64,000 nucleotides of DNA from an uncultured Chloroflexia bacterium (lineage in GTDB: Bacteria; Chloroflexota; Limnocylindria; Limnocylindrales; CSP1-4): contig CAVSXG010000001.1 in the NCBI GenBank assembly GCA_963731865.1, positions 56,032-120,031 on the forward strand, in the 5' to 3' direction. Shown in pieces: positions 1 through 64,000 of the stretch. A program made the translations under genes and the position numbers. Positions within the stretch are counted from its first letter, which is position 1. The number at the start of each line of letters is the position of its first letter. The notes beneath the pieces are model-generated. The model saw nothing but the letters and a program-made list of their open reading frames with translations. It had not been told where the DNA came from and made no database searches.

Positions 1-620
1 GCACCTTTCGCTCGAACGCCGCTACGAGACCGAGTTGGGCACGAGCTCGTTCCGGGTGCGGGACACCGTCACCAACGAGGGCTGGTTCCCGACGCCCCAT
101 CAACTGCTCTACCACTTGAACCTGGGTTTCCCGCTGCTTGGTGACGGAGCGGAGGTCCTGGCGTCCACGACGGGCGACCCGGATGACCTCTCGTTCTCGA
201 CCGCCGATGGCGCTCCGGCCGTTCCCGCCGCCAGGCGCTGGCGGACGGTGACCGACCCGGTCGAGGGGTTCACCCACGAGGGCTACATCATCCCGATGCA
301 GCCCGACGCGCGACGGGTGGGCGTCGGTCGCGCTGGTCAACCGCTCGCTGCGGCCGGATCTGGGTGGTCTCGGCGTGTACCTGCGGTACGACGCCCGCAC
401 GCTGCCGGTCTACGTGGCCTGGCGGATGATGCGCGAGGGACTGTACGCGATCGGCTTCGAACCCTCGACGACGCCGTTCGGCGCCACCCGCGACCTCATT
501 GACCGTGGCTACCCACTGATGATGGAGCCGGGTGAGCAGCGCGCGTACGCCCTCGAGTTCGGGATCCTCGAAGGTGGCGAGGCCATCGAACGCTTCGTCG
601 CCGGCCTCCCAACGACGTGA
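1..620 (+). CDS. DUF4432 / aldose 1-epimerase-like protein, 5'-partial, frameshift near 310
   Basis: RVRDTVTNEGWFPTPHQLLYHLNLGFP in one frame, continuing as YLRYDARTLPVYVAWRMMREGLYAIGFEP in the next. Confidence 0.75.
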
Positions 621-630
621 AAGGACGGCC

Positions 631-1044
631 ATGACCGAATCCAACCCGTTCCTCGAGCTTGCCCGCCGCGCCGTGGACGCAGGGCTGGCCTACGCCTCCG
701 AGCACGACCTCCGCATGACCCTCGTGGTGATGGACGTGACCGGGACGATCTGCGCCGCGGCGAGGCACGACGGCTCGAGGCCGATCACGTACGCGATCGC
801 GGTGGCCAAGGCCAACACCGCGCGCGTCTTCGAGGCATCCACGGCCGACCTGGCCGGGCGCGTCAAGCCGGAGAACAAGATCGCGATCGGGCAGTTGGGC
901 ACTGACATCGCCTTCCTCGGCGGCGGCGTGCCGATCGTCCGCGACGGTCGTGTCATCGGCGCGATCGGCGCCAGTGGCGGGGCCGAGCCCCAGGACATGG
1001 AGTGCGCCGAGGTGGCGCTCGCGGCAACCGCGATCAGCGGGTAA
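631..1044 (+). CDS. GlcG/HbpS family heme-binding protein (DUF336)
   Basis: AVAKANTA and FLGGGVPIVRDGRVIGAIGASGG motifs; ATG at 631 after an AGGA-like RBS. Confidence 0.85.
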   Translation: MTESNPFLELARRAVDAGLAYASEHDLRMTLVVMDVTGTICAAARHDGSRPITYAIAVAKANTARVFEASTADLAGRVKPENKIAIGQLGTDIAFLGGGVPIVRDGRVIGAIGASGGAEPQDMECAEVALAATAISG

Positions 1045-2095
1045 GGGCGCCAGCGGTTGGGGCGACGAACACGTTCGGGACCACGACGACCCGTGGTGGC
1101 AAGGACGACCCCGAGATCCGGGCCATCAGCAGCTCGTACGTCGCCTCGGCAATCGCATCGACCGGGTAGGCCACCGTCGGCAACCCGGAATCGGTGCTCA
1201 TGAGGGAACCCAGGTAGCCGTACACGACGAGCGACACCTCGCGAGGCACCGCCACGCCGAGCTCGGTCAGCCGCTCAAGGACGATCGCCGTGTGCTCCAT
1301 CGTGCCGGTCGAGATCATCGCGTCCACGCCCGAAGCCAGGAGGGCATCCACGCCGTCGCGCGCCGTGCGACGGTCGAGGTCGTCGAACACGCGGACCAGG
1401 TCTGGGTCCGCGGGGAGGCCGAGCCGGGCGCGGTTCTCGTCGTAGCGGGCCAGGATCTGCCGGCCAGGACGCGTCTTGGCATCGCGGGTGAGAAGACCCA
1501 CCCGCCGTCGGCCCTTGGCCACCAGGTACTCCATCGCCCCACCGATCCCTGGGCCCTGGTCGACGTGGACGGCGTCCGCGGCCAGGCCCGGCACTTCACG
1601 GTCGAGCAGCACGATCGGCGTGCGGACCTGCAGGAGCAGCCTCGCAAGGTCCGGGCTGGTGTCGTGCGATGGCGCCATCACGAGCGCCTCCACGCCGCGA
1701 CCGACCAGGATCTCGATGGCCTCCAGATCCCGATCGGGTTGCCGGCGGCGAGACGCGGTCAGCAGCATGGAAACGCCGGCATCGGCGAGGTGTCGATCGA
1801 GCTCCTCGACGATCCGACCGAAGACGCTGATGACGGGCACGAGGACGCCGACCAAACCCGTCCGGTTGGTGCGGAGGCTGCGCGCTGCTTGGTTGATCTG
1901 GAACCCGAGGTCCCCAACGGCGGCCAGCACCCGGATTCGGGTCTCCGGCGCGACGCGCTCGGACCCGTTCAGCACGCGCGAGACCGTGGCCTTGGAGACG
2001 CCGGCGGCCGCGGCAAGATCGAGGATCGTGGGCGGCCGGGCGGCCGGCCCATGCCCCTCGTCCCGATCCTGCTGGTGCGTGTCGTGAGTTGACAT
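1034..2095 (-). CDS. LacI family transcriptional regulator
   Basis: HTH TILDLAAAAGVSKATVSRVLN, hinge AARSL, periplasmic-binding-type C-terminal domain. Confidence 0.92.
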   Translation of the reverse strand: MSTHDTHQQDRDEGHGPAARPPTILDLAAAAGVSKATVSRVLNGSERVAPETRIRVLAAVGDLGFQINQAARSLRTNRTGLVGVLVPVISVFGRIVEELDRHLADAGVSMLLTASRRRQPDRDLEAIEILVGRGVEALVMAPSHDTSPDLARLLLQVRTPIVLLDREVPGLAADAVHVDQGPGIGGAMEYLVAKGRRRVGLLTRDAKTRPGRQILARYDENRARLGLPADPDLVRVFDDLDRRTARDGVDALLASGVDAMISTGTMEHTAIVLERLTELGVAVPREVSLVVYGYLGSLMSTDSGLPTVAYPVDAIAEATYELLMARISGSSLPPRVVVVPNVFVAPTAGALTR

Positions 2096-2126
2096 CGTGG
2101 AGCCTGCGTCCGTACAGTACCTCAAC

Positions 2127-2144
2127 CGTGGAAACGTTCCCACG
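2127..2144. promoter_or_regulatory. LacI-family operator
   Basis: Near-palindrome CGTGGAAACGTTCCCACG with the central AANCG core, between divergent LacI and sugar-binding genes. Confidence 0.75.
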
Positions 2145-2190
2145 AGTGTGCGTGTCGGTGCCGGCGGTGCCGGGTGGAGGAGGATCACGC

Positions 2191-3326
2191 GTGAAGACCA
2201 GAGCCTTGGCCATTGTCGCCGCCATCGTGTTCACGGTTTCCGCCTGCAGTGGCGGCGCCGCCTCGTCGCCGGCCGCATCGGCGACCGCGGCGCCTGCCAC
2301 CGAGGCCCCATCCGCCGCGCCCGCGTCGCCCTCGGCCGCTGCCGAGCGCCCGGAGATCGTCTGGCTCGAGCAGAACGCCGGCAATCCCTACTGGGACGCC
2401 CAGCACAAGGCGGCCGCTGAAGCGGGCGAGCGCCTCGGCTTCGATTTCCGCGCGGTGAGCGGCAACGGCGACCCGGCGTCAGCAGGCAGCGACGCTTCAG
2501 CAGCTCGCCGACCAGGGCGTCAACACGATCATGCTCAACGCGATCAACCCGGCGGCAACCGAGCCCGCCGTCGACCTACGCCAAGGAGAAGGGCGCGAAC
2601 GTCGTCAACCTGTACGGCATCGATTCGAATGCAACGGCGAGTGTCACCTTCGACGAGGTCCGGGTCGGTGAGATCGCCGCGCGGTACGCGTTGACCCTCC
2701 TCGAGGCGCGGAACGGCAGCCCGACGGGCAAGATCGCGGTCCTCACCGGCATCCAGGGCCAGCCGGCCAGCGACGAGCGTGCCAAGGGCTTCACCGATTT
2801 CATGGCGAAGCAGGATGGCGTTGAAGTCGTGGCCGAGCAGCCGACCAACTGGTCCGCCGACGAAGCCTCCGCCACCATGCAGAACTGGCTCGTCGCGTTC
2901 CCGGACCTGTCGATGGTCTACGCACTGAGCGACACGCTCGCAGTCCCGGCGATGAACGTGGCCGAGCGGTCGGACCGCCTGTGCACCCAGGCCTCCAACT
3001 GGGAAGCGAACCCGACCTGCATCGTGTTCGTCGCGGTTGATGGCATCTTTGTCAACGAAGTGGTGGACGGCCGGCTGTATGCCACGCAGCTCTACTCGCC
3101 GGAATGGTCCGGGTTCCTGTTTGCCGACGTGGCGTACAAGGTTGCATCCGGCGCCGATTTCGCCACCGAGACAAAGGCCGACGCACTGCTGGTCACGCCT
3201 GAGAACGCCGAATGCGTCGCCGCGATGCAGGCCGAGATGACGAACGACCTCGCGAACTTCCCGTTCGAGGGCACGCTCGCCGAGATCGCGGAAGGAAAGG
3301 GCTGCACGGTCGTCAGCGTCGAATAG
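2191..3326 (+). CDS. Sugar ABC transporter substrate-binding lipoprotein (RbsB-like), frameshift near 2480-2500
   Basis: GGAGGAGG RBS, GTG start, lipobox VSAC, NPYW motif, KIAVLTGIQGQPASDERAKGF. Confidence 0.85.
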
Positions 3327-3467
3327 GGCCTGCCGTTCGCGGGCAGCGTTGCGTTTTGGCACCACTTTCCTTCGTCAACGGGACCTGATTCCGGCGCTGT
3401 TGATTCCTCGCGACGAGGCCCGGACTAAGGTTGCGCCAGGCCGGGTGGAACGGGAGGAGGATTCCCT

Positions 3468-5589
3468 ATGCGTCGCTTGGCGTTCCCCATCGCTGTCCTG
3501 CTTTGCCTCGGGAGTTCGGTCGGCCTCGTCTCGGCGGCGCCACCAGAGAAGGCGACGGCAGGCGCGACGGGTCTCGGTGACCCGTACTACCCACTCGACG
3601 GGAACGGCGGGTACGACGTCCAGCACTACGACCTCGATCTGGCGTACGAGCCCGACACCGATGTGCTCAGCGGCGTCGCCACGATCACGGCCGACGCCAC
3701 GCAGGCGCTCTCGCGGTTCAACCTGGACTTCGACGGCCTGACCGTGCTCTCCATCACGGTCAACGGCGCCGCTGCGAAGTGGCATCGGGCACGCGGGGAG
3801 CTGGTCATCACGCCGTCGCGCCAACCTGGCCAACGGCAGCGAATTCACAACGGTCGTCAGCTACGAGGGCGTGCCGGGACCCATCCCCGAAGGCGAAACG
3901 GGCGGCTGGGTCACCACGGACGACGGCGTCATCGTCGCCGGTGAGCCCCACGGTGCAGCCACGTGGTACCCGGCCAACGATCATCCCACGGACAAGGCGT
4001 CCTTCACGTTCCACGTCGACGTGCCCGAAGGTCTCCAGGCGGTGGCCAATGGGCGACTCGTGAGCTCGGTCACGGCCGCCGGCCGGACGACCTGGACCTG
4101 GGACGCGGTGGAGCCGATGGCGACCTATCTAGCCACGATCAACGTCGGTGAGTTCGATATCAACGCCTACTCCGCGGACGGCATCGACTTCTGGGATGCG
4201 ATCGATCCCGACCTCTTCGAGCCGGTTGCATCCCCGCGAACGGGGACCCAGTTCGCGATTTCGCAGCAGGCCGACAACTCCTACAAGCGGCTGATGCGGG
4301 CGATGAGTGTGCCCGCCGCGGGCGCCGACCTGACGTTCTGGGTCGATCGGAACACGGAGAACCCGTGGGACTTCCTGTTCGTGGAGGTGCACACGGTTGG
4401 CCAGGACGATTGGACGACCCTGTCCGACACAAACGGCCACACGACCCAGGACACCGGGTTCTCATGCCCGGGTTGGCACAACATCCACCCCTTCCTGACC
4501 CACTATCAGAGCAACGGATGCAAGCCATCCGGGAGCACCGGAGACTGGTGGGCGGCAACAGGCACCAGCGGCGACGCCGAGGAATGGACGGTCGATCTGG
4601 GCGCATTTGCCGGATCCGACATCGAAGTGTCCATTTCGTATGCCAGCGACGAGAGCGTCCAGGGCCCGGGCCTGTTCGTCGACGACATCGTGGTCTCCAC
4701 CGGCGAAGGTTCGACGTCCTTCGAGGACGACGGTGACACGATGGACGGGTGGACCGTACCGGGCGCACCGGACGGGAGCCCCGGCAACGACACCGACTGG
4801 ACCGTTGGGACGGCCGCCGACACGCCGCCCGCTCCAGGGGTCATCGCCGCCGAAACCATGGCGCGAGAGGCCGAGATCCTCGCCTTCGAGAGCAGCCGCT
4901 TCGGCTCCTATCCGTTCTCGACGTCGGGCGGCCTGGTCGACGACATCACCAACCTCGGCTTCTCGCTCGAAACGCAAACACGGCCGATCTACCCTGGAGA
5001 GAACCTCGGTGATGCGATCTCAGCCGCTGGCCTCTTCGTCCACGAGCTGGCACACATGTGGTATGGCGACAGCGTCTCCGTGGCGGAGTGGAAGAACATC
5101 TGGCTGAACGAAGGCTTCGCGACCTACGCCGAATGGCTGTGGAGCGAAGACCAGGATCTGGGGACGGCCCAGGAGATCTTCGATTTCTTCTACGAGGTCA
5201 TCCCCGCGGACGACTCGTTCTGGAGCGTCGTCGTCGCCGACCCGGGGGCCGGTAACGAGTTCAACGGCGCCGAATACATCCGCGGCGCGATGACGCTCCA
5301 TGTCCTTCGGACAGTGGTCGGCGACGACGATTTCTTCGAGATCCTGCGGACATGGGCGACCGACAACGCCGGCGGCAACGTGACGACCGACGAGTTCATC
5401 GCGCTGGCCGAATCGATCTCGGGCCAGGATCTTGGCGCGCTCTTTGACACCTGGCTGTTCACGCCCTCCAAGCCGGTGCTCGACGCCGCCGCTGTCCTGC
5501 GCGCGGGCGCCGCTCCGCATGCACCGGGTGTTGCTCGCTCCCAGATCACGCGATACGGCGCGGGGGACGCCTTCGCCTCTTCGAGGTAA
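3468..5589 (+). CDS. Secreted M1 family aminopeptidase with an inserted beta-sandwich domain, frameshift near 3825
   Basis: Signal peptide, GDPYYPLDGNGGYDVQHYDL, zinc motif HELAHMW...WLNEGFATYAEW, YIRGA. Confidence 0.88.
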
Positions 5590-5605
5590 CGCCCCGTTCC
5601 ACGTG

Positions 5606-5637
5606 AACGCCCGCGGTCGGACCGGACCGCGGGCGTT
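5606..5637 (+). terminator. Intrinsic terminator-like hairpin
   Basis: Perfect 13-bp stem AACGCCCGCGGTC / GACCGCGGGCGTT just after the peptidase stop. Confidence 0.7.
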
Positions 5638-5705
5638 TGCGCGCCGGACCGCATCCTGGCAGCGGAGTTGTTGCCTCGGGCCGCAGACTGACGCATCCTT
5701 CTCCC

Positions 5706-6542
5706 GTGCCGTTCTACATGGATCGCCACGAGTTCACGGAGCTCACGGCTGAAGCCGCCGCGCAAGCGCACGTCATGGACATTGCTGTCCAGGACCAGTT
5801 CGGCGTGCGGTTCCTCACCTACTGGTTCGACGAGGAGCGCCAGACCGCGTTCTGCCTCGCGAAGGCGCCCAACGCCGATGCCGTCGAGGACGTACATCGC
5901 GCCTCGCACGGGTTCCTGGCCTACGAAATCATCGAGGTCGACCCGCGGATGGTCGAGTTGTTCATGGGCGGCATCGTCGAGCACACTCCCGGCGAGCCGT
6001 ACGTCGCGACCGCCTTCCGGACCATCCTGTTCACCGACATCGAGGGCTCGACGCGCCTCACCCAGGAGCTCGGTGACGCCCGCGCGATGGCCCTCCTGCG
6101 CAACCACGACCGGATCCTGCGGGAGTCGCTGGCCCGCCACGGCGGGTCTGAGGTGAAGCACACGGGCGACGGGGTGATGGCCTCCTTCCCGCTCGTGAGC
6201 GGTGGCATCGAGTGCGCCATCGCCATCCAGCGGCGCCTCGCGGAAGCGGCCACCGGCGGCACCCGCCTGCGCCTGCGCATGGGACTCTCGGCGGGCGAGC
6301 CCGTCACCGAGGGCGACGACCTGTTCGGGGCGGCCGTACAACAAGCGGCCCGCCTGTGCCAGCGCGCGAAGCCCGAGACGATCCTCGTGTCGAGCGGGGT
6401 CCGCGACCTTGCGGTCGGCAAGGGCTTCACCTTCGAGAAGCGCGGTCGGCTGACCCTCAAGGGCTTCGACGAGGCGGTCCCCACCTTCGAAGTCGTCTGG
6501 CAGGATCAAGCGATGCGTGCCATGAGCGTAGCGCCGGATTGA
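5706..6542 (+). CDS. DUF4242 (SCO4226-like nickel-binding) domain fused to a class III adenylate/guanylate cyclase
   Basis: N-terminus PFYMDRH...FCLAKAPNADAVEDVHRASHG; cyclase motifs LFTDIEGST, KHTGDG, AARL. Confidence 0.88.
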   Translation: MPFYMDRHEFTELTAEAAAQAHVMDIAVQDQFGVRFLTYWFDEERQTAFCLAKAPNADAVEDVHRASHGFLAYEIIEVDPRMVELFMGGIVEHTPGEPYVATAFRTILFTDIEGSTRLTQELGDARAMALLRNHDRILRESLARHGGSEVKHTGDGVMASFPLVSGGIECAIAIQRRLAEAATGGTRLRLRMGLSAGEPVTEGDDLFGAAVQQAARLCQRAKPETILVSSGVRDLAVGKGFTFEKRGRLTLKGFDEAVPTFEVVWQDQAMRAMSVAPD

Positions 6543-6573
6543 CTCATAGAGATGAGTCAGTTAGGCTCAAGGC
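6539..6573 (+). promoter_or_regulatory. Sigma70-type leaderless promoter with palindromic TA operator
   Basis: TTGACT-N17-TAGGCT-N6-ATG; inverted repeat TGACTCAT-AGAG-ATGAGTCA (6540-6559) over the -35. Confidence 0.75.
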
Positions 6574-6843
6574 ATGACTAAGCGATTGCAGGTGCTCCTC
6601 GACGACGCCGAGCTGCGAACGATCCAGCGACTCGCTCGACGCGACAAGGTGACCACAGCCGAATGGGTTCGGCGTCGCCTCCGGGAAGGTGCCGCCAATT
6701 CACGTGGCGACACCGGAGCAAAGCTCGCGGCAATCCATCGAGCGTATCGCCAGGGATCTGGAGGCGACGAACCGGAGGTGGACATCGACCAGATGTTGGA
6801 CGAGATCGAGCAGGGCTACCTCAGCGGTCTGCCGGAGGCATGA
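6574..6843 (+). CDS. vapB: Ribbon-helix-helix (RHH) antitoxin, VapB-like (TA1)
   Basis: MTKRLQVLLDD N-terminus; ATGA overlap with the PIN gene. Confidence 0.8.
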   Translation: MTKRLQVLLDDAELRTIQRLARRDKVTTAEWVRRRLREGAANSRGDTGAKLAAIHRAYRQGSGGDEPEVDIDQMLDEIEQGYLSGLPEA

Positions 6844-7235
6844 TCTTCATCGACGCCAACATCCCCATGTACCTGGTCGGACGGCCACACGCAAATCGGG
6901 ACGCTGCCCGTCGATCCCTCGAGGAGGTCGTCGCCGCCGGCGAGACCGCGTGCACTGACGCTGAAATCCTGCAGGAGATCCTGCGCCGCTACACCGCCAC
7001 TCGCCGCACCGATAGAATCGATCCCGCCTTCGACGCTGTGCTCGGCGTTGTCGATGTCGTGTTCCCCATCGAACGAGGAGATGTCGAGCGGGCGCGGCGC
7101 CTCCTTAGGACGACGCCTCGGCTGGCTGCCCGGGACGCCCTCCACGTCGCGGTCATGCAGGGCCGAGACATCGGCCGGATCCTCAGCTTCGACGTCGGGT
7201 TCGACGGGATCCCGGGAATCGTCCGTTTGTCGTAA
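6840..7235 (+). CDS. vapC: VapC PIN-domain toxin (TA1)
   Basis: IFIDANI, EILQE, ARDALHVA, ILSFD acidic PIN motifs. Confidence 0.9.
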   Translation: MIFIDANIPMYLVGRPHANRDAARRSLEEVVAAGETACTDAEILQEILRRYTATRRTDRIDPAFDAVLGVVDVVFPIERGDVERARRLLRTTPRLAARDALHVAVMQGRDIGRILSFDVGFDGIPGIVRLS

Positions 7236-7472
7236 CGGCAGCGCGGAGCCCGACAGGGCCTCGGAGACTGCAAAACGTAGGCGGGGAACCGGCACGAGGA
7301 CATCGCTGTGCACTCCGGCTTTGGACGGGTCTGCGAGGCTGCAACGAGCGCCCCAGGCGTACCCACCAGATCGCTTGAGCCAATGCTGCAGACCGCCAGG
7401 CACGGGGAGGAGATTTGGGACCCCGGGTCAAGCGCCCCAATCTGCCGCCGACCGGCCCTTCAGCCTCGCTAG

Positions 7473-7520
7473 TTGACGCAACCCAACGGTTGCGATACTG
7501 TGTAGCAACTAACAGGTTGC
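7473..7520 (+). promoter_or_regulatory. Promoter with two palindromic operators (probably for the ArsR protein)
   Basis: TTGACG-N17-TACTGT; GCAAC-N6-GTTGC at 7478-7493 and 7505-7520. Confidence 0.7.
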
Positions 7521-7539
7521 GATATCACAGGAGACTGAC

Positions 7540-7977
7540 ATGGGTTTTCCAGATCGAATTGAGCGGACCGTCGAGATCGCGCATCCGCAAGCAACGGTAT
7601 GGGCCGCGCTGACCACGGCCGAGGGCCTCGGCACGTGGTTCGGCAACATGGCGACGATCGAACTGTGGCCTGGTGGCGAGGCCCATCTGACATGGACCAG
7701 TGGCGACAAGGCGTCCTTGCGCATCGAACGCGTGGAGGAGCCGAGCGTCTTCGGGTTCACCTGGGGCATCCACGGTCTGCCCGACGACGACTCGAGACGA
7801 ACCTACGTCGAGTTCACGCTTGAACCGACCGGCAACGGCACCCGCCTGACGGTCATCGAATCGGGCTTCGCGCAGCTCCCCAACGAGAGCCACCGCAAGG
7901 CCTTCGACGGCAACACCGAAGGTTGGGCCAGCGAGCTGGGCGAGCTCGTCGAGTACCTCGATGCCAACGCGGCCTGA
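7540..7977 (+). CDS. SRPBCC (AHSA1/START-like) domain protein
   Basis: IERTVEIAHPQATVWAALTTAEGLGTWF, C-terminal GW..L helix. Confidence 0.88.
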   Translation: MGFPDRIERTVEIAHPQATVWAALTTAEGLGTWFGNMATIELWPGGEAHLTWTSGDKASLRIERVEEPSVFGFTWGIHGLPDDDSRRTYVEFTLEPTGNGTRLTVIESGFAQLPNESHRKAFDGNTEGWASELGELVEYLDANAA

Positions 7978-8344
7978 CGCAGAGGTCGTCGCCGAGGAGG
8001 TCTTCACGGCCCTCGCGGACCCGAGCCGGCGGGCCATCCTGGCCGCACTCGCGGCCAACGGGCCGGCCACGGCGACGGACCTGGCCGGTCGACTGCCCAT
8101 CACCCGTCAGGGGATCGCCAAGCATCTCGCGCTTCTTTCCGAGGCTGGCCTGGTGGCCGCTGAACCCGGAGAGCGGCGCCGGGTGCGATACCGGCTTCGC
8201 TCCGCCCCGATGCAGGTGGCGCAGCAGTTCCTGGCCGCCATGGCCCGGGATTGGGACCGCCAGCTCGATGCGCTCAGGGACCATCTCAACATCGCCGCGG
8301 CCCCACAGCCCACGCCAAGGAACAAGGGAACGAAACAGTCATGA
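7961..8344 (+). CDS. ArsR/SmtB family regulator
   Basis: FTALADPSRRAIL...ITRQGIAKHLALL. Confidence 0.88.
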   Translation: MPTRPDAEVVAEEVFTALADPSRRAILAALAANGPATATDLAGRLPITRQGIAKHLALLSEAGLVAAEPGERRRVRYRLRSAPMQVAQQFLAAMARDWDRQLDALRDHLNIAAAPQPTPRNKGTKQS

Positions 8345-9168
8345 CTACCGACATCACCAACGCCTGGGTGCGCCCTCCCGAATGGCAGCCCGGTCGACCA
8401 TCCGTGACCGGTCACCGGATCGGGACGCGTGAAGAATGGGCGGCTGCCCGCGAGGAACTGCTGGCCCGCGAGAAGGAGCACACGAGGCTGGACGACGAGC
8501 TGGCTCGCCAGCGACGTGAGCTGCCGTGGGTCCGCGTCGAAAAGGAATACCGCTTCGACACGGAGGACGGCCCGCGCACGCTCGCGGAGCTCTTTGACGG
8601 CCGAAGCCAGCTGCTCATCTACCACTTCATGTTCGGCCCGAGCTACGAGGCCGGCTGCCCGATCAATTCGTCGATCGCGGACAACATCAACGGCCTGCTC
8701 CCGCACCTGAATGCCCACGACGTGACGATGCTCCTCGTGTCGCAAGCGCCGGTGGAGAAGCTCCACCCCTACAAGCAGCGCATGGGCTGGGCCATCCCAT
8801 GGGTGTCCTCCGCACACAGCGAATTCAACGTTGACCTCGGGTACTCGACCAACGCGGAAGAGACCCGGGCGTGGGTCGCGCAGAACATTGGATCCCTGCC
8901 GCCGATCGTCGACAGCAACGCCGCCGCGAGCGGCACCGACATCGCCGGCTACCTGACGGAGAGCCCGGGCTTCAGCGCGTTCGTCCTAGAGGACGGGGTC
9001 GTCTACCAGACGTACCAGACCGGCTGGCGCGGCGTCGAGTTCCTGATGGGCTACTACCCGATCCTCGATCGGACGCCGAAAGGCCGCGAAGAGGACGACG
9101 GGTTCCAGCTCTGGCTCCGCCGGCACGACGAGTACGACGTGGCCGCGAGTCAGGCGGGACGACGGTAG
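8341..9168 (+). CDS. DUF899 thioredoxin-like protein
   Basis: RRELPWVRVEKEYRF, LFDGRSQLLIYHFMFGP, GCPxxS. Confidence 0.9.
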   Translation: MTTDITNAWVRPPEWQPGRPSVTGHRIGTREEWAAAREELLAREKEHTRLDDELARQRRELPWVRVEKEYRFDTEDGPRTLAELFDGRSQLLIYHFMFGPSYEAGCPINSSIADNINGLLPHLNAHDVTMLLVSQAPVEKLHPYKQRMGWAIPWVSSAHSEFNVDLGYSTNAEETRAWVAQNIGSLPPIVDSNAAASGTDIAGYLTESPGFSAFVLEDGVVYQTYQTGWRGVEFLMGYYPILDRTPKGREEDDGFQLWLRRHDEYDVAASQAGRR

Positions 9169-9425
9169 GTGCTCTCCGAACGTCGGGCGACCCGGAGGAC
9201 GACGACCAGCCGGTCGGGATCCTGGATCGAGTAGATCACCCGCAGGTCGCCCACGCGGAGTCTCCAGAAGCTGGTCTTGACGAGCTTCGCGGCGCCGGGC
9301 GGGCGCGGCTCGATTCCCAGGGCGAGGATCGGGCCGCGCAGCTTCGCCGCGTCACCCGGTGGCAGCCGTCTGAGTTGCCGCTGGGCCGCCGGGGACAGGT
9401 CGACGCGGTACCGCGCTTCGCTCAC
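9150..9425 (-). CDS. relE: RelE/ParE family toxin (TA2)
   Basis: YRVDLSPAAQRQLRRL, PRPPGAAKL, WRLRVGDLRVIY. Confidence 0.88.
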   Translation of the reverse strand: MSEARYRVDLSPAAQRQLRRLPPGDAAKLRGPILALGIEPRPPGAAKLVKTSFWRLRVGDLRVIYSIQDPDRLVVVLRVARRSESTYRRPA

Positions 9426-9676
9426 CGATCCGGGTCGTAGGTCGCCTTTGTCTCCGCGGCGAGCCTGCCGAAGAACGCCGCGGCCGCCTCGCCCCCGTCG
9501 CGCCGATACTCCTCCAGCGCTGCCTCCGCGGACTCGGCGTCCTCACGGGTTTCTTCGGCTTCCAGCCAGGCCGCCAGCGCGGCGTCGACGACATCACGGA
9601 CGCTTCGATCCGAACGAGCGGCCTCGACCTTGACGGCTCGATAGACGTCCGGGTCGATATCGATGGTCACTTTCAT
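9422..9676 (-). CDS. RHH/CopG-like antitoxin (TA2)
   Basis: MKVTIDIDPDVYRAVKVEAA; acidic C-terminus; 4-nt overlap with relE. Confidence 0.8.
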   Translation of the reverse strand: MKVTIDIDPDVYRAVKVEAARSDRSVRDVVDAALAAWLEAEETREDAESAEAALEEYRRDGGEAAAAFFGRLAAETKATYDPDR

Positions 9677-9708
9677 GAAGCCAGCATACCAGCATGCTGG
9701 GTTGCTGG
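9677..9708 (-). promoter_or_regulatory. Leaderless extended -10 promoter with operator for TA2
   Basis: On the minus strand TGgTATGCT-N6-ATG; perfect palindrome CCAGCATGCTGG (9689-9700) and extra half-sites. Confidence 0.7.
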
Positions 9709-9772
9709 GTTACAAGCTGTTTGCGGGACGGAGCTCTGGTCGGCGGAATCCGCCGAGCGGTAGGCTTGATGG

Positions 9773-10390
9773 ATGAGACGACTCGACTTCTACATCATCC
9801 TCACGGCCGACGGTCTCTATTCGGACCTCGACGGAGGTCTCGGCCACTACGAGCCCGCCGACGACGAGCACCGCTACGCCAACGACCTGACGCGCGACAG
9901 CGGTGGCATCGTCATGGGCCGGGTCATGTACGACGTGATGGACTACTGGGACTCCCTGGATCTCGACGACCCCGCGTCGCCCGATGTCGAGCGCGAATTC
10001 GCAACCTATTGGCGGGAGACGCCCAAGTACGTCATCTCCCGCGGCCAACCGCCTCTCCGCGAAAACGCGACGCTGCTCGAGGGCGATGCCATCGAGGCCG
10101 TTCGAGCGCTCAAAGAGACCGACGGGCCGCCGCTCGGGCTTGGCTGCGGCGCAGACCTCCTTGCGGAGCTCAGCGAGGCCGGGCTCATGGATACCTACCG
10201 GTTGATGATCACAACGACCGTGCTGGGTCAGGGCAAGCACATGTTCGGCTCGTTCCACGAACCACTGCGCCTGCGACTGACGGGAACCCGAACCTTCGAC
10301 GCCGGGAGTGTGCTGCTGGAGTACGAACCCGGCGTTGACCGAGGCGCACACCGCAGAAGCCGGCGCCGGTCCAGAAACCCCCGGCGCTAG
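9773..10390 (+). CDS. Dihydrofolate reductase / RibD C-terminal family protein
   Basis: LTADG, IVMGRVMY, TPKYVIS, GKHMF; TAGGCT-N6-ATG upstream. Confidence 0.85.
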   Translation: MRRLDFYIILTADGLYSDLDGGLGHYEPADDEHRYANDLTRDSGGIVMGRVMYDVMDYWDSLDLDDPASPDVEREFATYWRETPKYVISRGQPPLRENATLLEGDAIEAVRALKETDGPPLGLGCGADLLAELSEAGLMDTYRLMITTTVLGQGKHMFGSFHEPLRLRLTGTRTFDAGSVLLEYEPGVDRGAHRRSRRRSRNPRR

Positions 10391-10398
10391 CGACTTGG

Positions 10399-10441
10399 AT
10401 GTAGTCACCAAGCAGCGCAGGATGTGCTAACGTGACTACAT
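10399..10441 (+). promoter_or_regulatory. TA3 operator and leaderless promoter
   Basis: Perfect 10-bp inverted repeat ATGTAGTCAC (10399-10408) / GTGACTACAT (10432-10441) overlapping the ATG; TGcTAACGT-N6-ATG. Confidence 0.72.
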
Positions 10442-10706
10442 GGACGTCGCAATTCGTGACCTGAAAGCGCGGCTATCGGAACATCTCGAGCGGGTGTCGG
10501 GTGGTGAGACCATCACGGTCACGAGTCGCGGGCGGCGCGTCGCCCAGATCGTCCCGGTCGTCGGGCGCGCCAACTTGGAGCGTGGTCTCGCCGAGGGTTG
10601 GATCACGCGCAAGGTAGATCGAACGCCCGAGCGGGTCGTGCGTCAACGACCGCGAGCCGGCACGCCGACCACCACCGAGCTGATCTCCCGGGATCGGGAC
10701 ACATGA
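10440..10706 (+). CDS. Phd/YefM family antitoxin (TA3)
   Basis: VAIRDLKARLSEHLERV..GETITVTSRGRRVAQIVP. Confidence 0.88.
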   Translation: MDVAIRDLKARLSEHLERVSGGETITVTSRGRRVAQIVPVVGRANLERGLAEGWITRKVDRTPERVVRQRPRAGTPTTTELISRDRDT

Positions 10707-11107
10707 CCGTCTATCTGGACAGCAGCGCGTTCATCAAGCGGTACGTCGCCGAGGACGGGAGCGACACGCTCGACGCCCTGGTGTCGAACGATCCGGAATG
10801 GGTCACGGCTGGCCACACCCTCGTTGAGGTCGTCCTGGCCCTGCATCGGCGCCTCGGCGACGTCGAATGGATCGTCGCGAGAGACGCGTTCGAGCGGGAC
10901 TGGGAGCGGTCCTACGTCGTCTCGCTTGACGACAAGGCCTGCCGGCGAGCGGCCGAATTCGGCGTGGCGACAGGCGCACGGTCGCTCGATGCGCTGCATC
11001 TGGCCGCCGCGGATCGCGTAGGCGGGAGGTCCATCCCGATCGTTACCTTCGACATCCGCCTCGGCGTGGCCGCCCGCGCCCTCGGTTTCAGCGTGATCGG
11101 CGCGTGA
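10703..11107 (+). CDS. vapC: VapC PIN-domain toxin (TA3)
   Basis: VYLDSSAFIKRY, TLVEV, RSLDALHLAAA, VTFD. Confidence 0.9.
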   Translation: MTVYLDSSAFIKRYVAEDGSDTLDALVSNDPEWVTAGHTLVEVVLALHRRLGDVEWIVARDAFERDWERSYVVSLDDKACRRAAEFGVATGARSLDALHLAAADRVGGRSIPIVTFDIRLGVAARALGFSVIGA

Positions 11108-11125
11108 CGTTCGACGCTGGCACGC

Positions 11126-12238
11126 CTACGGAATGGGCGTCGGGGTTGGGAGCGGTGTTGCAAATGGCGTGGGCGTTGGCTGGGGCGTTGGCGTAGGGAG
11201 TGGCGTACCCGTCGGCGTGGGTGTTGGCAACGGCGTTGGTGTCGGGGTCGGGATCGCCGTTGGGTCGCTTGGAATGGTCCATTTGATGGCGTGGCCGTTC
11301 ACGCCCAGACCCGCGACCTCACCTCGATCGTTGATGGCTGATGGGGTTCGGAATATCGCCCCCAGGTCCGTCATCACGCCGTCCTCCCAGAGGAACCCGT
11401 GCTGTCCCTGCGTGCTCGAACCGATGATCTGGCCACGGTCGTTGATGTCGGATGCCCAGCTGACGGAACCGTCGAGCGTTCCGAGGTCGGTCATGACACC
11501 AGCGTCCCAGAGGAACGCATGCCTCTGGCCCGTGGCGGTCGTGCCGTCCCCGACCACCTGGCCGAGCCCGTTGATCGCACTGGCCAGCATGTAGGAGCCG
11601 CCAAGCGTCCCAAGGTCGGTCATCGCGCCGTTCTTCCAAAGGAAGGCGTGCATTTCTTCGGTGGCGGTGGTCGCGAAGCCAACGACCTGTCCGCCGTCGT
11701 TGATCGCGTAGGCCTGGCTGTACCCGCCTCCAAGCGTACCGAGGTCGGTCATGACGCCGTCTTCCCAGATGAAAGCCACGAACGGTCCCACCGGCGGTGT
11801 CGCTGCCGCCAACGACCTGGCCACGGTTGTTGATGCCGGAGGCGATGCTGAATTCCCCGCCGAGCGTCCCGAGATCGGTCATGGAGCCGTCCTCCCAGAG
11901 GACCGCGTGATTGATGCCCCCAACCGTGTACCAGTAGGGACCGCCTACGATCTGGCCGTGGTCATTGATGTCGCGGGCCTGGCCGGACGTGGTGCCAGGG
12001 GCCGTCCCAAGGTCGGTCATCGTGCCCTTCTGCCACAGGAACGCGTGAACCTCGCCCGCGCCGGTGTAGCTGTATCCCACGACATCGCCCGTGGCATTGA
12101 TCGCTTGCCCGTGACTCAGAATTCCGCCCGAGGCGTGCCAAGGTCGGTGACTGCCGTCGATTGGGCAGCGACGACGGGCTGTGGCAGGGACCCAGCCAGA
12201 AGGGCGAACGTCGCCAGCAAGGTGATCCAGCGAAACAT
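11126..12238 (-). CDS. Secreted HAF-repeat protein with a Pro/Thr-rich tail; several frameshifts
   Basis: AGGAG RBS, signal peptide MFRWITLLATFALLAG, repeated HAFLW..G.MTDLGTLGG..S.A..IN..GQVVG, C-terminal (PT)n. Confidence 0.85.
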
Positions 12239-12308
12239 GGCGGGTCTCCTGTAAGTGGGGAGCGAATCGACGGTCTTTCACCACTGAGACGGCGACCTCG
12301 CGAAGGTG

Positions 12309-13088
12309 TTACGGCTCATGAGGAAGCTGGGAGCCGAGGGCTTGGACCTCCCCGGCGACCCGAGCGAGAAATGCCTGCGCGGCGTGGCGAGTGGCCTCGT
12401 CACGGAAGCCGACTCGACCCCCGGTGCGTCGACAGGTCAATGCCGAGTCGATCAACTCGGCCCACTCGGGGAATCGAGTGCTCGCCCAGACCGCCGCCTC
12501 CGCCTTCGAGGGCATGGTGCCAGTAGCCAGGGTTGTGAGCGTCCGACACACGGTCAGGACCGTGTAGGCGAGCGCCCCGCCCTGCGCATGTCTGGCACGA
12601 TCGGCATGCTCTCCGACGGCCTCAATGATTGCAGCGACGAACTCGGATCGATCGATTGATGGGAGAACCTCAACCACAGGCGGTCCAAACAACGCCCTGG
12701 ATCCCTGGCCGGCGAGGTACCACGTCTGGAGCCAGTCGGCTGGGTCGTGGCGCAGGTGGAACGGATCGCCGGGGCTGACGACCGCGAAGACGCCCGAACC
12801 CTCCCGGAAGCTCGCAAGGGTCTCCTGGCCCACGTAGACGACGTCGAGTCGGTTGGCCCACTCCGGATGCTTGCCGACGAACTCGCGGTGCATCCCATCG
12901 AGCGGTTCGAAGTCATCCACCCGAACCTCGCGAGCGAGGACAGCAAGCAGATCGATGTCGCTGGCGTCGGGTTCGAAGTCGCCTGTCACGATTGAGCCGT
13001 AGAGGTACAGACCGAGGAGATCCGCGCCCAGCGTTCCCCGGATCGCGGATGCAAGCTCGTCGACGATGCCACTGGGCATGAAGTCCAC
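12309..13088 (-). CDS. AadA-like nucleotidyltransferase (NTase domain plus DUF4111)
   Basis: GLYLYGSIVTGDFEPDASDIDLL; C-terminal LTVCRTL..L.TG...SKAEAAVWA. Confidence 0.8.
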   Translation of the reverse strand: MDFMPSGIVDELASAIRGTLGADLLGLYLYGSIVTGDFEPDASDIDLLAVLAREVRVDDFEPLDGMHREFVGKHPEWANRLDVVYVGQETLASFREGSGVFAVVSPGDPFHLRHDPADWLQTWYLAGQGSRALFGPPVVEVLPSIDRSEFVAAIIEAVGEHADRARHAQGGALAYTVLTVCRTLTTLATGTMPSKAEAAVWASTRFPEWAELIDSALTCRRTGGRVGFRDEATRHAAQAFLARVAGEVQALGSQLPHEP

Positions 13089-13144
13089 GCGCTACGGGCC
13101 GAGCCGCTCCATCGGGATCGGATCGAACAGCTGCCCCGGGTACG

Positions 13145-15832
13145 TCACGCGCGTATTCTGGCTCGCGCCTTGAGCCGCGGGATCGCTTCACGCACGAGGA
13201 ACTCGAGCACGCCCTCGGTGGTCATTGACGATCCCAGGCGTACCTGTTCCGCGTATTCCTCCTTCTGCAGGTCCGCGCGAATGGCTTCGATGACGCTTCC
13301 GAGACCCAGCCAGGCATCGACGTCGAGCGGCGGCTGAACGCCGTACCGGCGACCATGCGCCTCGTACGCGGCCTCGATGGTGACGGCTTCTGCGGGCATC
13401 CCGGCCACAGAAAACAGCGCGGCACAGGCCTCCAGGCTCAGGGTGACCGATGCGACATCGCCCATCGAACTGGAGGCGAGCAATCCGCGAATGCCCAGGT
13501 CGACCGCACCATCGAGATCGCCCTTCGCGAACGCGATCCCGCCCAGGGCGGTCGCCGCCAAGGCGATGTAGTACTCATCGCCCGACGCAACGGACCTCGG
13601 CAACGTGTCGCGTGCGATTTGCTCGGCCTCCGCAAGCTCGCCCTGGGCCATGTGGGCGTATCCGCCCGACCAGTTGAGGCGCGTCAGCGAGTCGCTCGTC
13701 CCCAACCTTCCGAGCGAGCATTTCGGCCTCGGCCTGAAGATTGGCGCACCTCCGCCGGGTCCGGCGTCACGGACGAACCGCGTGTGCGACCAGGTTGAAC
13801 AGCGCCTCGGCCAGCCCTTGCTCGTCGCCGAGCTGGCGCGCGAGGTCAACCTGCGCTTGGTACAGCCGGTCGGCTCCCGGGACGTCGCCGCCCCACCACG
13901 CGAGCCCGCCTGCGGCGTCCAGCCCGCGCATCCGCCAGGTGGTCGGACCGTCGGCGCCGGGCATCGCGAGGACCTGGGCCGCTCGTTCGCGTCCCTCGGC
14001 GACGTGGCCGCGGAACTGCCAGAACCGCCAGAGCGGCGGCGAGCAGCCGGTGGGCGATCTCTGCCTCGCCGGTCTCGATCGCCCAGGCCATGGCGCCGCG
14101 CAGGTTGTCGTGGTCCACGCTCAGGCGGTCGAGCCACGGGAACCTGGTCCCGGCCGGGCATGTACGTCGCGGCTTCCTCGGCGAGGGCCAGGTAGGCGGT
14201 GGCGTGGCGGCGCTGGATGGCCTCGCGCTCCCCGCTCTCGGCCAGCCGCGTCGGCGCCGAACAGCGGCGGATCGTCTCAAGGAGCCGGAACCGCGGCAGG
14301 TCCGGTCCGGCCATCGGCTGGACGAGGCTGTGGTCGGCAAGCGTCGTCAGGCCTTCGATCACCTCGATGCCGAGCTCGTCGGCCGGCCCGCCGACCGCCT
14401 CGGCCTCCTCCAGCCGGAAGCCGCCGGCGAAGACCGAGAGGCGAGCGAGCAGCCGCTGTGACGGCGCATCGAGCAGGTCGTAGCTCCACGCGATCGCCCG
14501 CTCGAGCGTCTGCTGGCGCGCGGGCAGGTCCCTCGACTTGCCGCCGGGGACATCCAGCTGCTGGCTCAGCCGACTCGCGAGCGCCCGAGGCGGGAGCAGC
14601 CCGATCCGCGACGCCGCGAGCTCGATCCCGAGGGGCAGGCCATCGAGCCGCTGGCAGATCTCGGCGACGGCCGCGGCGTCCTCGATCGGACAGCGTGAAC
14701 CCGGGCGAACGCGGCCGGCTCGTTCGACGAAGAGGCGGACCGATTCGCTCGCGAGCGCGTCGTCCGACCGGTCGTCCGGTGCCGGGCACGCCGAGCGGCG
14801 CGACGGGATATTCCTGCTCGACCGAGAGGCGGAGCGGGGCGCGGCTCGTGACCAGCACGTGCAGCCGGGGCGCCGCCTGGAGCAGCTCGCATGATCCCGC
14901 GGCGCCGCATCGATGACGTGCTCGAAGTTGTCGAGCACGAGGAGCATCTCGCGATCGGCCAGGTAGCGAGCGAGGCGGTCGGACGGCGTCGAGCCCGGCG
15001 ATTCCACCAGCGCGAAGCTCGACGCGATCGCCGCCGGGACCAGCTCGGGATCGCTGATCGCGTCGAGCGGCACGAGCCACGCGCCGTGCTCGAACTGGCC
15101 GGCCGCTCGGCGCGCGAGCTCGATCGCCAGCCGCGTCTTGCCCGTGCCGCCGGGGCCGGTCAGCGTGACCAGCCGCTTCTCGCGCACGAGCGAGCCAAGC
15201 TCGACGAGCTCGGACACGCGCCCGATGAAGCTCGTGAGGTGGTCCGGGAGGTTGCCGATGGGTCGATCGATCGGGCGCAACGGCGGGAACTCGGAGCGCA
15301 CGCCATCGATGACGAGCTGGTGGAGGCGCTCGGGTCGGGCCAGGTCCTTGAGCTCGAACTCGCCGAGCGGCCGCATCGAGACGCCGGCCGGCAGCGCCCC
15401 TTCGACGAGCGCGCGCGTGGCGTCCGAGATCAGGACCTGGCCGCCATGCGCCAGCGCCGCGATCCGGGCGGCGCGATTGACGTCGACGCTGACGTAGTCG
15501 TCGCCGCCCAGCGTGCCGATCCCGGTGTGGAGCCCCATCCGGACCCGGACCGGCGCGTCGGCCGCCCAGGTCGCCTCGGCGAGCGCAACCTGGGCCTCCG
15601 CGGCGGCCGACGCAGCCGCCGGCGCCTCCGGGAACATCACCAGGAACGAGTCACCCTGCGTCCCGCGCTCGACGCCGCCGTGGCCCGAGAACGCCTCGCG
15701 GAGGATCGCGTTGTGCTGTTCGAGGACCTGCGTGAAGACCGCCGGCCCGAGATCCTGGACGAGCCGCGTCGAGCCCTCCATGTCCGAGAACAGGAAGGTC
15801 ACGGTTCCGGTGGGCAGGTTGCGACCGGTCAT
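13145..15832 (-). CDS. Class III cyclase - STAND/NB-ARC ATPase - TPR protein; several compensating frameshifts
   Basis: LPTGTVTFLFSDMEGST, VNRAARI, GNLP..LTSFIGR, Walker A GPGGTGKT, LLVLDNFEH, LDGLPLGIELAA. Confidence 0.9.
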   Translation of the reverse strand: MTGRNLPTGTVTFLFSDMEGSTRLVQDLGPAVFTQVLEQHNAILREAFSGHGGVERGTQGDSFLVMFPEAPAAASAAAEAQVALAEATWAADAPVRVRMGLHTGIGTLGGDDYVSVDVNRAARIAALAHGGQVLISDATRALVEGALPAGVSMRPLGEFELKDLARPERLHQLVIDGVRSEFPPLRPIDRPIGNLPDHLTSFIGRVSELVELGSLVREKRLVTLTGPGGTGKTRLAIELARRAAGQFEHGAWLVPLDAISDPELVPAAIASSFALVESPGSTPSDRLARYLADREMLLVLDNFEHVIDAAPRDHASCSRRRPGCTCWSRAAPRSASRSSRNIPSRRSACPAPDDRSDDALASESVRLFVERAGRVRPGSRCPIEDAAAVAEICQRLDGLPLGIELAASRIGLLPPRALASRLSQQLDVPGGKSRDLPARQQTLERAIAWSYDLLDAPSQRLLARLSVFAGGFRLEEAEAVGGPADELGIEVIEGLTTLADHSLVQPMAGPDLPRFRLLETIRRCSAPTRLAESGEREAIQRRHATAYLALAEEAATYMPGRDQVPVARPPERGPRQPARRHGLGDRDRRGRDRPPAARRRSGGSGSSAATSPRDANERPRSSRCPAPTVRPPGGCAGWTPQAGSRGGAATSREPTGCTKRRLTSRASSATSKGWPRRCSTWSHTRFVRDAGPGGGAPIFRPRPKCSLGRLGTSDSLTRLNWSGGYAHMAQGELAEAEQIARDTLPRSVASGDEYYIALAATALGGIAFAKGDLDGAVDLGIRGLLASSSMGDVASVTLSLEACAALFSVAGMPAEAVTIEAAYEAHGRRYGVQPPLDVDAWLGLGSVIEAIRADLQKEEYAEQVRLGSSMTTEGVLEFLVREAIPRLKARARIRA

Positions 15833-15876
15833 GGCCACGCAGCATAAAGCGCCAGGAACCGTGCCCGCCAGCGAAG

Positions 15877-16293
15877 CTAGCGATCGCCGGCCACGGCGAA
15901 CCCCATCGAACGCGCCGCCGTTCCGAGCGTGCTGTCATGGGTGGCGAACAGCAGGCCATCGAAGCGCTCGCGCATCGCCAGCGCCGTCGCCAGATGAACG
16001 GCGTCGAGCGTACCAAGGAGCGTTGGGAATGGCTCCGCCGCTCGTTCGAGGACGGACGCGTCGAGCGGGACGATGTCGATGGCGTCGAGCGCTTCCAGCA
16101 CATCGGCGCGGTGTTGTGCGACCGCCTCGTCGCCGAGATGAAGCTGGATCCGGGCACGGTCGATCGTGCGCAGACACTCGATGCGGATGAGCTCGCTGGA
16201 GACTGCCGCCTCGATGGTGGTCCAGGCTTCGAGTCGGTCCGGCTCGCCCAGGATGACCCTGAGCAGGACCGAGGAGTCCAGGTAGGCGTTCAC
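15877..16293 (-). CDS. vapC: VapC PIN-domain toxin (TA4)
   Basis: AYLDSSVLLR, GTLDAVHLATA, FATHD. Confidence 0.9.
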   Translation of the reverse strand: MNAYLDSSVLLRVILGEPDRLEAWTTIEAAVSSELIRIECLRTIDRARIQLHLGDEAVAQHRADVLEALDAIDIVPLDASVLERAAEPFPTLLGTLDAVHLATALAMRERFDGLLFATHDSTLGTAARSMGFAVAGDR

Positions 16294-16544
16294 CGTCCCT
16301 GGCGTTCCTCCAACAGGAGTTCGGTCGACGGGCGTGCCCAGTTGGCGGCCGGGTACGTTCGTGCGCGAAGCGTCGCGAACGGCCGAGTGGCGACCCGGAC
16401 CGGCAGCGTACGCTCGCCGCTGGGTGCGGTGAGGCGACCAATGGGTCGTCCGCGATCTGTCACTTCGACCTCATACCCGGCTTCGACCTCGCGGAGATAC
16501 CGGGACAGTTGGTTCTTCAGTTCGGCAACGCCGACGCGCTTCAT
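16290..16544 (-). CDS. Phd/YefM family antitoxin (TA4)
   Basis: MKRVGVAELKNQLSRYLREV..G..VEVTDRGRPIGRL. Confidence 0.9.
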   Translation of the reverse strand: MKRVGVAELKNQLSRYLREVEAGYEVEVTDRGRPIGRLTAPSGERTLPVRVATRPFATLRARTYPAANWARPSTELLLEERQGR

Positions 16545-16579
16545 GGCCATAGATAGCCATAACTAGCCATGTTCGTCAA
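16543..16579 (-). promoter_or_regulatory. Probable TA4 operator repeats
   Basis: GCCAT three times at 10-bp spacing (16546, 16556, 16566); TTGACG -35 at 16574-16579 on the minus strand; no clean -10. Confidence 0.55.
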
Positions 16580-16583
16580 GCCT

Positions 16584-16980
16584 TCAGGGGTCCTGCGTGG
16601 CGATCCCGTAGCGACGCTGGCCTCGGTCGAAGGTGGCGAGCGGGAGCGCATCGGCAGCCACCGTGGAGGCTACGATCATGGCGTCCGGTATGGGCCGGCC
16701 GGGTCATGCCACGGGCGCGAACGAGGTGTTCGACGAGGATCTCCGTGCGCATCCCGAGCACCGTGACGTTCTCGCGCTGGACGAAGCCGATCAGGCTGTC
16801 CAGGACGTCGGATTGCGAGACGCCGTATTGCGTCCGCAGGACGTGGGCACACTCGGCGAGTGCGACCAGGGAGATGCCCAGTTCGGCCTCGCCATCGACC
16901 AGGCGAGCGGCCCGACGAGCCTGCGCCTCCGGCGTGCCGACGAGGTATCGGACAAGCACAGAGGTGTCGACTCCGATCAC
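16584..16980 (-). CDS. vapC: PIN-domain toxin (TA5), frameshift near 16705
   Basis: IGVDTSVLVRYL, LAECAHVL; after the shift IPDAMIVA...LATFD, stop at 16584. Confidence 0.85.
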
Positions 16981-17234
16981 GCGCCGCGATCCGGGTCCGG
17001 CGTGGACCAGGCGGCGTCGCGCAGTGCCGACCAGGCTTCGTCTACGGGCTCGCGGGTGGCCTTGGTTCGCAGGCTTCCCGCGAGCGATCGCCGATGCCGA
17101 CCCGGGATGACCTCGATCACGATCCGGCCGTCCTCCACCCGCTGGACCGCCTCGTCGCCCGCGTAGATGGCCAGCTCCTCACGGATCGCCTTTTCGATCG
17201 TGATCTGGCCCCGATCACCTACCCGACTGCTCAT
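16977..17234 (-). CDS. AbrB/MazE/SpoVT family antitoxin (TA5)
   Basis: SRVGDRGQITIEKAIREELAIYAGD. Confidence 0.88.
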   Translation of the reverse strand: MSSRVGDRGQITIEKAIREELAIYAGDEAVQRVEDGRIVIEVIPGRHRRSLAGSLRTKATREPVDEAWSALRDAAWSTPDPDRGA

Positions 17235-17270
17235 GATCTGAAGTGTAGGTTCGATTCATATCTCGGTCAA
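17235..17270 (-). promoter_or_regulatory. Leaderless sigma70 promoter of TA5
   Basis: TTGACC-N17-TACACT-N7-ATG on the minus strand. Confidence 0.75.
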
Positions 17271-17334
17271 GCAATATGTATCCGTCGACCATGGCGCATC
17301 CGGACCGGCACTCCGTGCTTCGAGCGCCCTCAGA

Positions 17335-18387
17335 ATGTGTCCCGTGACCGAGACGCATCGTTCGCGTGTCATCTCGAGCGAGTCGGCCGGGCAGCCACGC
17401 CATCCGCTCGACCGGCGCACGTTCGATGCGGCGACCCTGATGCGCGAGCATCCGCCGCGCTGGACGCACCCGAACAAGCGCGCGGTCTTCGAGGTTGCCG
17501 CTCCGCCGGGTTCGGTTCACCAGGGCACGATCGGCTATTCGCGATGGGCGGCTGAGCCGCTGCCGGACCGGATGCTCCCCGGCAGGGACCTGGTCACGGC
17601 CAAAGCCGGCTATCTCGACTACGAGCCCGTCCTGGACGGCACGGACGCCGTCGAATGGCACGGTGAACTTCGCCGACCCGGAGCTGTTCGGCGCATACGC
17701 GGGAGCGCTGTTCGCGCAGGACGAGTCGCAGGTCGTCGAACATCCAGCGCTCGGCGCGCTCAAGGAGGCGCTGGCGTCGATCGGGATCCGGCCGCTGACC
17801 GCCGACTCGACTGGCCCGAAGCCCGTCCTCGTCACGGGCGTGGAGCGGCGAGTGAGTGTTTCGATCGATCCCGATCCCGCAGCTGGTCGACCACGTGGCC
17901 TCTACGGAAACGCGTTCGCGGCCGCTCCGCCCGATGCGGTCAAGCGAGCGACGCGCCGGATCGAGCCGCCGACCGTGACGAACCTGATCGCGATCGCGGC
18001 GCCCTATCCCGGTCGCGGCGCCTACGACGCGCGAACGATCGAGAACGTCCTCGTGACCGCCTATACGGGCTTTTCAGCCGCGGTCCGCGAGTCCGAACGC
18101 ATCGTCGGCGCGCATACCCGCGTCGCCATCCACACCGGCTACTGGGGATGTGGCGCCTTTTGGCGGCAACCGAACCCTGATGGCCCTGTTGCAGATCCTC
18201 GCGGCAGGCACAGCCGGGGTCGATCGGCTCGTGTTCCACACGGGTCAGCCCGGCGGCGAAGCACCACTCGACCGAAGCCATAGAGGTCGAGACCGAAATG
18301 CTCGCAGGCCACGAGGTCGAGACCAAGGCCCTCATCGGTGCGATTGCCGCGAGACCATTCTTGTGGGGCCTTAGCAACGAAACCTGA
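17335..18387 (+). CDS. PARG-like (poly(ADP-ribose) glycohydrolase catalytic macrodomain) protein; frameshifts near 17660, 18160 and 18270
   Basis: Rejoined frames give WH.NFADPELFGAYAGALFAQDESQVVEHP and IHTGYWGCGAFGGN, resembling canonical PARG motifs (DFAN..GGG..QEE; TGNWGCGAFGG). Confidence 0.68.
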
Positions 18388-18579
18388 GCGCCCTGGGTCA
18401 GCCGCGACACGCGTGGCTCGCGACAACGCTGAGCCGGTTGTAGACCGGTCATCGACACGCTGGCACGGAACCTGCTGAGGTCGGTGCTCCGGGGAAACGA
18501 GTTGCGCAATCTGGATGTTCCCAGCGGCCGCGGTTAGATTGAGGCAAGCGTACGTCTCCCCTGCATCGATATTGGGCAC

Positions 18580-19906
18580 ATGAAGCTGTTTGAGCTCTAC
18601 CGATACAGCAAACCAAGCCCGGGACCCGACGTGGAGTTTGTAGAGGGTTACCCGAACATCTTTCACGCGACTCGGTGGCCCGCTTGGCCTGGATTAGCCG
18701 GTGCTGGACGAGTGCAGCTCGATCACGGCATCGACTCCGTCACCAAGATCAGAGCGCTAGATGGTGCTCGTCGCCCTGCCATCCTCATTGCGTCGAAACC
18801 CCATCGAGCCGGATCGGACTGGACGCCATGGCATGACGAGCTGAACCCGGAAGTAGGGCACGTCCGCTACTACGGAGACAATAAGGCGACCCTGGGACCC
18901 ACACCGATGGATCCGCCGGGCAACAAGGCCGTCATGGCGGAGTTTCCACTTCACAGATCGACCACCCGCTCCGAACGACTTCGAGCCGCTCCGCTCCTAT
19001 TCTTCGAAAGCCTGGTCCACGAGGGTCGGGCCAAAGGCTTCTGGCGATTCATCGGCTTCGGCGTCGTGGAACGAGCCCAACTGACGACGCAGATTGACGC
19101 GAAGGATCGATGGTTCGTCAACTACGTATTCGAATGTGCGCTCTTCGACCTTTCGGCCGAAGGCCTGCAGTCTGCCGTGGGCATGGATCGCCGCACGAAG
19201 GGACTCGACCAAGACGCTCGAGGAATGCTTTGATCTGGCACCAGCGTCGTGGCAGGAGTGGGTCATCAACGGCGAGCGTGCAATCGAGCGAGTACGCCAG
19301 CGCGTCACCAGATTCAAGTCCCTAAGTCAGGGGAGCCAAAGGCCGGATGCCGGTACCGCAGCGGACCACGCGCTCCAGTCAGTCGTCGCCCACTACAAGC
19401 GACTAGGGCCCTACGCGGGCGTCGGTGAGCATCGATTCGAGGGCTTGGCGTCAGAGGTCGTTGGCAGCTATCTGCGCGAGAGCGGCCAATACAGGCCCGG
19501 CTGGATCACAAGACGCGCAGGTGATGGCGGCATTGACTTCGTCAGTCGCCTCGACTTAGGTGTCGGAGTAGGCGCGTTAAAGCTTGTCGTCCTCGGGCAA
19601 GCGAAATGTGTGTCACCGTCGGCGCCGCCAACGAGCGGCTTGGACCTGGCGCGAACGGTTTCGCGGCTGGATCGCGGTTGGGTCGGTGCTTTCGTTACCA
19701 CCGGGTTCTTCAGTGAGCAAGCTCAACGAGAGGTGGTGGCGGATAGGTTCCCGCTCATGATGCTTAGCGGCCGCCATGTCGGAGAGGCAGTAGTGAAGGA
19801 AGCCGCGCTCCGGGGCCAATCAGTCCTCAACTACATCCACGGAGTCGACACAGACTATGACAACAGGCTTAGCAGCCGGTTGCCGATGGAGGTCCTGGGC
19901 GACTGA
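18580..19906 (+). CDS. MspJI-like modification-dependent (5mC) restriction endonuclease: SRA-like domain plus Mrr-type PD-(D/E)XK nuclease; frameshift near 19175
   Basis: PWHDELNPEVGHVRYYGDNK, GWITRRAGDGGIDF, VVLGQAKC, RGWVGAFVTTG closely parallel my recollection of MspJI; sequence is visibly less GC-rich than the flanks. Confidence 0.85.
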
Positions 19907-19945
19907 CGTCATGATCACGCAACAGACCGAAGGTATTGTCTCGGC

Positions 19946-20359
19946 ATGACCGACACGAAGCCGACCACCCCTGCCACCAAGACCGACGCCGACTGGCGTG
20001 CCGAGCTGACCCCCGAGCAGTACCGCGTCCTTCGCGAGAAGGGCACCGAGCGTGCCTTCAGCGGCGAGCTGTGGGACGAGCACCGGCCCGGCGTCTACCG
20101 CTGTGCCGGCTGCGGCACCGAGCTCTTCCGATCCGAGACGAAGTTCGAGTCCGGCACCGGCTGGCCGAGCTTCTTCGCCCCGGCCGATCCCGCGGCGGTC
20201 GCGACCGAGACGGACAAGTCCTGGTTCATGACCCGGACCGAGGCGCTGTGCGCCACCTGCGGCGGGCACCTGGGCCACGTCTTCGACGACGGCCCCAACC
20301 CGACCGGTCTCCGCTACTGCATCAACTCGGCGGCGCTCAAGCTCGACCCGAAGGAGTAG
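19946..20359 (+). CDS. msrB: Peptide-methionine (R)-S-oxide reductase
   Basis: [39 protein letters not shown]. Confidence 0.97.
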
Positions 20360-20480
20360 CGGACGTCGGACAGGTGAGAGGAGATCGAGTATCGACGGCT
20401 GCTGGACAACGGTCGCGTAAGGCCTGGTGCAGGCTGTGGACAGATGATTGCCACCTCGCCGATCGGGCGGCGAGGTGTGT

Positions 20481-20735
20481 GTGCCCACGGTCCATCGATT
20501 CGGTCCATACCGGTTCTACTTCTACTCGCAGGAGAACCTCGCGAGTTTCGAGGCTGCGCATATCCACGTCGCCTCGAGCGACGGTCGCGCCGTGTTCTGG
20601 CTGGAGCCGGTCAGTCTCCGGACCAACTGGGGGTACACTCCGCGCGAAATCGAGCGCCTCCGCCGGATCGTGGTGGCGAACCGTGAGCTGCTCCTGAGGT
20701 CTTGGAATGAGTACTTCAACCACCCACCCGGATAG
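20481..20735 (+). CDS. DUF4160 protein (putative toxin, TA6)
   Basis: PTVHRFGPYRFYFYSQE...HIHV..A.FWLEPV; GAGGTG RBS. Confidence 0.85.
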   Translation: MPTVHRFGPYRFYFYSQENLASFEAAHIHVASSDGRAVFWLEPVSLRTNWGYTPREIERLRRIVVANRELLLRSWNEYFNHPPG

Positions 20736-20961
20736 GTACCCGTTGGCGGCGGGAGTCGAGGTCAGCCAGGAGTGGCTCCGAGTGGACCTGCGCGACGGCC
20801 GTCGACTGTCCGTTCCGGTCTCCTGGTTCGAGTGGTTGGCACGGGCGAACGATGCCGCTCGCGCAGACTTCGAAATCATCGAGGGCGGCGAGGGAATCTG
20901 GTGGAACTCTATCGACGAGGGGCTTTCCGTCCCAGGGCTGTTCGGGCTCCCGCACCACTGA
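20707..20961 (+). CDS. DUF2442 protein (putative antitoxin, TA6)
   Basis: LRVDLRDGRRLSVPVSWF..L...GIWW.SIDEGLSV.GL. Confidence 0.85.
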   Translation: MSTSTTHPDRYPLAAGVEVSQEWLRVDLRDGRRLSVPVSWFEWLARANDAARADFEIIEGGEGIWWNSIDEGLSVPGLFGLPHH

Positions 20962-20962
20962 C

Positions 20963-21320
20963 CCCTCACGGTAGCCGTTCCAGGACGGCATGTGGCGCGG
21001 CGACGAAGCTCGAACTGGCCGCCGCCAAGCGATATGCGCGGAGCGCGTTGGCTGTGCATCTGGAGGTAACGGACCTGGACAAGGCGGGTGTGGAGGTCGT
21101 CGATGACGTCCGGTTGCCGCCCGCCGTCTCCAACGAGATCGGTCGGCTTGCCGAGCGCCGCTCGCAGGCGGAGTCGCTGCGGGCGGAGGTGGCCGAGGCG
21201 ACCCGTCGGGCTGCCGCCGACCTCCGTCGGTTGGGGTTCTCGACTCGCGACGTCGGCGAGATCCTGGGCATCTCGGGCGCCCGGGTCGCGCAGATCGACC
21301 GCGAATCCGGCGCGAAATGA
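20963..21320 (+). pseudogene. HicB-like / HTH antitoxin-like ORF lacking a clear start
   Basis: ARSALAVHLEV...AEATRRAAADL..GFSTRDVGEILGISGARVAQI; N-terminus broken right after the DUF2442 stop. Confidence 0.55.
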
Positions 21321-21374
21321 ATTCCTCAACCACCCAAGCGGATGGCGTGCCGCGTCTCGCCCCGCCCGCCCAAA

Positions 21375-21665
21375 TTAGCCCGCGGAGGTCGCAGCGGCGC
21401 CGGTCCGTGCGTCGTGGACAGCGAAGACGGTCACCGTGTCAGTTGTCTCGTCGTATGCGTAGATGAGCAGCATCCACGGCCACGGTCCGATGATCAGCCG
21501 GAACCCCCGCCAGCGTCCCACCAGCCGCCGTCCGGCGAGCGGGAACGTCTCGAGCTCCGACGGCAATCTACGGACGCGTTCGAGTGTGTCCGCTGGCAGT
21601 TGACGGCTGATGATCAGCTGCGAAAGGTCCGTCCTGGCGCGTTGCGCAACGACGACCCTCGCCAT
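21375..21665 (-). CDS. RelE/ParE family toxin (TA7)
   Basis: VVVAQRARTDL, LETFPLAGR, LIYAYDE...VTVFAVHDAR. Confidence 0.8.
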   Translation of the reverse strand: MARVVVAQRARTDLSQLIISRQLPADTLERVRRLPSELETFPLAGRRLVGRWRGFRLIIGPWPWMLLIYAYDETTDTVTVFAVHDARTGAAATSAG

Positions 21666-21668
21666 CGA

Positions 21669-21929
21669 TCAGAGGTCGTCGAGCGGCACGACGCGTCCCG
21701 CATTGGCGTCGGCGACGCCTTCCATCGTCCGCTCCCACGCGCCGGGGATCGAGTCCAAAAGCGCCGTCAGGGTGGCCGCCTCCGGATCAACCTGATCGAG
21801 CGCCGTCGAGAGCAGCGAACGTGCAACAGTTCCAGGCTGAACGTAGAGGCGAGCCGCCATCTCATTGAGCCTCGCGGCATGCTCATCGTCCAGCACGACG
21901 TTGTAGCGCTTCCCCTGCCGATCGGGCAT
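21669..21929 (-). CDS. RHH-like antitoxin (TA7)
   Basis: KRYNVVLDDEHAARL...GTVARSLL; ends GRVVPLDDL. Confidence 0.75.
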   Translation of the reverse strand: MPDRQGKRYNVVLDDEHAARLNEMAARLYVQPGTVARSLLSTALDQVDPEAATLTALLDSIPGAWERTMEGVADANAGRVVPLDDL

Positions 21930-21942
21930 TCCGGCACCTCAT

Positions 21943-21988
21943 ACACAAATCGTGTAGTTCAGCGTACTCACGTGCACAATCGTGTCAA
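21943..21988 (-). promoter_or_regulatory. TA7 promoter with repeated operator
   Basis: TTGACA-N16-TACGCT on the minus strand; CACAA(A)TCGTGT twice (21944-21955, 21975-21985). Confidence 0.65.
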
Positions 21989-22053
21989 GGTAGGTCACGA
22001 ATTGCCGGACCGGCGGCGTTGCGTTCGACACCCGTTCTCCGTACGCTCGACGC

Positions 22054-22905
22054 GTGACCAACCCGGTCGTGAAGAACCTGCGTTCGCCTGACGACATCTT
22101 TCGCGCCGAGGGGATCGTGGAGCGGTCCATCGAGGTCGGCGAGCAGACGATCGGACGAGCGACCGTCCAACCGGGCTGGCGCTGGTCGGTGGACCTGGGC
22201 CCGATCGTGGGCACCCACTCGTGCGCCGTGCGCCACGTTGGAATTTGTATCTCCGGTCGCTTCCACGTTCGGATGGACGACGGGCGCGAGATCGACCTGG
22301 GGCCGGACGACGTGTTCGACATCCCGGCCGGGCACGACTTCTGGGTCGTCGGCGACGAGCCCCTGGAAACCGTAGAGATCGCCGGCATCTACGGCTTCGG
22401 GCGTCCGACACCCGGTGGCCAGTCCTACGTCACGTCAATCCTGATCACGGACATCGTCGATTCGACGGCGACACTGGCCCGGCTTGGTCGCGCCGAATGG
22501 GATCGGATCCTATCCGCGCACTACGCGCAGGCGCGCCGAGCGCTCGATCGTCATCGGGGATCGGAGATCAGGACCACCGGCGACGGGCTGCTGGCCACGT
22601 TCGACAGCGCGGCGCGAGCCGTCCGGTCGACGCTGGAAATGCACGCCGGTGCCGAGGCCCTTGGCATCCAACTCCGGGCCGGCATCCACACGGGTGAGGT
22701 GGACGTGGTCCCTGGGAACATCCGGGGCATGGCCGTTCACCTCGCGGCGCGAGTGTCGGCGGCCGCGAAACCCGGTGAGACGCTGGTCACCGGGACGACC
22801 CGCGAGGTCTGCTCCGCCGACGACCTCTCATTCGAGGATCGCGGGTCGCACGAGCTCAAGGGCATCGAGGGGGTGCGCACCCTGTTCGCGGCACGACAGC
22901 GGTGA
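22054..22905 (+). CDS. Cupin domain fused to a class III cyclase
   Basis: PGWRWS..SC...HVG.CISG...GHD; ILITDIVDST, RTTGDG, AVHLAARV. Confidence 0.88.
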   Translation: MTNPVVKNLRSPDDIFRAEGIVERSIEVGEQTIGRATVQPGWRWSVDLGPIVGTHSCAVRHVGICISGRFHVRMDDGREIDLGPDDVFDIPAGHDFWVVGDEPLETVEIAGIYGFGRPTPGGQSYVTSILITDIVDSTATLARLGRAEWDRILSAHYAQARRALDRHRGSEIRTTGDGLLATFDSAARAVRSTLEMHAGAEALGIQLRAGIHTGEVDVVPGNIRGMAVHLAARVSAAAKPGETLVTGTTREVCSADDLSFEDRGSHELKGIEGVRTLFAARQR

Positions 22906-22971
22906 CGCGAGCTGTCTGCCGTGTCACCGCCCCTACGCTTAAGTCTGGGGCGCTGACAGATTTGCTGAGGC

Positions 22972-23937
22972 TCAGGCGGCTTTCACGCTGGGGAGCACTT
23001 CTCGGCTGACGGTCTTGATGAACGCTTCCTGGTCTGGGCCGATCTGGTGCAGGTAGACCCGTTCATACCCGGCATCGACGTACTTCTGGATCCCTTCGGT
23101 GATCCGATCCAGGTCCGGACCGCAGGCCACCCGCTCCGCGATCATGTCCTCCGTGACGATCTCCGCGAGCTGCTCGAAGTGCGCCGGGTTGGGCAGCTCC
23201 TGGCCCGCTTCGCCGGGGATCGCGGCGGTCGGCCACAGGTCGCGAGCCAGCTTGCGAGCCTTCTTCTCGTCGGGACCCCAGCAGACCGTCAACTGGCCGT
23301 AGTGGGGCCGTGACTTGCCGCGGCGACCCTTGTCGAAGGCGTCGATGAGCTCGGCCTCCGGGCCGGTCCCGATGAACCCATCGCCGAGCTTGCCAGCCAT
23401 CTCCGCGGCCCGCGGCCCGGAAGCCGCGATCATGATCGGGATCGGGTCCTCCGGCAGCGTGTAGAGGCGCGCGTTCTCGACCGCGTAGAACTCGCCCTCG
23501 AAGCTCGTCACCTCGCCGCGCCAGAGGTCGCGGATGACCTCGATCGACTCCTCCAGCATCCTCGCGCGGACGTCCCAATCGGGCCATTTGTCGCCAAGGA
23601 TGTGCTCGTTCAGGTTCTCGCCCGTCCCCACGCCCAGGAAGAACCGGCCGGGCATCATCGCGGCGGTTGTCGCCGCGGCCTGGGCGATGATCGCGGGGTG
23701 GATTCGGATCGTGGGGCACGTGACCCCAGTTCCGATCTGCATCGTCTTGGTTGCCTGCGCGATCCCGCCGAGGACCGACCAGACGAAGGGGCTGTTGCCC
23801 TGCTTGTCGATCCACGGATGGAAGTGATCGCTGATCAGGGCGAACTCGAACCCGGCTTGCTCGGCCAGCGCCGCGTGCCGGACGAGGTCCGACGGGGAAT
23901 GCTCTTCGCTCGAGAGGGCGTAGCCGATGGAAGTCAT
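22972..23937 (-). CDS. F420-dependent LLM-class oxidoreductase (TIGR03557/G6PDH-like)
   Basis: GYALSSEEH, ISDHFHPW, GTGVTCP, GVGTGENLNEH. Confidence 0.92.
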   Translation of the reverse strand: MTSIGYALSSEEHSPSDLVRHAALAEQAGFEFALISDHFHPWIDKQGNSPFVWSVLGGIAQATKTMQIGTGVTCPTIRIHPAIIAQAAATTAAMMPGRFFLGVGTGENLNEHILGDKWPDWDVRARMLEESIEVIRDLWRGEVTSFEGEFYAVENARLYTLPEDPIPIMIAASGPRAAEMAGKLGDGFIGTGPEAELIDAFDKGRRGKSRPHYGQLTVCWGPDEKKARKLARDLWPTAAIPGEAGQELPNPAHFEQLAEIVTEDMIAERVACGPDLDRITEGIQKYVDAGYERVYLHQIGPDQEAFIKTVSREVLPSVKAA

Positions 23938-24098
23938 CGCTTGTTCGGGGCCTTCGTTTCCCCGTGCTCGGCTCGCTGCTTGTTGACCGTTCGAGCAGCC
24001 AGCTCCTCGGCCTTGTCGTCGGTGACTCCCTCATCCTTGTAGGAGTCCTTGATGTGCTCGTACTGGCGTTCGCGCTTGTCGCTCCAGGACCTGGGCAT
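23934..24098 (-). CDS. Small conserved hypothetical protein
   Basis: MPRSWSDKRERQYEHIKDS...AEELAARTVNKQRAEHGE; GAGG RBS; overlap with the next gene. Confidence 0.75.
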   Translation of the reverse strand: MPRSWSDKRERQYEHIKDSYKDEGVTDDKAEELAARTVNKQRAEHGETKAPNKR

Positions 24099-24498
24099 CG
24101 CAGTCGACCTCCATGCGGCGAACTCAATCGTCCACCGCACGTCGCACCGCAGGCATGCCCATCGCCGACGAAGAGGTTAAGGGGACGTTGCGAGCACCTC
24201 CGGCCTCGCGAATCTCATTGACTGTCCCGCCGGTGCTGCGCATACTTTTCGAGGCGCACGCGGCCTGGTGGGATACGACATGGCGACGACGCGTAAACGG
24301 CCTCCACAGATACCGACCCAGGACCAGATGGTCCTGATGGACAAATGGCATGCGGCCGAGCGAACCGTCGAGAGTGCCCAACTGATGGCGCGATCCGCAA
24401 GAGCCGGCGCGCGCCCCATCCGAAGCTCGTACCCGTTACCAGGGTCGTGATCTGACCAGGTCCCGGTAAGACAGCAACGCCGCTGCCGCGCGTCCGGG

Positions 24499-26372
24499 TC
24501 AGAGCGGCGGGACGAGCCCGCCGTTCACGCTGATGTTGCCCTTGTCGACGACGCCGAAGGCGCCGTAGCCGCTGCCGAGAACGATCCTGAACGTGTCCGC
24601 CCCGGCCTTGCCCAGGTCCTCGACCTCGGCGAAGAACGAGACACCCGGCGTTCCGTCCACCGTCGCGCGCCCGGTGATCGTGGCTCGTGGGCCGGCGATC
24701 GTGAGCGACTCGATGGACGTGGCGTCCACGCGGACACCGGACGTCTTGTCGCGGAAGTGGAGCGTGCCGGTCGGTGTCGCCGCCCCCAGCACGTGGGAAA
24801 CGTCGAGGCCGAACTGCCCCGTGCCGCCGACCGCGGTTCCCTTGCTGATGGTGAATTCGCCGAGCTCACCCACGAGCTTGCCGCCGCCACCCGCCGAACC
24901 CGGCGTGTTGGTCGGGCCGCAGGAGACAGCCGGCGCCATCGCAGCTCGTGAACGAGAAGACATCCATGCCGCGGGTCATGTCGCCGGTGTAGATGTAGCC
25001 CTTGTATTCCTTGGCCGACCACGTGTCGGCGCCCGGCATGACGTTCCAGCCAAGCGTGTTGCCCCACGTCGAACGCGGGTCCTCGCCGACGCCGTCGTCG
25101 GAGCGCGACGGACCCGAGAAATCGAGCCACCAGGTGCCGGCGCCGTAGTGCGCGGTCACCAGCTGACGCGACGGCAACGAGGAGACGCCATCAAAGCCGG
25201 CCTGGACCGCGCCCGGTCCGGCGGTTCCGTTGCCGCCGTTGCGGAAGACGTGGATGGTGCAGCCGCGCTCGGTGTGGCCGATGGCGGCGAGCGACGGCAG
25301 GAGCGGGTCGACGAGCAGGCCCGGGTTCGGGTAGAGCCACGAACCGAGCTTCTTCGGCGCGGCGAGGTCCTGGACGTTCCAGAAGTGCGCGGCGCCGATC
25401 TTGCCGGACGGTCCCTCGTTGCAGCCGGTCTCGGATGATGCCGCCGCCGGCCTCGTCGGTGATGACGAGGATCTTGCCGTCCGACGACGTGTCGGACTGG
25501 TGCGAGAGCTGGATGACCTGGCCGTCGGCGCCCTGCGCCGGCGTCGCGGCGTTGGGGATCGTGGCGAGGAGTCGCGCCGGGCGGCCGTTGACCGCATCGG
25601 TCACGTCGACGATCCGGGTCGAGTCGAGCCCCGCCGAGTAGAGCGTGTTTCCATCGCGCGAGAACGAAACGTCGTGAGCGTCGTCGACGACGTCGGGTCC
25701 GACGTACTGCGCCAGTCGCGCCGCGCCAGATCGGATGTCGACGACCTCGAGGCCGGTGAACGAGGTGTTGACGGAGACCCACTGGCCCGACGGGTGGATC
25801 GTCGTGGTGTGGGCGCCGGCCGAGCCCCGACTGGACAGGTAGCAGTCGACGAGCTCGGTCGTGAACGTGGCCCGGTTGGCGTCGTACCAGAGCCGGACGA
25901 TGTCGATCCCGGCCTTCGTCGAGCCGTCGGTGCCGGCGCCCTTGCCGCGGAGGCAGCTCGACGTCGCGCCGCTCACACCGAGCGAATCGAAGCCGAGGAC
26001 GAGCAGGTCGCCGCGCACGGAGACGTCGTTCTGGTAGCCCGGGTCGGTATAGCGACCGGCGGTCGTTGGGTGCGCGGGATCGGTGATGTCGAAGATCCGG
26101 GTCCCGCCGCCCATCGTCCCGACGAAGGCGTAGTCGTGGACCGTGCCGTCGGCGGCGCGTCTCGACTGGAACTCGATGTCCGTCCCGACGAAGCCGCACA
26201 CGTTGGCGACGTGCGCGAGGTTCTTCGCGGAACGCGGGACGAGCCCAGGCGTCGACACCGCCTCGCAGGGCAGCGCCACGTTGCGGACCGGGTCGAGCGG
26301 CTCGGCACCAACGACGACGGCGGCCCCAGCAGCCAGGACGAACGCGGTGAACGCAGCGATCAGCGGGCGCAT
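24499..26372 (-). CDS. Secreted LVIVD-repeat beta-propeller protein with a C-terminal post-COAP-1-like domain; frameshifts near 25440 and 24960
   Basis: Signal peptide, IFDITDP, QNDVSVRGDL, AHTTTIHP, HQSDTS, CTIHVF; C-terminal GTLHFRD...DTFRI. Confidence 0.75.
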
Positions 26373-26373
26373 G

Positions 26374-29300
26374 TCACTCCTCCCAGAGCCGGATGTCGTC
26401 GAACGTGGTGGTGCCGGTCAGGCCGCCGGTGAGCACGACGCGCACCTGCGTCGCGCCAAGAACGGCCGTCAGCAACCCGGGTGGTGCCGTGGCGAGCACC
26501 AGGCCCGTCGCGGAAAGCTGTTGGAGCACGGCCTTGCCGGATCCGGAGATCAGGGCGTCGAACCCATACCGGACGCCCGGCACGATCGCGATCGGATCGG
26601 AGGTCCACTTCCCGCCCGGTCCGGCCGACGCCGCGCCGCCGCTGTACGAGGTCTGGCCCGAGCCGGACCAGTTGTCGGGTGACGTGCCATTCGAGGACGT
26701 CTCGAAGTCGCCGTTCTGGACCTTGTTGCCGCGCACGTCTACCTGGAGCGTGCCGGTGTTGTTGGCTTCGTCGGATTCGGCAATCGCATCCGTGGGATCG
26801 ACGATCGCCTTGATCGTGTGGGCGCCGTTCGAGACGCCCTTGAGCGACCAGGCGACCGATGCCGTTGCCGTCCCGTTGGTCCCGACGTCCGCGAGCGTCT
26901 GCTCACCGATGACGACGTCGTCGACGAGGAACCGGACGACCGCACCGCCGACGGGGTTGGCGATCGTGGCGGTCACCGTGGCGCTCCTGGTGGCCTTTGT
27001 GCTCGTGGCTTCGAGGGCCGTCACGGTCAGGTCGGGCAGCGGGCGCTGCCACTGGAGCACGTTCTGCAGGACCTGGTACCCGCTGTAGGTCACCGCGTAG
27101 TTCGCCAGCCCGAACGGGTGGTAGAACTGCTCGGTGGGCATCGGGAGGAGCGCTCCCACGACCCGGACGACGCCTCCGCCGAGCGGGAGCTCGCCGAGCG
27201 TGACCTGGTCGGCGGTCGTGGTCCCGGCCGTGCGACCGCCGAGGCGCTCCCACTCGATCTGATCGACGCCCCACACGGGTGAGGTGTTGAGGTCGGTGTC
27301 GTCGTCCGCCGCGGTGACCGCGTAGCCGATCGGGACCGGCTCATAGGTCTGGTGACGGAAGCCGGGACCTTCGGCGGCGCCCGGCTGGTTGACGTTCTGT
27401 GCCAGCGGGTCGCCGTAGCTCTCGGTCGCACCGTCGCGGGTGAAGCTGATGTAGCCGGCATACACGCTGAAGTCGTTGACGAAGCCGCGTCCGATCACGT
27501 CCATGTGCGACAGGTTCCGGACGGCGCCGTCGGTCAGGACCAGGTTGCCGCCGCGCTCGACGTAGCCACGCAGGGCCGCGCCCCACGCTTGTCGTTCGGC
27601 GTCCGTCCGCGACGATGCCTCGGGCGGCGGTCCGACGTACACGTTCGAGAACGAGACTTCGAGGCCGTCCGCCGGTGCACCGGCTGCCCAGTTCACGACG
27701 CGCACCCGGTAATGGCCCGGGAGCGGCCGGAGCATCGTGGTCTCTTCGCTGGCAGCGCCAGTTGCCGCCTTGCCGGCCGACGACCAGGCGCCGGAGATCC
27801 GGCTCTGGCGTTCGATGTACAGGTCGTAGTCGACCGCGTTGTCCGCGCTGAGACGGATCGTCATCTGCTGGTTGTTGAAGTTGCCGTCCACGTCGAACTC
27901 GAAGTCGGCCGCGCACGTCGGCGGGATGCCGGCATCGACGAGGTCGGGCTGGTAGGCGCACGGTGCGGTGAGGGCCGTCTTGGTCGTCACGTCCGCGAAC
28001 GTGGTCGGGCCCTGGGCCGGCCCAGTCCGGATCGGTTCCGAGTACCCGGGCAGCGCATCGTCGGCGACGACCACGCTCGCAAACCGATCGAGGTTGACGG
28101 TCCCGGCGAGAATCTCGTCGGCCGTCACCTTGACAAGCTGTCCCGGGGCCATTGCCCCGGCCAGGTCATCGAAGAAGGCCATGTTGGTGGCCGAGTACGG
28201 GAGCTGGCCGGGATCCTCCCAGACCTGTTCGCCGCTGAACGTGATGTCGAGGTCGGCCGAACCGCCCGCGGCGGCCAGCCCAGTGGCGAGGTCCCCGGTC
28301 ATGCAGATCCGGTAGCGGCCGGGCAATGGCATGTTGCCGTGCACGGCGGCGCCCGCCTGCTGGTACGTGTCGGCCTGGTCGAAGTAGCGGTTGATCTCTT
28401 CCCACGCGTCGCCGGCATCGCCGCAAGCAGTGGCTGGCCCCGGATCCACTTCACCGGAGCGGTATTTCTCGAGGATGATCTCGGTCGTGGCGGTCTGGCC
28501 GACACCACCCACGTTCTGCGACGTGACCTTGCCTTCGACGCCGCCGTTGTACACGCCCTCGGCGAAGCCCTTGACGACGAACTCGTACATGAACCCGTTG
28601 TTCACATCGAGCGCTGCGTCGAGGATCGCAGCCTGCGGCGGAAGGCCGGAACCCGGCGGTGGCTCGGTCGGCGTGCCGTTGTTGACGAGCAACTTGGGGC
28701 TGTGGACGTACGCCACGGACCCGGGCACCCGGAACGTGTTGTCCTCGGGCAGCAACGTGAAGTTGACCATCGAGTAGACGAGGCTCTTGTTGCCGTCCAC
28801 GTGGAGCTGCTCCGCGTCGACGATGTAGCACGAGCCCACGCCGCAGTTGGACAGGTGGGACAGGCTCATCTCGTTGTCGATGCCGTCGCCGTCGAGTCCG
28901 AGCGGCGAGTTGATCCAGTCACCGAATGAGCCGGTCGTCGTGTAGGCGATCGTGTCCCACACGGTCCCCCACTGGACGCCGTACAGGCGCTGGTCGTCCT
29001 TCGCCGCGGTATTCGGCTTGATCAACGGCGACCAGGCGAGCCGCGTCTCGGCGTCGGACCAGGCGCCCTTGACCGTCTGGAGGATCCGCTGGTTCTTGGC
29101 GTAGTCCTGCTCGCCTGCGCCAAGGAGCGTGAACGAGAAGGCGCGATCGATCAGCTGGCCGTGCAGGTCGATGCCGCCGTCCCACTTCGGGCGGATCTCC
29201 TTGAGGGTCTTGCCGAAGGCGCGCGTCTCGGGCTCCGACCACGGCGTGTACGGCCGGAAGGTAGAGCCGATCGTGGGCCAGTCGCGGTTCATGTCGACGC

Positions 29301-30091
29301 CGTTGCCGTTGTAGCGCTGGAAGAAGCGCACGCCGTTGTCGATGTCGCCTCGGCGCCAGCCGTCGGGGTTCGCGAAGACGAGGTAGACGGCCGATCGGCG
29401 CAGGGCATCGCCCGCGGTGACCGACGCGCCGGGCGTCGTTTCGAGGAGAGCGTGCGGCATCGCGCCTTCCTGGGCGCAGTTCGTCCGGCCGTTTGGCTGG
29501 AGGTTTCCGGCGCCCACCGCCTCGCAGTACGCCCAGGTCGCGAGGTCCTCGGCGACGCGGACACCGGCTTCCGCACCCGCCCGCTCGATGCCGTGGATCG
29601 AGAGCGGGAAGCTGAAGAACTTCTTGTTCGCGTCAGGGACGCGTTCGTCGGTCAGGCGGACCATGTACAGGTCCGAGCGCACGCGGCCGGGCGGCAACCC
29701 CTGCCGCGGCAGGCCCGCCGAGCAGAGTCGGCCGGGTTCGTGGACGTCGCACAGTCGGACCCGTCGCCGAAGTCGTCTTCGAGGTTGTAGAACTCGACGA
29801 ATTGCGGGAACAGGGATTCGAGGTAGTCGAGACCGTTGACCATCCCGCCGTAGCTCAGGAAGTCCACCGAAGCGCAGGCGCGTTGCCCTTGGCGAACGGC
29901 GACCTCGCGGGCGCCTGGACCGGCGCCGGCCAGAAGGCGTGCGGATCCGGGAAGACCCGGCCGCACAACGAGTAATTGGCATCTGCGGCCGAGACGGCCG
30001 TTGGGCCGTTGCCCACTCCTGGAATGCCCTGTCCCAGGACCAGTGCAAGCGCGGTGAGCAGCGCCACCCCTCGCCGTCGGACTGCAGACAT
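26374..30091 (-). CDS. Secreted M14 zinc carboxypeptidase with PPC-like, CARDB and CBM-like domains; frameshifts near 29750-29890
   Basis: Signal peptide; SIHGIE, NPDG, RYNGNGVDMNRDW, IDLHG; PDLTVT...IVDPTDAIAESDEANN; VQNGDFE. Confidence 0.85.
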
Positions 30092-30286
30092 CGCTCTGAC
30101 GCCTCCGCCCCCACATGGCGCCCACGATCGAGGGCGCACGTTATGACACCACGCGCGGTGGTTTGTATGGAGAGAATGATGCCACAGCGAGTGGTGTCAA
30201 GTTACAAACGCATTACAGTTACCCTGGCGTGGCCGAGTGAGACTCCGCGCGCTCAGTTGCGAGTCATCGAGCTCGCCGGTTGCGAG

Positions 30287-30642
30287 CTACCAGTCGAGCA
30301 CGACGCAGGCTTCGTCGCCAAGGACCTCGGCCTGGTGGCCCGGATCGATCAGCAGATGGTCGCCGGCGTTTGCCTCGACCGCAGTGCCATCGTCCAGGAC
30401 GTACCGGATCCGGCCCGAGATCACGTACTCACGATGGTGAAGCGGGCAGCTATCGAAGTCGACGTGGGCTTGATGTTGCGCATCCAGCTCCAGCCTGGCT
30501 TGAGGGTAGAGAGCCAGACCGTGGATTCGTTGCCGAGACCGTAGCCCGCGAAGCCGAGGGTCACCTGGACGGAGGTCCCCTGCTCGCCCCAATCGATCGT
30601 CTCGTCCGGTTCGTTGACACTCTTCTGTTCGATACCAGCCAT
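30287..30642 (-). CDS. Cupin domain protein, frameshift near 30470
   Basis: GAGAGG RBS; LKPGWSW then SCPLHHREYVISG...PGHQAEVLGDE. Confidence 0.8.
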
Positions 30643-30654
30643 GGTTCGACCTCT

Positions 30655-31813
30655 CTAACCGCGCCGGCGCCTCAGCGGCCGGGTACATCGGCTCCGGTCC
30701 AGGCGTGCCCTCGATGGCAAAGACCTCGACGGGCTCGGCGCGGCCGCGCACCTCGATCCGGCCGAGCGACCGGAGCGGGGCGACATCTCCCGCCAGCTGC
30801 GCCGTCCGAGGACTCAGCAGGATCTCGGCTCCCACGTTCGTGGTCATCTCCTGGAGCCGCGCCGCGAGGTTGACCGGATCGCCGATCACGGTGTACTCGA
30901 GCTTGCGCTGGCTGCCCACGTTGCCGGCGACGAGCTCGCCGGTCGCAAGACCAAACCCGACGCGAAGCTCGGGCATCTCTGACTCGACTTGTTCGCGGTT
31001 GAACGCCTCCAGCGCCTCGCGCATCCGGAGCGCTGCCCGTACCGCCCGTTGGGCGTGGTCCGCCATCGGGTTGAGCGGCGAGCCGAAGACCGCGAGAAGG
31101 CTGTCGCCGCCGAACTTGTTGACGATCCCGCCTTCGCCCTCGACTTCGACAAGCATCCGTCCGAAGTAGCGGTTCAGGGTGCCGATCAGTCTCGCCGGCG
31201 GCAGCACCTCGGCCAGCGCCGTGAAGCGGCGAATGTCGACGAAGAGCACGCTGCACTCGACGATCTCGCCCTCGAGCTTGCCCTCGTGCGCGATCGCCAT
31301 GCGTGCGACCTCCGGGCTGACGTACTGGCCGAACAGGTCGCGCACGATCGCCTCGCGGCGGAGACCTTCCGTCATCCGGTTGAAGGCGGCGCCCAGGTGG
31401 CCGATCTCGTCGTCCGTCCTCGTGTCGGCCACGGCCTCGAGATCGCCGGTTTCGACACGATGCATCGCGGTCTCGAGCGACCGGATAGGCCGGACGATGG
31501 TGCGACCGACGTAGACGGCGGCCCCGATGCTCAGCACCAGACTGATCCCGGCGACGCCGAGCTCGACGAACTCGATCGGGATGCCGAAGAGGGTCCCGTG
31601 ACCGGTCGCCTCCGCGGCCGCGGCGGTCTCGGCCGCCTCCGCTCCTTCCGTGTGGACGTCGGGATCGGCGGCCGCTTCCTGCAACGACAGGATTGCCAGG
31701 ACGGCGATCGGGATGAAGGACACGACGATAAACGCCGCAAGGAGTCGGACCAGGATCGACGATCGTCGCCCGCGCGGACGTGCGCGCCGTTCAGCGGTCA
31801 CCGACTCGTGCAT
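30655..31813 (-). CDS. Membrane HAMP-domain class III adenylate cyclase (3' end uncertain)
   Basis: Two TM segments, HAMP DEIGHLGAAFNRM, VLFVDIRRFT, NKFGGD, EYTVIGDPVNLAARL. Confidence 0.9.
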
Positions 31814-31896
31814 TCGAACGCCTCTCCGTCCGCCCCGGGACTGGCGCGGATTCTACGCCTGCGACCAAAGGCTTCACGAGCTCGGCGGCCTGATGC

Positions 31897-32313
31897 TCAG
31901 GTCTGCCGCCGATGACCAATTGGTGGCAGCCGAAACGCGCAGCGCGGCCCGGAAGCTCGAGCAACCCGCCGGTCCAACGTGACGAGCGGCACCTCCAGGG
32001 CCTCCGCCAGCGCCACGTACCACCCGTCGTATGCCGTCAGGTTGTCTCGGAGTGACCACACCCGTTCCGCGTGCGGCTCATACGGGAACAGATCGATGCG
32101 AAGTCGAACGAGATCGCCATGCGCAAGCGCGCCAACATCAGCCGAGAGATCCCCGGCAAGCACGGCGCGGCGCAGGATGTTCGCGACTTCGACCGGCATC
32201 AGGTGCGGGGCGACGAGGTCTTCGTGCGCCAGCTCAGATGCAGCCCATTCCCCATCTGACCCGCTGTCGACGAGCGCGGCGACGATGACGCTCGCGTCAA
32301 CGACTACGGTCAA
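31897..32313 (-). CDS. vapC: VapC PIN-domain toxin (TA8)
   Basis: VVVDASV, EVANILRR, TAYDGWYVALAE, LVTLD. Confidence 0.92.
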   Translation of the reverse strand: MTVVVDASVIVAALVDSGSDGEWAASELAHEDLVAPHLMPVEVANILRRAVLAGDLSADVGALAHGDLVRLRIDLFPYEPHAERVWSLRDNLTAYDGWYVALAEALEVPLVTLDRRVARASGPRCAFRLPPIGHRRQT

Positions 32314-32543
32314 GGCCGGTCCGCGTCCCGGTGTTCGACGATTCGGGCGGCCCCCAACCTGGACGACGTGGTACTGCTCCGGGAGCGGGCACCCGCCAGG
32401 ACCTCCGCGACGGAGGGTTTCCGCGCGAGCTCGATCAGCTCTGCGCGCAGGTGCTCCTGGAGCGATCGACCGGCGCGGGCTGCGCGGGCCGCAAGTTCGG
32501 CGCGGACATCCTCGGGAACGTTCCGGACGGTGATCGAGGGCAT
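32310..32543 (-). CDS. FitA-like RHH antitoxin (TA8)
   Basis: MPSITVRNVPEDVRAELAARAARAGRSLQEHL. Confidence 0.9.
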   Translation of the reverse strand: MPSITVRNVPEDVRAELAARAARAGRSLQEHLRAELIELARKPSVAEVLAGARSRSSTTSSRLGAARIVEHRDADRP

Positions 32544-32578
32544 GCCATCATTATGCTGCTACTGCATGCACAATGCAA
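32544..32578 (-). promoter_or_regulatory. Leaderless promoter of TA8
   Basis: TTGCAT-N17-CATAAT-N6-ATG on the minus strand; TGCA repeats. Confidence 0.72.
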
Positions 32579-32590
32579 GCGTTGACTGCC

Positions 32591-33540
32591 CTACGGCTGA
32601 GTCTCGATGGAGGTCGTGGCGAACATGAACCGGCAGTCCGAGGTCCGCATTGGGGGGCCTGCGGTTTCGATCGGGATGTCCTGGTAGGTGCAGTTCCATG
32701 CGTCGGGATGATCGAACATGCCCGTCACCTCGACGACCTGTCCCACCGGAAGCACATCCGGATACGCCCCGTCCGGGTCGGGCACGAGGATCAGCCATTG
32801 GTCGTACTCAGGCGGCACCGCCCTCTCTGAGGGCTCGACGAACAGCAACGGCTGATCGTCGGGACCGAACCACCGCGGTACGTATCCACCACCATCCACG
32901 TCGCAGTTGCATGAGATGAGGCGAGCCTGGAAGGTGATCGGAACCTGGGAGAGGCATCCCAGTCGTTCGCCGAGGGAGACCGTATGTACGGCTCGGGCGC
33001 TGGTCGGGGCCGGCGGACAATCGGGCTCTGCGGCCTCGAGCCACTCCTCGCCGTCGCGGCCGGATCTTGCGACCCACCCGGTATAGGGTCCGCCGCATGG
33101 TCCACGGTCGATGCCGCACGGTGGCCACGACATGACGTCCAGCGAGAACGACGCGACCTCGTACCAGCTGTAGCCGGACGCGTTTACTGGCCCGTTGAAG
33201 ACATGCAGGAACGTCCCGAGCGGAAGGAGCGGCTCGTACTTGATCGAGTCGTCGCTGACGCGCGGTTCCGAGCGGACTCGCAGTCGGTCAGTGACGGTGA
33301 CGACGGTCACGCCCAACAGGGTGTCCAGCTCGCCGACGCCGTCGGTGATCTGCTCCTCGACCGGCCTGGCGGACGGCGTTGGAGCGGTCGGAGCCGCGCT
33401 GGGCAAGCTCGCCATCGACGGAGTGGCCGCCGGCGCGCCTGACTGGACCGCCTGTGTCATGACGAAGGCGTGGCCGAGCCGCATCCCGAGAGCACGAGGA
33501 TGCTCATCACAAGGACGGCTTCGCGACCGCGACGGCTCAA
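32591..33540 (-). CDS. Hypothetical lipoprotein with an SH3-like segment, frameshift near 33460
   Basis: Lipobox LSGC, Pro/Ala/Ser linker, LRVRSEP...GPVNASGYSWYEV...YTGWVA. Confidence 0.6.
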
Positions 33541-33639
33541 GTTCACGCTGACACCGATCTAGCTATGCAGGCGACACAGGGACGCCACGGAGGAGCTCGA
33601 CTGTTACTTGATGCGAGGCAAGCCTGACTTGCTGCGCCA

Positions 33640-33680
33640 TTGACGCATCCCACTATTGATCCTACCATTCGTCCTACCAT
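33640..33680 (+). promoter_or_regulatory. Promoter and direct-repeat operator of TA9
   Basis: TTGACG-N17-TACCAT; TCCTACCAT at 33660-33668 and 33672-33680. Confidence 0.72.
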
Positions 33681-33993
33681 GAGTACGAACAGGCAACGAG
33701 TCAGGGCCGTGGCCGAGGCGCTCGCGCCGTACGGGTCCGAAGGCGCCGCCGCCCGTCACGCGAAGGTCTCGATCAGCCTCCCTGCGGATCTCGTTGAGGT
33801 GGTTCGCTCCATTGCGGTCGCCCGCCACGTCAGCGTGAGTGCCGTGATCGCTGCGTCTCTGCGGCGGACGATCGAGGAGGCCGACCAGGCGCGGCTCGAC
33901 CGGGCTATCGAGCTCGACGCCGAGGAGAACCTCGCGTGGGCCAATGCGTATCAACCGATCGCCGCGAAGCTGTGGTCGGAGCTGGAGTGGTAG
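33679..33993 (+). CDS. RHH antitoxin (TA9)
   Basis: AKVSISLPADLVEVVR...VSAVIAASLRR; acidic C-terminus ending ELEW. Confidence 0.8.
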   Translation: MSTNRQRVRAVAEALAPYGSEGAAARHAKVSISLPADLVEVVRSIAVARHVSVSAVIAASLRRTIEEADQARLDRAIELDAEENLAWANAYQPIAAKLWSELEW

Positions 33994-34361
33994 GCATTGG
34001 ACGAATGCCACCGGTTGGTGCCCCCCTTCGAGGCGACATCCACTACATCGAGTTCCCGGACCTCGGCGGGAACGTGCTGCGTGGGCCGCATCCGGCAGTC
34101 GTAGTACGGACGGACCGCATGGCCCGCTCCACGACGGTCATCGTGGCCCCGATGACGAGCACCCCGCGATCGGCCGACGAGCGGCCGCCATACCTGGTCC
34201 CGGTCGCTGCGCGCGAGGCCGGGCTTCCCAGGGACGGCTTCGTCAAGTGCGATCAGCTCGCGACCCTGCCCACTGCCCTGCTCGGCCCGAAGCTCGGCCG
34301 GTTGAACCCGGCGGCCACCGATCGCCTCGACGCCGCCCTGCGGTTCGTCCTCGGTCTCTGA
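33987..34361 (+). CDS. mazF: MazF/PemK endoribonuclease toxin (TA9)
   Basis: RGDIHY...GPHPAVVV, IVAPMTS, VKCDQL, LDAALRFVLGL. Confidence 0.9.
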   Translation: MVGIGRMPPVGAPLRGDIHYIEFPDLGGNVLRGPHPAVVVRTDRMARSTTVIVAPMTSTPRSADERPPYLVPVAAREAGLPRDGFVKCDQLATLPTALLGPKLGRLNPAATDRLDAALRFVLGL

Positions 34362-34414
34362 CCGAGCGGACCGACGGAGTAGCCACGCGGCAGCGCACCT
34401 ATCATCGGCGGGCC

Positions 34415-35671
34415 ATGCGGAACACCACGGCGGGCACCGCCGACACTCGCGAGCGCTTCCGGCGCTGGTTCTGGCGCCCGCCTCGCCCGCACGGCGAGGT
34501 GATTCCCGACCGCCGGGTCAGCGCGCTCGAACTCCTATACGACCTGGTGTACGTGGCCGTGATCAGCCAGGCGGCGCACCACCTTGCCGAGGACATCTCC
34601 GTGCGATCGTTCGTGGACTTCGTGATCGTCTTTGCTCTGATCTGGATCGCCTGGGTCAACGGCTCGCTCTACGTCGAGCTCCATGGCGAGGCGGACGGTC
34701 GCACGCGGTCCATGGTGTTCATCCAGATGGGCATCCTGGCCTTGCTTGCCGTTTTCACCGGGTCCGCCACGGGTGCCGGCGGCCAGGGATTTGCCCTGGT
34801 CTACACGGCATTTCTCATCGTCATCGCGTTGCTGTGGTACGCCGTCCGTCGGCGGGATCGCGAGGTCAGCCCGGAGTTCCTGGGCACGACCGGCCGCTAC
34901 GTCGCGACGATGGTCGTCCTGGCCGTGGCGATTTTCATCAGCGCGTTCGTGGCGGCGGACCTTCGGGTCTGGATCTGGGCTTCCGTGATTGGCGGCTGGA
35001 TCGGTTTGATCTGGTACCAGGGCCGCGACCGCGTGGGCCTGCAGCGGGGCATCGTGCCGACCCATTCGCTCGTCGAGCGGTTCGGGCTCTTCACGATCAT
35101 CGTGCTCGGCGAAGTGGTCTTTGGCGTCGTCGAGGGGTTGTCCATCGCGGAGCCGGATCTGAAGACGATCGTCACCGGGATGCTGGCGCTCGGTCTCGGC
35201 TTCGGGTTCTGGTGGATCTACTTCGACGTCGTCGGGGATCGATTGCCCAAGGGCGATGGCCGCTCACTTGCCAGCTGGACGCTGAGCCACCTGCCGATCA
35301 CGCTCGCGATCGCGGCGGCGGGCGCGGCCATGGTGAGCCTCATCGAGCATGCGCACGATCCGGTCACGCCCGCTGGGACCGCGTACCTGTTGAGTGGCGC
35401 GGTTGCGCTGGGTCTCGTCGCGGAGGTGATCACGACCCGGGCGCTCGCGGACGGCGATCGATTGGCGGTCGTGTACGGACCCCTCCGTCGGGCGATGCTG
35501 GGTGGTGCGGCTGCGGCGATCGGCGTTGGGTTGCTCCAGCCCGCTCCGTGGCTCCTGGCGCTCGCCCTCGGCGGCGTCATGTCGGTCCTCTGGATCTTCA
35601 CCGTCGCGACGTTCCTCCGCGCCGATGCGTGGATGGAGGAGGACGGCCCCGTTGCGGAACGGGCGTCGTAG
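34415..35671 (+). CDS. Low temperature requirement protein A family membrane protein
   Basis: SALELLYDLVYV, ERFGLFTIIVLGE, WWIYF. Confidence 0.9.
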   Translation: MRNTTAGTADTRERFRRWFWRPPRPHGEVIPDRRVSALELLYDLVYVAVISQAAHHLAEDISVRSFVDFVIVFALIWIAWVNGSLYVELHGEADGRTRSMVFIQMGILALLAVFTGSATGAGGQGFALVYTAFLIVIALLWYAVRRRDREVSPEFLGTTGRYVATMVVLAVAIFISAFVAADLRVWIWASVIGGWIGLIWYQGRDRVGLQRGIVPTHSLVERFGLFTIIVLGEVVFGVVEGLSIAEPDLKTIVTGMLALGLGFGFWWIYFDVVGDRLPKGDGRSLASWTLSHLPITLAIAAAGAAMVSLIEHAHDPVTPAGTAYLLSGAVALGLVAEVITTRALADGDRLAVVYGPLRRAMLGGAAAAIGVGLLQPAPWLLALALGGVMSVLWIFTVATFLRADAWMEEDGPVAERAS

Positions 35672-35764
35672 CGAGCGGCGCGAGCGGCGGGTTCCCGTCT
35701 CGGGCAATCTCCGCGGATCGCTACACTTCCGCGATGGTCACGCAGGCAGGCTCGTCACGCGCCG

Positions 35765-37358
35765 GTGAGTAGCCGCACCGTCACGTTCGGCGGCGCCACG
35801 TACCCGCTGATCCTCCCGAATATCCGCGATCCGCGACTGCATGTCGCGGCGGTCATCATCACCGTCCACGTGCTCGGCCAGGTCGGGCTCGGCTTCCGGG
35901 TGAGCATCCCGCAGATCCTGGCCGCGATCCTGACCTGCTGGATCATCGAAGTCGTCCTGACCTTCCGCCAGAGCAAGGCATTCGTGTGGCCGGCAAGCGC
36001 GATGCTGACCGGGAGCGGCGTGGCGCTCATCTTCCGCGTCATCGGGACGCCGCCGGATGACCCATGGAGCACCCACGCCGTGGGGCTGTTCGCGGTGGTC
36101 GCCGGGCTCTCGCTGCTGACCAAGTACGTGATCCGGTATCGCGGCTCGCACGTGTTCAACCCATCGAACATCGGGCTGGTCGTAGCGTTCATCGTGCTCG
36201 GCAGCACGCGGGTCGAGCCGCTCGACTTCTGGTGGGCGCCGCTCAACGTCTGGATGATCGCGGCGTACGCGGTGATCATCGTGGGCGGGCTCCTGATCAC
36301 CCGACGGCTGCATCTCCTCGCGCTGGCGGCGACGTACTGGATCACGCTCACGGTCGGGGTCGGGATCCTCGCCGGCTCGGGCCACTGCATGACCGCGCGC
36401 TGGGCATTTGCGCCGGTGTGCGGCTTCGATTTCTGGCGGGTGATCGTGACCTCACCCGAGGTCCTCATCTTCCTGTTCTTCATGATCACGGACCCCAAGA
36501 CGGTTCCCGCCGGGCGCGTCGGGCGGGTCGTCTTCGCCCTGCTCGTGGGGGTCGCCAGCACGCTCCTCCTGGCGCCGCAGACCACCGAGTTCGCGGCCAA
36601 GGTGGGACTCATCTCGGGCCTCGTGGTCGTGTCCGCGGTTCGCCCGATCCTGGAGCGGTACCTGCCCGAGCCGAAGTCCGCGGCGGACGACCTGCGGGCG
36701 TTTGCGTCGCGACTCGCGACCCGCGGGGCCGCCGGAACGGCGGCGGCACCCAGCGTGGTCCGGATCGGGATCATCGCCCTCGGCGTCCTCGCGACCGGGG
36801 TCGGCATCGTTGCCGCCGGGACGCCGGCCCGCGGGCTCGTCATCGCCGAGTCGTCCGACATCCTCGACCGGGTCCCCCACGAGGTGGACGCGTCAACGTT
36901 CCCGGCGATCACGGTCGGACCAGGACGTCATGGACTTCGACCACCGGATCGACGAAGCCGGAGCGCAGGCGATCCTCGTGACGCTGGCCGAGAACCTCGA
37001 GCTCGAGAACCAGGCCCTCCTGCGGGCCGACGAGACGATCCTCACGGCCGTCGATCACGGTGATCGACTAGTCGAGATGCAACGCCGGGTCCTCGACGCC
37101 AAGGCCACGGGCACGGCCGTCGTCGCGCACTACCAGTTCGACGCCGTGCACCTCTCGCTGATCGTGCCCTTCGGGGTCCAGACGGGTCTCAGTCTCGGGT
37201 TCGAGTCCCGCGGCACCGTCACCGAGGAGACGTACGACGCCGCCGGTGCCCTGTTGTCGCAAGAGACGTCGCCATTCGAGCAGACATTCGTGATGCGCCG
37301 GGTCATCCAGGCGCGCTGGCTCAACGTGGCCGTGCTGCCGCCGGGCGCGGCCGGCTGA
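35765..37358 (+). CDS. RnfD/NqrB-like membrane protein with a C-terminal extension, frameshift near 36920
   Basis: DPRLHVA, SAMLTG, KYVIRYRGSHVFNPSN, FFMITDPKTVP. Confidence 0.75.
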
Positions 37359-37361
37359 CGT

Positions 37362-38421
37362 TCAGACCCCGAGCGCGTCCGACGCCATCGCCGTCCCGTC
37401 CACCCTCGCCCGGATCTTCGCGAACGCCGTGTCGCGTGATGTGGACGTGTCGTCGCCAAACGGCGAGAAGCCGCAGTCGTCGGTGGTCCCGAGGTGGCCG
37501 GGATCGATGAACCGCGCCGCCTCCAGCACCCGGTCGCGGACCTCCTCGGCCGTCTCGATGCGCGGGTTGAGCGGGTCGGTCACGCCGACGAAGATCCGGC
37601 GGTCGCCCGTGGCGTGGTCGCCGAGGATCTTGAGCACGCGCTCGCGGTCCGCCTCGCTCGAGAGCTGGACGAAGAAGTTGCGAAGGTTCAGCCGGAACAG
37701 GGTCGGCAGCAGCTCCGCGTAGTCGATGTCGGCGCTGTGGGTCGAGTCCTGGTCGCCGCCGGGACAGGTGTGGACGCCGACGCGTGCCCGCTCGTCGTCG
37801 GTCAGCTCGGCGAGGACCCGGTTGTTCAGGTCCACGAATGCGTTCAGGAGCCCCTTGGACGGATCGAGCTTGATCGACAAGCCGAGCCTCGGTGAAGTCG
37901 ATCTGGACGCTCGCGCCGCGCTCCAGGCAGCCGCGGATTTCCGACGCCGCCTCGGCGACCAGGTCGTCGAGAAAGGCCTCGCGCGGATATCCGTCGATCC
38001 CGTCGCCCGGGTACATGAGGCTGATCGCCGACGCGGAGATGACCGCCTGCTTGCGCTTGGCGGTGGTCTCCCCGCTTGCGGCATCGAGGTACTCGTACGC
38101 CTTTGTCGCGTAGCGGAACGGGGCTTGGGTCAGGACCGGGAACTGGCGCGTGTGGCCGTCCGCGAACAGGAGCGTCACGCCATCGCCGGCGAGGGGTAGT
38201 CCAGCGACCGGATATGTCGCGAAGCTGGGCTTCCGCTGCTCGCCGTCCGTGACGACGGGCGACCCGGTCTCCTCGAACCGCGCGAGCGTGTCGCGGACGG
38301 CCTCGTCGAACAGGGCATCGAGCTGCTGGGGGCTGATGGTCCCCGCGGCGGCGGCTCCCATCCCGGCCTGGAGCTCCGGGGATCGAGGGATGCTGCCGAT
38401 CGGTTCGGTGGGAAGTGTCAT
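37362..38421 (-). CDS. Cobalamin-independent methionine synthase II family protein, frameshift near 37890
   Basis: TEPIGSIPR, VVTDGEQRK, VQIDFTE, GVHTC, GTTDDCGFSPF. Confidence 0.88.
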
Positions 38422-38516
38422 GGCCGAAATGGTACGAGACCCGGCGTCAAGGCAGCCGGAACGTCCTATCCTGCGGCATACTCCCGAGACCCCACCCCGC
38501 TCCAGGAGATCTGCAT

Positions 38517-39134
38517 ATGGCTCGCGACCAGGAGCGCCTCGAACGCGCGCAAGAGGGACCGATCGTCGGCGGACTGCCCGACGCCCCGGGGATCCTCACC
38601 GCGCTCCGGCTGACCCCGGGCCTCGGCCTCCATCTGCGTGGCCTCGCGGACGAGCTGCTGGTCAACGATTTCCCTGGCGCCACGATCGATCGCGCGGAAC
38701 GGGAGATGCTCGCGACCGCGGTCTCGGCGGCCAACGACTGCTTCTTCTGCATGGATTCGCATGCCGCCCATGCGACGGCCCTGCTCGAGGTGACCGGGCG
38801 GACGGACCTCGAGCCGCTGCTCGAGACGATCAAGCTCGGGTCGTCCGAGGGGTTCGACGACAAGATGCGCGCCCTCCTCCACATCGCCCGGACGGTCCGG
38901 CGGGAGCCGCGGAAGCTGACGGCCGCCGATGTCGAGGCGGCCCACGCCGCCGGTGCGACCGATGCCGACGTCCAGCTCGCCGTGCTGATCTCGGCCGCGT
39001 TCTCGATGTACAACCGGATGGTCGAGGGGTTCCGCGCCGGGACCGCTCCCGACACCGAGATGTACCGCGCCCGAGCCGGCGAAATCGCCGCGAATGGCTA
39101 CAGCGGGACGCCCCTCCCGGCTGGTTCGAGGTAG
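38517..39134 (+). CDS. AhpD/carboxymuconolactone decarboxylase family peroxidase-related enzyme
   Basis: EREMLATAVSAANDCFFCMDSH; AGGAGA RBS. Confidence 0.88.
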   Translation: MARDQERLERAQEGPIVGGLPDAPGILTALRLTPGLGLHLRGLADELLVNDFPGATIDRAEREMLATAVSAANDCFFCMDSHAAHATALLEVTGRTDLEPLLETIKLGSSEGFDDKMRALLHIARTVRREPRKLTAADVEAAHAAGATDADVQLAVLISAAFSMYNRMVEGFRAGTAPDTEMYRARAGEIAANGYSGTPLPAGSR

Positions 39135-39145
39135 CGCCGCCCGCC

Positions 39146-39775
39146 CTACCAGCGGACGATCAGGTCGGCCCGGTGGCGGGTCCCCTCGATGAGCCGGGCG
39201 TTCGCCTCGTCGCTTCGGTGTACCCACTCGTGGGCCTCGTCGGGTGACTTGCCGAATTCGACGTGCCGGGCGATCAGGCGGCGGAGGCGCTCCTCCTCGC
39301 GTCCCTCGATGTACCAGCACTCGTCGAGCACGTCGCCGATCGACGCCCAGGGGTCCCGATCGAGCAGCAGGTAATTGCCCTCGGTGATCACGAGCGGGAC
39401 GCGTCGCTCGATCGCGATCGCGTCGGGGATTGACGCCTCGATCACGCGGTCGAATTTCGGGGCGTAAACGACGTCGTCGACGTGTCGCGCGACGCGCCGG
39501 AGCAGGTCGATGAACCCAGCGGCATCAAAGGTGTCGGGTGCACCCTTCCGATTCCGGCGCCCAAGGCGTTCGAGGTCGGCGTTCGCGAGGTGGAAGCCAT
39601 CCATCGGGACGAGCACCGCCGCGTCGCCAAGGGCTTCGGTGAGCGCGGCGGCGAGCGTCGACTTGCCCGCGCCGGGTGCCCCGCAGATCCCGAGGATGGC
39701 GCGCTCGCCAACCGCCGCGAGCCCCCGTGCCCGTTCGACGAGCGACGCGAGGTCAGGCGCGTACCCCTCGGGCAC
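39146..39775 (-). CDS. Nucleoside/pantothenate kinase-like P-loop kinase (YggC/FrcK-like)
   Basis: GAPGAGKST, VPMDGFH, KGAPDTFD, ITEGNYLL. Confidence 0.88.
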   Translation of the reverse strand: MPEGYAPDLASLVERARGLAAVGERAILGICGAPGAGKSTLAAALTEALGDAAVLVPMDGFHLANADLERLGRRNRKGAPDTFDAAGFIDLLRRVARHVDDVVYAPKFDRVIEASIPDAIAIERRVPLVITEGNYLLLDRDPWASIGDVLDECWYIEGREEERLRRLIARHVEFGKSPDEAHEWVHRSDEANARLIEGTRHRADLIVRW

Positions 39776-39780
39776 CGCCC

Positions 39781-40182
39781 TCAGGCCGGTGCGTCGCGCG
39801 GGTCGAGGCGCAGGGTGTGGTCGAGCGTCGCCGGCGCGACCATCGCCTCGGTCGAGGCCGGCGAGCCCTTGCCGTACTTCGCCCGGTAGGCGTCGCTCAC
39901 CCCCTCGATGGTGTCCGTGTCGGTTACGAGGACGGCCGTGACCGGGATGGCCGCGCCCTCGGCGTGGAGGACGACCTCGGGCTGGGCTCTCGCCTCGCGA
40001 TACCAGCGGCCGGCTTCGGCGTATTCGGATCGTATGAACGTCTCGTCGCCCACTACGACGATCCAGATGATCGTCCGATGGATCGTGGTGCGATCGGCGG
40101 CGGTCGTCTCGAGTTGGACCTCACGGACACGACCGAGCGTCTCGAGCGTGGCCGCGTCAAAGGGTGTTGGCATGACGGTCAT
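39781..40182 (-). CDS. DUF2255 family protein
   Basis: IWIVVVGDETFIRS...RWY...VSDAYRAKY. Confidence 0.75.
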   Translation of the reverse strand: MTVMPTPFDAATLETLGRVREVQLETTAADRTTIHRTIIWIVVVGDETFIRSEYAEAGRWYREARAQPEVVLHAEGAAIPVTAVLVTDTDTIEGVSDAYRAKYGKGSPASTEAMVAPATLDHTLRLDPRDAPA

Positions 40183-40227
40183 TCTGCCGGATCAGTCCTC
40201 GATCCGAGCGCGGTGGCGCGCGCTGGC

Positions 40228-40629
40228 TCAAAGCGAGCTCGTCGCGACCACGAGCCCGAGCGCGGCGAGGATCGCGGCGAGTGGCCCCCACCCGAACCGT
40301 TCCCACCGGCTGCTCGACGCGATGTTCACGATCGCCCCCAGAGCAAGCAGGACGACCACCACCCAGGTCCCCGCGGTGACGAGCTGCGACGGCCCAGGCA
40401 GCGTCAGATACCCGGCGCGCGCAAGGATGATCGTGGTCGCGATCACCCAGATCACCGCGGCGATGGCGCTGCTTCGTCGGAGCCGGGTCGGGAGTCGATC
40501 GTGGGCTCCGCCCCAGGCCGCCCGACCAAGCGGCGCACCAAGCGCCAGCGCAAGCTGGAACGCGGCGATCAGGAGCAAACCAGCCGCGACGATCACCGCT
40601 GCCGTCCGCGGATCCGTGAGATTGGGCAA
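40228..40629 (-). CDS. Small membrane protein
   Basis: GAGGAGG RBS with TTG start; FQLALALGAPLGRAAWGG; SRWER.GWGP. Confidence 0.7.
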   Translation of the reverse strand: MPNLTDPRTAAVIVAAGLLLIAAFQLALALGAPLGRAAWGGAHDRLPTRLRRSSAIAAVIWVIATTIILARAGYLTLPGPSQLVTAGTWVVVVLLALGAIVNIASSSRWERFGWGPLAAILAALGLVVATSSL

Positions 40630-40713
40630 GGGTCCTCCTCGTTCTCCGGCGCAGCGTACAGGCCGGTCCGGGCAGCGTTGGGCTCGATCGACAGAGGCGT
40701 GCAGAATGAGTGG

Positions 40714-41322
40714 ATGACTGACGACCACCACGAGCACGAACACGAACACGAGCATCACCACCACGAGCACCAGCCGCTCGACTATCCCGACGCCATCGAA
40801 GCGTTTCGCGCCGAGAAGGACGCCTTCTTCAAGAGTGCCTCTCCAGGCAGCCCGGTCCCGGTCGCCGAGCGCGACGCCTTTACGGGGCTCCCCTACTTCC
40901 CGGTTGACCCGACGCTCCGTTTCGAGGGGCTGACGGTCGAGCCGTACACCGGCGCCGAACCCTCGAACTTCGAGATCCCGACGTCCGATGGGAAGCTCCG
41001 GCCGGCGCATCGGGCGGGCATCCTGCGCTTTGACCTTGGTGGCCAGCGCCTGGGCCTGACGGCCTACACCTTTGATGGGGGCGACGAGGAATCGCTGTTC
41101 GTGCCGTTCCTCGACCCGGGCAGCGGCACCGAGACCTACGGCGCGGGTCGCTACCTCGACCTCGATCCCGAGGACGACGGGACCTACACGCTCGACTTCA
41201 ACCTGGCCTACCACCCGTCATGCGTGTACGACATGCGGTTCTCGTGCCCGCTGACCCCGGCCGAGAACCGGCTGCCGGTCCGCATCCCGGCCGGCGAACG
41301 CCTCCCGCCTGCCGAGGCCTAG
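40714..41322 (+). CDS. DUF1684 protein with a His-rich N-terminus
   Basis: GLPYFPVD, LFVPFLD..SG.ETYGAGRYLD, LDFNLAYHPSC, CPLTPAEN. Confidence 0.9.
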   Translation: MTDDHHEHEHEHEHHHHEHQPLDYPDAIEAFRAEKDAFFKSASPGSPVPVAERDAFTGLPYFPVDPTLRFEGLTVEPYTGAEPSNFEIPTSDGKLRPAHRAGILRFDLGGQRLGLTAYTFDGGDEESLFVPFLDPGSGTETYGAGRYLDLDPEDDGTYTLDFNLAYHPSCVYDMRFSCPLTPAENRLPVRIPAGERLPPAEA

Positions 41323-42880
41323 CCCTCCATCCGGAGCTCTTCGAGGTCGAGCTCGCGTTCGATCGCGCGCAGCGTCTGGTCGTTGATCGTCCGCTGATCC
41401 CGGAGCTCGAGGACGGCCGCCCGTTGCGCCGCGATCACGCCTCGCTGGATCTCCTCGTGCTCGATCCGTTCCTGGTGGCGCTCGGCGGTTTCGTCCGGGT
41501 CCTCCGTGGCGAGGTGCTGGGTCCGATCCTGCAGCCCTGATTCGAGCCGGTCGAGCAGCGGCACGTGATCGGGCCACGCGGCCCGTGCCCGGGTGATCTC
41601 GTCGAGCCCGGCCTGGTAGCGCGGCGGCCCTGGCGCGCTGTCGCCTCGTCACCGTCGAGGTCGATCCCTTCGTAGCCTGCCCAGCGCAGGATCCACGGCA
41701 ATGTGAGCCCCTGGCCGACGAGCGTTACGAGGATCACCACGAAGGTCACGAGCAGGATCAGGTTTCGCTCGGGGAAGCCAGCCGGCAGCGCCAGGGCGGC
41801 GGCCAACGAGACGGCGCCCCGCAGGCCGGCCCAGCTGACGACGAAGGTGAGCCTCGCGGCCACCCGTGGATCGCGCCTCGCGATGAGGCGCCGCGGCGAT
41901 CCGGGCAGGAGGCTCGAGGCGAAGACCCAGAGGAACCGTGCCACGACGACGATCACCGAGATCAGGGTGACCACGCCCACGATCTCGATCGCCGCCCGGC
42001 CACCGAGCCCTTCCAGCACAGTTGGCAGCTCGAGCCCGATGAGCAGGAAGACGAACCCGTTGAGGACGAACCCGATCATCTTCCAGCTGGTCAGCCAGAG
42101 GACGCGGCTGCTCGGCGTCAGGATCGTGCCCAGCCGGCTCCCGATCACGAGCCCGGCGGCGACCGCGGCGAGCACCCCGGACAGGCCGAGCTGTTCGGCC
42201 GGGAGATAGGCGGCGAACGGGACCACGAGCGAGATTGCCACCTCGACCGGCGGGTCATCGAGCCGTCGGAGGAGCTCGCCCGCGACCCGACCGATCAGCA
42301 CGCCGAGCGCCGCGCCGCCGATGGCCGCGATCACGAATGTGCCGAGCGCCTCGGACAGGACAAAGGTCCCGCCGACGGCCGCCGCGACGGTCGCCCGGTA
42401 GGCCACGAGCGCGGTGGCGTCATTGAACAAGGCCTCGCCCTCGACGAGGGTCACCACCACGCCAGGTGCCCGGAGTCGTCGGAAGACGCTCGTGGCAGCG
42501 AGGGCATCGGTGGGCGCGACGATCGCGCCAAGGGTGAACGCGGCCGCCCAATCGAGTCCCGGGATCACGGTGTGGGCGACGACGGCGACGATCACCATCG
42601 TGAAAACAACGAGGCCGAGCGACAGGCGGACGAGCGGCGCGAAGTTGGTCCTGAGATCGCGGATCGGCGTCGCGACGGCCGCCGTGAACAGCAGTGGCGG
42701 CAGGAACACGAACAGGACGAGGTCCGGCTCGAGATTGATGCGCGGCAGGCCCGGAACGAACGCGAGCACCAGTCCGCCGAGCACGAACAAGGTGGGATAC
42801 GGCACGCCCAGGCGGCGCGCCAGCTCGTAGAGGATCGCAATCACCACCAGGGTGATCAGAACGGCGGTCAGGATTTCCAC
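41319..42880 (-). CDS. Na+/H+ antiporter (CPA1, NhaG/NhaP-like), frameshift near 41630
   Basis: FLPPLLF, GAIVAPTDA, EGEALFNDATAL, WAGLRGAVSLAAAL, LDLEE. Confidence 0.92.
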
Positions 42881-43034
42881 GGCGGTCCTAGTCGGCCCGG
42901 CGCGCGGTCAGGTCGGCGGTCCGTTGAGGCTGATCCATGGCCGCCCGATTATCGTCGGTCAGGGCACGTCTGACGGCTCCACAGGGGTGGGCCGATCCAC
43001 GTCGCGGTCGCGCCAACCAGTGCATTCTTCCGAA

Positions 43035-43212
43035 TTTCCTGCCAAATGTCGGGCTGGTGCACCTACGGCAGTCTTCGAGGCGGTTGCGGACCGAAACCGG
43101 GAGCGTTGCTGCCCCGATTCACGCTCACGATCGGGTGGCGTGTGCGTCAGCTGGAGCCCTCGGATGCTCTGAACCACGCCCAACGTTCACGACGGCGACA
43201 TTTGGCATGAAA
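43035..43212. repeat. 178-bp intergenic element bounded by 17-bp inverted repeats (1 mismatch)
   Basis: TTTCcTGCCAAATGTCG (43035-43051) and CGACATTTGGCAtGAAA (43196-43212). Confidence 0.65.
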
Positions 43213-43306
43213 CCGGTGCCCGGGCGTCCGGCGACGGGCGGGAGGGAGGGCCGGGATTGGCGCAAACCCGGATTGGCGCGGGCCTAGATCGGCTGGGGAA
43301 CGTGGC

Positions 43307-43765
43307 TCAGCCAGTTGCGAGCTGGGCGGCCATCCGCTCGAACATGGCCGTCCAGCCGGCGGCCTCCTGCAGGTCCGGGTCCGAGGTCGTTCCGTTGAAC
43401 GTCAGCTCGGTGGCGCCGCCGCGATCCTCCAGGGTGACCGCCAGCAATGCCGCCCCAGGGTCGTTCGGGTCGTGGTCGGGCGCGCCCGTGGTGAAGACGA
43501 GGCGGTTGGGCGGATCGACCTCGCGGTAGTGGAATACGGCCGGGAACGCCTCGCCCTTCTCATCCACCATGCTGACTCGCCACGTTCCACCGGGGCGGGC
43601 GTCGACCGAGATCAGGTCGACGGGCGCGCTCCAGCCATCGACCGGTACGAACCAGCGCGAGATCTGTGCAGGATCGGTCCATGCCTCGAACACGCGGGCG
43701 GGCGGAGCCCCGATGGTCTGCCTGACGGTGAAGGGCTGGGGGTTGGGGGTCGGCGAGTCGGTCAT
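43307..43765 (-). CDS. SRPBCC domain protein
   Basis: RVFEAWTDPAQISRWF, VDARPGG.WR, GW..MFERM. Confidence 0.88.
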   Translation of the reverse strand: MTDSPTPNPQPFTVRQTIGAPPARVFEAWTDPAQISRWFVPVDGWSAPVDLISVDARPGGTWRVSMVDEKGEAFPAVFHYREVDPPNRLVFTTGAPDHDPNDPGAALLAVTLEDRGGATELTFNGTTSDPDLQEAAGWTAMFERMAAQLATG

Positions 43766-43891
43766 CGTGTGGTCCGTTCCTCGTGATGTGGGGCGTCGTC
43801 CACGGTTTCACGGCGATCTGGCGGCCAGTCGCAGCGCATCATTGGGGACGCTTCCTCCTAAAGGCTGGGGTTGGGACGTCAGGGGCTACCC

Positions 43892-43913
43892 TTATTCAAC
43901 CACATGATTGATA
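43892..43913. promoter_or_regulatory. Probable ArsR operator
   Basis: Imperfect AT-rich palindrome TTATTCAACCACATGATTGATA just upstream of arsR. Confidence 0.55.
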
Positions 43914-43923
43914 AACGAGTAAG

Positions 43924-44271
43924 GTGAATACGGTGACAGCCGATCAGCTCAGCGCGACCTTCGCGGCCCTCTCGGATCCAACCCGCCGGGCGATCCTGGC
44001 GCGCCTCACCCAGGGCGAGGCCACCGTCACCCAGCTTGCCGAGCCATTCGCGATCAGCGTCCAGGCGGTGTCCCAGCATCTCAAGGTGCTCGAGCGGGCC
44101 GGGTTGATCACCCGGGGACGGACCGCGCAGCTGCGGCCCTCCCGGTTGCACGTCGAGCCACTCCGGGATGCGGTGGTGTGGCTCGAGACCTATCGACAGT
44201 TCTGGGAAGGCGGCTTCGACCGTATGGAGGCACGGATGCGGGCATCGGAGCGTGGGTCCGACCGTGGCTGA
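43924..44271 (+). CDS. ArsR/SmtB family regulator
   Basis: FAALSDPTRRAIL, SQHLKVLERAGLI. Confidence 0.9.
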   Translation: MNTVTADQLSATFAALSDPTRRAILARLTQGEATVTQLAEPFAISVQAVSQHLKVLERAGLITRGRTAQLRPSRLHVEPLRDAVVWLETYRQFWEGGFDRMEARMRASERGSDRG

Positions 44272-44750
44272 TCGGCCCGTTCGGCTCCTCCCTGGCGGCG
44301 ATGGCATCACGATGACCCGGGTATTCGACGCCTCGATCGAGGCCGTCTGGAACGAGTGGACCGAGCCCGCCGCGTTCGCGGACTGGTTCGGCAGCCCGAC
44401 TGGCGAGGTGCCGCTCGACACGGTCTCGATGGACGTGCGCCCCGGCGGCGCGTGGCGGCTGACGATGTTCGACGGAGGCCAGCCGCCGGCGGATCGATTG
44501 GCGAGGCACCTATCTCGAGGTCGACGAACCGAACCGCCTCGTCTTCGACATCACCGACCAGCCCGAGGGCACGTTCCTCGACGTGGTGACCGTGGTCCTC
44601 ACCGACCTCGGCGACGGCCGGACCGAGATGCGCGTCGAACAGCGTGGCGGTGGCATCTCGCCCGACGAGTACCTGCGCGCCGGGACTGGCTGGTCGAAGT
44701 TCTTCGACCGGATCGCGGTGCGACTGGGCGAGGCTACCGCCTCGCAGTAG
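44264..44750 (+). CDS. SRPBCC domain protein, frameshift near 44490
   Basis: TRVFDASIEAVWNEWT, MDVRPGGAWR; then YLEVDEPNRLVF...GWSKFFDR. Confidence 0.82.
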
Positions 44751-45462
44751 CCACCGGGACCGACCGGATCTGCCGCAACGCTTCGGCGAGACCGCCGCTC
44801 CATGGTTCGCCGTGACCGGGAAGCACCCAGGCGGCCTCGAGTCCATCGAGCCTGGCCAGCGATGCCCTGGCCCCCTCCGGATCGAGGGTGAATGGCCCGG
44901 GCTGCAGCCGCTCCTCCCCGGTCAGGACGCTGCGGGTCGTGAACGCGTCGCCCAGGAACACGGCGTCGAGAAACGGCACGTGGACCCCGACGCTGCCAGG
45001 GGTATGACCGGGCAGATGGATGACCCGTGGTGACCCGGGCACATCGAGGGTTCCCTCCGTGACGGTCACGACCTCCCTGAGTGGCGTGATCCGCAGCCCG
45101 CCCTTTCGGGCCGTGTACGCCAGGAAACCCAGGAGCGGGCCGATCTTCATCGGGCCCCAACCGGACGACGGCTTCCTGACCTCGCCGCGGGCCCGTCCGG
45201 CGTCCAGCTCGTGGACGTAGATCGGGATACCGCGCTCACGACGGATCCGCTCCGCGAACCCGATGTGATCCGTGTCGCCATGGGTCAGGACGACGGCCCG
45301 GACGTCATCGAGCGATCGGCCCATCGCTGCCAGCTCCTTGGGGAGCTCCGACCAGTAGCCCGGCAGACCGGCATCGATGATCGTGACGAGGCCGGATTCT
45401 TCGACAAGGTAACTGTTGACGAGGCTCGAGCCCAGCCGGTGGAGCGATGTGGTGAGCTTCAT
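44734..45462 (-). CDS. MBL-fold metallo-hydrolase
   Basis: THGDTDHIG, PGHTPG, GDA, PGHG. Confidence 0.9.
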   Translation of the reverse strand: MKLTTSLHRLGSSLVNSYLVEESGLVTIIDAGLPGYWSELPKELAAMGRSLDDVRAVVLTHGDTDHIGFAERIRRERGIPIYVHELDAGRARGEVRKPSSGWGPMKIGPLLGFLAYTARKGGLRITPLREVVTVTEGTLDVPGSPRVIHLPGHTPGSVGVHVPFLDAVFLGDAFTTRSVLTGEERLQPGPFTLDPEGARASLARLDGLEAAWVLPGHGEPWSGGLAEALRQIRSVPVATARR

Positions 45463-45629
45463 GCCCGGTTGCGCGTGGCCATGGCGATCAGCCTACGAGC
45501 GTTGTCGAATTCCAGTCGAACCTGTTCGTCGTTTGAGCAGGTCGGCATGGAGCCGCCGCGCGACGCCGTCGGTGACGCGGAACGAAACCGATGGCCGGGG
45601 CTTCTTCACGCCTGCGCTGCGGTGGTCGG

Positions 45630-46208
45630 TCAGCTGCCCAGCCGGCGTTCGATCCGCAGATCCGGGATGAACCAGATGAGGGCGACGAAGACGTACAACC
45701 CGAACGAGACCAACGGCAACCCCAGCAGCGCGATCGGGATCGCCGCTGCATACCCGAGCGGCGAGAACCTGCCCTTTCGATCACTGCCCACCGCCTGGGC
45801 GAGCACCGAATCGGCACCTTCGCGGGCGATGAGCGCCCGGACGAGGATGTAGTAGGCGACGGCGGCCGCGAGGAGGACCACGCCATAGGCCGCAACCGGG
45901 ATCGGCGCGAAGCTGTTCTCACCCATCCAGGCGGTGCCGAATGGGAACAGGGACAGCCAGAACAGGAGGTGGAGGTTCGCCCACAGGATGCGTCCATCGA
46001 CGTGATGCGCGGCCTGGAGCAGGTGGTGGTGGTTGTTCCAGTAGATCCCGAGGTTGAGAAAGCTCAGGACGTAGCTCAGGAAGACCGCTCCAAGCGGCGC
46101 CAGGTCCTCCAGCTGATCGCCGTGCGGGACCCCGAGCTCGAGCACCATGATCGTGATCAGGATCGCCATGACCCCGTCGCTGAACGCCTCGAGCCGGCCC
46201 TTGGTCAT
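45630..46208 (-). CDS. TMEM175 (DUF1211) K+ channel-like membrane protein
   Basis: RLEAFSDGVMAILITIMVLEL, YWNNHH. Confidence 0.92.
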   Translation of the reverse strand: MTKGRLEAFSDGVMAILITIMVLELGVPHGDQLEDLAPLGAVFLSYVLSFLNLGIYWNNHHHLLQAAHHVDGRILWANLHLLFWLSLFPFGTAWMGENSFAPIPVAAYGVVLLAAAVAYYILVRALIAREGADSVLAQAVGSDRKGRFSPLGYAAAIPIALLGLPLVSFGLYVFVALIWFIPDLRIERRLGS

Positions 46209-46744
46209 CGCGCCGGTTCCTTGCCCGTCGGAACGCCGGCGTGGTCCGTCGCACCTTCCACCCAGGTGTTGTCGTGCTCGTCGTAGAACGCCTCGACCTC
46301 GTCCTTGCCCGGTCGACCCTCGACCGCCCACCTGGCCAGGCCCTCGAAATAGGCCTCCCGGGGAGCACCGGGCGCGAAGTGGATCAGCATCGACGCCGGG
46401 GCCCCGGACTCGTTGCGGAAGCCGTGGATCCCACCGATCGGGACATGGACGAAGTCACCGGGTTCGGCGTCGATCCACGTGGTCCCGTCGTAGATCCGGA
46501 CGCTCCCACTGAGGACGTAGAACGACTCGGCGAGCGTCCGGTGGAAGTGCGGCCCGGGACCGGACACCTCGGCGGTCATGTTCCAGCGATAGAGCCCGAA
46601 CAGCCCGCCGGTGGATGCGCCCGTCGCGAGATAGTCGGCGGTCGTGCCATTGGCATACGTGATATCGGCTGGCGCCGAGGTCCGGCGAAGCGTGGCGCTT
46701 GCCTCGCCGGTCTCGGCCGAATAGCGTCGTTCCGGGTAGCTCAT
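46205..46744 (-). CDS. Cupin domain protein
   Basis: GPGPHFH..ESFYVLSG...HGFRN. Confidence 0.85.
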   Translation of the reverse strand: MSYPERRYSAETGEASATLRRTSAPADITYANGTTADYLATGASTGGLFGLYRWNMTAEVSGPGPHFHRTLAESFYVLSGSVRIYDGTTWIDAEPGDFVHVPIGGIHGFRNESGAPASMLIHFAPGAPREAYFEGLARWAVEGRPGKDEVEAFYDEHDNTWVEGATDHAGVPTGKEPAR

Positions 46745-46807
46745 CGTGGTTGGTCCTCCGGTGGGTCGGGTCGTCGCCGCAGTGGGGCGAGCGTATCCTG
46801 TCGAGCC

Positions 46808-47188
46808 ATGGCTTCGTACACCGTGAACAAACGGGCCGTCGCCCACGCTCGCAGCCTGATCGATGCCCGGCAATACGTGCTCGACAGCGACTGGGGCGAG
46901 TCCCAGCCCTCGGCGGACGACGAGAACACGTTCCTCGAAACGCATTCGTGGGACGAATACGGCGAATGGCACCTCGGGCTGACCGACGACGCGACCGACG
47001 AGACCAAGGGCCGCTACGCCTTCGTGTTCGGTGATCTGCGACGGATCCACCGGACGGGCATCATCGCCTGCCACTTCCGGGCCGCCGAATGGCGCCACAA
47101 GGAGATCGAGCTCGCCGCGCACGAGCTGCTCCAGTACATCGACAAGAAGGCGCCAAAGCCGCGCGGGAGCGGGCGCTCGCAGTCCTGA
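46808..47188 (+). CDS. Conserved hypothetical protein
   Basis: HARSLIDARQYVLDSDW...EYGEWHLG..KGRYAFVFGD; good coding bias. Confidence 0.75.
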   Translation: MASYTVNKRAVAHARSLIDARQYVLDSDWGESQPSADDENTFLETHSWDEYGEWHLGLTDDATDETKGRYAFVFGDLRRIHRTGIIACHFRAAEWRHKEIELAAHELLQYIDKKAPKPRGSGRSQS

Positions 47189-47252
47189 CGGCTCAAAGGG
47201 AACCAGCCGGCTCCCCCCAGAGAGCCGGCTGGTGGAATAGACGCTGTCGTCG

Positions 47253-48228
47253 CTACGGCGATGTCGGCAGGCGGGTAATCCAGTACGGCGTGGTCGGGGT
47301 CGGCGTGGTGTTGAACCGCGCATTGACGACCCACAGGCTGCCGAGGGCAAAGGTCGCGGTCGTCGGCACGTCGAGTGCGCCGGGCGTCGGCGACTTGATT
47401 TCGCCCACGAGGGACGCGCTCAACAGGTCGCTGCCGAGGTTGAAGACCGCCACCAGGTTGTCCTGGTTGCGGACGACGTAGAGGAGGCCTTCCCGCAGGG
47501 CCAAGCCGTCACCGTTGGTCACGGCGTACGCGCCGGTGGCGATCGTCTTCGTGTCGCCGGTCTTCGGGTCCACACGGAACAGCTTCCCGGCGTTGCCCTG
47601 GACGATGATCAGGAAGCCGTCCTTGGCGACGATCCCGTTGGCGTTGAACTGGTTGGGGACGACGACAAAGTCACCAGTCAGCGCGAGCAGGCTGGCCTCA
47701 TCGGGATCGGGCAGGCGCCCGCCCCTGCCGAGCGGCACGACGGCGAGCTGCCGATTGTTCGAGTCGGTCGCGTAGACGGCCTTGCGCGTAATCGCGAGGT
47801 CGTTGATGAACCCGGCCGTCGGGAACGTGTACGTCTCGAGCAGCCGCCCGGTCAGCGCGTTGTAGACGCGGACCGTGTGGTTGTTGCCACCGGCGACCCA
47901 GAGCCGGCCACGCCAGTCGATGTGGAGACCGACGGCCATGCGGCCTTCGACGCCATCGACGAGGACCGATCCTTCACCGGTCCGGGCGCTGCCGCGCCAG
48001 ATCGCGCCGTTGGCGAGCGATCCGACATACAGGCGGCTCCGGAATGCACTGGTGATTCCTTCCGGTCGCCAGCCGTCAGGCAGGGAAATCGTGGCTGGAA
48101 GCTCGGCGCGAGGCGGCGACCAACGATCCGAACCCGGATCGATCGCGATCGTGTGCCCCGACGCCCGGTACGAGGGTGAACGTGAGGGCCATGACGAGCC
48201 CAACTGCAAGGCTGAGTCGACGAGTCAT
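47253..48228 (-). CDS. Secreted SMP-30/gluconolactonase-like beta-propeller, frameshift near 48130
   Basis: GAGGAGG RBS, signal peptide; LPDGWRPEGI, FINDLAI, ANGIV, GDGL, PTTA. Confidence 0.8.
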
Positions 48229-48486
48229 TGCGTCGCTGTCCTCCTCTGCGCCCCGGTGGTAAGGGACGGCCCCGGCACGTTGTCGCACGAACGCCACAGG
48301 CGGGTGGTCGAGCGGGGCAATCCAATGGTAGATACGACGAGTTGGCGCGATGGGTTTCGGGGCGTGACTCGACGTTTCATGGGCGTTGCAAAGGCGAGAC
48401 GAGGCCAACGCGACGCCCTTTGGCCCGCCGCAACGGGCCGAATGTCACCTGTCCCGCGCTTGACGCGCGCGAGCACCATCCGGGCG

Positions 48487-49827
48487 ATGGACACACTGCC
48501 GCACGTCTCCCTGCCCCCCACCGCAATCGATGAGCTGGCCCTCTCGAGGCGCAGGTTCCTGCGCAACGCCGCGTTGACCGGCGGCGGCCTCGTGGCGGCC
48601 GCGGGGCTGGCGGCCTGTGCCCCGGCCGGCAGTGCAGCGGGTTGGACCTTCGGCCCGGACCTCGCGGCGGCGAGCGCCGCACCCGAGGCCGGAGCGAGCC
48701 CGTCCGCGAGCGCCGCGGCGAGCCACACATGCATCCGCAGCCCCGCGGCGTCCGCGTCCGCCGGCCCCGGGCGGCCCGATGCCGGCCGGCTGGAGCGAAC
48801 ACGACGTCGCGGCCCGGGACGTCGTCCGCCGCTACATCGGGAACCTCGCGCCGGCGCTTGCCGACATCTATCCGGAGCCGGTCTTCACCAGGCTCGCCGG
48901 GATCCTCGGCGTCGAGGACGACTACCCCGAGCTCGCGGCCAAGCCGGCCTTCGTCCAGGTGCCCGCAGCTCTTCCTCAGCGACGCCTTGACGCCGCTCAC
49001 CCCGGAGCTCGACGGCGACGTCAAGGTCTTCAAGCTCACCATCGACGAGATCGAGCAGCGGATCGACGAGAAGGGCGACCCGATCGCCGGTCTCGGCTAC
49101 AACGGCCAGTGGCCGGGCCCGACCATCCGGGTGAACCAGGGCGACAAGGTTCGGGCGGAGTTCACCAACAACCTCAAGGAGTCGACGGGCGTCCACTTCC
49201 ACGGCGTCGAGTTCGAGGACTTCTTCATGGACGGCGTGCCGTTCGTGACCCAGCAGCCGATCGTCCCGGGCGAGACGTACGCCTACGAGTTCACGGCGGT
49301 CAACCCGGGCTCGCTGATGTACCACTCGCACCACAACGCGACGGACCAGGTCGGTCGTGGGCTCCTCGGGGCGTTCCTCGTCGACCCGACGCCCGATCCG
49401 GTCCAGTACGACCGCGAGTACGTGTGGATCTCGAACGATCAGCTCGGCGGGTTCACGATCAACGGCCACGGCTTCCCGGCCGTTGTGCCGGTCCTCGCCG
49501 CGGTCGGCGAGCGCGTCCGGATCCGGTTCATGAACGAGGGAATCATGATGCACCCGTGGCATCTCCACGGGATGCCGATGCGGGTCGTCGAACGCGACGG
49601 CTGGCCGCTCGGTGGCGCCGAGTTCACCTGCGACACCCTGGGCGTCAACCCGGGCGAGCGCTGGGACGTGATCATCGAGGCGAAGACGCCCGGCGTCTGG
49701 GCGTTCCACTGCCACATCCTGCCCCACGCCGAGGCCATGAACGGCATGTTCGGCATGGTCAACGCGATGATCGTGGTGCCCGAAGCCGGCACACGTCGAC
49801 GCGATCGTGGCCGCCTTGCTCGCGTAG
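48487..49827 (+). CDS. Tat-exported two-domain multicopper oxidase; frameshifts near 48730, 48960 and 49790
   Basis: SRRRFLR Tat motif; VHFHG, MYHSH, HPWHLHG, FHCHILPHAE..M. Confidence 0.88.
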
Positions 49828-49842
49828 GCAGGCACGCGCAGG

Positions 49843-51384
49843 CTAGCTTCCGGGCTCGACCCACCCGAGGGACCGTTCCACGCCCTTGTGCCAGCGGGCG
49901 ATCCCGGCCGCTCGCGCGGCCTCGTCCATCGACGGCTCCCAGCGCCGGTCCGCGCGGTCCATGGCTCGGAGCTCGTCCAGACCGCTCCAGAACCCGACGG
50001 CGAGACCCGCCGCGTAGGCCGCCCCGAGGGCCGTCGTCTCGGCGATGGGCGGCGCCACGACCGATCGACCCAGGATGTCGGCCTGGAACTGCATCAGCAG
50101 CTCGTTCGCGATCATCCCGCCGTCCACCCGCAGCTCCCCGGGGAGTGGCGCACCGAGGTCCGCGGCCATCGCCTCGCACAGGTCGTGCGACCTGGTACGC
50201 GGTGGCCTCGATCGCGGCCCGCGCGATGTGTCCTCGTGTCGACGAACGCGGTCAGCCCGGCGATCACGCCTCGAGCGTCCGCTCGCCAGTGCGGCGCGAA
50301 CAGGCCGGAGAACGCGGGCACGAAGACGACGTCGCCGCTATCCGGCACGGAACGGGCGAGCGCCTCGACCTCACGCGCGTCGCCGATGATCCCGAGGTTG
50401 TCCCGCAACCAGCCGATGAGCGAGCCCGTGACGGCGACGGAACCCTCCAGCGCGTAGGTCGCAGGCGCCTCCCCGATCCGGGCCGCGACCGTCGTGATCA
50501 GGCCATGTCGCGACGGGACTGGCCGCTCGCCCGTGTGCATGAGCAGGAACGCGCCGGTTCCGTACGTGCATTTCATCTGGCCAGGCTCGAAACAGGCCTG
50601 GCCGAACAACGCGGCGTGCTGGTCGCCAAGATCGCCCGCGATCGGGACGCCGGCCAGCTCCCCCACCCCGACGCCATAGACCTCGGACGACGAGCGGATT
50701 TCGGGGAGCATGCGCGCCGGGATGTCGATCGTCGCCAGGAGCCCGGGCTCCCAGGCGAGCGTCTCGAGGTTCATGAGCATCGTCCGCGAGGCATTCGTGA
50801 CGTCGGTCACGTGGATGCCCCCGTCGGGCCGCCCGTCAGGTGCCAGATCAGCCAGGTGTCGATCGTGCCGAACAGGAGATCGCCTTGTCCGGCCGCCGCA
50901 CGACGGGCCGCGCCGTGTCACCGCCGCCCTCGTCGAGGATCGCGGCGAGCTTGAGCGCGGACGAGTAGGTCGAGATCGGCAGGCCGGTCGTCGCGCGAAA
51001 GCGATCGATCCCGTCCGTCGCCGTCCGCTGCGAGCCGCGTGCAGGCGTCGGCGGTCCGCGTGTCCTGCCACACGATCGCGTTGGCGATCGGGCGGCCGGT
51101 CGAGCGCGACCAGACGACCGTGGTTTCGCGCTGGTTGCTGATCCCGACGGCGGCGAGCGAACCGGCGTCGGCGCCCGCGCTTCCGAGCGCCCCCGGATGC
51201 ACGCCCGGACGCGCTCGAGGATCTCGTCCGGATCGTGCTCGACCCAGCCGGCCGCGGCGTGATCTGGCGATGCTCCAGCTGGTGACTGGACACGGGACGG
51301 CCATCGTGTCCGAACAGGATGCACCGGCTGCTCGTGGTGCCCTGGTCGATGGCGGCGACCAAGCGACCGGGGAGCGGCGCTCAT
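49843..51384 (-). CDS. glpK: Glycerol kinase; several frameshifts
   Basis: [57 protein letters not shown]. Confidence 0.95.
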
Positions 51385-51394
51385 CGAGCCACGC

Positions 51395-52441
51395 TCAGGA
51401 GCTCAGCGGTGCGATCCAGAAGACCTTGATCAGCTCGTTCAGGACCGTGTAGATCAGCGGAGCGCTGGCGATCAGCACCGCGCGACCAAAGGCAACGGTG
51501 TCGGCAAATGGCCAGGTCGTCATCTCCTGGACGGTCTTGCGCAAGGGAACCAGCGTATTGGTCCGCTGGTTGAGCGAGGCGATTGCCGACGTGTCGTCGC
51601 TGTTGCGATTCATGTGGTCGTAGACACCGGCGATCTTGCCGTTGATATCGGCAAGAACCGCTTCCTTCGCGTCCGACATCTGGCGGTGGATCCCGCGCAA
51701 AGGAAAGAGCAGCGCGACGATGCTCGCGGACGCGGCGAGGAGGAGCACGGTCCAGCTGAGCCAGCTCGAGGGCGAGCCGAGGCCGAACAACAGGATCCCG
51801 ACGATGCCGACCGGCGCGAGGGCACTTGCGAGCGCGATGTTGCCAAACGGCAGGAGGTTGGTTGTGTCGAAGACGTCGACCACGAGCGGCTCGCGCGACA
51901 GCTCACCGAGCGCTCGGCCGAGACTGATGGACAGGTAGATCAGGCTGAGACCGGCCCAGCCTGCCACTGTGTAGCCGGCAAGGATGACCAACGCGGTGAA
52001 CGGATCCCCCGGCAGGAAGAGGGGCTGATTCGTGATCGGGTCATTCGTGAGTGGCAACTCGAGCGAGAGCCCGGAGAAGAGCACGGTGACGATCAGGGCG
52101 GAGGCGGCCAGGATCACCAGGCTCGTCGTCGCGTCTGGCGGTCGCAGGCGATGGACATAGGTGCGAAAGGCGGTCGGGTCCAGGCGCAGCACGCGCTCGA
52201 GGGACGGCAACGAGCGCCGGACCGTTCGATCGACCAGTCGCAGGATCAACAGCTCGTACAAGACGACCGCGATGAGCGTCCAGCGAGGCGAGAACTCCGG
52301 CTGGACCATCTGCAGCGGGGCGCTGTCGGCGAGATCTTCGGCTACCTGGCCCGCGACGACGATCGCAAAGGCGACGATCGAGACATACCGTGATGGGAAA
52401 TGCAGGCGATCGAGCCCAAGCCGATTGCGTGCGGCCTGCAT
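51395..52441 (-). CDS. Multi-pass membrane protein of unknown function (start could be as far up as 52570)
   Basis: Long ORF with about 7 hydrophobic segments; C-terminal TWPF motif. Confidence 0.7.
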   Translation of the reverse strand: MQAARNRLGLDRLHFPSRYVSIVAFAIVVAGQVAEDLADSAPLQMVQPEFSPRWTLIAVVLYELLILRLVDRTVRRSLPSLERVLRLDPTAFRTYVHRLRPPDATTSLVILAASALIVTVLFSGLSLELPLTNDPITNQPLFLPGDPFTALVILAGYTVAGWAGLSLIYLSISLGRALGELSREPLVVDVFDTTNLLPFGNIALASALAPVGIVGILLFGLGSPSSWLSWTVLLLAASASIVALLFPLRGIHRQMSDAKEAVLADINGKIAGVYDHMNRNSDDTSAIASLNQRTNTLVPLRKTVQEMTTWPFADTVAFGRAVLIASAPLIYTVLNELIKVFWIAPLSS

Positions 52442-52573
52442 CGCTGGGGCGGACCGACCATCCGACGGGCGCGCCGATCCGGGGTTGGACTCCGTCGTCC
52501 TTATCGATTCTTCCGGAATTGACTTCGCCACAGGCCCGCTCGCACCCCGGAACGCTGGAATGGCCCGCATTGT

Positions 52574-53560
52574 ATGCCCGGCAGCAAGCGTATCCTCCGC
52601 ACAAACACCAGCAGCCGGGCGATCTCCACGAACCTAGCAGGCGACGTTCCCAATCTCGACATCGCGGGCGTGGCCGCGGCCTACGAACGGCGCGTGCTCG
52701 AGGCCTGCCCGGAGCACCTCCTGCTGGCCCGTTCACTGCTCGAGCGGCTGCCGCCGGCCCGCTGGACCCTCGAGTGGTACCTGCCCTGGTGGCTCGGTCA
52801 TGCGTTTGGCCTCGAGGCCGCCGTTTCGCGCGAGATGGTACTGAGCAATGTCCTCGGGTTGGGCTCGATCCGCCTCCAGGATGACCTCGCGGACGGCGAA
52901 GTAGCGCCCGCCGACATCGACGGGGCAGGCATCCTCGCGGCGGTCTTGTACGACGCCGCTCTCGAGCCGTACCGGGAGTGGTTCACGCCCGCATCGGCGT
53001 TCTGGAGCGAGCTTGACCGGCGGATGACCGAATGGCGCCGGAGTGCCGCGGAGGATCTCGCAGCTCGAGGCGCTCCGCTGCATGTCTCGGCCGCGGCCGC
53101 CAGCATGCTGGGCGGGCACAGCAGCGTGGATCCATCGCTCGTGGCCTGTCTCGATCGCGCCCTCGAAGCGCTCGTCCGGTATGACCACGTGTCGGACTGG
53201 GAGGCCGACCTCGACGCGGGCCGCTGGAATGTCTTCGTCGCCGCCGTAACGAGCGGCGCACAGACGCGCGCGGCGAGCGGCCCACGGACGCGCGCGGCGC
53301 GCGAGCGTGATCGCATCGCCGTTCGTGTGGCACTCATGACCACCACCGTGGCGGATGAACAGTTCTCGATGATTGGGGATGCGCTCCTTGAGGCGGCGGT
53401 CCTGGCCGCCAATGTCGAACCGGCGATCCCCGCGCTCACGAGGTACCTGCACTCCTTTTCGGCGGAGGTAGAAACCTGGGGATCGGAGTTCGCCATGCAC
53501 TATCGTTCGCTCGGTGATCGCGCAGCAAGATTGCTGCTCCACGAGACGGCCGATGCGTGA
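52574..53560 (+). CDS. Class I isoprenoid-synthase-fold protein (ComQ-like prenyltransferase candidate)
   Basis: All-helical; first Asp-rich motif LQDDLAD, second YDHVSDWEADLDAGRWN. Confidence 0.62.
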   Translation: MPGSKRILRTNTSSRAISTNLAGDVPNLDIAGVAAAYERRVLEACPEHLLLARSLLERLPPARWTLEWYLPWWLGHAFGLEAAVSREMVLSNVLGLGSIRLQDDLADGEVAPADIDGAGILAAVLYDAALEPYREWFTPASAFWSELDRRMTEWRRSAAEDLAARGAPLHVSAAAASMLGGHSSVDPSLVACLDRALEALVRYDHVSDWEADLDAGRWNVFVAAVTSGAQTRAASGPRTRAARERDRIAVRVALMTTTVADEQFSMIGDALLEAAVLAANVEPAIPALTRYLHSFSAEVETWGSEFAMHYRSLGDRAARLLLHETADA

Positions 53561-53608
53561 TGATTGGGTCGCCGCAGGGACGGCACGTAGTCAGGGAGGA
53601 ACCAGCCC

Positions 53609-53890
53609 ATGACGTTCCAGAACGCCCCGGACGAACCCGAGGAGCACCGGCCATACGGCTACATGGAGCGCCAGCTGATTTTCAAGCTGCTCGCGGCCCA
53701 CGCGATGGTGGACGGTGAATTCTTCGACCAGCTCCGCGAGAACCCCAGGGAGGCCGCCAGTCAGCTGCGCATCGACCTCACGGACGATGACGTCAAATAC
53801 ATCAAGGGCGTCGACTGGGAGACGCTCAACAAGAACGCGGATGCGATCCGCAACGGCTTGAACCTCGAGCAGGTCACGAACTCCTGGTAG
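53609..53890 (+). CDS. NHLP/Os1348-like leader peptide; putative RiPP precursor ending in Trp
   Basis: GGGAGG RBS; AHAMVDGEFFDQLRENPREAASQLRIDLTDDD fits the A..D..F...L..nP..a......Lt..E leader pattern; C-terminus EQVTNSW. Confidence 0.65.
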   Translation: MTFQNAPDEPEEHRPYGYMERQLIFKLLAAHAMVDGEFFDQLRENPREAASQLRIDLTDDDVKYIKGVDWETLNKNADAIRNGLNLEQVTNSW

Positions 53891-53985
53891 CCGCCATCGC
53901 GGCTCCATAGCGCCTCCACAACCCGAATCGAGACTCTGAGACAGCGATCCGACATTGGATCCACGTTCTCGAAGGAGTTTCGATC

Positions 53986-54432
53986 ATGAACCGCACCATC
54001 GCCGCCATCCTGCTCGTCGCCGTCCTGGCGATCGGCGGCGGCCTCATCGCCGTCACCGCCTACCAGGCCGGTCTCGGCACCGCCGTCACGACGGCCGTTG
54101 CCGAAGGCGGCAACGTCGTCGCCACCGTCCCTGCCTACGGCTACGGGTATGGCTACGGCTGGCACCCCGGTGGCTTCGGCTACGGGTTCTTTGGCTTCCT
54201 CGGCACCCTGCTCTTCCTCTTCCTGGTCATCGGTCTCCTGCGCGCGGTCTTCTTCCGCGGCGGACACGGACGCGGTTGGGGGCCGGGCGGTGGGCCGGGC
54301 GCCTGGGGTCCCGGCCGCGGCTGGTGGGAGACGCGCGGTCGCGAGGGCTTTGACGAGTGGCATCGTCGCGCCCACGAGGGGGGTTCATCCGGCGAGCCGT
54401 CTGCGCCGAATACAACATCGAAGCCGGCTTGA
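53986..54432 (+). CDS. Gly-rich membrane protein
   Basis: AAGGAG RBS; two TM segments; YGYG/GPGG repeats; FDEWHRRAH. Confidence 0.75.
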   Translation: MNRTIAAILLVAVLAIGGGLIAVTAYQAGLGTAVTTAVAEGGNVVATVPAYGYGYGYGWHPGGFGYGFFGFLGTLLFLFLVIGLLRAVFFRGGHGRGWGPGGGPGAWGPGRGWWETRGREGFDEWHRRAHEGGSSGEPSAPNTTSKPA

Positions 54433-54526
54433 CGGGGGGCCCTCCGCCGCTTCGTGCGCCCCTGGACCAGTGGTCCGGGGGCGCATCCGTTCTCCGCGGC
54501 ATGCGGCCGGCACTACGATGCCTCCG

Positions 54527-55222
54527 ATGAAGACGATCCTCGTCGTCGACGACGAGCCAAAGATCACGCAACTCGCCCGCGACTACCTCGAGCACGCCGG
54601 GTTCGAGGTCCTCGTCGCCGCGGACGGGCCGTCCGCGCTGAGCGCGGTCCGCCAACGGCATCCAGATCTCGTGGTGCTCGATCTTGGGTTGCCCGGTCTC
54701 GACGGTCTCGACGTCACCCGCGAGCTCCGACGCGCCTCCACGATCCCGATCGTGATGCTGACGGCACGGGACGACGAGCTGGACAAGCTGCTCGGGCTCG
54801 AGCTCGGTGCCGACGACTACCTGACCAAGCCGTTCAGCCCACGCGAGCTCGTGGCGCGCGTCCGGGCCGTGCTGCGACGGACCGAGTCCGCGACGGCGCC
54901 GTCCGACCTGATCCGGGCCGGCGACGTGGTCCTTGACGTCCCCCGGATGCGGGCCGAGGTGGCCGGCAGGGCCGTAGAGCTGACCGCGACCGAGTTCGGA
55001 CTCCTTCGCACCCTGGCCGCGAGCCCGGGGCGGATCTTCACGCGTTCGCAGCTCCTCGACGAGATCCGGGGCGTGGCATTCGAGTCGTACGAGCGGGCGA
55101 TCGATTCGCACATCAAGAACCTGCGCCGCAAGCTCGAGCCGGATCCGCGCGAACCGCGGTACGTGCTGACGGTCTACGGCGTCGGGTATCGGTTCGCCGA
55201 CGACCGGTCGGTCGCGTCGTGA
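54527..55222 (+). CDS. OmpR/BaeR family response regulator
   Basis: ILVVDDE, LVVLDLGLPGLDG, GADDYLTKPF, VLTVYGVGYRF; TACGAT-N7-ATG. Confidence 0.95.
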   Translation: MKTILVVDDEPKITQLARDYLEHAGFEVLVAADGPSALSAVRQRHPDLVVLDLGLPGLDGLDVTRELRRASTIPIVMLTARDDELDKLLGLELGADDYLTKPFSPRELVARVRAVLRRTESATAPSDLIRAGDVVLDVPRMRAEVAGRAVELTATEFGLLRTLAASPGRIFTRSQLLDEIRGVAFESYERAIDSHIKNLRRKLEPDPREPRYVLTVYGVGYRFADDRSVAS

Positions 55223-56433
55223 GCGAAACCGGCGGCGGGCGACGAACCGAGCCACCCAGGCGACCCGAGCGACCATCCGGCGACGACCCGGGAGAAGATC
55301 GCTGGTCCGGCGGCGGTCCCCCATGGCGATGGCGCAGCGACCACGGCGGCTACGGGCCGTGGGCGAGCCGCGATCCCGAGGTGCGCCGGATGATGCGGCG
55401 TCGCGCCCAGATGATGCGCGGTCGCCGGGGCGGGCCATGGCGGTTCCGGCAGGGTTTTGGCTGCATCTTCGGGATCCTGTTCCTCGTCGTCGTCGCGTCG
55501 ATCGTCACGGCGGTCGGATCCGTCCTGTCCAACCTGGAGCCGATCCCCGTCGTGATCACCGCGCTCGTGGCAATCGGAATCATCGCGGCGCTCGCGAGGG
55601 GCACCGCTGGGGCGGCCCGCGACCTCGACACGATGCTGGCAGCGACCCGGCGCGTCGAGGACGGCGACTACGGCGTGCGGATTGGCCGCACGCGCTCGGA
55701 TCTGCCCCCGATCCAGGAGCTCGCCAGCGGGTTGGACACGATGGCCGCGCGCCTGGAAGCGAACGAGGAACAGCGACGAACGTTGCTCGCCGACGTCAGC
55801 CACGAGCTGCGGACGCCCCTCGCGGTCATCACCGGCAACCTCGAGGCGGTGCTGGATGGCGTTTACCCACCCGATCCGGCGCACCTGACACCGATCCTGG
55901 ACGAGACGCGGGTCATGGCGCGGCTGATCGACGACCTGCGCACCATCTCGCTGTCCGAGGCAGGGATGCTGGCGCTCCACCCCGAGCCCACCGATCCCGA
56001 CGTGCTGATCGGTGAGGTGCTCCAGGCGTTCGCCCCGACCGCGTCGGCGGCCGGGGTCACCCTGACGACCGAAACGAGCGGCGATCTTCCGATCCTCGAG
56101 ATCGATCCCGTGCGGATCCGCGAGGTGCTTTCGAACCTGGTCGCCAACGCGCTTCGCCACACCCCGGCCGGTGGCGCCGTCACGGTCGGCGGTTCGGCGA
56201 CTGCGGGCGCTGTAGTGCTGGTGGTGCGGGATACGGGACCGGGGATCGATCCGGCGCTGCTCCCGCACGTGTTCGATCGTTTCGTGAAGGGCGCCGGATC
56301 GCGAGGGTCCGGGCTGGGGCTGCCGATTGCGCGTGGCCTCGTCGAGGCGCACGGCGGGTCGATCACGGTCGAGTCCGCCGCTGGTGGCGGATCCACGTTC
56401 CGGGTCGAGCTCCCGCGCGTCTCCGAGGGCTGA
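55219..56433 (+). CDS. HAMP sensor histidine kinase (BaeS-like)
   Basis: SHELRTPL, NLVANALRH, DTGPGI, GSGLGL; two adjacent TM helices without a large extracellular loop. Confidence 0.95.
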   Translation: MSETGGGRRTEPPRRPERPSGDDPGEDRWSGGGPPWRWRSDHGGYGPWASRDPEVRRMMRRRAQMMRGRRGGPWRFRQGFGCIFGILFLVVVASIVTAVGSVLSNLEPIPVVITALVAIGIIAALARGTAGAARDLDTMLAATRRVEDGDYGVRIGRTRSDLPPIQELASGLDTMAARLEANEEQRRTLLADVSHELRTPLAVITGNLEAVLDGVYPPDPAHLTPILDETRVMARLIDDLRTISLSEAGMLALHPEPTDPDVLIGEVLQAFAPTASAAGVTLTTETSGDLPILEIDPVRIREVLSNLVANALRHTPAGGAVTVGGSATAGAVVLVVRDTGPGIDPALLPHVFDRFVKGAGSRGSGLGLPIARGLVEAHGGSITVESAAGGGSTFRVELPRVSEG

Positions 56434-56491
56434 GCTCGCCCGGCCGTCCGGCGCGCCGCGGCCGTCGCAGGAGCTCCTCGCGCAACGAGAC

Positions 56492-56629
56492 ATCCTCCGA
56501 CCATCTCCCTTGGGCAATTCCCGCGAGAATTCGCCTCCCCGATCTCCCTTGGGCGATCCTCCGATCTCGGCGATTCCGCAATTCGCCTCCCCGATCTCCC
56601 TTGGGCGATATCGATCACCCAAGGGCGAT
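56492..56629. repeat. Intergenic direct and inverted repeat cluster
   Basis: 30-bp perfect direct repeat AATTCGCCTCCCCGATCTCCCTTGGGCGAT at 56528 and 56580; third core ATCTCCCTTGGGC at 56503; inverted CCCAAGGG near 56618. Confidence 0.8.
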
Positions 56630-56760
56630 GGTCAGGAAGTGACGACTCGTCCGGGGCGGCGGCGCACCACGGCCGGGAACCAGACCCGCCACTTCGGAGT
56701 CTGACCGGGACACGGACCGACAGCCACCTACCGCTTCGGCCGACCACAGGAGGATCGACG

Positions 56761-57840
56761 ATGACCCGTTCGATCAGCCGATCCGGGCACCGATCTCGCG
56801 CCCTCACCCGAGCCCTTGGCGCCGCGCTCTTCCTCGTCGCGCTGACCGCCGGGCCAGCCCTCGCCTGCGGCGGTCTGATCGGGCCGAACGGCGCGGTCAA
56901 CCTGCTCCGCACGACCACGCTTGCCGGCTACCACGACGGCGAGGAGCACTACATCACGGCCTTCCAGTTCGCGGGCGGTGGTGGGTCGTTCGGTTCGCTG
57001 ACGCCACTCCCCGGCGTGCCGTCGTCGGTCGAGAAGGGTGGCGACTGGACGCTCCAGCGGCTCATCCTCGAGACCGAGCCCCAGCGCGAGGCCCTCTTTG
57101 CGCTCGATGCAGCGGCCGCGGCGCCCGCTTCGGCCGAGGAGCTGATGAAGGTCCGTATCGATGCGCTCGACATCACGGTCCTGCGCGGTGGTTCGGACCA
57201 GGTTGGCAAGTGGGCCAGCGATCACGGCTTCCGGCTCCCGCCGGACGCGCCCGAAGTGCTCGATTTCTATGCCGCGCGCTCGCCGATCTTCCTCGCCGCC
57301 GTGTTCGATGCCGATGCCGCCGCCGAGCGTGGCCAGGCCGTCGGCGACGGCACGCCGGTCCACATCACGATCCCGACCGACAACCCATGGGTCCCGTTGC
57401 GGATCCTGGCGCTCGGCAAGGGCGAGGCGGAACGCGTCGAGGCGGACGTCTATCTCCTCACCGACAAGACACCGACCCTCCTGCCCGCCCCCGACGGTTC
57501 AAACGGTCTGACGCTCGGCCACAGCGCGGCCGCGACGGATCTGCTGCTGAGTGACCTGCGCAGCGACAAGGGCATGGAGTGGGTCCCGACAAGCGCGTGG
57601 CTGTCCAAGGTCCGGATCGACGCCGCGGCACCGCAGCTCGCCTTCGATCTCGCGATCGATGCGTCGGGCGCGGGACAACCGTCTCGAGTCGCGGCCGGAC
57701 TGGACCTGCCCGGCACGGTTGCCGCACCCGATCGTTCGGCCGACATGATTCGAGTGATCGTCGCCCTGGCCTTCACGATCACCGGCATCGGCGGGATCCT
57801 GTTCCTGCTCCTCTACCGTCCGCCGATGCGGGCGGCCTGA
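56761..57840 (+). CDS. DUF2330 family secreted protein with a C-terminal membrane anchor
   Basis: Signal peptide ending ALACG; SLTPLPGVP; LDITVL; PLRIL; C-terminal TM. Confidence 0.75.
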   Translation: MTRSISRSGHRSRALTRALGAALFLVALTAGPALACGGLIGPNGAVNLLRTTTLAGYHDGEEHYITAFQFAGGGGSFGSLTPLPGVPSSVEKGGDWTLQRLILETEPQREALFALDAAAAAPASAEELMKVRIDALDITVLRGGSDQVGKWASDHGFRLPPDAPEVLDFYAARSPIFLAAVFDADAAAERGQAVGDGTPVHITIPTDNPWVPLRILALGKGEAERVEADVYLLTDKTPTLLPAPDGSNGLTLGHSAAATDLLLSDLRSDKGMEWVPTSAWLSKVRIDAAAPQLAFDLAIDASGAGQPSRVAAGLDLPGTVAAPDRSADMIRVIVALAFTITGIGGILFLLLYRPPMRAA

Positions 57841-57854
57841 GCGGCGCGAAGACG

Positions 57855-58292
57855 ATGACCACCCATCGCCGGCCGGGACGGTTCGCCCTGGCCGGCGGTC
57901 TCGCCCTTGCGTTTGGCGTGGCCGGGATGGCCGCCGCCCTGGCCGACGTGCCTGGTGCCGGTCCGGTCACCATCGAGATCCCGATCCGCTATTCCCATTT
58001 CGAGCGCGATGCGGTCAACGTGCGGGCCGGATCCGAGGTCACCTTCGTCCTGCACAACGGCGATCCGATCGACCACGAGTGGATCGTCGGCGACACCGCG
58101 GTCCATGCGCGCCACCGTGCCGGCACGGAACCGGTCCACGCGTCGCGTCCGACGGAAGTGACCATTCGCGCCGGAACCACGGTGAGGACGACGGTCACAT
58201 TCACAAAGCCAGGCACGTACCTGTACATCTGCCACCTGCCCGGCCACGAGGCCTACGGCATGGTCGGCACCGTCCGGGTGACCGGCGACTGA
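57855..58292 (+). CDS. Cupredoxin (plastocyanin/azurin-like) copper-binding protein
   Basis: Signal peptide, IDHEW, type-1 Cu motif CHLPGHEAYGM. Confidence 0.88.
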   Translation: MTTHRRPGRFALAGGLALAFGVAGMAAALADVPGAGPVTIEIPIRYSHFERDAVNVRAGSEVTFVLHNGDPIDHEWIVGDTAVHARHRAGTEPVHASRPTEVTIRAGTTVRTTVTFTKPGTYLYICHLPGHEAYGMVGTVRVTGD

Positions 58293-58308
58293 CCGGCCGG
58301 CACGGCGG

Positions 58309-59205
58309 CTATGGCCGGACGACGGGCTCCTCGTGCAGGACCGGCGGCAGGTCGAGCGTCTCCACCCACGTCGCGATCTCCTCACCGGTCGCCAGCCACA
58401 GGCCGTCGATCGCGGCCGCTCGCTCGATCAGGGCCTCCAGGGCGGCGGCGCGCGCGGGCCGACCCGAGATGAACGGATGCATCGTGAGCGCAAACAGACC
58501 GCCGACCTCGACGATCGCGTCGAGCTCCTCGCCCCACGCCGCGCAGACCTCTGACGGCCGCCCGATCGGCGAGTTGCTGGTGAACCCGGGCACGTAGTTG
58601 TATCTGTTCCAGTCATCGAGTGACCAGTGCATCGGCAACTCGACCAGGGTCGGTGCCCCTGGCCCAGCGGACGCGGCCAGGCGGTACGGATGGTCCGAGT
58701 CCATCAGGCTCGAGTCGTACCGGAGGCCTTCGCTCGCCAGGAGCCCCGGCGTCCGGTAGTTCATGTCACACGAGGGCGCCCGGTACCCGACGGGCCGGAT
58801 CCCCAGGACCTCGTCGAGGGCCGCAAACCCGCGCCGCAGATAGCCGATCTCGGTCTCCTCATCGACCCCGCGCACCGATTCGTGCACGTACCCGTGGTGC
58901 CCGATCTCGTGACCGGCGTCGCGAATGCTGCGGGCCACGTCCGGCCAGGTCTCGGCCACCCAGCCCGGCACGAAGAACGTCGTCCGGAGCTTGAGCCGGT
59001 CGAGCATCCGCAGCAGGCGTGGGACCGCGACTCGCGGGCCATAGCGCTGGTGCGCGATGACGTCGAGGTATCGGCCGGCCTCGGGGTGATCCCCGATCAT
59101 CACGGCCTCCGCATCGACGTCAAAGCTGAACAGCGCCGCGGCACGAACGCCATCTGGCCATCGAAACCCGGCGGGAAGTGGGTCGCGGATCGGGTCGTGT
59201 GGCAT
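58309..59205 (-). CDS. Polysaccharide deacetylase (PuuE/HpPgdA-like)
   Basis: SFDVD, YGPRVAVPRLL, TTFFVPG, HEIGHHG, GYRAP, MHPF. Confidence 0.9.
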   Translation of the reverse strand: MPHDPIRDPLPAGFRWPDGVRAAALFSFDVDAEAVMIGDHPEAGRYLDVIAHQRYGPRVAVPRLLRMLDRLKLRTTFFVPGWVAETWPDVARSIRDAGHEIGHHGYVHESVRGVDEETEIGYLRRGFAALDEVLGIRPVGYRAPSCDMNYRTPGLLASEGLRYDSSLMDSDHPYRLAASAGPGAPTLVELPMHWSLDDWNRYNYVPGFTSNSPIGRPSEVCAAWGEELDAIVEVGGLFALTMHPFISGRPARAAALEALIERAAAIDGLWLATGEEIATWVETLDLPPVLHEEPVVRP

Positions 59206-59241
59206 GCGCGAAGGGTAATCCCGGCCGCTATGCTCGATTCG
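59206..59241. promoter_or_regulatory. Back-to-back leaderless promoters
   Basis: TATGCT-N7-ATG on the plus strand and TACCCT-N6-ATG on the minus strand, within 36 bp. Confidence 0.6.
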
Positions 59242-60993
59242 ATGCGCCCGTTGCCGGCTCCGTTCGATGCCATCTCGGCCGGTCGCCCCGCGACGATCGC
59301 GCTTGCCGGACCGGCGTTGCTCGGTAGCCGGCTGCTGACGAAGGACCTTGCCTTCCCGACGTCGGAACGCGAGGTCTTCCGGCTCCGTGGCCTGCTCCCC
59401 GACCGGGTCCTCACGATCGAGGAGCAGGAGGAGCTCGAGCTCGAGCACCTTCGCCGCAAGACCGATGCCCTCGAGGCCTACATCGGGCTGGCGGCGCTCC
59501 AGGACCGCAACGCGACGCTGTTCTACCGCCTGCTGGCAGACCACCTGGCCGAATTCCTGCCGATCGTCTACACGCCCACGGTCGGTCGGGCGTGCATGGA
59601 GTTCAGCCACATCATCCGGCGGACCCGCGGGGTCTGGATCACGCCTGGGGACGTCGACCGCATCCCCCAGCTGCTACGCCAGGGACCGTACGAGGACGTC
59701 CGCCTGATCGTCGTCACCGACAACGAGCGGATCCTGGGCCTGGGTGACCAGGGCGCCGGCGGCATGGGCATCCCGATCGGCAAGCTCGCGCTCTACACGG
59801 CCGCATGCGGCATCCACCCGGCCCTGACCCTTCCGGTCTCGCTCGACGTGGGCACGGACAACCCGTCGCTGCTCGCGGATCCGCTCTATCTGGGCTACCG
59901 GGCACCGCGGCTACGCGGCCCGGCCTACGACGAGCTCGTCGAAGCCTTCGTGACCGGCGTTGCGGAGGTGTGGCCCGGTTGCGTGATCCAGTGGGAAGAC
60001 TTCAAGCAGGCCAACGCGCTGCGGATCCTCGATCGCTACCAGGATCGCGTGCCGTCCTTCAACGACGACGTCCAGGGCACCTCCGCGGTCGTCGTTGCGG
60101 GGATCCTGACCGCCTTGCGGGCGCTCGGGACGTCGCTCAACGAGACCCGGGTCGTCCTAGTCGGCGCGGGCGCGGCCGGGATCGGGATCGCGCGGCTGAT
60201 CCGCCTGGCGATGGTCGAAGCTGGCCTAGACGAGGCCGCCGCGGCACGCGCCATCGTCCTTGTCGACTCGCAGGGTCTCGTGCATGAGCGTCGCGAAGAC
60301 CTCGACGACCCGAAACGTGAGCTGGCGTTGTCGATCGATGCCGAGCGAGGTTACGGGTTTGCCACGGGGGCCGGGCCAAACCCCGGGCTTGTCGAGACGA
60401 TCGAACGGGTCCGGCCACTGGTCCTCGTTGGCACGACCGCGGTCGCCGGCACGTTCAACGGGGACGTCATCGGGGCGATGGCGGCGGTGAACGAGCGCCC
60501 GGTGATCCTGCCGCTCTCCAACCCGACGTCGGTATGCGAGGCGACACCCATCGACATCCTGCGCTGGTCCGGGGGCCGCGCCATCGTGGCAACCGGGTCG
60601 CCGTTCGATGCGGTCGAGGTGGACGGCCGTCGCCGCGAGATCGGCCAGGCCAACAACGTGTTCGTCTTCCCGGGGCTCGGGCTCGGGGCGATCGCCGCCG
60701 AGGCGCGCTCGATCACGCCGCGCATGTTCCTGCTCGCTGCCCAGACCCTCGCCCAGGCGGTCACCGACGAGCGGCTGGCGAGCGGCGCCCTCTATCCGCC
60801 CGTCGCGGATCTCCGGCCCGTGTCCCGTGCGATCGCCATCCGGGTTGCGACGGAGGCAGTCGACGCCGGGCTCGCGGGGATCGACCCGGCCACGGACATC
60901 GACGCCCTGGTCGACGGCGCGATGTGGTGGCCGGAGTACGTTCCCTACGTGCCGGCCCACCTATCCGAGCGCCGCCGCGAAACCAGGGCATGA
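59242..60993 (+). CDS. maeA: NAD-dependent malic enzyme
   Basis: PIVYTPTVG, VTDNERILGLGDQG, IQWEDF, FNDDVQGT, GAGAAG, PLSNPT, GQANN. Confidence 0.95.
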   Translation: MRPLPAPFDAISAGRPATIALAGPALLGSRLLTKDLAFPTSEREVFRLRGLLPDRVLTIEEQEELELEHLRRKTDALEAYIGLAALQDRNATLFYRLLADHLAEFLPIVYTPTVGRACMEFSHIIRRTRGVWITPGDVDRIPQLLRQGPYEDVRLIVVTDNERILGLGDQGAGGMGIPIGKLALYTAACGIHPALTLPVSLDVGTDNPSLLADPLYLGYRAPRLRGPAYDELVEAFVTGVAEVWPGCVIQWEDFKQANALRILDRYQDRVPSFNDDVQGTSAVVVAGILTALRALGTSLNETRVVLVGAGAAGIGIARLIRLAMVEAGLDEAAAARAIVLVDSQGLVHERREDLDDPKRELALSIDAERGYGFATGAGPNPGLVETIERVRPLVLVGTTAVAGTFNGDVIGAMAAVNERPVILPLSNPTSVCEATPIDILRWSGGRAIVATGSPFDAVEVDGRRREIGQANNVFVFPGLGLGAIAAEARSITPRMFLLAAQTLAQAVTDERLASGALYPPVADLRPVSRAIAIRVATEAVDAGLAGIDPATDIDALVDGAMWWPEYVPYVPAHLSERRRETRA

Positions 60994-62099
60994 CAGCCGT
61001 TCGTGCCGCGGTCCTGCGGTCGTCGGGGGCGCCGGCCGCGATCGAGGAGCTCGTCCTTGCCGAGCCGCGGGCCGGGGAGGTCCGCGTCCGGATCCAGGCT
61101 TCGGGCGTCTGCCATTCCGATCTGCACGTCCGCGACGGCGACTGGCCGCGGCCATACCCGCTCGCCATGGGCCACGAGGGCGCCGGCGTAGTCGAGGCCG
61201 TCGGTCCGGGCGTCCGGTCGCTTGCCGTTGGGCAACCGGTCGCGTTGTCCTGGCTCGTTCCGTGCGGGACGTGCCGATCGTGCCGCGCCGGCCGGGTATG
61301 GGCGTGTCTCGACTCCCCGTCGTTCCGCCACCGGATGCCCGATGGTGCAACGGTCCTCACCGGCGACGACGGCTCGGCCGTCCTGTCCTACTGCGGGATC
61401 GGGACGATGGCCGAGGCGACGGTCGTCCCCGAAGCGGCCGCGATCGCGTTGCCCGATGGCGTAGATCCGGCCGTGGCCGCGCTCATCGGGTGCTGCGTGA
61501 CGACCGGCGTTGGCGCCGTGCTCAAGACTGCGGCCGTCCCGGCGGGCTCGAGCGTCGCCGTGATCGGGCTCGGTGGTGTCGGCATGTCGTGCGTCATGGG
61601 GGCCACGATCGCCGGCGCGTCGCGGATCGTCGCGCTCGATCGCGTGTCCGCCAAGCTCGACGCGGCCATCGCCGTCGGTGCAACGGACGGATTGCTCTCG
61701 GGCGATGACCGGGCCACGACGATCGCCGCGCTCAACGAGTTGACCGACGGCGGTCCCGACTACGTGTTCGAGGCGATCGGCCGCGTCGACACCGTCGAGC
61801 TCGCGATCGAGGCGCTGCCGCTCGGGGGCACCGCGGTGCTGGTCGGGCTCACGCCATTCGAGTCGCGGGCGTCGTTTGGTGTCTACCCGCTCGTCGACGG
61901 CAGCCGTCGCATCCTCGGCTCCAACTACGGGTTCGCCGATCCGTCGAGCGACTTCCCGAAGTACGCCGCCCTGCATCTCGCCGGCCAGCTGCCGGCCGAT
62001 CGCCTGATCGACCGCCGGATCGGGCTCGACGACCTCGAGGGCGCGTTCGACCGGCTCCGTGCCGGCCAGGGCCTCCGCCAGGTCGTGGTGTTCGACTAG
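60990..62099 (+). CDS. Zn-dependent alcohol dehydrogenase (class III-like)
   Basis: GVCHSD, GHEGAG, CGTCRSC, GCCVTTGVGA, GLGGVG. Confidence 0.92.
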   Translation: MTAVRAAVLRSSGAPAAIEELVLAEPRAGEVRVRIQASGVCHSDLHVRDGDWPRPYPLAMGHEGAGVVEAVGPGVRSLAVGQPVALSWLVPCGTCRSCRAGRVWACLDSPSFRHRMPDGATVLTGDDGSAVLSYCGIGTMAEATVVPEAAAIALPDGVDPAVAALIGCCVTTGVGAVLKTAAVPAGSSVAVIGLGGVGMSCVMGATIAGASRIVALDRVSAKLDAAIAVGATDGLLSGDDRATTIAALNELTDGGPDYVFEAIGRVDTVELAIEALPLGGTAVLVGLTPFESRASFGVYPLVDGSRRILGSNYGFADPSSDFPKYAALHLAGQLPADRLIDRRIGLDDLEGAFDRLRAGQGLRQVVVFD

Positions 62100-63502
62100 T
62101 CGCGGGCGCTCGAACCGGCCACCGGGGCCGGAACCGCGTCCGGGTCGAGTGGCGCGAGGACCGGGGGTTCCGGCTCCTCGATCGGCGGCAGCAGCGTCGT
62201 CCCGGTGATGAGCCGCGTGCCGCGGCCGTGGGTGAGGAAGCTGAACGCCCAGCGGACCAACACCACGATCCGGTTGTGGAAGCCGATCAGGTAGAGGATG
62301 TGGATCCCCAGCCACAGCGACCAGGCGATGAACCCAGCCTGGCGCCCGAATGGCCCGAGCCAGCCGATGTTGGTGACACCCGCCAGCCGGCCGATCACGG
62401 CCACGTCGCCCTTGTCTCGATACTCGAAGGGTTTGGTCGGTCGACCGAGAATGCGCCGCCGAATGGTCTTGGCCGCATAGGTGCCCGACTGGATCGCGCC
62501 CTGGGCGACGCCAGGCACGGGTTTGCCTTCCTTCCACGGCTGCACCGCGGCATCGCCGACGACGAAGATCTCGGGATGCCCCGGCACGGTCAGGTCTGGG
62601 CCGACGATCACGCGACCAGCTCGATCGGTCTCGGCGCCGAGCGCCTTGGCGACGACGCGGGCAAAGCTCGAGGCCTGCACCCCGGCCGCCCACAGGACCG
62701 TCCTGGCCGGGATCGTCTGCTCGGTGCCGTCGGACAGGGTGACGCGAACCGCTCGGTCGTCGATGTGGACCACTCGCGTCCCCGTCCGCACCTCCACGCC
62801 GAGTCGCTCGAGCTGTTGCTGGGCGGACCGCGATCGGTCGGGCGGATAAGGCGGCAGGATCCGGTCCATCGCCTCGACCAGGATGATCTGCGCCTCGCCT
62901 GGCCGGATCGCCCGGAAGTCGCGCCGCAGCGTGTCGTGTGCGATCTCGCCGAGGGCGCCTGCCAGCTCCACGCCCGTCGGACCGCCGCCGACCACGACGA
63001 ACGTCATCCACTCTCGCCGTCGATCGGCATCGGCCTCGCGTTCGGCGGCCTCGAAGGCGATCAGGATGCGGCGCCGGATCTCGGTCGCGTCCTCGATCGT
63101 CTTGAGACCGGGCGCCAGTGACGCCCAGTCGGGGTGATCGAAATACGAGTGGTGGGCGCCGGTGGCCACGATCAGGGTGTCGTATGCGATCGGGCCGCCG
63201 TCGGCGATGAGGATCTCGCGACGCTCCGGGTCGAGCCCAACGGCCTGACCGAGGATCACCGTCGTGTTGCGTTGTTTTCGCAGCACCGAGCGCAGCGGCT
63301 GGGCGATGTCGCCTGGTGACAGGGCGCCGGTGGCAACCTGGTAGAGCAACGGCTGGAACAGGTGGAAGTTACGCCGGTCCACGAGCGTGAGGCGGACCTC
63401 GGGATCGATCCCGAGGTTGCGCGCCGCATAGAGCCCCGCGAACCCGCCACCGACGACGGTCACCCGATGGGGTTGGGGCGGTGCGTGGACATCACTGGTC
63501 AC
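62096..63502 (-). CDS. ndh: Type II NADH dehydrogenase
   Basis: VVGGGFAG, FQPLLYQVATG, GGGPTGVELAG, FVVGD, VAQGAIQ; TAGAAT-N7-GTG. Confidence 0.93.
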   Translation of the reverse strand: MTSDVHAPPQPHRVTVVGGGFAGLYAARNLGIDPEVRLTLVDRRNFHLFQPLLYQVATGALSPGDIAQPLRSVLRKQRNTTVILGQAVGLDPERREILIADGGPIAYDTLIVATGAHHSYFDHPDWASLAPGLKTIEDATEIRRRILIAFEAAEREADADRRREWMTFVVVGGGPTGVELAGALGEIAHDTLRRDFRAIRPGEAQIILVEAMDRILPPYPPDRSRSAQQQLERLGVEVRTGTRVVHIDDRAVRVTLSDGTEQTIPARTVLWAAGVQASSFARVVAKALGAETDRAGRVIVGPDLTVPGHPEIFVVGDAAVQPWKEGKPVPGVAQGAIQSGTYAAKTIRRRILGRPTKPFEYRDKGDVAVIGRLAGVTNIGWLGPFGRQAGFIAWSLWLGIHILYLIGFHNRIVVLVRWAFSFLTHGRGTRLITGTTLLPPIEEPEPPVLAPLDPDAVPAPVAGSSARD

Positions 63503-64000
63503 GCCCCTGATTCTAGCGAGGCCTCGGGCGGGACGGGCTCAACGGGCGGTCGACGATCGATCGTGTGCTGAACCAGCTCAGGGAACAACCGGGCCACGAC
63601 CACCACTCCGAGCAGGCACAGGATCCCGCCCGACACGACCGCCGCCTGTGGGCCGACCAGTGTCGCTACCGCCGCCGCCTCCATGTCCCCGATCCGGGGC
63701 CCGCTCGTCACCACCAGGCCGTGGATGGACATGACGCGGCCACGCAGGCCGTCTGGCGTCTCGAGCTGGACGAGCGTCGAGCGAAACACGGCCGAGAACA
63801 CGTCGGCGGTACCGGCCAACGCCAGGAACACCCAGGCAAGCGGGAACGAGAACGTCAGCAGCCCGAAGGCAGTGATCGCGAGCCCCCAGCCGACGACGGC
63901 CAGCACGATCGCCCGACCGACGCGGTGGACCGAGGAGACCCAGCCGGAGAGCAATGCGCCAAGGAACGACCCGACCGCCGGCGCCGCGGCGAGGAGACCA
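63499..64000 (-). CDS. MFS transporter (EntS-like), 5' part outside the window
   Basis: VQLETPDGLRGRV, GPRIGD...A, SGGILC. Confidence 0.88.
   Translation of the reverse strand, partial: GLLAAAPAVGSFLGALLSGWVSSVHRVGRAIVLAVVGWGLAITAFGLLTFSFPLAWVFLALAGTADVFSAVFRSTLVQLETPDGLRGRVMSIHGLVVTSGPRIGDMEAAAVATLVGPQAAVVSGGILCLLGVVVVARLFPELVQHTIDRRPPVEPVPPEASLESGA

Follow-up and report, generated by a model that had tools for sequence, protein, structure and literature searches.

Prenylation of tryptophan in ribosomal peptides by enzymes with the isoprenyl-diphosphate-synthase (IDS) fold was, to our knowledge, long known from ComQ of Bacillus only; a Paenibacillus system was added in 2023 and one species of Chloroflexota in 2026. 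ComQ alkylates a Trp near the C-terminus of the neighbouring peptide ComX. A Gln located one helical turn upstream of the second Asp-rich motif (Q197 in PalQ, Q212 in StheQ, Q216 in Ord1) is regarded as crucial for recognising the indole or for catalysis, possibly through a contact to the indole N-H, and the motif itself, or its degenerate counterpart, starts with Asp or Asn (PalQ D200, StheQ N215, Ord1 D219). In Paenibacillus alvei, an NHLP precursor with a C-terminal Trp, PalX, is encoded beside PalQ, a prenyltransferase of the isoprenoid-synthase superfamily that requires this Trp (Miyata et al. 2023, PMC10853753). A kinase gene adjoins PalX, and ComP/ComA adjoin ComX (PMC10853753). In Sphaerobacter thermophilus, StheQ, reported to be homologous to ComQ and to carry a pseudo-SARM of the form Q212 / N215-D216-x-x-D219, prenylates the Trp of StheX in vitro and forms a stable complex with the peptide (bioRxiv 10.64898/2026.08.29.745113). 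Every trans-IDS-like peptide prenyltransferase that has been characterised modifies Trp (PMC13290415). Finally, Os1348 of Pseudomonas sp. Os17 (PDB 6LK7) has a domain of six helices followed by a disordered C-terminal tail, and post-translational modification has been proposed for it (PMC7726476).

The window analysed here, a stretch of 64,000 nucleotides from a Chloroflexota genome, carries three genes for a seven-transmembrane (7TM) protein, an enzyme of 328 aa and a peptide of 93 aa (Table 1). We consider it probable that they form a cassette for the post-translational prenylation of a small protein, with its C-terminal Trp as the putative acceptor. Direct reading of the sequence bore out the initial annotation as to the two ORFs and their coordinates: the enzyme with both its Asp-rich motifs and, after an intergenic gap of 48 bp, a peptide ending in VTNSW, directly followed by a TAG stop and preceded by a ribosome binding site of its own (AGGGAGGAA). 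Both ORFs bear the coding signature of a 68% G+C genome (GC3 0.90 and GC2 0.32 in the peptide ORF). A scan for promoters and terminators between 52300 and 54100 gave nothing above chance. The computational checks suggested in the initial annotation all turned out in favour of its mechanism. Neither the architecture nor the proposed chemistry is new in kind, however: the former is that of PalQ/PalX and the latter that of StheQ/StheX, which supplies the example in Chloroflexota of which the initial annotation was not aware. The novelty lies in a deep clade without annotation, in which the catalytic Gln has been lost, the peptide tail is invariant and a 7TM partner is obligate.

Table 1. Features of the cassette, in coordinates of the window
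Feature	Coordinates	Strand	Details and basis
Seven-transmembrane partner protein	51395..52570	-	Longest ORF 391 aa; linkage, hydropathy, model
Putative peptide tryptophan prenyltransferase, PalQ-like, trans-IDS fold	52574..53560	+	328 aa; homologues, model, Foldseek, profile
First Asp-rich motif, D103-D104-L-A-D107 (DDxxD)	52880..52894	+	Presumed Mg2+/diphosphate site; homologue conservation
Second motif, D204-H-V-S-D208-W-E-A-D212-L-D-A-G-R-W-N219, pseudo-SARM region	53183..53230	+	Homologue conservation, PalQ alignment
Shine-Dalgarno-like AGGGAGGAA	53593..53601	+	About 9 nt ahead of the peptide ATG; read from sequence
Putative Os1348/NHLP-clan substrate protein, folded helical domain plus short tail	53609..53890	+	93 aa; NF038399, 6LK7, linkage
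C-terminal tail V-T-N-S-W	53873..53887	+	Presumed acceptor Trp = TGG 53885-53887; kept across loci

Judged by its sequence relatives and its predicted structure, the enzyme is most likely a very divergent trans-IDS-like peptide tryptophan prenyltransferase of the group that includes ComQ, PalQ and StheQ. Its 125 homologues are all hypothetical proteins without Pfam domains, and a profile search (E <= 0.001) gathered 1045 representative relatives. Searches of Pfam, NCBIfam and PDB sequences, with the single sequence as well as with the family profile, yielded nothing useful, and no solved structure was matched at the sequence level; weak flagellin matches of the family profile (E = 0.3-1.4) were dismissed as noise. 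The two motifs, QDDLAD (residues 102-107) and DHVSDWEADLDAGR (residues 204-217, from nucleotide 53183), belong to a family pattern of DDxxD plus D-x3-D-W-x2-D-L-x2-G-x2-N, in which D103, D104, D107, D204, D208, D212 and N219 are each present in all 118 full-length homologues. The AlphaFold model (pLDDT 89, pTM 0.86) is all-alpha and adopts the trans-isoprenyl-diphosphate-synthase fold, in keeping with the fold initially proposed: the top 50 Foldseek matches in the PDB are without exception trans-IDS enzymes or the IDS-fold prenyltransferases MoeN5 and Ord1, the best of them reaching TM-scores of 0.56-0.62 over the full length at E-values of only ~2e-3.

Like PalQ, the enzyme is a member of the isoprenoid-synthase superfamily that stands far from all its named subfamilies and cannot be recognised as a prenyltransferase by sequence; as in PalQ/PalX, enzyme and peptide genes are neighbours. 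The apparent kinship between the two enzymes is visible at the profile level only (~66 bits). The sequence of PalQ (UniProt K4ZRG6) used for this comparison was not a database record but was rebuilt from the machine-read alignment figure of the PalQ paper and from the mutagenesis primers. The family profile scored 65.9 bits against this sequence over profile positions 14-213 (~200 positions), which would correspond to about E = 3e-13 in a search of 1.8 billion sequences, and 26-30 bits against three further PalQ-family rows of the figure, several rows of which are corrupted by repeated text and have indicative weight only. The match to PalQ D200..D204-W..D208-L..G..N215 is gap-free and places D204 of the enzyme on PalQ D200, the PalQ letters being partly confirmed by the published primers; the DDxxD aligns with the corresponding PalQ stretch, whose machine-read letters are unreliable. 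Motifs common to both proteins are [YW]-L-P-x-W, DDxxD-G and D-x3-D-W-x2-D-L-x2-G-x-[YW]-N. PalQ comes from the Bacillota, whereas the window cassette is from the Chloroflexota, as is StheQ, another trans-IDS-fold enzyme with a neighbouring small ORF that has a Trp at its C-terminal end. The Trp of StheX is second from the end, as in relative L008 (which ends in FWK), while that of the window peptide is last. The arrangement also resembles ComQ/ComX, an IDS-fold enzyme acting on the near-C-terminal Trp of a neighbouring ribosomal peptide, but the Pfam polyprenyl_synt signal is absent from the window family, and ComX has no NHLP-like domain, its Trp being internal and its sequence polymorphic.

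The NHLP/Os1348-like leader attributed to the peptide by the initial annotation was recovered by an HMM search: the peptide scores 43.1 bits against NF038399 (Os1348 family, NHLP clan), for which the NCBIfam cut-off is 40 bits, and the peptides of L008 and L009 score 46.9 and 53.7 bits. Residues 28-87 align to the Os1348 crystal structure 6LK7 (E = 0.0015). The peptide thus shares an NCBIfam family with Os1348, another small protein; the Os1348 cluster differs in having putative modification enzymes (Os1349-1351, including a predicted peptidase and a dehydrogenase) and efflux genes, and in lacking an IDS-fold enzyme. The last six residues of the Os1348 crystal are disordered (PMC7726476), which is compatible with a substrate that inserts its tail into an enzyme. 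With PalX the peptide has in common a nitrile-hydratase-like helical domain and a short tail with a terminal Trp. However, PalX is a classic NHLP protein (TIGR03793, 63.6 bits), whereas the window peptide is of the Os1348 type and does not match TIGR03793 at E <= 10.

In other loci the enzyme gene is immediately followed by that of a homologous peptide, 55-92% identical and conserved along the whole length of the helical domain. The VTNSW tail is retained in seven of the nine other genome loci, in most metagenome loci and in 15 of the 16 metagenomic peptide clusters listed that reach the C-terminal end. Peptides of other branches end in SFW, IFWK, AGW, NPSW, THSW or GNWQKTPLIPK, so the C-terminal Trp singled out at the start is conserved at or near the end of otherwise differing tails and is the only tail residue common to all branches. 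One natural variant ends in VTNSR, the trio being otherwise intact, which weighs against the prenylation reading. The residues before the Trp vary in PalX, while VTNSW is invariant in the main clade of the window family. This invariant five-residue tail contrasts with the variable cores of PalX and ComX and counts against a PalQ-like reading.

The same enzyme and peptide features could also be taken to describe an enzyme of terpene or isoprenoid metabolism that works on small molecules, whether as a synthase, as a cyclase or, like Ord1 and MoeN5, as a prenyltransferase of indoles or lipids. The Os1348-like protein would then serve it as an accessory subunit or regulator, not as a substrate. 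Such an enzyme would account for structural matches that are best with chain-elongating synthases and small-molecule prenyltransferases, for two Asp-rich motifs as fully intact as those of true synthases, and for a helical domain conserved over its full length, as in a folded subunit. We nevertheless think it quite improbable. No PF00348 (polyprenyl_synt), SQS_PSY or terpene-synthase signal was found at E <= 10 in the 37 family members scanned, and among characterised proteins the one closest by profile is a peptide prenyltransferase. It is not obvious what an accessory subunit would do with a conserved C-terminal Trp on a flexible tail. Other pathway genes are not conserved nearby. The neighbouring genes scanned (~45.6-59.6 kb) include none of the terpene or carotenoid families, as the initial annotation had maintained.

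The putative prenyltransferase departs from its characterised relatives at the catalytic Gln. In the alignment with the rebuilt PalQ, the position of this residue (Q197 in PalQ) is taken by V201, and Val is found there in 115 of 118 homologues; a distant branch (L044, L047, L049 and L051) has a Gln one residue earlier. Residue 205, which occupies the site of PalQ D201 and StheQ D216, is His in 91, Gln in 18 and Asp in 8 of the 118 homologues, the His being nearly family-specific. Going by the published description of StheQ, its Q212 / N215-D216 stand against V201 / D204-H205-x-x-D208 in the window family; StheQ-like Q..ND motifs do occur in L013, a separate paralogue with a weak score (47 bits). 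Replacement of the Gln of PalQ, StheQ and Ord1 by Val suggests that the chemistry of the enzyme may differ. It seems conceivable that the enzyme modifies the neighbouring small protein by a reaction other than that of PalQ and ComQ, be it at indole N1, C2 or C5-C7, at another residue of T-N-S-W, at the C-terminal carboxylate, or by prenylation followed by cyclisation of the prenyl chain, as in the two-domain ChrPC. Besides V201 and H205, the invariance of all five tail residues across the main clade argues for this, as it suggests that recognition or modification extends beyond the Trp. On the other hand, Trp is the sole tail residue retained in every branch, and the model depicts a single-domain enzyme of ordinary size with no cyclase module. 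The characterised relatives all alkylate Trp (PMC13290415). On balance we consider a different reaction unlikely, and one like that of PalQ and ComQ remains the preferred reading.

The pairing of enzyme and peptide, which the initial annotation had made a point to check in homologous loci, proved extensive: the two genes adjoin in 10/10 genome loci and in 20/22 metagenome loci (only loci with room being counted), over enzyme identities of 33% to 100%. The 7TM gene likewise adjoins the enzyme in 10/10 genome loci and in the metagenome loci with room. An all-against-all ORF comparison identified this trio as the only genes common to the 10 genome loci, the remaining clusters being overlapping-frame artefacts or local synteny; no linked protease, ABC exporter or second modification enzyme was conserved around these loci. 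Furthermore, the peptide sequence contains no GG, hence no Gly-Gly leader cleavage site. The combination of these two features suggests that the peptide may not be a classical product-releasing RiPP.

An OmpR-type response regulator and a HisKA/HATPase kinase are encoded at 54539-56433, 650 bp downstream of the peptide, a position reminiscent of the kinase beside PalX and of ComP/ComA beside ComX (PMC10853753). The cassette could accordingly be viewed as a comQXPA-like module for quorum sensing, with this regulator and kinase as its readout, which would agree with the pheromone function suggested in the initial annotation. This appears very improbable. The two-component genes follow the peptide in only two of the 10 genome loci, the window and its syntenic relative L006, whereas the ComP/ComA pair is conserved in comQXPA; the next gene encodes a DUF2330 protein in L001 and L002, and unrelated neighbours are found in the remaining loci. 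Moreover, the presence of a multicopper oxidase, a cupredoxin and DUF2330 among the neighbours suggests a copper or envelope regulon. The comQXPA-like layout was rejected on the grounds that neither regulator nor kinase accompanies the enzyme-peptide pair consistently, and nothing supports the pheromone reading directly; the conserved partner is the 7TM protein. The window cassette has a 7TM protein where the PalQ cluster has a histidine kinase.

The public gene call for the 7TM protein is 348 aa long (P0143) and would start at 52438 if its first residue is Met45 of the long ORF. The protein matches nothing in Pfam or NCBIfam; one family member gave a single match to Pfam 7tm_7 (E = 0.062). 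Relatives were sought by a single-protein search at the order level, and distant paralogues in this and related genomes had no informative neighbours. Hydropathy analysis reveals seven peaks, and the distribution of Lys and Arg (21 in the odd loops vs 0 in the even ones) predicts an N-in/C-out topology, with intracellular loops of 33, 22 and 67 residues and extracellular loops of 16, 20 and 6. In the AlphaFold model (pLDDT 83), helices read from the secondary-structure string alone span residues 147-182, 193-221, 227-279, 284-306 and 313-347, the last two being split by a conserved TWPF kink. The top seven Foldseek matches in the PDB are insect odorant and gustatory receptors (OR28, Gr43a and Gr9), with Orco also listed, at probabilities of 0.44-0.97, a best E-value of 8.6e-3 and low TM-scores of 0.24-0.36.

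Prokaryotic 7TMIC proteins are relatives of these insect receptor channels (Himmel et al., bioRxiv 10.1101/2023.08.30.555482). [quoted passage not shown] The length of TM4 and especially TM6 and the split of the last helix, as they appear in the secondary-structure string of the model, may be a further likeness. It differs in that its TM-scores reach only 0.24-0.36, sequence support amounting to the one 7tm_7 match. We put forward as a tentative and rather unlikely idea that the partner is a bacterial member of the 7TMIC channel superfamily, and that the prenyl-Trp protein encoded beside it is the ligand it recognises or a partner that gates it.

Transfer of a prenyl group by the enzyme onto the peptide Trp is what we infer, as we do donor length, regiochemistry, cleavage of the helical domain and the role of the 7TM protein. 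In a possible sequence of events, an allylic prenyl donor such as GPP, FPP or GGPP would be bound by the DDxxD through its Mg2+-diphosphate. Once the Os1348-type helical protein has docked on the enzyme, the flexible tail of this protein would reach into the active site and present the C-terminal Trp there. Alkylation of the indole would follow, at C3 and with pyrroloindoline closure if PalQ and ComQ are a guide. A possible source of donor is the sole canonical PF00348 polyprenyl synthase of the genome, encoded ~23 kb downstream of the cassette and outside the window, whose presence we counted in favour of prenylation. The lipidated product would probably work at the membrane, in concert with the 7TM protein conserved alongside it, which could be its receptor or channel, an anchoring partner or its exporter.

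Taken together, the 125 word-indexed homologues and the roughly 1000 representative relatives found by profile point to a much larger branch of putative Trp prenyltransferases; the sources searched held no informative name for any of its members, and no Pfam or NCBIfam model. The branch appears to follow rules of its own, with a folded carrier of the Os1348 type that ends in an invariant VTNSW, an enzyme that lacks the catalytic Gln, and an obligate 7TM protein in place of the kinase. It offers a candidate new enzyme for C-terminal protein lipidation, and the clade provides a test of whether a mechanism centred on the Gln, as put forward for Ord1, PalQ and StheQ, holds generally. As for the partner, we know of no function or ligand reported for any bacterial 7TMIC. 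Should the 7TM protein be a relative of these channels, it would give a first handle on their role in bacteria; and if the prenylated protein is indeed its ligand or gating partner, the two would be the first ligand-receptor pair to be proposed for a prokaryotic 7TMIC and would suggest a physiological role for such a protein for the first time; they would also define a route of peptide signalling in Chloroflexota that does without a histidine kinase.

Both open reading frames described in the initial annotation are real. The enzyme gene and the peptide gene were found at the positions listed in the table, the latter preceded by the ribosome-binding site AGGGAGGAA and its product ending in V-T-N-S-W. 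The G+C content of the window is 68%, and in both ORFs the distribution of G+C over codon positions is that of genuine genes of the same genome (GC3 of 0.90 and GC2 of 0.32 in the peptide ORF). The two Asp-rich strings of the enzyme, QDDLAD and DHVSDWEADLDAGR, occupy residues 102-107 and 204-217, respectively.

Genes of the cassette and its surroundings, in window coordinates
Feature	Position	Strand	Remark
Multicopper oxidase	from 48642		neighbouring gene
7TM membrane protein	51395-52570	-	cassette
Enzyme ORF, 328 aa	52574-53560	+	read from sequence
Peptide ORF, 93 aa	53609-53890	+	read from sequence; 48 bp 3' of enzyme ORF
Gly-rich 148-aa membrane protein, OmpR-type regulator and HisKA kinase	53986-56433	+	block between peptide and DUF2330 genes
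OmpR-type response regulator and HisKA histidine kinase	54539-56433	+	outside cassette
DUF2330 protein	56761-57840		neighbouring gene
Cupredoxin	57579-58292		neighbouring gene

Neither as a single sequence nor as a family profile did the enzyme match any entry in Pfam, NCBIfam or the PDB sequences. A word-indexed search returned 125 relatives, all "hypothetical" or unnamed and, where the source was named, from MAGs labelled Chloroflexota; an exhaustive profile search with the family yielded 1045 representatives at E <= 0.001. Residues D103, D104, D107, D204, D208, D212 and N219 are invariant in all 118 full-length relatives; W64, E67, W68, P71 and W73, within the motif W-x-L-E-W-x-L-P-W-W-L, are also invariant in the family. 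The AlphaFold model, built from 37 sequences, is confident (pLDDT 89, pTM 0.86), and its best structural matches in the PDB all have the trans-isoprenyl-diphosphate-synthase (IDS) fold and extend over the full length (TM 0.56-0.62), bearing out the fold originally proposed. Among these matches are MoeN5 and the indole farnesyltransferase Ord1, both of which use the trans-IDS fold for the alkylation of non-IPP acceptors. The window's genome encodes one canonical polyprenyl synthase, ~23 kb from the cassette, a possible source of the prenyl donor.

An IDS-fold enzyme next to an NHLP precursor with a C-terminal Trp, the architecture inferred in the initial annotation, is that of the PalQ/PalX pair of Paenibacillus alvei. 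PalX is an NHLP-type precursor in whose tail only the C-terminal Trp is conserved, and its gene adjoins that of an isoprenoid-synthase-superfamily enzyme for which terpene synthase was the earlier annotation. This enzyme, PalQ, attaches C5-C15 prenyl groups at indole C3 of the Trp, forming a pyrroloindoline, and does not accept peptides extended at the C-terminus (PMC10853753). The PalQ sequence used here was rebuilt from two sources in that paper, the machine-read alignment and the mutagenesis primers; the primers secure the stretch L-Q-M-N-D-D-W-A-D-W-Q-T (PMC10853753). The enzyme family profile matched the rebuilt sequence with 65.9 bits over profile positions 14-213, and three further PalQ-family rows, taken from the machine-read figure, scored 26-30 bits. 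The second motif matches without gaps (D200-D-W-A-D204-W-Q-T-D208-L-Q-D-G-S-Y-N215 in PalQ, D204-H-V-S-D208-W-E-A-D212-L-D-A-G-R-W-N219 in the window's enzyme), and a [YW]-L-P-x-W motif also aligns. The first Asp-rich stretch aligns as well, but the machine-read PalQ letters are unreliable there. The family would appear to be a distant relative of PalQ, on evidence that is good but not clean.

In Sphaerobacter thermophilus, a member of the Chloroflexota, StheQ farnesylates the penultimate Trp of the adjacent 69-aa StheX (10.64898/2026.08.29.745113), so this chemistry has a documented precedent in the phylum to which the window belongs. One turn before the second motif, PalQ (Q197), StheQ (Q212) and Ord1 (Q216) have a Gln whose proposed role is contact with the indole N-H and, jointly with the Asp that follows it, initiation of catalysis (PMC12510300, PMC13290415). 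This catalytic Gln is absent from the window's enzyme, where it aligns with V201. The position is Val in 115 of the 118 family members, and residue 205 is His in 91, Gln in 18 and Asp in 8. The family probably works like PalQ, perhaps with a different proton relay because the Gln is replaced by Val. Prenylation of the terminal Trp of the adjacent 93-aa protein, the activity initially suggested for the enzyme, is the best-supported reading, and we predict it as the likely one.

The NHLP/Os1348-like character first attributed to the peptide held up in HMM searches: the score against NCBIfam NF038399 ("Os1348 family NHLP clan protein") is 43.1 bits, the curated cut-off being 40 bits. The classic NHLP model TIGR03793 gave no match to the peptide. 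Residues 28-87 align (E = 0.0015) to the crystal structure of Os1348 (PDB 6LK7), a six-helix protein whose final six residues are disordered and whose post-translational modification is thought likely (PMC7726476). Because of this alignment, we prefer to regard the 93-aa product as a folded helical domain followed by a tail of ~6 residues, Q-V-T-N-S-W; a long unstructured leader plus core was rejected as its layout, given the Os1348-like folded domain. Homologues are conserved over their full length, including the N-terminal PYGYMER segment, and end in VTNSW nearly without exception.

Both the gene pairing and the Trp are conserved in homologous loci. In all nine loci compared from species-representative genomes (enzyme 37%-55% identical to the window's), an Os1348-type ORF lies directly 3' of the enzyme gene; seven of the peptides end in VTNSW, those of two Anaerolineales loci in GAIFWK and GLSFW. 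Thirty-one metagenome loci were examined, and the peptide was present in 20 of the 22 with enough downstream room, mostly ending in VTNSW, with variants VVNPSW, VTHSW and DAAGW. In a deep branch (loci L047, L048, L049 and L051; enzyme 33-36% identical) the peptide end is VGNWQKTPLIPK and the Trp is internal. In deep-branch enzymes, including that of locus L044, the first Asp-rich motif has the weaker form D-[H/C/R]-x-x-E, and the residue preceding the Val position is Gln. Tails of different branches share little besides the Trp. The sole peptide found without it is a natural variant ending in VTNSR (TGG to AGG; locus L053, 4001-4285), whose neighbouring 7TM and enzyme genes seem intact, their products having the expected length. 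Weaker enzyme paralogues occur in other Chloroflexota genomes. Upstream of that of locus L012 (1105-2277) lies an NHLP-like peptide whose end is CGDTWPSPTP; in that of L013 (1246-2226) the first motif is degenerate (D-N-x-x-D) and the pseudo-SARM, Q-x-x-N-D, resembles those of ComQ and StheQ. Both adjoin TPR-rich proteins.

The only other gene common to the genome loci (10/10) encodes the 7TM protein, for which Pfam and NCBIfam hold no family. The gene is divergent from the enzyme gene in the main clade and convergent, downstream of the peptide gene, in the deep branches (L047, L048, L049 and L051 included). The protein has seven hydrophobic segments. It is predicted to have its N-terminus inside and its C-terminus outside because all 21 non-membrane Lys and Arg residues lie in the N-terminal tail and loops 2, 4 and 6, the other loops having none. 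On the predicted intracellular side the loops measure 33, 22 and 67 residues, and those on the extracellular side are shorter (16, 20 and 6). In the AlphaFold model (pLDDT 83) the sixth helix spans 53 residues and the last helix is broken at an invariant T-W-P-F kink. The top seven Foldseek matches in the PDB are insect odorant or gustatory receptor channels (OR28, Gr43a, Gr9; probability 0.44-0.97); Orco is also in the list, GPCRs and transporters have far lower scores, and TM-scores against the insect receptors are low (0.24-0.36). Features of these kinds define the 7TMIC superfamily, of which bacterial members have been reported (10.1101/2023.08.30.555482); the predicted topology and loop lengths agree with it, and the helix features and structural matches may do so. 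We consider a true relationship to this superfamily an even bet. To our knowledge, the bacterial members have no known function. Purely as a hypothesis, the 7TM protein could be a receptor or channel for the prenylated protein; it could equally serve in export or membrane docking.

On the opposite strand, the longest 7TM ORF would begin 3 bp away from the start codon of the enzyme gene; the publicly called gene is ~43 codons shorter and leaves ~130 bp of intergenic sequence (52441-52573), room for divergent promoters. A consensus scan of this interval found no sigma-70-like site. Distant 7TM paralogues (21-27% identical) are present in the window's genome and related ones (loci L019, at G000:C2:2088419-2088943, L020 and L021). 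They share a C-terminal P-x-x-F-R-G-F...L-L-P helix, and no IDS-fold enzyme or NHLP-like peptide was found near them.

The cassette is an accessory element. In a sample of 401 Chloroflexota genomes, a strong enzyme match was confined to the window's own genome; the three genomes of the same genus within the sample have none. No 7TM orthologue was found in the same-genus genomes listed in an order-level sample, where the organism's family has only the 21-27%-identical paralogues. The full trio is present in a MAG labelled Candidatus Polarisedimenticolia (Acidobacteriota; locus L004), which reflects a horizontal transfer or else an error in binning. The regulator and kinase genes were rejected as cassette members, and with them a comQXPA-like layout: the block comprising them and the Gly-rich protein gene follows the peptide gene only in the window and the syntenic relative L006, and the close relatives L001 and L002 have the DUF2330 gene in its place. 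A copper- or envelope-related setting for this two-component system, perhaps a regulon, is suggested by the nearby multicopper oxidase, cupredoxin, DUF2330 protein and TMEM175-like channel. The glycerol kinase gene (FGGY family; 49843-51384, minus strand) is broken: the intact 516-aa orthologue from L006 is spread over at least four aligned segments of the window, which switch among all three reverse frames, reflecting either a pseudogene or assembly indel errors.

The cassette is not a new kind of system but belongs to the PalQ/PalX type, as a distant variant without annotation. What is new in it, relative to that type, is the loss of the catalytic Gln, the invariant peptide tail, a folded carrier of the Os1348 type for which neither leader cleavage nor export genes are indicated, and an obligate 7TM partner with a chemoreceptor-like predicted topology.
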